From the NCBI GenBank assembly GCA_040754655.1, contig JBFMCE010000095.1:1-14772 (forward strand): a stretch of DNA of 14,772 nucleotides, in the 5' to 3' direction. This document shows, one piece after another, positions 1-14,772 of the stretch. The translations under genes and the position numbers were made by a program. Below the pieces are notes generated by a model. It had not been told where the DNA came from. It searched no databases and saw only the letters and a list, made by a program, of their open reading frames with translations. Positions within the stretch are counted from its first letter, which is position 1. Each line of letters begins with the position of its first letter. The stretch comes from Bdellovibrionota bacterium (GTDB taxonomy: Bacteria > Bdellovibrionota > UBA1018 > UBA923).

Positions 1-370
1 TGGGAGAAAGTCGTTCGCCTAGTGAAAACTTTTTGAAAAACCCAAGATTTTCAAGGTCTTATATGATGCATCGCAGCTAACGCTGCGAGCTACAAATGTA
101 TTTTTTCGGCACTCTAAAATTATCTGCGGCACCTCAAAAATCTGGACGAAATTAAAGCAAGTATACTTGAGTCGTTTGTTTTTTTAGGGACGACTTTTCT
201 CGGCTCGTTTAGGGCATGTAGGAGCTGCTTCTGCATAGCAGATTTGCACGCATCTAAACCTGGTAGAGCGGTACGTACTTCAAGAGCAATAACTAACGCA
301 TGGCGGTGAACAGGTGTAGATATTGAATAGGTACTGCTCCAGGCAGTTAAGGGTCTGGTCTGCGGATGTC

Positions 371-406
371 ATTTATTGGTGATAAGTTTAATTATCACCA
401 ATAAAT
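371..406. repeat. Perfect 15-bp inverted repeat with 6-bp spacer; candidate tyrosine-recombinase (dif/res-like) core site
   Basis: ATTTATTGGTGATAA (371-385), spacer GTTTAA (386-391), TTATCACCAATAAAT (392-406); the arms are exact reverse complements. The inner ATAA-N6-TTAT matches the dif/Xer core geometry. The repeat is certain; the function is inferred. Confidence 0.75.
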
Positions 407-536
407 ATCAGCCAATAAAACGAGTTTGTGGTCTTATGGTCGACCCCGTGATCAAGTAGCAGTTGTCACAGAGTTATAGAGATGTGGCAGAAGGGGGGCT
501 ATTTCGAAGGTGCCGCCGAAACTTGAGTCGGCTTGA

Positions 537-778
537 TCACTTGATACAATTCTCAATAAGCAGCTTGCCTACTCTAGAAAATTCTTTTTGATCATTGGTG
601 ACAAAACTTCAGAATTTTTCTGTGGATAGCTGCTCTTTTCAGCCCCATAGCGAAGTTCGCCAAGAGTAATAGATGAAATGGCGATTTCTGTCACTTTATG
701 ACGCTGAATGTTCTTAAGAAGAACCTCAGATTGTTCTCTAATGAGGTAGATGCAAATATTGGTGTCCAATAAATACAT
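537..778 (-). pseudogene. vapC: PIN-domain toxin VapC, internally deleted and frameshifted
   Basis: N-terminus MYLLDTNICIYLI...ISSITLGELRYGAEKS is typical VapC. The frame stops at 569 after 69 aa, but the typical C-terminus VTNDQKEFSRVGKLLIENCIK* is present in another frame (about 602 to TGA at 539-537), joined directly after KNSEVL. The ATG overlaps the vapB stop (TGATG). Confidence 0.9.
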
Positions 779-946
779 CAGTTAAAGAGTCCTTTGCGCT
801 TTTGGTGCTGGGGTTGTTGTCGTTCTTTCATGAGATCAGCGGAGAATTGGCTTAAGGTTGCAATTAGGAGCTGCCTAAGGATGATCTTGCGGGAGAAGCA
901 CGATTGCATTTCCAATCTTACGAATGAAAACTTCATCGGCCTCAAA
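778..946 (-). pseudogene. vapB: AbrB/VagC-type antitoxin VapB remnant (5'-truncated, +1 frameshift)
   Basis: Minus strand reads FEADEVFIRKIGNAIVLLPQDHP then TAG (877-875). Removing base 876 gives CCT TGG CAG = P-W-QLLIATLSQFSADLMKERQQPQHQKRKGLFN*, a typical VapB C-half. The usual N-terminal GRSQAVRLPK segment is not found upstream. Confidence 0.85.
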
Positions 947-1092
947 CCATTCCGACAAAGAGTTGAAATAAATGATCTTTTTTGAAGGTTCGCCGTCGTC
1001 TGTTTCGTGGGTGACACAGGTCAAACTTGCCTACATTTACTCCTTTTCAAGATGGTTTTAGGTCTTATTTGTTTTTCCCGATTATTTTTAAT

Positions 1093-1839
1093 ATGGGTAA
1101 GAAGTCTGTTCCGTTCAAAATCAAACCATTGTTTTTTTTAATTACTCTAATTGGATTAGCCCCTTTTTCCTTAGAAGCTGCTGATGGATGCCTATCGCGG
1201 GTTATTAGACCTTTAATTGGAAGCCAGGCTACTGAGTACATTAATGATTCCGTTGAGCTCATTTGGTATCCGAGAGCTGGATATGTTTTACTCTCACATT
1301 ACGAGCTTGGAATAGATGGCAAACTTTATTCAGCATTAATGGGCCTTGAGAAAAAAACCACAATAGAAGTAGCAACAAGAGCTGCAAAAAGCGGAGGAAA
1401 GGGCTTTTTTCGCTTCAAGCTTAGAGTTACGGCAGATGAGTTGGATCGGCTCAAGAATTATGTTGATAGCAATTTAAATAAGCCACGTTTTCAAATGTGT
1501 GTTGGTGGTGTTTGTAAAGTAATCACGAAAAATACGAGGGCCGTAATTCCATTTCCATTCTCAAAGGTCCCAACGCTGAATGCAATTTATCTTACAGTGG
1601 CTCACAAGCTTGGTTATTCGAGGATCGTTGGTATTGAATATGTAGGGAAAAGTGCGATTAGGAATCTTATTACTACCGAGATTCCCTATGAGCTATGGTT
1701 CACTTATCAATGGGCTAAGCCTGTGGGATTAGCTATTGTTTGGGCTTATAATGAAAGAAATGAATTGATTCGATTAATCGTTCCGATCGAAAGTAACAGT
1801 TCAGAAGAGCCTGAGAGCGATGAAACCGCGCCTGGTTAG
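1093..1839 (+). CDS. Secreted hypothetical protein, possible permuted papain-like (His...Cys) fold
   Basis: ORF 1027-1839. ATG at 1093 gives MGKKSVPFKIKPLFFLITLIGLAPFSLEA, a signal-peptide-like start. Contains the motifs SHYELGIDGKLYS and LRVTADELDRLKNY...FQMC. Visibly AT-richer than the downstream genes. Confidence 0.75.
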   Translation: MGKKSVPFKIKPLFFLITLIGLAPFSLEAADGCLSRVIRPLIGSQATEYINDSVELIWYPRAGYVLLSHYELGIDGKLYSALMGLEKKTTIEVATRAAKSGGKGFFRFKLRVTADELDRLKNYVDSNLNKPRFQMCVGGVCKVITKNTRAVIPFPFSKVPTLNAIYLTVAHKLGYSRIVGIEYVGKSAIRNLITTEIPYELWFTYQWAKPVGLAIVWAYNERNELIRLIVPIESNSSEEPESDETAPG

Positions 1840-1986
1840 CTTACTTTGTGCTAACCCGTGTCATTTGCGATGGTGCGCAAGCGTCTCAGATTAAAGTCTT
1901 TTACCTGGTAGCGTTTCGAACTATGTAGTTTGAAACCTCCAATCTTTTGTTCGCCTGTAAGTGCTCTTTTCTTTTCGTGCTGAGCT

Positions 1987-2011
1987 TGCGATAATCCGAA
2001 TACAAGAGGGG
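1987..2011 (+). promoter_or_regulatory. Possible extended -10 element and Shine-Dalgarno for the recombinase gene
   Basis: TG-C-GATAAT at 1987-1995 (one mismatch to TGnTATAAT) and AAGAGGGG at 2004-2011, 5 nt before TTG 2017. Confidence 0.4.
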
Positions 2012-2016
2012 ATTCT

Positions 2017-3297
2017 TTGAACGTTGTACGGCTTCTCGCGCAATTCTGTCTTGCACTCTGGTATTCCGCTCACGCTGGAGCAAGCGAGTTTCGGCAAGCC
2101 ATGCGCGACTATCTTTTGCCTGCGGACGGAAGTACACCAAGAAAGTTTGAGAGGAAGCCACTAGAACAAAGTGCAGATCACGGATTGCCGATAGCGGTTC
2201 GGGATTCCGTGCCCGTAACAGAATCCGAATCCAATTCCGAGGTCCGTGAACCGTTAACCGTTAACCGTCATCCGCAAACCGAACCCATTGTTTCACCAGT
2301 TCCCAATATTTTCCCTGTGCCAGCCGTCGCAACTGATTCTGCTGATTACGAAGTGATCGGCCTTTCAAATTGGAATACCCAAGCTTTTTGGGCTCATCTT
2401 GATTCTTTTCTTCAGGCACAGAACAGTGCCCATACCCGCAGAGCGTATGAACTCGACCTTATCGATTTTCTTTCGTACCTCAAGACGACCAGTAAACCGA
2501 TGAACGTGCACACCCTTATTGAGTACCGTGAAACCTTGCGCGTGCGCACGAGCAGTCGCACTGGGCAGCCTTTGTCTCATGTCTCGATCAACCGAAAAAT
2601 CGCGACCTTGAAATCGTTTCTTAATTGGCTTGTTTTGAACGGTGTGCTTCCTAACAATCCGGCAAAAGCAGTGAAGAGTTTTCGCGCGGGGCGCGAGTCT
2701 CCGACGCGTGATATTCCCAATGATCGCGTGAGGCAAATGCTCACCCTGCCACACCGCCACACCGTCGCCGGGCGGATGCACCACGCGATGCTGATGGTCT
2801 TGTTTCACCTTGGCCTGCGCAGGGCCGAGCTCATCGGACTTCGTACTTCAGATCTTTTTGAGCAAGAAGGCATGCGTGTGATTCGTGTGCGTGGCAAAGG
2901 CGATAAGGAGAGAGTCTTGCCTTTGACCCCAGAGGTCGCAAAGAGCATTGATACTTACCTTGAAATGTCACGCAAAGACGTTGCTGTTGATCAGCCTTTG
3001 TTCACTCCGGTAAAAAACAATGTCACCAAGACCAAAGACAAACCGCTGCATCCAAATGCAGTAGCCTATGTGGTGAAACACTATGCCGCGATGGCGGGCG
3101 TGCAATACCGAGTCTCGCCCCATTCCGCCCGCGCGACTGCCGTTTCAAATGCTCTAGACAATTTGGCCCCGCACCGCGCAGTGCAACACATGGCGGGTTG
3201 GAGTTCTCCGCTCATGGTGACGCGCTACGACAAGCGCAAACAGGAGCTTCGCAATTCCGCTGTGAAGTTCGTCCGTTACCAAGAAGAACAAGAATAG
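2017..3297 (+). CDS. Tyrosine-type site-specific recombinase/integrase with long N-terminal extension
   Basis: SAM-like core-binding domain (SAHTRRAYELDL...SINRKIATLKSFLNWL...NNPA) and a complete catalytic set: GLRRAEL (R), RGKGDKER (K), HSAR (HxxR), MAGW (W in place of the second His), TRYD (Y). The start is uncertain (TTG 2017 vs ATG 2101 or later). Confidence 0.93.
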   Translation: MNVVRLLAQFCLALWYSAHAGASEFRQAMRDYLLPADGSTPRKFERKPLEQSADHGLPIAVRDSVPVTESESNSEVREPLTVNRHPQTEPIVSPVPNIFPVPAVATDSADYEVIGLSNWNTQAFWAHLDSFLQAQNSAHTRRAYELDLIDFLSYLKTTSKPMNVHTLIEYRETLRVRTSSRTGQPLSHVSINRKIATLKSFLNWLVLNGVLPNNPAKAVKSFRAGRESPTRDIPNDRVRQMLTLPHRHTVAGRMHHAMLMVLFHLGLRRAELIGLRTSDLFEQEGMRVIRVRGKGDKERVLPLTPEVAKSIDTYLEMSRKDVAVDQPLFTPVKNNVTKTKDKPLHPNAVAYVVKHYAAMAGVQYRVSPHSARATAVSNALDNLAPHRAVQHMAGWSSPLMVTRYDKRKQELRNSAVKFVRYQEEQE

Positions 3298-3419
3298 AAC
3301 TGAAATAAATTTCCCCCAAGCCAAAGCGCGTGACATTTTGGTGGGAAGACACCTAATGTGTGCTCCATATCTTTTTAGGGATTAATAAACAGGACTTTGT
3401 TGGTTGGGGGCGTTCAACA

Positions 3420-4730
3420 ATGAATCGGTTTCACGTTTTCATCAAGCCATTCTTCATCACCGCCTTGCTCTTATTTTCTGCGCCAGCCTTTGCTGAAGAG
3501 ACACACAAAACGAAGGCTTTCTTTAATTGTTATCTTACGAATGGCGTTTTGTGTGAGGATCTTGAAAAACGTTATTTTCTCAGCGACTCCCGCGTTGCTC
3601 CGGCTTCGGAAAAAGATTCTGATGTCATCATTACAGTACGGGTCTTGGTTTTGAGCTCGGGCCAAGATCAAATGCAAATCACCTACACCTCGAAGCGCGG
3701 CCTTTTTAAGGAATACGTGCTTGACGGCGAACTCTTTCAAATCCGCAGCACTCTCCCCATAGAGGCAAAACTAGAGGGTTTTCTAAAACACATCATCGCT
3801 GGCGCTTCACCGGTGCATCAGCTCAGTGACTATCGAAGAGATCCGGAAGGCCACATGCTGCTGAGCTTTAAGGCAAAAGAAGGTGCTGTCATATCCTCGG
3901 CGGCTTCACCAGAGCAGCCCTGGTATTTTATCTTAGGAGGCGGTTTGAATATCAGCGCTTCCGATGCTCGAGTCATTTCTGGAAGCGCTGGTCTTGGCGG
4001 CGGGTACACCGATTCTGAGTGGTTTGGAGGAGCTGGAGCCGATATCCATTACCACCACGTCAAGGTTGAGGAGCAAGGGCAGACTCACTCGGCAGATAAC
4101 GCGAGGATTTTTGGAGGGGCTCAGATCGGGCGATCTCTATCTGAACATTGGAGCGTGGCGTTGATCGTTCGGGGTACCCATGACCCAAGCGCAAACTGGA
4201 AATCAAGGATGCAGGCACATGCTGGCATTGAGTATGAACTCGTTCCTTTTCTCACTGACAATGGCAATACCCTAACGGTGAGTTATCTCATTGGTGCCAA
4301 CCATGAGAGGTTCTTTCATGAGAACATTGAAGGCGATCTTGAAAAGGTTTTTGCAACTCATGCGATGAGCATCAACTTTGTGAAGGTGTTTGAGAACGTG
4401 CAGTTCAACGTTGCCGCCGGTGTCGCCTCTCTGGTCAATCGTCCCCGGCAATTCGCTGTCGGCGGAAATGCGGGCGTCGTGTTCTATGTGACTCGAACGC
4501 TGAGTTTCCAAGTTCAAGGCAATGTCGGTTACAAACGCAATATCGTGAATGCGCCTCGAGATGAAAATGCGATTGACCCTTTTCTTTCCGCCATTGGCGC
4601 CGGCGGCAACGTTGCGCCTCTGACCTACTCAGTTACTTTCGGGGTAAAGTATTCGCTGGGAAACACCGTGCGCGAACAGAAGGATGTGCGATGGAACCTG
4701 TCGCCTACGTCACTTCCGATCAATTTCTGA
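3420..4730 (+). CDS. Putative outer-membrane beta-barrel protein (DUF481-like), secreted
   Basis: ATG 3420 gives the signal peptide MNRFHVFIKPFFITALLLFSAPAFA. The C-terminal two-thirds has alternating hydrophobic/Gly/aromatic beta-strand patterns (GRSLSEHWSVAL, AGIEYELVPF, TYSVTFGVKYSLG). Family name is recalled, not searched. Confidence 0.75.
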   Translation: MNRFHVFIKPFFITALLLFSAPAFAEETHKTKAFFNCYLTNGVLCEDLEKRYFLSDSRVAPASEKDSDVIITVRVLVLSSGQDQMQITYTSKRGLFKEYVLDGELFQIRSTLPIEAKLEGFLKHIIAGASPVHQLSDYRRDPEGHMLLSFKAKEGAVISSAASPEQPWYFILGGGLNISASDARVISGSAGLGGGYTDSEWFGGAGADIHYHHVKVEEQGQTHSADNARIFGGAQIGRSLSEHWSVALIVRGTHDPSANWKSRMQAHAGIEYELVPFLTDNGNTLTVSYLIGANHERFFHENIEGDLEKVFATHAMSINFVKVFENVQFNVAAGVASLVNRPRQFAVGGNAGVVFYVTRTLSFQVQGNVGYKRNIVNAPRDENAIDPFLSAIGAGGNVAPLTYSVTFGVKYSLGNTVREQKDVRWNLSPTSLPINF

Positions 4731-5729
4731 TTACCGATCATGATCGTTTGGCTTGAGAAGCATTTCACAAAAGCTCATCGCACGAATGCTCCACCAGCGC
4801 GCGAACGTTTTGACCGGCATTTCCGCTTTGTCTTTGAGACTCAATGCCGATACCGCGTCAGCAGCCGCTCTGACGCGGAAAGAATAGCGTTCGTCGGCAG
4901 CATCTCGGATGCCGTGCCTTTCTAACATTTCTTCAATCACATCGAGAATCAAAGGATGGTCAAAACCGTTTCGCGCCAAAAGTAAGGCTGCAGCGACTCG
5001 GACCTCTGGGTTTTTCTCGACAAGAAGAAAGGCAAAATGTCTGAGTATGACGGCGTCAATATTGGTGAAACGACTGAGAACTAGCAGGCTATCACGTTGG
5101 AGCGTAGGATTTGCGCTTTCATTGAATGCCAGGCGCATGAGGTTTCGTGAAAGAGGTTCATTTTCCCAGAGCTTCTTTAGAATGATTTCCTGCTTTGGGA
5201 AGCTCAAACCTTCTAAGCCGAGAAGGTAGCGGTAGAAGAGTTCGGCGATACTTGCATGCCTATCTGGTACGTTTGATATTTCGGTTTCTTGGCTCGACAT
5301 GAGGAACTCAAGAAACAATTTCCCATATTCAATGGCCAAGGCGGCATCGTTTGGCGGAGGCGCATCCGCAATGCCTTCAAGAAAAGGCCGATGCTCTCTA
5401 AGTGGAATAGTTCTTATGAAATCAATCACCCTCTTCATTAGGGCTCGATCATGGTTTCCGTTGCGAACTAGAGCCAAATAGAGCGCATCTCGGTACTCTT
5501 CTTTGTGCTTGTCTGGGTTCCACTTTTCATCGATCAAGCGCGTAATTTCATTTAACGCATGATTGCGTTCGGCTAAACTCACGTGAACAGATGCACCTTC
5601 TAAGGTTTGCAGTGCTGTTCTAAAACGTCCAATTCGCTCGACGTCTCGCGCTTGGTCATTTGCCAAGAGCGTGCAAGAGGCCAGAAAAACGACAGCAACT
5701 ATCCCCGTTAAAGATCCCATTATTTTCAA
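4731..5729 (-). CDS. Alpha-helical HEAT-like repeat protein, probable lipoprotein or secreted protein
   Basis: 332-aa ORF with a hydrophobic N-terminus and LASC lipobox-like motif. HEAT-like segments EKNPEVRVAAALLLAR and SFRVRAAADAVSAL. Start is TTG 5729 or ATG 5720. Its stop abuts the stop of the convergent gene with no gap. Confidence 0.75.
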   Translation of the reverse strand: MKIMGSLTGIVAVVFLASCTLLANDQARDVERIGRFRTALQTLEGASVHVSLAERNHALNEITRLIDEKWNPDKHKEEYRDALYLALVRNGNHDRALMKRVIDFIRTIPLREHRPFLEGIADAPPPNDAALAIEYGKLFLEFLMSSQETEISNVPDRHASIAELFYRYLLGLEGLSFPKQEIILKKLWENEPLSRNLMRLAFNESANPTLQRDSLLVLSRFTNIDAVILRHFAFLLVEKNPEVRVAAALLLARNGFDHPLILDVIEEMLERHGIRDAADERYSFRVRAAADAVSALSLKDKAEMPVKTFARWWSIRAMSFCEMLLKPNDHDR

Positions 5730-5816
5730 TTAGCGCGCAGAGTCAAAAAAATCTATCAGAATCTCTTTTATACTCTCGCCAAATCCCAAGATTCTTTGCC
5801 AAATTGTAGAATACCT

Positions 5817-7049
5817 ATGTCTGCTTTGAAGATCTCGGATCGAAACTTAAGGTTCTTCTCGAGGAAAAAGACTTTCGCGATCTTTCCTTTGGTTTTCTTC
5901 GCGGCGCTTTTGATCAGCCGTGTTCATTTGCCTGAAAACCTAGTTTTTGATGAGATCCATTACGTTCCCGCGGCGAAATCCCTCATTTTGTTTCAAGACA
6001 ATTTGAATTGGGTTCATCCACCCTTAGGAAAGTTGATTTTGGGCGCCGGATGGTGGGTGTTCACAAAGTCGCTTCATCTCTTGAGCGAACCCACAGTGTT
6101 TCGGTGGATGACTCTTGTATTTGGTCTTTGGGTGCTTTGGGCTGTTCGGGGCCTCTTGCTTGCGTTGGGATACTCTCAAACGGCCACTGCTGCCGCGGTC
6201 TGGCTTACGGGCTTCAATGGCCTTTGGTTCGTGCAAAGCAAAATCGCGATGCTCGATATTTTCTATGTCGCATTTGGAATCTGGGGATTGCTTGAAATCC
6301 ATCGCCAGCGATTAAGAGGCTGGCTTCACCTTGGACTTGCATTGGCGTGCAAATGGGCGGCTCTACCGTTTTTTGCGATCGGGCTTTTTATGGGCTTCAA
6401 TAAACGCCCGGGCCGTTTGTTCTTAGGCCTAGGCCTGGCGTTTGCCGCTTATTTCGTTTGTTTTATACCGCTCGTTTTTCTAGAGAAAAACGCTGTCCCC
6501 TTGGGTTCATTTTTCAGCTATCATACTCAAATGCTTGAGGGGTTTTCTCACCTTATCGAGAACACCCATCCTTATGCCTCAAGCTGGTGGCAATGGCCTA
6601 CCCTCTTGCGTCCTCTCTGGTATGCTTTTGACGATCAATCAACGGCTGAGCATGCGGTTTGGGCTGGTGGAAACCCTCTGCTCTATTGGCCAGCGCTCCC
6701 TCTTCTCGTTTGTGTCTTGTACTTTGGGCTCTTCAAGAAGGATCAACAGGCACGCTTGTTGAGTCTCTTGTACTGGGTGCCGCTGTTGTTCTGGGCGTTT
6801 TCATCCCGCAAATTGCAGCTCTATTATTACTATCTTCCATCAAGCATTTGGGTGGGCGCGGTTTTTGTGTGGGCTCACGAAAAAGCATGGGGTCAGTACA
6901 GCGCTTTGAGAAGATCTCGGGGATGGACGCTTGCGGGCTACGTGCTTCTTTGCGGGGCCACGTTTCTGTATTTCCTGCCTGTCATGGACGGACGAGCTCT
7001 TTTGCCGGGTCGGCATCTTCTTTATATGTGGCTTCAGAGCTGGATTTAA
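5817..7049 (+). CDS. Phospholipid-carrier-dependent glycosyltransferase, PMT/GT39 family (protein O-mannosyltransferase-like)
   Basis: Polytopic membrane protein with the PMT signatures VFDEIHY, HPPLGK, SKIAMLDIF, ACKW, HPYASSWWQWP, GGNPLL and YYYYLP. ATG 5817 preferred over TTG 5796. Confidence 0.88.
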   Translation: MSALKISDRNLRFFSRKKTFAIFPLVFFAALLISRVHLPENLVFDEIHYVPAAKSLILFQDNLNWVHPPLGKLILGAGWWVFTKSLHLLSEPTVFRWMTLVFGLWVLWAVRGLLLALGYSQTATAAAVWLTGFNGLWFVQSKIAMLDIFYVAFGIWGLLEIHRQRLRGWLHLGLALACKWAALPFFAIGLFMGFNKRPGRLFLGLGLAFAAYFVCFIPLVFLEKNAVPLGSFFSYHTQMLEGFSHLIENTHPYASSWWQWPTLLRPLWYAFDDQSTAEHAVWAGGNPLLYWPALPLLVCVLYFGLFKKDQQARLLSLLYWVPLLFWAFSSRKLQLYYYYLPSSIWVGAVFVWAHEKAWGQYSALRRSRGWTLAGYVLLCGATFLYFLPVMDGRALLPGRHLLYMWLQSWI

Positions 7050-7911
7050 CTAGCGGATTTTTTTGTGACAGATCCGCTGCAAGCGGACGGTACACACGAA
7101 AAGCGTATGGCGTCTTCAATCCTAGCGATTGCATGATTTCAGTTTCATTCTTTCCTTGCAGGAGGTTCTCGATCACAAAGAGATGCCTGAGGGTTCGTGG
7201 ATGCAAATGTTTCGCGCCTAATGAAGTCGCCCAGCCTTTGAATAACAATTCGACCCCTCTGGCGGTCAACCGTTCCGCATTGGGGCCGGCCTTCGAGTAT
7301 CCATAAAAGAAATATTTAGGTCCCTTCAAAAGAGCGGCGACCTGTTTAAGTGCCTCGGCGGTTGATTTGGAGACACGAACTTTGCGGGCTCTTTTGCCTC
7401 CGATAGAAAGCATGGCGCCCGTCTTATCCCAAAAACAGTCTTGCGGGCGAAGCGCTAAGGCCTCGGTGACAAGCATGCCCGTATCGAGAAGCACACCGAT
7501 CAATGCACGATTTCTAAATCCGATTGAAGATGTCGGTTGTGCTTCCATCAATCCCATCAGGCTTTCACGTGGAACGAGTCTAGGAGGCGCTTCAACCTTA
7601 TCAGGCGGAATGATTTTCTCTGAACCCACGGTGCTGACATCCATTCGCCCTGAGAGGTATCGGAGAAAGGATTTCGCGGTCATCAGTTTTCGTCTTCTCG
7701 AGTTGGGACGAAGACCTCGGATTTTGAGATCTTCATGATAAGCCTCCAGTTCGGTGAGGCCGAGTTTCTGGAAGTCAAAACCTCTGGTTTGACAGAACTG
7801 TCCTAGCTCAGCCAGGTCACACGCATAATTTTTGATCGTGTTTATGGCCTTGCCTCTGGCTTGCAGGAATCCTAAAAAAGTTTTCTTGGCTCGCTCGAAC
7901 GCTATAGACAT
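6982..7911 (-). CDS. XerD/XerC-like tyrosine recombinase homolog with degenerate active site
   Basis: Xer-like N-domain (AINTIKNYACDL, NSRRRKLMTAKSFLRYL) and the motifs GFRNRALIGVLLDTGMLVTE, HPRTLRHLF, QSLGL, FRVY. The catalytic Arg and both His positions are substituted. Overlaps the PMT 3' end by 68 bp. Confidence 0.88.
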   Translation of the reverse strand: MSIAFERAKKTFLGFLQARGKAINTIKNYACDLAELGQFCQTRGFDFQKLGLTELEAYHEDLKIRGLRPNSRRRKLMTAKSFLRYLSGRMDVSTVGSEKIIPPDKVEAPPRLVPRESLMGLMEAQPTSSIGFRNRALIGVLLDTGMLVTEALALRPQDCFWDKTGAMLSIGGKRARKVRVSKSTAEALKQVAALLKGPKYFFYGYSKAGPNAERLTARGVELLFKGWATSLGAKHLHPRTLRHLFVIENLLQGKNETEIMQSLGLKTPYAFRVYRPLAADLSQKNPLVKSSSEATYKEDADPAKELVRP

Positions 7912-7989
7912 GCTATAGCGATATTGTTTAAAACTTTCCGAGGTTCGTCAAATAGATTAGAGCCTTATGCGATATAGGGAGAAGTATTC

Positions 7990-9219
7990 ATGAATTCATT
8001 CACTACTGTGCGAAACGCTTTGCCGAGCGCCTTTGCCGCTCTAGCTCTTCTTTTTTCCGTAGGCGCTTGCACAAAGAAGACAGATGCGCCGACAGGCACG
8101 ACTTCAGGAACCTCAGACAGTTCTTCAGCCAGCACGGCTGCTTCTGGGGATGAGATCCTCATCGGTGAGGTGGGAAGCCTTACGGGTTCAGAGGCGACCT
8201 TTGGTACAAGCACTCGTGATGGTATTGATCTCGCTATCAAGCAGATCAACGAAGGCGGAGGCATCAAGGGGAAGAAACTTCGAGTGATTGTTTTGGACGA
8301 CCAGGGCAAACCTGAAGAAGCCGCGATCGCGGTGACCAAACTTATCACCCAAGATAAGGTTTCAGCGATCTTAGGTGAAGTTTCCAGTTCTCGAAGTCTT
8401 GCGATGGCGCCCATTGCGCAGTCCCATAAAATTCCAATGATCACTCCATCGTCGACGAATCCCAAAGTCACTCAGATTGGTGACTACATCTTCCGTGTTT
8501 GTTTCATTGATCCATTTCAAGGGTCTGTAATGGCGAAATTCGCCCGGAACTCTTTGAAGGCGAACACTGCGGCAATCTTGCGAGACATCAAGAATGACTA
8601 TTCGATGGGACTTGCCGAATTTTTTAATGACACCTTTACGAAAATGGGAGGAAAGGTCACCGTGATCCAGAGCTATAGCGCTGGCGATGTTGATTTCAAA
8701 ACCCAACTTTCGTCGATCAAAGCGCTTACAGGGGCGGATAAACCCGATGTGATCTTTGTTCCCGGCTACTACACCGAGGTGGGCTTGATCGCACGTCAGG
8801 CCCGTTCAATGGGTTTTAAGGTACCTCTTTTGGGTGGCGATGGTTGGGACTCAGAGAAACTCACCGAGATCGGCGAGAACTCGCTGGATGGGAGTTATTT
8901 TTCGAATCACTACTCTCCTGATGACAAGAGCCCGCATGTTCAAAAGTTCATCGCGGATTATAAGACGGTATTCAATCGCATCCCTGACGGCTTGGCGGCG
9001 ATGGGATATGATGCCGCGATGGTATTGGCAGATGCCATGAAGAGAGCGAAGACGCTTGCGTCTGAAGACGTTCGTGCGGCTATCGCTGAAACAAAAAACT
9101 ATCCTGGGGTAACTGGAAACATCACCATCAATAAGGACCGCGACGCTGAGAAGCCTGCCGTTGTTCTTGAAGTTAAAGACAAGCGCTTCATTTACAAAGA
9201 AACCATCAACCCTAGCTGA
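7990..9219 (+). CDS. livK: Branched-chain amino acid ABC transporter substrate-binding lipoprotein (LivK/LivJ family)
   Basis: Lipobox VGAC; motifs INEGGGIKGKKL, DDQGKPEEA, STNPKVT, YIFRVCFIDPFQG, GGDGWD, GYDA. SD-like AGGGAG upstream. First gene of a liv cluster. Confidence 0.95.
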   Translation: MNSFTTVRNALPSAFAALALLFSVGACTKKTDAPTGTTSGTSDSSSASTAASGDEILIGEVGSLTGSEATFGTSTRDGIDLAIKQINEGGGIKGKKLRVIVLDDQGKPEEAAIAVTKLITQDKVSAILGEVSSSRSLAMAPIAQSHKIPMITPSSTNPKVTQIGDYIFRVCFIDPFQGSVMAKFARNSLKANTAAILRDIKNDYSMGLAEFFNDTFTKMGGKVTVIQSYSAGDVDFKTQLSSIKALTGADKPDVIFVPGYYTEVGLIARQARSMGFKVPLLGGDGWDSEKLTEIGENSLDGSYFSNHYSPDDKSPHVQKFIADYKTVFNRIPDGLAAMGYDAAMVLADAMKRAKTLASEDVRAAIAETKNYPGVTGNITINKDRDAEKPAVVLEVKDKRFIYKETINPS

Positions 9220-9261
9220 CGACAAGTCTAGCAAGGGCTTGGGGGAAGGGTTTTTACTGAG

Positions 9262-10164
9262 ATGGTTGAGTTTTTACAGCACGTCATCAATGGATTAGGC
9301 CTGGGTTCGATCTATGCTTTGATTGCCCTAGGTTACACGATGGTTTTCGGGATCTTGCAGCTGATCAACTTCGCACACAGCGATGTCTATATGATTGGCG
9401 CCTTTGCGGGCTACTACGCAAGCCGCTATTTTGGCTTGGCGGATAGCCCGGGCTTGCTTTCGCTCTTGATCGCGCTTGGATGTGCAATGGGAGCTTGCGG
9501 AGCCTTAGGTTTCACCATCGAACGTTTTGCATACCGTCCGCTGAGAAAAGCACCTCGTATCAATGTTTTGATTACGGCCATTGGAGTGTCTTTGCTTTTG
9601 GAGTTTGGTGGTCAGATTGTTTTTGGCGCTGACCCGAAATTCTTTCCCACGCTCTATTCTGCGGGCAATACGCTTGTGTTTGGCGGCGTGCAGATTGAAC
9701 CCATCCAACTGCTCGTTTTCGTCGTCAGCGTGCTTTTAATGGTGGCCCTGCGATTCATCATTTTTAAGACAAAGGCCGGAAGAGCGATGAGAGCGGTCTC
9801 GTTTAGCCACACGAATGCGGCTTTGATGGGAATTCCCGTGGATCGAACCATCAGTTTTACGTTTATTCTCGGCTCCGCGCTTGCTGGCGCCGCTGGCATT
9901 CTTGTGGGACTGACCTATCCCAAGATCGACCCTCTGATGGGCGTGATGTTCGGTCTTAAAGCATTTGTCGCCGCAGTTGTGGGCGGGATTGGAAATGTCA
10001 CGGGCGCGGTACTCGGAGCCCTGTTGATGGGCGTAGCTGAGACGATGGTGATCGCTTATTGGGCCCCAACTTACCGTGATGCCCTGGCCTTTTCTCTTCT
10101 GATTCTGATCTTGCTCTTTAAACCTTCCGGATTGCTTGGCAGCCATCGAATGGAGAAGGTATGA
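9262..10164 (+). CDS. livH: Branched-chain amino acid ABC transporter permease LivH
   Basis: NGLGLGSIYALIALGYTMVFGILQLINFAH, IERFAYRPLR, GRAMRAVS, GLKAFVAAVVGGIG. Confidence 0.96.
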   Translation: MVEFLQHVINGLGLGSIYALIALGYTMVFGILQLINFAHSDVYMIGAFAGYYASRYFGLADSPGLLSLLIALGCAMGACGALGFTIERFAYRPLRKAPRINVLITAIGVSLLLEFGGQIVFGADPKFFPTLYSAGNTLVFGGVQIEPIQLLVFVVSVLLMVALRFIIFKTKAGRAMRAVSFSHTNAALMGIPVDRTISFTFILGSALAGAAGILVGLTYPKIDPLMGVMFGLKAFVAAVVGGIGNVTGAVLGALLMGVAETMVIAYWAPTYRDALAFSLLILILLFKPSGLLGSHRMEKV

Positions 10165-11216
10165 TTGCGCCGCAGAGTAAGCTCGAGGGGAGTTCCATGT
10201 ATCGGGGAGCTTCGATCTTTTTAGCAGGCATCGTGGTGTTTGCTATTTTATCGCCACTGGTGACGTCGGCCCTGCCAGCTTATTATTCCGCCATTGTCGC
10301 TTATGCGGGAATCAATGTGACGCTGGCTGTTTCGCTCAATCTCGTGCTTGGCATCACGGGGCAGTTTTCGATGGGGCATGCGGGCTTCATGGCCGTTGGA
10401 GCCTATGTCTCTTCTTACCTCTCGTTGACTGTTTTTAATCATATTCAAATTGTAGGACTTCCTTTAGAGGTCAGCCAGAATCTGTTTTTTGCGGTTTCTC
10501 TGTACATCGGTGGCCTGGCTTCCGCGGGGTTGGGATATGTCGTAGGGCTTCCTACCTTAAGACTCCGAGGCGATTATCTTGCGATCGTAACGTTAGGATT
10601 TGGTGAAATCATCCGCGTAGTGCTGCTGAATATTGACGTCGTAGGCGCGGCTCGTGGGCTCCCGGGAATTCCGCGATGGACAAGCTTTGGCTGGATCTAC
10701 GCTATCGCGTTTGTCAGCGTCCTCACGGTTCGGCGGCTGATGAACTCAGCCCATGGAAGAGCTTTTCTCGCCGTCAGAGAAGATGAAATCGCGGCTGAAG
10801 CGATGGGAGTCAATGCAACGCGGGTGAAAGTCACCGCTTTTGTGATCAGCTCTTTTTTCGCCGGAGTGGCTGGAGGTCTGTTCGCTCATTATCTCACCTA
10901 TCTCAACCCCGCGATCTTTGATTTCAACCGCAGTTTTGAGATTATCATCATGGTGGTTCTTGGCGGGATGGGTTCGACTTCGGGCGCTCTGGTAGCGGCG
11001 CTTTTCTTGACTGGCTTGCGAGAATTCTTGCGCCCGCTGCAAGAGATCACGAAACTCGATTTCCGAATGGTGATTTATTCTATTTTGCTCATCGTGCTGA
11101 TGCTCACCCGCCCGAACGGTTTTTTCGGGACGCGGGAGATTTCGGATTTCAACCTCTTCAGAAGATTTAAACGAAATGCATTGAAGGTGAATAACCCTGG
11201 AGAGAACCATGTCTGA
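10161..11216 (+). CDS. livM: Branched-chain amino acid ABC transporter permease LivM
   Basis: [66 protein letters not shown] overlap with the livH stop. Confidence 0.96.
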
Positions 11217-12018
11217 AGTTGCATTAAAGGTCGCTGGCCTTACCATGCAATTTGGCGGGCTAAAGGCCGTATCACAACTCGACTTTGAGCTGGCCAGGGG
11301 TAGCATCACCGCGCTCATCGGACCGAATGGGGCTGGTAAAACCACTGTGTTCAATATGCTCACTGGAGTCTATGTTCCGACTGCGGGCCAGATCCAGTTT
11401 TACGGAACAATGACCACGGGCCGCAAGCCTTATGAGATCGCAGCTCTTGGGATGGCCCGGACCTTTCAAAATATTCGGCTGTTCAAGGAGCTCACGGTTC
11501 TAGACAACGTGAGAATTGCCGGAGATATACATAACAAGCCAAAGCTTTTGAGCGCGATTTTCCGAACGCCGGGCTTTAGCGCCATTGAAGCCCAAAGAGT
11601 CGAGCAAGCCCTGCGTTTGCTTAAGATTTTTGATCTTGAGAGCAGAGCCAATGACCTTGCCAAAAACCTTCCGTATGGTGCTCAAAGGCGCCTCGAAATT
11701 GTTCGCGCCCTTGCTACGGGAGTAAAGCTTCTGCTCTTGGATGAACCCGCGGCGGGCATGAATAATCAAGAGACGGTGGCTCTCATGGGTATCATTCAAA
11801 AGATCCAGAAAGAGTTTGGGCTCACGATCCTCTTGATCGAGCACGACATGAAGCTTGTGATGGGAATCAGCGAAAAGATTGTCGTTTTAGATTATGGCGT
11901 GAAGATCGCCGAGGGCCTGCCGGGCGAGATTCGGTCGAATCCCAAGGTGATTGAGGCTTATCTCGGAAAAGCGAAAGACCGCGCAAAATCAGCAACCACA
12001 ACCGGAGCAACCGTATGA
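11209..12018 (+). CDS. livG: Branched-chain amino acid ABC transporter ATP-binding protein LivG
   Basis: FGGLKAV, Walker [31 protein letters not shown], Walker [23 protein letters not shown]. Confidence 0.97.
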
Positions 12019-12728
12019 GCGCGATGCTTGAGTTTCGTGACGTTCACGTGCACTACGGGTCGATCCACGCGCTGAAGGGCATCAATTTTAGCGTTGAACC
12101 GGGGAAGATCGTGACCTTGATCGGGAGCAACGGAGCAGGCAAATCCACCACGCTCAGAGCGATTTCCGGTCTGTTGCGCCCGTCGAGGGGCGAGATTTTT
12201 TTCCAAGGAGAATCCATCGGAGGCCGCAAGCCTGATTCCATTGTCGCTATGGGGGTGAGCCATGCGCCCGAAGGACGGGGTATTTTTTCGAACATGTCGG
12301 TGGAAGAGAATCTTATTTTGGGCGCGTATTTGCGAAAAGACAAAGAAAACATAGCCTCTGATATGGAGCATGTGTTCGAACTTTTTCCCAGGGTGAAAGA
12401 GCGTCTTTGGCAAAATGCAGGAACTCTTTCAGGTGGTGAGCAGCAAATGCTTGCGATCGGACGAGCGCTCATGGCAAAGCCCAAGATCTTGCTCTTAGAT
12501 GAACCTTCTTTGGGGTTAGCGCCTCAGATCATTGAAAAGATTTTCGAAATCATCGTCAAAGTGAACCAAGCAGGAACTACCGTATTGCTTGTCGAACAAA
12601 ATGCCTTGCTGGCGCTTGAAGTTGCGCATTATGCTTTGGTCTTAGAAACCGGGAAAATCGTCACCCACGGTCAGAGTAAAGATCTTTTGGATTCTGCTGA
12701 GATTCGAAAGGCTTACCTAGGAGAGTAA
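12015..12728 (+). CDS. livF: Branched-chain amino acid ABC transporter ATP-binding protein LivF
   Basis: Walker [58 protein letters not shown] overlap with livG. Confidence 0.97.
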
Positions 12729-13373
12729 ATGAAGATATTTATTGATAGCGCCAACCTAGAGGAGATTCAAAAAGCCAATGCAATGGGGTTGGTTGATGGA
12801 GTTACCACGAATCCGTCTTTGGTCGCAAAACAAGGGGTTCGGTTTGAGGATTTGCTACTTCGGATATGCGAAGTAATTGACGGTCCCATTAGCGCTGAAG
12901 TGGTCTCTACCGAAGCTCAAGGAATGATTCGAGAGGGCAGAGAATTGGCCAAGATTAACAGCAACATCGTCGTTAAAGTTCCTTTAACGCCTGAGGGTCT
13001 TGTGGCTACTAAGACTTTCTCGGGAGAAGGCGTCAAAACTAACGTAACCCTTTGTTTTTCGGCGGTTCAAGCCATGCTCGCCGCCAAGGCGGGAGCGACC
13101 TATATTTCCCCATTCGTAGGGCGTCTCGACGATATTTCAACAGATGGGATGAATTTAATCCAAGATATACGTACAATTTACGATAACTACGGCTTTAAGA
13201 CTGAGATACTCGTGGCAAGCGTAAGACACCCGGTGCATGTTTTGGCAGCGGCTAAAATTGGAGCAGATGTGGCAACGCTACCCTATAAGGTGATCGAGCA
13301 ACTGACCAGGCATCCGCTGACGGATATTGGGCTTAAAACCTTTTTAAAAGATTGGGAGACTGCAAAACGGTGA
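12729..13373 (+). CDS. tal: Transaldolase (short TAL/FSA family)
   Basis: [18 protein letters not shown], Schiff-base Lys in [25 protein letters not shown]. Glu in ISAEV and Phe in SPF are the transaldolase-type residues (FSA has Gln/Tyr). Confidence 0.93.
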
Positions 13374-14422
13374 GATTCAAAAGACAAGGAAGTCTTTTTA
13401 AATCAGGAAGCTGTTTCATCCTTTTAAACATTGTCCTCTTACTGAAAGCGAACGCCCAGACCGAAGATTTTGGGGCTTTCAATCCAATCCCGGAAGAGCC
13501 TAAAAAAGAGGCCCTCAAGCCGCCTCCTACGCCCGCGCCCAGTATCGATCCTGAAATCCTCAAACAGCTAGAAGAGGTGGCTGAGCCCCAACAGCCATCT
13601 ACGGCCCCGGGCCCTTCTGTCCCTGCTCCCGTGGCACCAGCACCGCAAGAGACTGCGGAGACAGCGGCGCAACCAATGCCGACCCAAGAACAAGCCTCTG
13701 ATGAACGGCCTGTATCAGAGTCGAGTAACGAAAATCCCAACAAGGATCAGATCAATGAGAGGGTTCTTGAAAGTCCAACTCAATCTGTTGAAGCTTATGA
13801 AAAAGAGCGCCGCAAATTGCTCACGCTCTCTGAAATGCCCGATTGGGGCATGACGCTGAACTTCGCATACCGCGCATTCTCAAATGCGGATCTCAGGGTT
13901 TCAAACACCAGCGTTGGTTTGGGAGAAATCGCAAAGCCTCGCCTCTCAGGCCTGCATTTTGGCTTTGAAAAAATCTTCTTACGCAGCCTGGGATACCTAG
14001 CCCTGGGCGCTGAACTCGGGGGTTATGGGAGCCCCCCTCGCAATCGATTTGACGGCCTTCTCTTGGCCTTTCAATCAGCTGGCCCTTACGTGATGTACCA
14101 GGCGAATTACTTTTCAAGGCAATGGTTGGTGCCGGCTTTGCGAGCGCAATATGAGATTGTCCGCTATAGCTATACTTTTCTCGAGGGGCCTGACCAGCAA
14201 TCAAGGAGGATTCGTGGTCTATCCATGCTACCGCGTCTTGATATCGGGTTGCTGTTGTTCCTAAATATCTTTGAACCCACGTCGGCGGGCGGAATGAAGT
14301 CGAGTTGGGGCGTAAAACGCACCTATCTTGGGGCCTTTTATTCAATCGCTCAAGACTCAAAAAAGAAGAACTTCAACCTCTCAGAGAATGGCCTTCGGGT
14401 AGGTTTACGCTTCGAAATGTGA
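13370..14422 (+). CDS. Secreted protein with Pro/Ala/Thr/Glu-rich linker and putative C-terminal outer-membrane beta-barrel
   Basis: GTG 13370 overlaps the tal stop (GTGA) and gives the signal-like MRFKRQ...[14 protein letters not shown]. Low-complexity segment PPPTPAPS...PAPVAPAP, then amphipathic beta strands ending [10 protein letters not shown]. Confidence 0.8.
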
Positions 14423-14520
14423 TGCCCTTATCTTGGTAGTAGCTTTGGATCCCTGTCTGAGGTGGACGTAGGTTTTTGCGTTTGGATATACGTAGTTTAA
14501 AAACATGCCCAACGAGCCTG

Positions 14521-14549
14521 TTGCAAATCCCCTCTTCATTGACTATAAA
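14521..14549 (+). promoter_or_regulatory. Sigma70-type promoter for tRNA-Leu
   Basis: TTGCAA (14521-14526), 17-nt spacer, TATAAA (14544-14549), upstream of the tRNA on the same strand. Confidence 0.65.
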
Positions 14550-14637
14550 GTTGAGCTTCTTAGCCCTTTTGTTTCTTGCGATGCGAAGTGTTTTTTGAAA
14601 TTTCAGACCCTCGTTGATTGATTGCTTGTTGGTTCGT

Positions 14638-14722
<85 letters not shown>

Positions 14723-14772
14723 TTCGAAACACTGGTCGAACGGGCACACTCAGTGCCAGTGGATTCCAAATA

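Follow-up and report, generated by a model that had tools for sequence, protein, structure and literature searches.

A predicted Xer-like tyrosine recombinase of Bdellovibrionota with a conserved, tethered N-terminal helix and a linked dif-like site

Xer systems in which a single recombinase acts on a dif site are described for streptococci and lactococci (XerS/difSL), Helicobacter and Campylobacter (XerH/difH), Legionellales (XerL/dif), and archaea (XerA/dif) (PMC1914069, PMC2965235, PMC5357621, PMC9765430). The criteria given for the XerL site are that it is palindromic, about 30 bp long, located near the terminus, non-coding, and bounded by varying flanks (PMC9765430). For Bdellovibrio bacteriovorus, two reports give Bd3064 and Bd2300 as the predicted XerC and XerD, respectively, and place dif at the terminus (PMC11318664, PMC2731167). 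The window considered here, the whole 14,772-nt stretch of a Bdellovibrionota contig (JBFMCE010000095.1), contains a gene, REC1, at positions 2017-3297 of the plus strand (426 aa; TTG start, TAG stop), the product of which is, as judged from its sequence, a Xer-like tyrosine recombinase.

The core-binding and catalytic domains of REC1 occupy residues 116-426 (2362..3294, plus strand), as delineated by Pfam, AlphaFold, and alignment to XerD. Phage_int_SAM_1 (PF02899) matches residues 131-207 with 36.2 bits (cut-off 22.3), Phage_integrase (PF00589) matches residues 234-407 with 82 bits (cut-off 27.1), and AlphaFold yields a confident fold from residue 116 (mean pLDDT 83.7), in agreement with the initial annotation, which had the recombinase core starting only around residue 120. 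Six catalytic residues, R268, K294, H369, R372, W395, and Y404, are invariant in a 91-sequence alignment (A1), and the first five align with R148, K172, H244, R247, and H270 of Escherichia coli XerD (1a0p); because that alignment ends at query residue 399, Y404 was assigned from the invariant R403-Y404 pair and the position of the motif. With the full R-K-H-R-W-Y set, REC1 is predicted to be an active enzyme. The structures matching the model over residues 116-426 include a XerA-like protein (4a8e; Z 20.1, 258 aa), XerA (5hxy; Z 18.4), Cre (1kbu; Z 17.8, rmsd 5.0, 262 aa), and XerH bound to difH (5jjv; Z 17.6, rmsd 4.0, 260 aa). Every match begins at model residue 100 or later, and the XerA, XerH, and XerD chains do not cover the N-terminal part of the protein. 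The best NCBIfam match is XerC (TIGR02224) with 150.4 bits, below the cut-off of 335.15, and XerD (TIGR02225) scores 133.7 bits, below the cut-off of 329.6; by these cut-offs, REC1 is not a XerC/XerD equivalog. The family is confined to Bdellovibrionota, and its members, as far as alignments and predictions tell, share a helix of about 30 residues that is usually rich in Arg/Lys and Trp/Phe, a variable disordered linker of about 30-150 residues, and a complete catalytic body.

Upstream of REC1 lies a 28-bp dif-like inverted repeat (ATTGGTGATAA GTTTAA TTATCACCAAT; 375..402) of 11-6-11 layout with perfectly palindromic arms. The arms are identical, the core reads ATAA-N6-TTAT, and the symmetry extends to 15-6-15 (371-406). 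By blastn, a 53-bp block consisting of the site and its flank (370..422) is the only part of positions 1-2100 of the window conserved with three relatives (L038, L039, and L029); it is 96-98% conserved with relatives, in which it directly precedes the REC1 start. Six other relatives share a shorter conserved stretch (29-50 bp, 92-97%), and the conservation reaches about 20 bp past the 28-bp site. In the window, the site is 1.6 kb from REC1 because an island has been inserted between the two, as seen when the flanks are compared with those of close relatives by blastn. This insertion of about 1.6 kb (423..1980) carries a 69-aa PIN-domain fragment recognized by Pfam (569-778, minus strand), a 79-aa ORF (778-1017, minus strand), and a 270-aa ORF with no Pfam family (1027-1839, plus strand). 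Searches of positions 1-3400 returned no match in Rfam (E up to 0.1) and no tRNA with ARAGORN.

The linkage of site and gene extends across the family. Among 80 relatives' loci of up to 6 kb, 56 contain exactly one ATAA-N6-TTAT site with palindromic outer arms, compared with 3 of 1600 shuffles. The site lies just 5' of the gene in 36 loci, with a median of 29.5 bp (range 5-65 bp) to the first in-frame start, and 45-2281 bp downstream of it in 19 loci; in 24 of the 80, it was not found within about 2.5 kb, and in two families (f3 and f12) gene and site are 12-15 kb apart or on different contigs. The window's own genome has a single match at 0-1 mismatch, and a looser detector returns 3 matches where about 1.3 are expected by chance. 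In 8 of 10 further REC1-bearing genomes searched, the site occurs once per genome; the exceptions are G014, with a 1-mismatch match only, and G032, with a second 1-mismatch match besides its perfect site. One perfect site each is found in seven genomes (G027, G029, G035, G011, G028, G020, and G032). Within one genus (g17), the three genomes with REC1 have one perfect site each, and the five without REC1 have no site at up to 3 mismatches keeping the ATAA/TTAT core, so that REC1 and the site have been lost together in 5 of 8 genomes; one of the REC1-less genomes keeps a 50-aa REC1 remnant. The 473-aa frames that were considered as REC1 candidates in the REC1-less genomes of this genus proved to be ordinary 308-aa XerC/D-type genes with no palindrome nearby.

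The identical arms imply one binding protein and, together with the single copy and the location in the terminus region, leave only the copies on sister chromosomes as recombination partners. The palindrome at 375-402 is probably the recombination site of REC1. Two other elements were discarded. A 10-6-10 palindrome at 1912-1937, about 80 bp before the start, was considered as a dif candidate, but it finds only noise of 3-4 mismatches in relatives and has no arm sequence in common with the 375-402 site, and was treated as a chance occurrence. A half-site-like GCGATAA string at 1988-1994, on the right edge of the insertion, was considered as a junction scar, but chance alone would give about 3.8 matches of this quality to the 11-nt arm over 1.6 kb.

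GC skew switches from plus to minus, as at a terminus, 3-68 kb from the REC1 locus in all five large contigs. A canonical XerCD-type dif candidate is also found near the REC1 locus, and many relatives have a canonical-dif-like site that agrees more closely with the skew switch than does the site of REC1 (88.1 kb versus 139.9 kb in G005; 438.3 kb versus 419.8 kb in G027). XerC/D-type matches are present in 39 of 41 relatives, including the window's own genome, which has separate XerC-like and XerD-like genes on two contigs (C17 and C5; 277 and 308 bits; PRK00283 score of 309.5 against a cut-off of 279). Only G011 and G028 (97% and 95% complete) have no XerC/D-type matches, and they likewise have no matches to the canonical dif pattern; both keep REC1 and one perfect site. 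REC1 and its site are thus not the sole Xer system in most genomes, and where XerC/D and a canonical dif are present, REC1 is not needed as a dimer resolvase; five of the eight g17 genomes do without it.

A second tyrosine-recombinase-like gene, REC2 (6982..7911, minus strand), was recognized by Pfam and synteny and is kept within a few kilobases of REC1 in 12 of 14 loci. Its active site is degenerate: relative to XerD, R-I is replaced by L, H-II by R, and H-III by L, and the same losses are seen in 12 of 13, 12 of 12, and 11 of 12 orthologues, respectively. Synteny suggests that REC2 is a possible accessory partner of REC1. An invertible segment between the two genes was also considered, but no convincing flanking inverted repeats were found; in distant families REC1 has the opposite orientation, apparently through an old rearrangement.

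The initial annotation had described the recombinase as preceded in frame by a hydrophobic N-terminus and a Pro/Glu/Ser-rich linker, and both elements were found. The N-terminal, signal-like segment is modeled as a helix comprising residues 2-33 (2020..2115, plus strand), defined by AlphaFold and by alignment to the basic helices of relatives. The linker (residues 34-115; 2116..2361, plus strand) is predicted to be disordered from its composition (12 P, 8 E, 8 S, 5 T, and 5 D among 82 residues; net charge -6) and low pLDDT (<50 over most of residues 42-111), and varies among relatives in both length and sequence. In all 76 informative species loci, no stop interrupts the frame 5' of the core for at least 58 codons (median, 105), and in 24 of 24 relatives' loci the open stretch measures 62-217 codons; the chances of 58 and 105 stop-free codons are about 0.06 and 0.006, respectively. 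Among 120 database homologues, 110 have an extension of at least 40 aa (median 84 aa, range 0-179). These figures refute the earlier suggestion that the extension is fortuitous. A second proposal, that the start of a gene for a secreted protein was fused to the recombinase, fails as well, because the N-termini of the closest relatives can be aligned to the first 30 residues, with V3, L7, A13, L14, Y16, S17, and FRQAM matching in L038 and VVR, F, A, L, S, A, and R matching in P0006. By these comparisons, the N-terminal extension is conserved across the REC1 family and should be translated.

In close relatives, the same segment is an Arg/Lys-rich amphipathic helix, and in more distant subfamilies the helix is followed by long Lys/Arg/Pro-rich stretches. 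The first 45 aa of 110 homologues have a median net charge of +5 and 5 aromatic residues, and their best hydrophobic moment has a median of 0.53. Shuffles reach 0.42 (95th percentile, 0.63) and linker ends 0.34; the rise over shuffles is modest. Identity to the window sequence is 9-37% for the helix (alignment A2) and 37-75% for the whole protein (alignment A1). This strong divergence of the helix against a conserved body is a better fit to lipid binding than to a specific docking surface. In the AlphaFold model of full-length REC1, helix 2-33 has a pLDDT of 93-97, and the N-terminus folded alone forms helices 2-19 and 22-33 with a pLDDT of 73-83; the far higher confidence in the full-length model may mean that the helix packs on the body rather than on lipid. 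For residues 1-123, the ESM Atlas gave no usable feature match and only structure matches with TM of 0.19-0.30.

Beside the observed architecture and its conservation, the catalytic residues, and the linkage, copy number, and position of the site, we set the following reading, to which we assign a probability of roughly 60%: REC1 would be a cytoplasmic Xer-like recombinase with a tethered helix that forms, together with its linked site, a second, single-recombinase unlinking module of the dif/Xer type beside the canonical XerCD/dif. REC1 would act on the single-copy 28-bp palindrome, presumably by cleaving it, and enzyme and site would resolve or unlink sister chromosomes, dimer resolution being the suggested outcome. 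Most likely, the helix on its flexible tether would anchor REC1 peripherally at the inner face of the membrane, which would limit recombination to DNA close to the envelope or the septum; a partner protein, the body of REC1 itself, or DNA would be less likely targets.

Those less likely targets define the strongest alternative, namely, that the helix is a docking element for protein or DNA and not a membrane anchor, which we regard as possible but on balance unlikely. In its variants, the helix would bind the REC1 body in cis (autoinhibition) or in trans (tetramer assembly), REC2, FtsK or another protein of the divisome or of segregation, or the DNA flanking the site, in the manner of the arm-binding domain of heterobivalent integrases. 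The gain in pLDDT in the full-length model and the proximity of REC2 would fit such docking, and so would the positive charge of the first 45 residues, the Lys/Arg/Pro-rich stretches of distant subfamilies, and the conservation beyond the 28-bp site. Lambda-type integrases also combine an N-terminal element, a linker, and a core, a layout that REC1 recalls. Nevertheless, the helix varies widely between subfamilies although the body is highly conserved, which one would not expect of a specific interface. Binding to DNA would be weakened by the loss of about five basic residues in this lineage, and the linker here is acidic.

A second alternative concerns the site rather than the helix: the palindrome could be an operator of the REC1 promoter or a XerC/XerD site, with REC1 acting elsewhere, for instance on a mobile element, or representing a domesticated integrase. 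The 36 loci with the site 5-65 bp before the start codon place it in promoter territory, XerC/D-type genes are nearly ubiquitous among the relatives, and REC1 is dispensable in most g17 genomes. An operator, however, would hardly be expected downstream of the gene, as in 19 loci, or 12-15 kb away and still in single copy. Furthermore, site and gene share their presence and absence within one genus. Single-recombinase dif sites have this same 11-6-11 layout, with identical arms and an ATAA/TTAT core, and the best fold matches include XerH-difH. The two genomes lacking XerC/D also retain the site. We therefore consider this alternative distinctly unlikely and retain the palindrome as the probable substrate of REC1.

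The remaining two alternatives concern the N-terminus and carry very little weight. The nearest in-frame stop 5' of REC1 is TGA at 1981-1983, and between it and ATG 2101 the sole in-frame ATG, GTG, or TTG codon is TTG 2017. The claim of the initial annotation that this TTG has a well-spaced Shine-Dalgarno sequence and that ATG 2101 has none was borne out: a Shine-Dalgarno-like AAGAGGGG (2004..2011, plus strand) ends 5 nt before TTG 2017, and the 22 nt preceding ATG 2101 contain no such run. The putative extended -10-like element that it had placed near the start is likewise present (TGCGATAAT; 1987..1995, plus strand), and a two-hexamer consensus scan of 1840-2016 found no promoter-like site. 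Initiation at ATG 2101 or later, which would remove the helix from the protein in this organism, is highly improbable: TTG is a rarer start codon and the codon-usage score of 2017-2100 is low in frame (+0.02, near the 5th percentile among truly coding chunks of 28 codons), but the off-frame scores are clearly lower (-0.33 and -0.30; for 2101-2385, which ends 24 nt beyond the linker, +0.14 in frame versus -0.73 and -0.94), residues 2-28 are conserved as protein in relatives, and the two closest relatives examined (L038 and L039) also have a TTG start with a G-rich Shine-Dalgarno sequence.

Equally slight is the probability that the segment is a genuine cleavable Sec signal that exports REC1, or at least the copy of this lineage, to the periplasm or beyond. 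The N-terminus, MNVVRLLAQFCLALWYSAHA/GA, does pass a crude signal heuristic, having a single basic residue (R5), an uncharged run, LLAQFCLAL (mean Kyte-Doolittle 2.29), and a small-x-small motif, A-H-A, before G, and some relatives are similarly hydrophobic: by the crude heuristic, a signal-like uncharged hydrophobic run occurs in 8 of 79 relatives' loci, and among 110 homologues, 10 have an uncharged hydrophobic 10-mer with a mean Kyte-Doolittle of at least 2 and 10 have a 19-residue window at or above 1.6. However, the best 8-residue hydrophobicity of REC1 is 2.1, compared with 2.8-3.4 for real signal and lipoprotein peptides in the window, and close relatives have 3-5 Arg/Lys within the would-be h-region. 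The A-H-A/G-A position aligns mid-helix with Y-R-G-A-L in L038 and A-R-A-A-I in P0006, so that the A-x-A is not conserved, and the predicted helix runs without interruption across the supposed cleavage site. The complete catalytic residues and the chromosomal DNA site next to the gene also argue against export. The resemblance to an n-h-c signal would have arisen by chance in this lineage, when L, A, Q, L, and H took the place of about five basic residues. Judged from the alignments and the model, the helix is very unlikely to be a cleaved Sec signal. Of the initial proposal of an exported or membrane-tethered recombinase, Sec export thus finds no support, and the tether survives in the form of a putative peripheral amphipathic helix on a cytoplasmic enzyme.

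Losing the claim of a secreted recombinase is already a useful outcome. In its place stands an architecture that spans the phylum and of which we found no description: a recombinase of the Xer type whose conserved terminal helix sits on a long disordered tether, and which is retained along with a single-copy dif-like palindrome close to the terminus and alongside canonical XerCD/dif. In the full-text collection searched, literature on Bdellovibrio tyrosine recombinases, membrane anchoring, and Xer N-terminal extensions yielded no description of the REC1 family, its helix, or its site. If the anchoring or docking of the helix is confirmed, REC1 would be, to our knowledge, the first Xer enzyme with a built-in localization or assembly element. 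Predatory bacteria grow as multi-chromosome filaments that undergo synchronous septation. If the REC1 module resolves or unlinks chromosomes, it would provide a testable handle on genome separation in these predators, a process named as unresolved in a review (PMC11318664). In addition, the 28-bp site is a practical marker of the terminus region for fragmented Bdellovibrionota MAGs.

A more far-reaching scenario, which we find doubtful as a whole, is that Bdellovibrionota possess a second self-contained unlinking system in which the helix would bring REC1 to the membrane or the closing septum, replacing or adding to activation by FtsK. The REC1 module would be redundant with XerCD/dif, to judge by the reciprocal losses. 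In this scenario, the module might be an adaptation to filamentous multi-chromosome growth with synchronous multiple septation, and the catalytically dead REC2 might serve as an accessory subunit.

Compared with known systems, the N-terminus of REC1 resembles type I Sec signal peptides only when taken alone, in its basic residue, uncharged hydrophobic run of 9-11 residues, and A-x-A; it differs from them in that the pattern is not conserved in the family, relatives have the motif position in the middle of the helix, real signals nearby are more hydrophobic, and the protein behind the segment is a DNA enzyme. Another parallel is offered by peripheral membrane-targeting amphipathic helices on flexible linkers, such as the C-terminal helices of MinD and FtsA and the N-termini of SecA and MreB. 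Like these, REC1 has at its terminus a short predicted helix, with basic residues and one face that is hydrophobic or aromatic, variable in sequence but constant in character, that is connected to the body by a disordered linker; unlike them, lipid binding by REC1 is hypothetical and its amphipathic moment is modestly above that of shuffles. Full-text searches of the literature found no tyrosine recombinase with a membrane-targeting helix of this kind.

With XerC/XerD-dif of E. coli, REC1 shares the superfamily, the six-residue active site with Trp in place of His-III, the 11-6-11 ATAA-N6-TTAT site, and the terminus region. It differs in its scores (150 and 134 bits, where the XerC and XerD cut-offs are 335 and 330), in the presence of separate Xer genes in the genome, in the identical arms of its site, and in the linkage of gene and site, which xerC and xerD lack. 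REC1 is also like the XerS, XerH, XerL, and XerA systems: here too, one Xer-type recombinase, its activity predicted in the case of REC1, is linked to a single-copy inverted-arm site of about 28-31 bp with a spacer of the 6-nt class in the terminus region. REC1 differs from these systems in that most genomes also have XerC/D-type genes and a canonical-dif-like site, some lineages do without the enzyme, and its site lies not on the skew switch but 3-68 kb away. Finally, REC1 carries its conserved helix and long disordered linker in the part that the matched XerA, XerH, and XerD chains do not cover.

The Xer-like tyrosine recombinase REC1 is encoded on the forward strand by an open reading frame that begins at TTG 2017 and ends with the stop codon at 3295-3297, yielding a product of 426 aa; the closest upstream in-frame stop is TGA 1981-1983, and TTG 2017 is the sole candidate start before ATG 2101. 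A Shine-Dalgarno-like sequence, AAGAGGGG, lies at 2004-2011, 5 nt from TTG 2017, and none comparable precedes ATG 2101. An extended -10-like string, TGCGATAAT, occupies 1987-1995; a two-hexamer promoter scan of 1840-2016 found no match. Pfam matches locate the SAM-like core-binding domain to residues 131-207 and the catalytic one to 234-407, and residues 34-115 consist to 46% of P/E/S/T/D, with a net charge of -6. Coordinates, Pfam matches and composition agree with the initial annotation of the frame, ribosome-binding site, linker and core, which was accurate. About 80 bp 5' of the start lies a 10-6-10 imperfect palindrome, CGTTTCGAAC TATGTA GTTTGAAACC (1912-1937), present as a single copy within the window and, where conservation was looked for in relatives, not conserved.

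Comparative evidence indicates that the region preceding the core is a conserved, translated feature of the REC1 family. A database search with REC1 returned 672 homologues, the best 120 of which mostly measure 350-445 aa, their similarity to the query being restricted to its C-terminal ~70%; at least 40 residues (median, 84) lie ahead of the core in 110 of the 120 best aligned homologues. In the DNA of 24 of 24 relatives' loci, 62-217 stop-free codons precede the core in frame, and all 76 informative species loci have 58 or more (median, 105); the chance of such a run is ~0.06 for 58 codons and ~0.006 for 105 codons, each. A codon-usage score based on the genome's own codons gave +0.02 in frame versus -0.33 and -0.30 off frame for 2017-2100, +0.14 versus -0.73 and -0.94 for 2101-2385, and -0.86 for the 174 nt upstream of the frame. 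Together, the open frames, the extensions in homologues and the in-frame codon usage exclude the earlier suggestion of a fortuitous extension.

Two other early proposals, fusion with a foreign 5' end and a Sec signal that would make REC1 an exported recombinase, also lack support. The former is ruled out because the REC1 N-terminus is homologous to those of its relatives. As for the latter, the N-terminus, MNVVRLLAQFCLALWYSAHA/GA, judged alone, meets a crude signal-peptide heuristic, but its hydrophobic core is less pronounced than in real signal or lipoprotein peptides of the same window (best 8-mer, 2.1 versus 2.8-3.4). The relatives' N-termini fall into three motif classes, each rich in Leu, Phe/Trp and Arg/Lys. 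In the relative L038, the core of which is 83% identical, the N-terminus M-V-T-S-K-L-R-R-L-G-R-A-L-V-Y-S-Y-R-G-A-L-L-A-F-R-Q-A-M aligns to N-V-V-R-L-L-A-Q-F-C-L-A-L-W-Y-S-A-H-A-G-A-S-E-F-R-Q-A-M in the window, so that the putative h-region is matched to a stretch with four Arg/Lys and the A-H-A/G-A motif to Y-R-G-A-L; alignment to the related protein P0006 gives the same picture. The window's lineage has exchanged about five basic residues (K, R, R, R, R) for L, A, Q, L and H. Over the N-terminal 45 residues, the family medians are a net charge of +5 and five aromatic residues; an uncharged hydrophobic 10-mer with mean Kyte-Doolittle hydropathy of at least 2.0 occurs in only 10 of 110 proteins, and just 8 of the 79 loci satisfy the signal heuristic, two of them through over-extended first starts. 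With basic residues in the aligned h-region, an unconserved cleavage motif and so few loci passing, these alignments argue that the N-terminus is not a Sec signal, and an exported recombinase is very unlikely.

The AlphaFold model of full-length REC1 (91-sequence alignment; mean pLDDT, 83.7) comprises a single helix at residues 2-33 (pLDDT 93-97), no confident structure at 42-111, and a confident two-domain body from residue 116. Every structural match begins at model residue 100 or later, including archaeal XerA-like 4a8e (Z 20.1), phage Brujita integrase 5vfz (Z 19.1), XerA 5hxy (Z 18.4), Cre 1kbu (Z 17.8; rmsd 5.0 over 262 aa) and XerH on difH 5jjv (Z 17.6; rmsd 4.0 over 260 aa). Alignment with Escherichia coli XerD (1a0p) places R268, K294, H369, R372 and W395 at catalytic positions; it stops at query residue 399, and Y404 was assigned via the invariant R403-Y404 motif. 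All six residues are invariant in the 91 sequences. By profile score, REC1 is Xer-like yet far under the NCBIfam cut-offs, with 150 bits on XerC (cut-off 335) and 134 on XerD (cut-off 330), and better XerC-like and XerD-like genes are present on contigs C17 and C5 of the same genome.

We favor the possibility that the helix would act as a peripheral membrane tether, because it is an amphipathic terminal element containing basic and aromatic residues, is borne on a long disordered linker, and is conserved in character rather than in sequence, identity being 9-37% in the helix (alignment A2) versus 37-75% in the whole protein (A1). Furthermore, it drifts between amphipathic and nearly transmembrane-like (10 of 110 proteins), and the loss of five basic residues is tolerated here. 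Alternatively, the helix may dock on the recombinase body, on the neighboring protein REC2, on a divisome protein or on DNA. When residues 1-135 were folded alone (60 sequences), helices formed at 2-19 and 22-33 (pLDDT 73-83); therefore, the predicted helix is intrinsic, and its higher pLDDT in the full-length model may reflect packing on the body, which lends docking there some support, or simply a different alignment.

REC1 relatives are encoded in 163 species loci, the best 80 of which carry Bdellovibrionota-type labels (Bacteriovoracia, Oligoflexia, Bdellovibrionia and similar), apart from a few generic ones and two odd ones (candidate division WWE3 and Nitrosovibrio) that we attribute to errors of binning or naming. 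REC2 is found a few kb or less from REC1 in 12 of the 14 relatives' stretches compared, each of 19 kb; a PMT-like membrane glycosyltransferase gene is located between the two in nine of these 12, beside them in one and absent in two, and liv transporter genes lie next to the cluster in 9 of the 12. This kept neighborhood implies that the family is vertically inherited and chromosomal. Given the same neighborhood, a cargo integrase was rejected. REC2 itself (6982-7911, reverse strand; 309 aa) is tyrosine-recombinase-like with a degenerate active site: relative to XerD, Arg-I is replaced by Leu, His-II by Arg and His-III by Leu, with the same losses in 12 of 13, 12 of 12 and 11 of 12 orthologues, respectively, and Tyr replaced by F or L in 3 of 12. 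Its probable role is that of a DNA-binding or accessory protein without catalytic activity. In the window, its 3' end converges with that of the PMT/GT-C-like glycosyltransferase gene (5796-7049, forward strand; PF16192, 44.5 bits; PF02366, weak), overlapping it by 68 nt. A tRNA-Leu (GAG) gene lies at the right contig end (14638-14722, forward strand).

An imperfect-palindrome scan of orthologue flanks showed that the same 11-6-11 element adjoins the gene across the phylum. With a stricter detector (requiring an ATAA-N6-TTAT core and seven outer bases that form a palindrome with no more than 2 mismatches), exactly one site was found in 56 of 80 loci (up to 6 kb each) versus 3 of 1600 shuffled loci. 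The site is directly upstream of REC1 in 36 loci (median gap to the first in-frame start, 29.5 bp), 45-2281 bp downstream in 19 and within an over-extended frame in one; this detector found none in 24 of 80 loci, three of which have a 3-mismatch upstream site. Families f3 and f12 have their site at a distance of 12-15 kb or on another contig, single-copy nonetheless. In genus g17, each of three genomes with REC1 has one perfect adjoining site, and five REC1-less genomes (93-98% complete) yielded none at up to 3 mismatches with the ATAA/TTAT core; they contain one 3-mismatch match without that core, and one of the five retains a 50-aa remnant of the REC1 C-terminus. The palindrome could be an operator where it overlaps a promoter, although such a role leaves the downstream and distant sites unexplained.

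In the window, the site (375-402) has perfect arms, ATTGGTGATAA GTTTAA TTATCACCAAT, with symmetry reaching 15-6-15, and is the sole copy at 0-1 mismatch in the 3.78-Mb assembly. A like-formed site with 1 arm mismatch, ATTTCCCATAA TTATAG TTATAGGAAAT, occurs at C104:7094 of the same genome; ~1.3 sites of this quality are expected by chance in 3.8 Mb. Within window 1-2100, blastn detected conservation with the closest relatives only at 370-422 (96-98% over 53 bp), which is stronger than that of the REC1 protein. In these relatives, the block abuts the REC1 Shine-Dalgarno sequence and start, and thus 423-~1980 is an insertion between site and gene. This 1.6-kb island (423-1980), exactly between the conserved block and the REC1 start, encodes a 69-aa PIN-domain fragment (569-778, reverse strand; profile positions 1-54 of 120 only), beside it, in an antitoxin-like position, a 79-aa frame without family match (778-1017, reverse strand), and a 270-aa frame without family (1027-1839, forward strand). 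The island could be what is left of an element that integrated at the site; a second copy of the site was not found.

A switch of GC skew from positive to negative is a signature of the replication terminus. Sampled in 20-kb chunks, such a switch is near the REC1 locus in all five large contigs: REC1 at 420 kb and the switch at about 430-438 kb in G027:C1, 733 and 736-746 kb in G041:C1, 331 and 322-328 kb in G042:C5, 218 and between 150 and 190 kb in G043:C2, and 140 and 80-90 kb in G005:C2. REC1 and its site are therefore in the terminus region, though not exactly at the switch. The generic XerCD-dif pattern, ATAA-N6-TTATGTNAA, matches 30 of 41 relatives, with sequences nearly identical within genera; thus, most genomes have a canonical dif candidate in addition to the REC1 palindrome. 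The canonical matches are closer to the switch than the REC1 site in G005 (88.1 kb) and G027 (438.3 kb), and the distance from canonical match to REC1 site is 3.5-52 kb (3.7, 3.5 and 8.5 kb in G035, G036 and G029). The candidate in the window's own genome, GGTTCTGATAA GATAGA TTATGTAAACT (C18:4868-4886), has near-identical relatives that fall on the switch, namely those in G005 and G027. With the XerD model, 39 of 41 relatives proved to have XerC/D-type genes, two in most cases; at E ≤1e-40, none were found in G011 (97% complete) and G028 (95%) of family f3, nor was a match to the canonical pattern, and each retains REC1 and one perfect palindromic site. Loss of REC1 and its site in some lineages and apparently of XerCD in others, a pattern based on MAGs and few events, is suggestive of systems performing the same job.

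Because its two arms are identical and each chromosome holds a single copy, the site would have as its only recombination partners the copies on sister chromosomes or in a dimer. Given such partners, the terminus-region position and the Xer-type enzyme, REC1 and its site are most economically read as a single-recombinase module for unlinking or dimer resolution. A full-text literature search returned nothing on the REC1 family, its helix or its palindrome; in silico XerCD/dif assignments for Bdellovibrio bacteriovorus are given in PMC11318664 and PMC2731167. Precedents for a single-recombinase module are XerS, XerH, XerA and XerL (PMC9765430, PMC5357621, PMC1914069, PMC2965235). Compared with these systems, the proposed REC1 module is of the Xer/dif type with an unusual tethered-helix architecture, and it occurs alongside XerCD.
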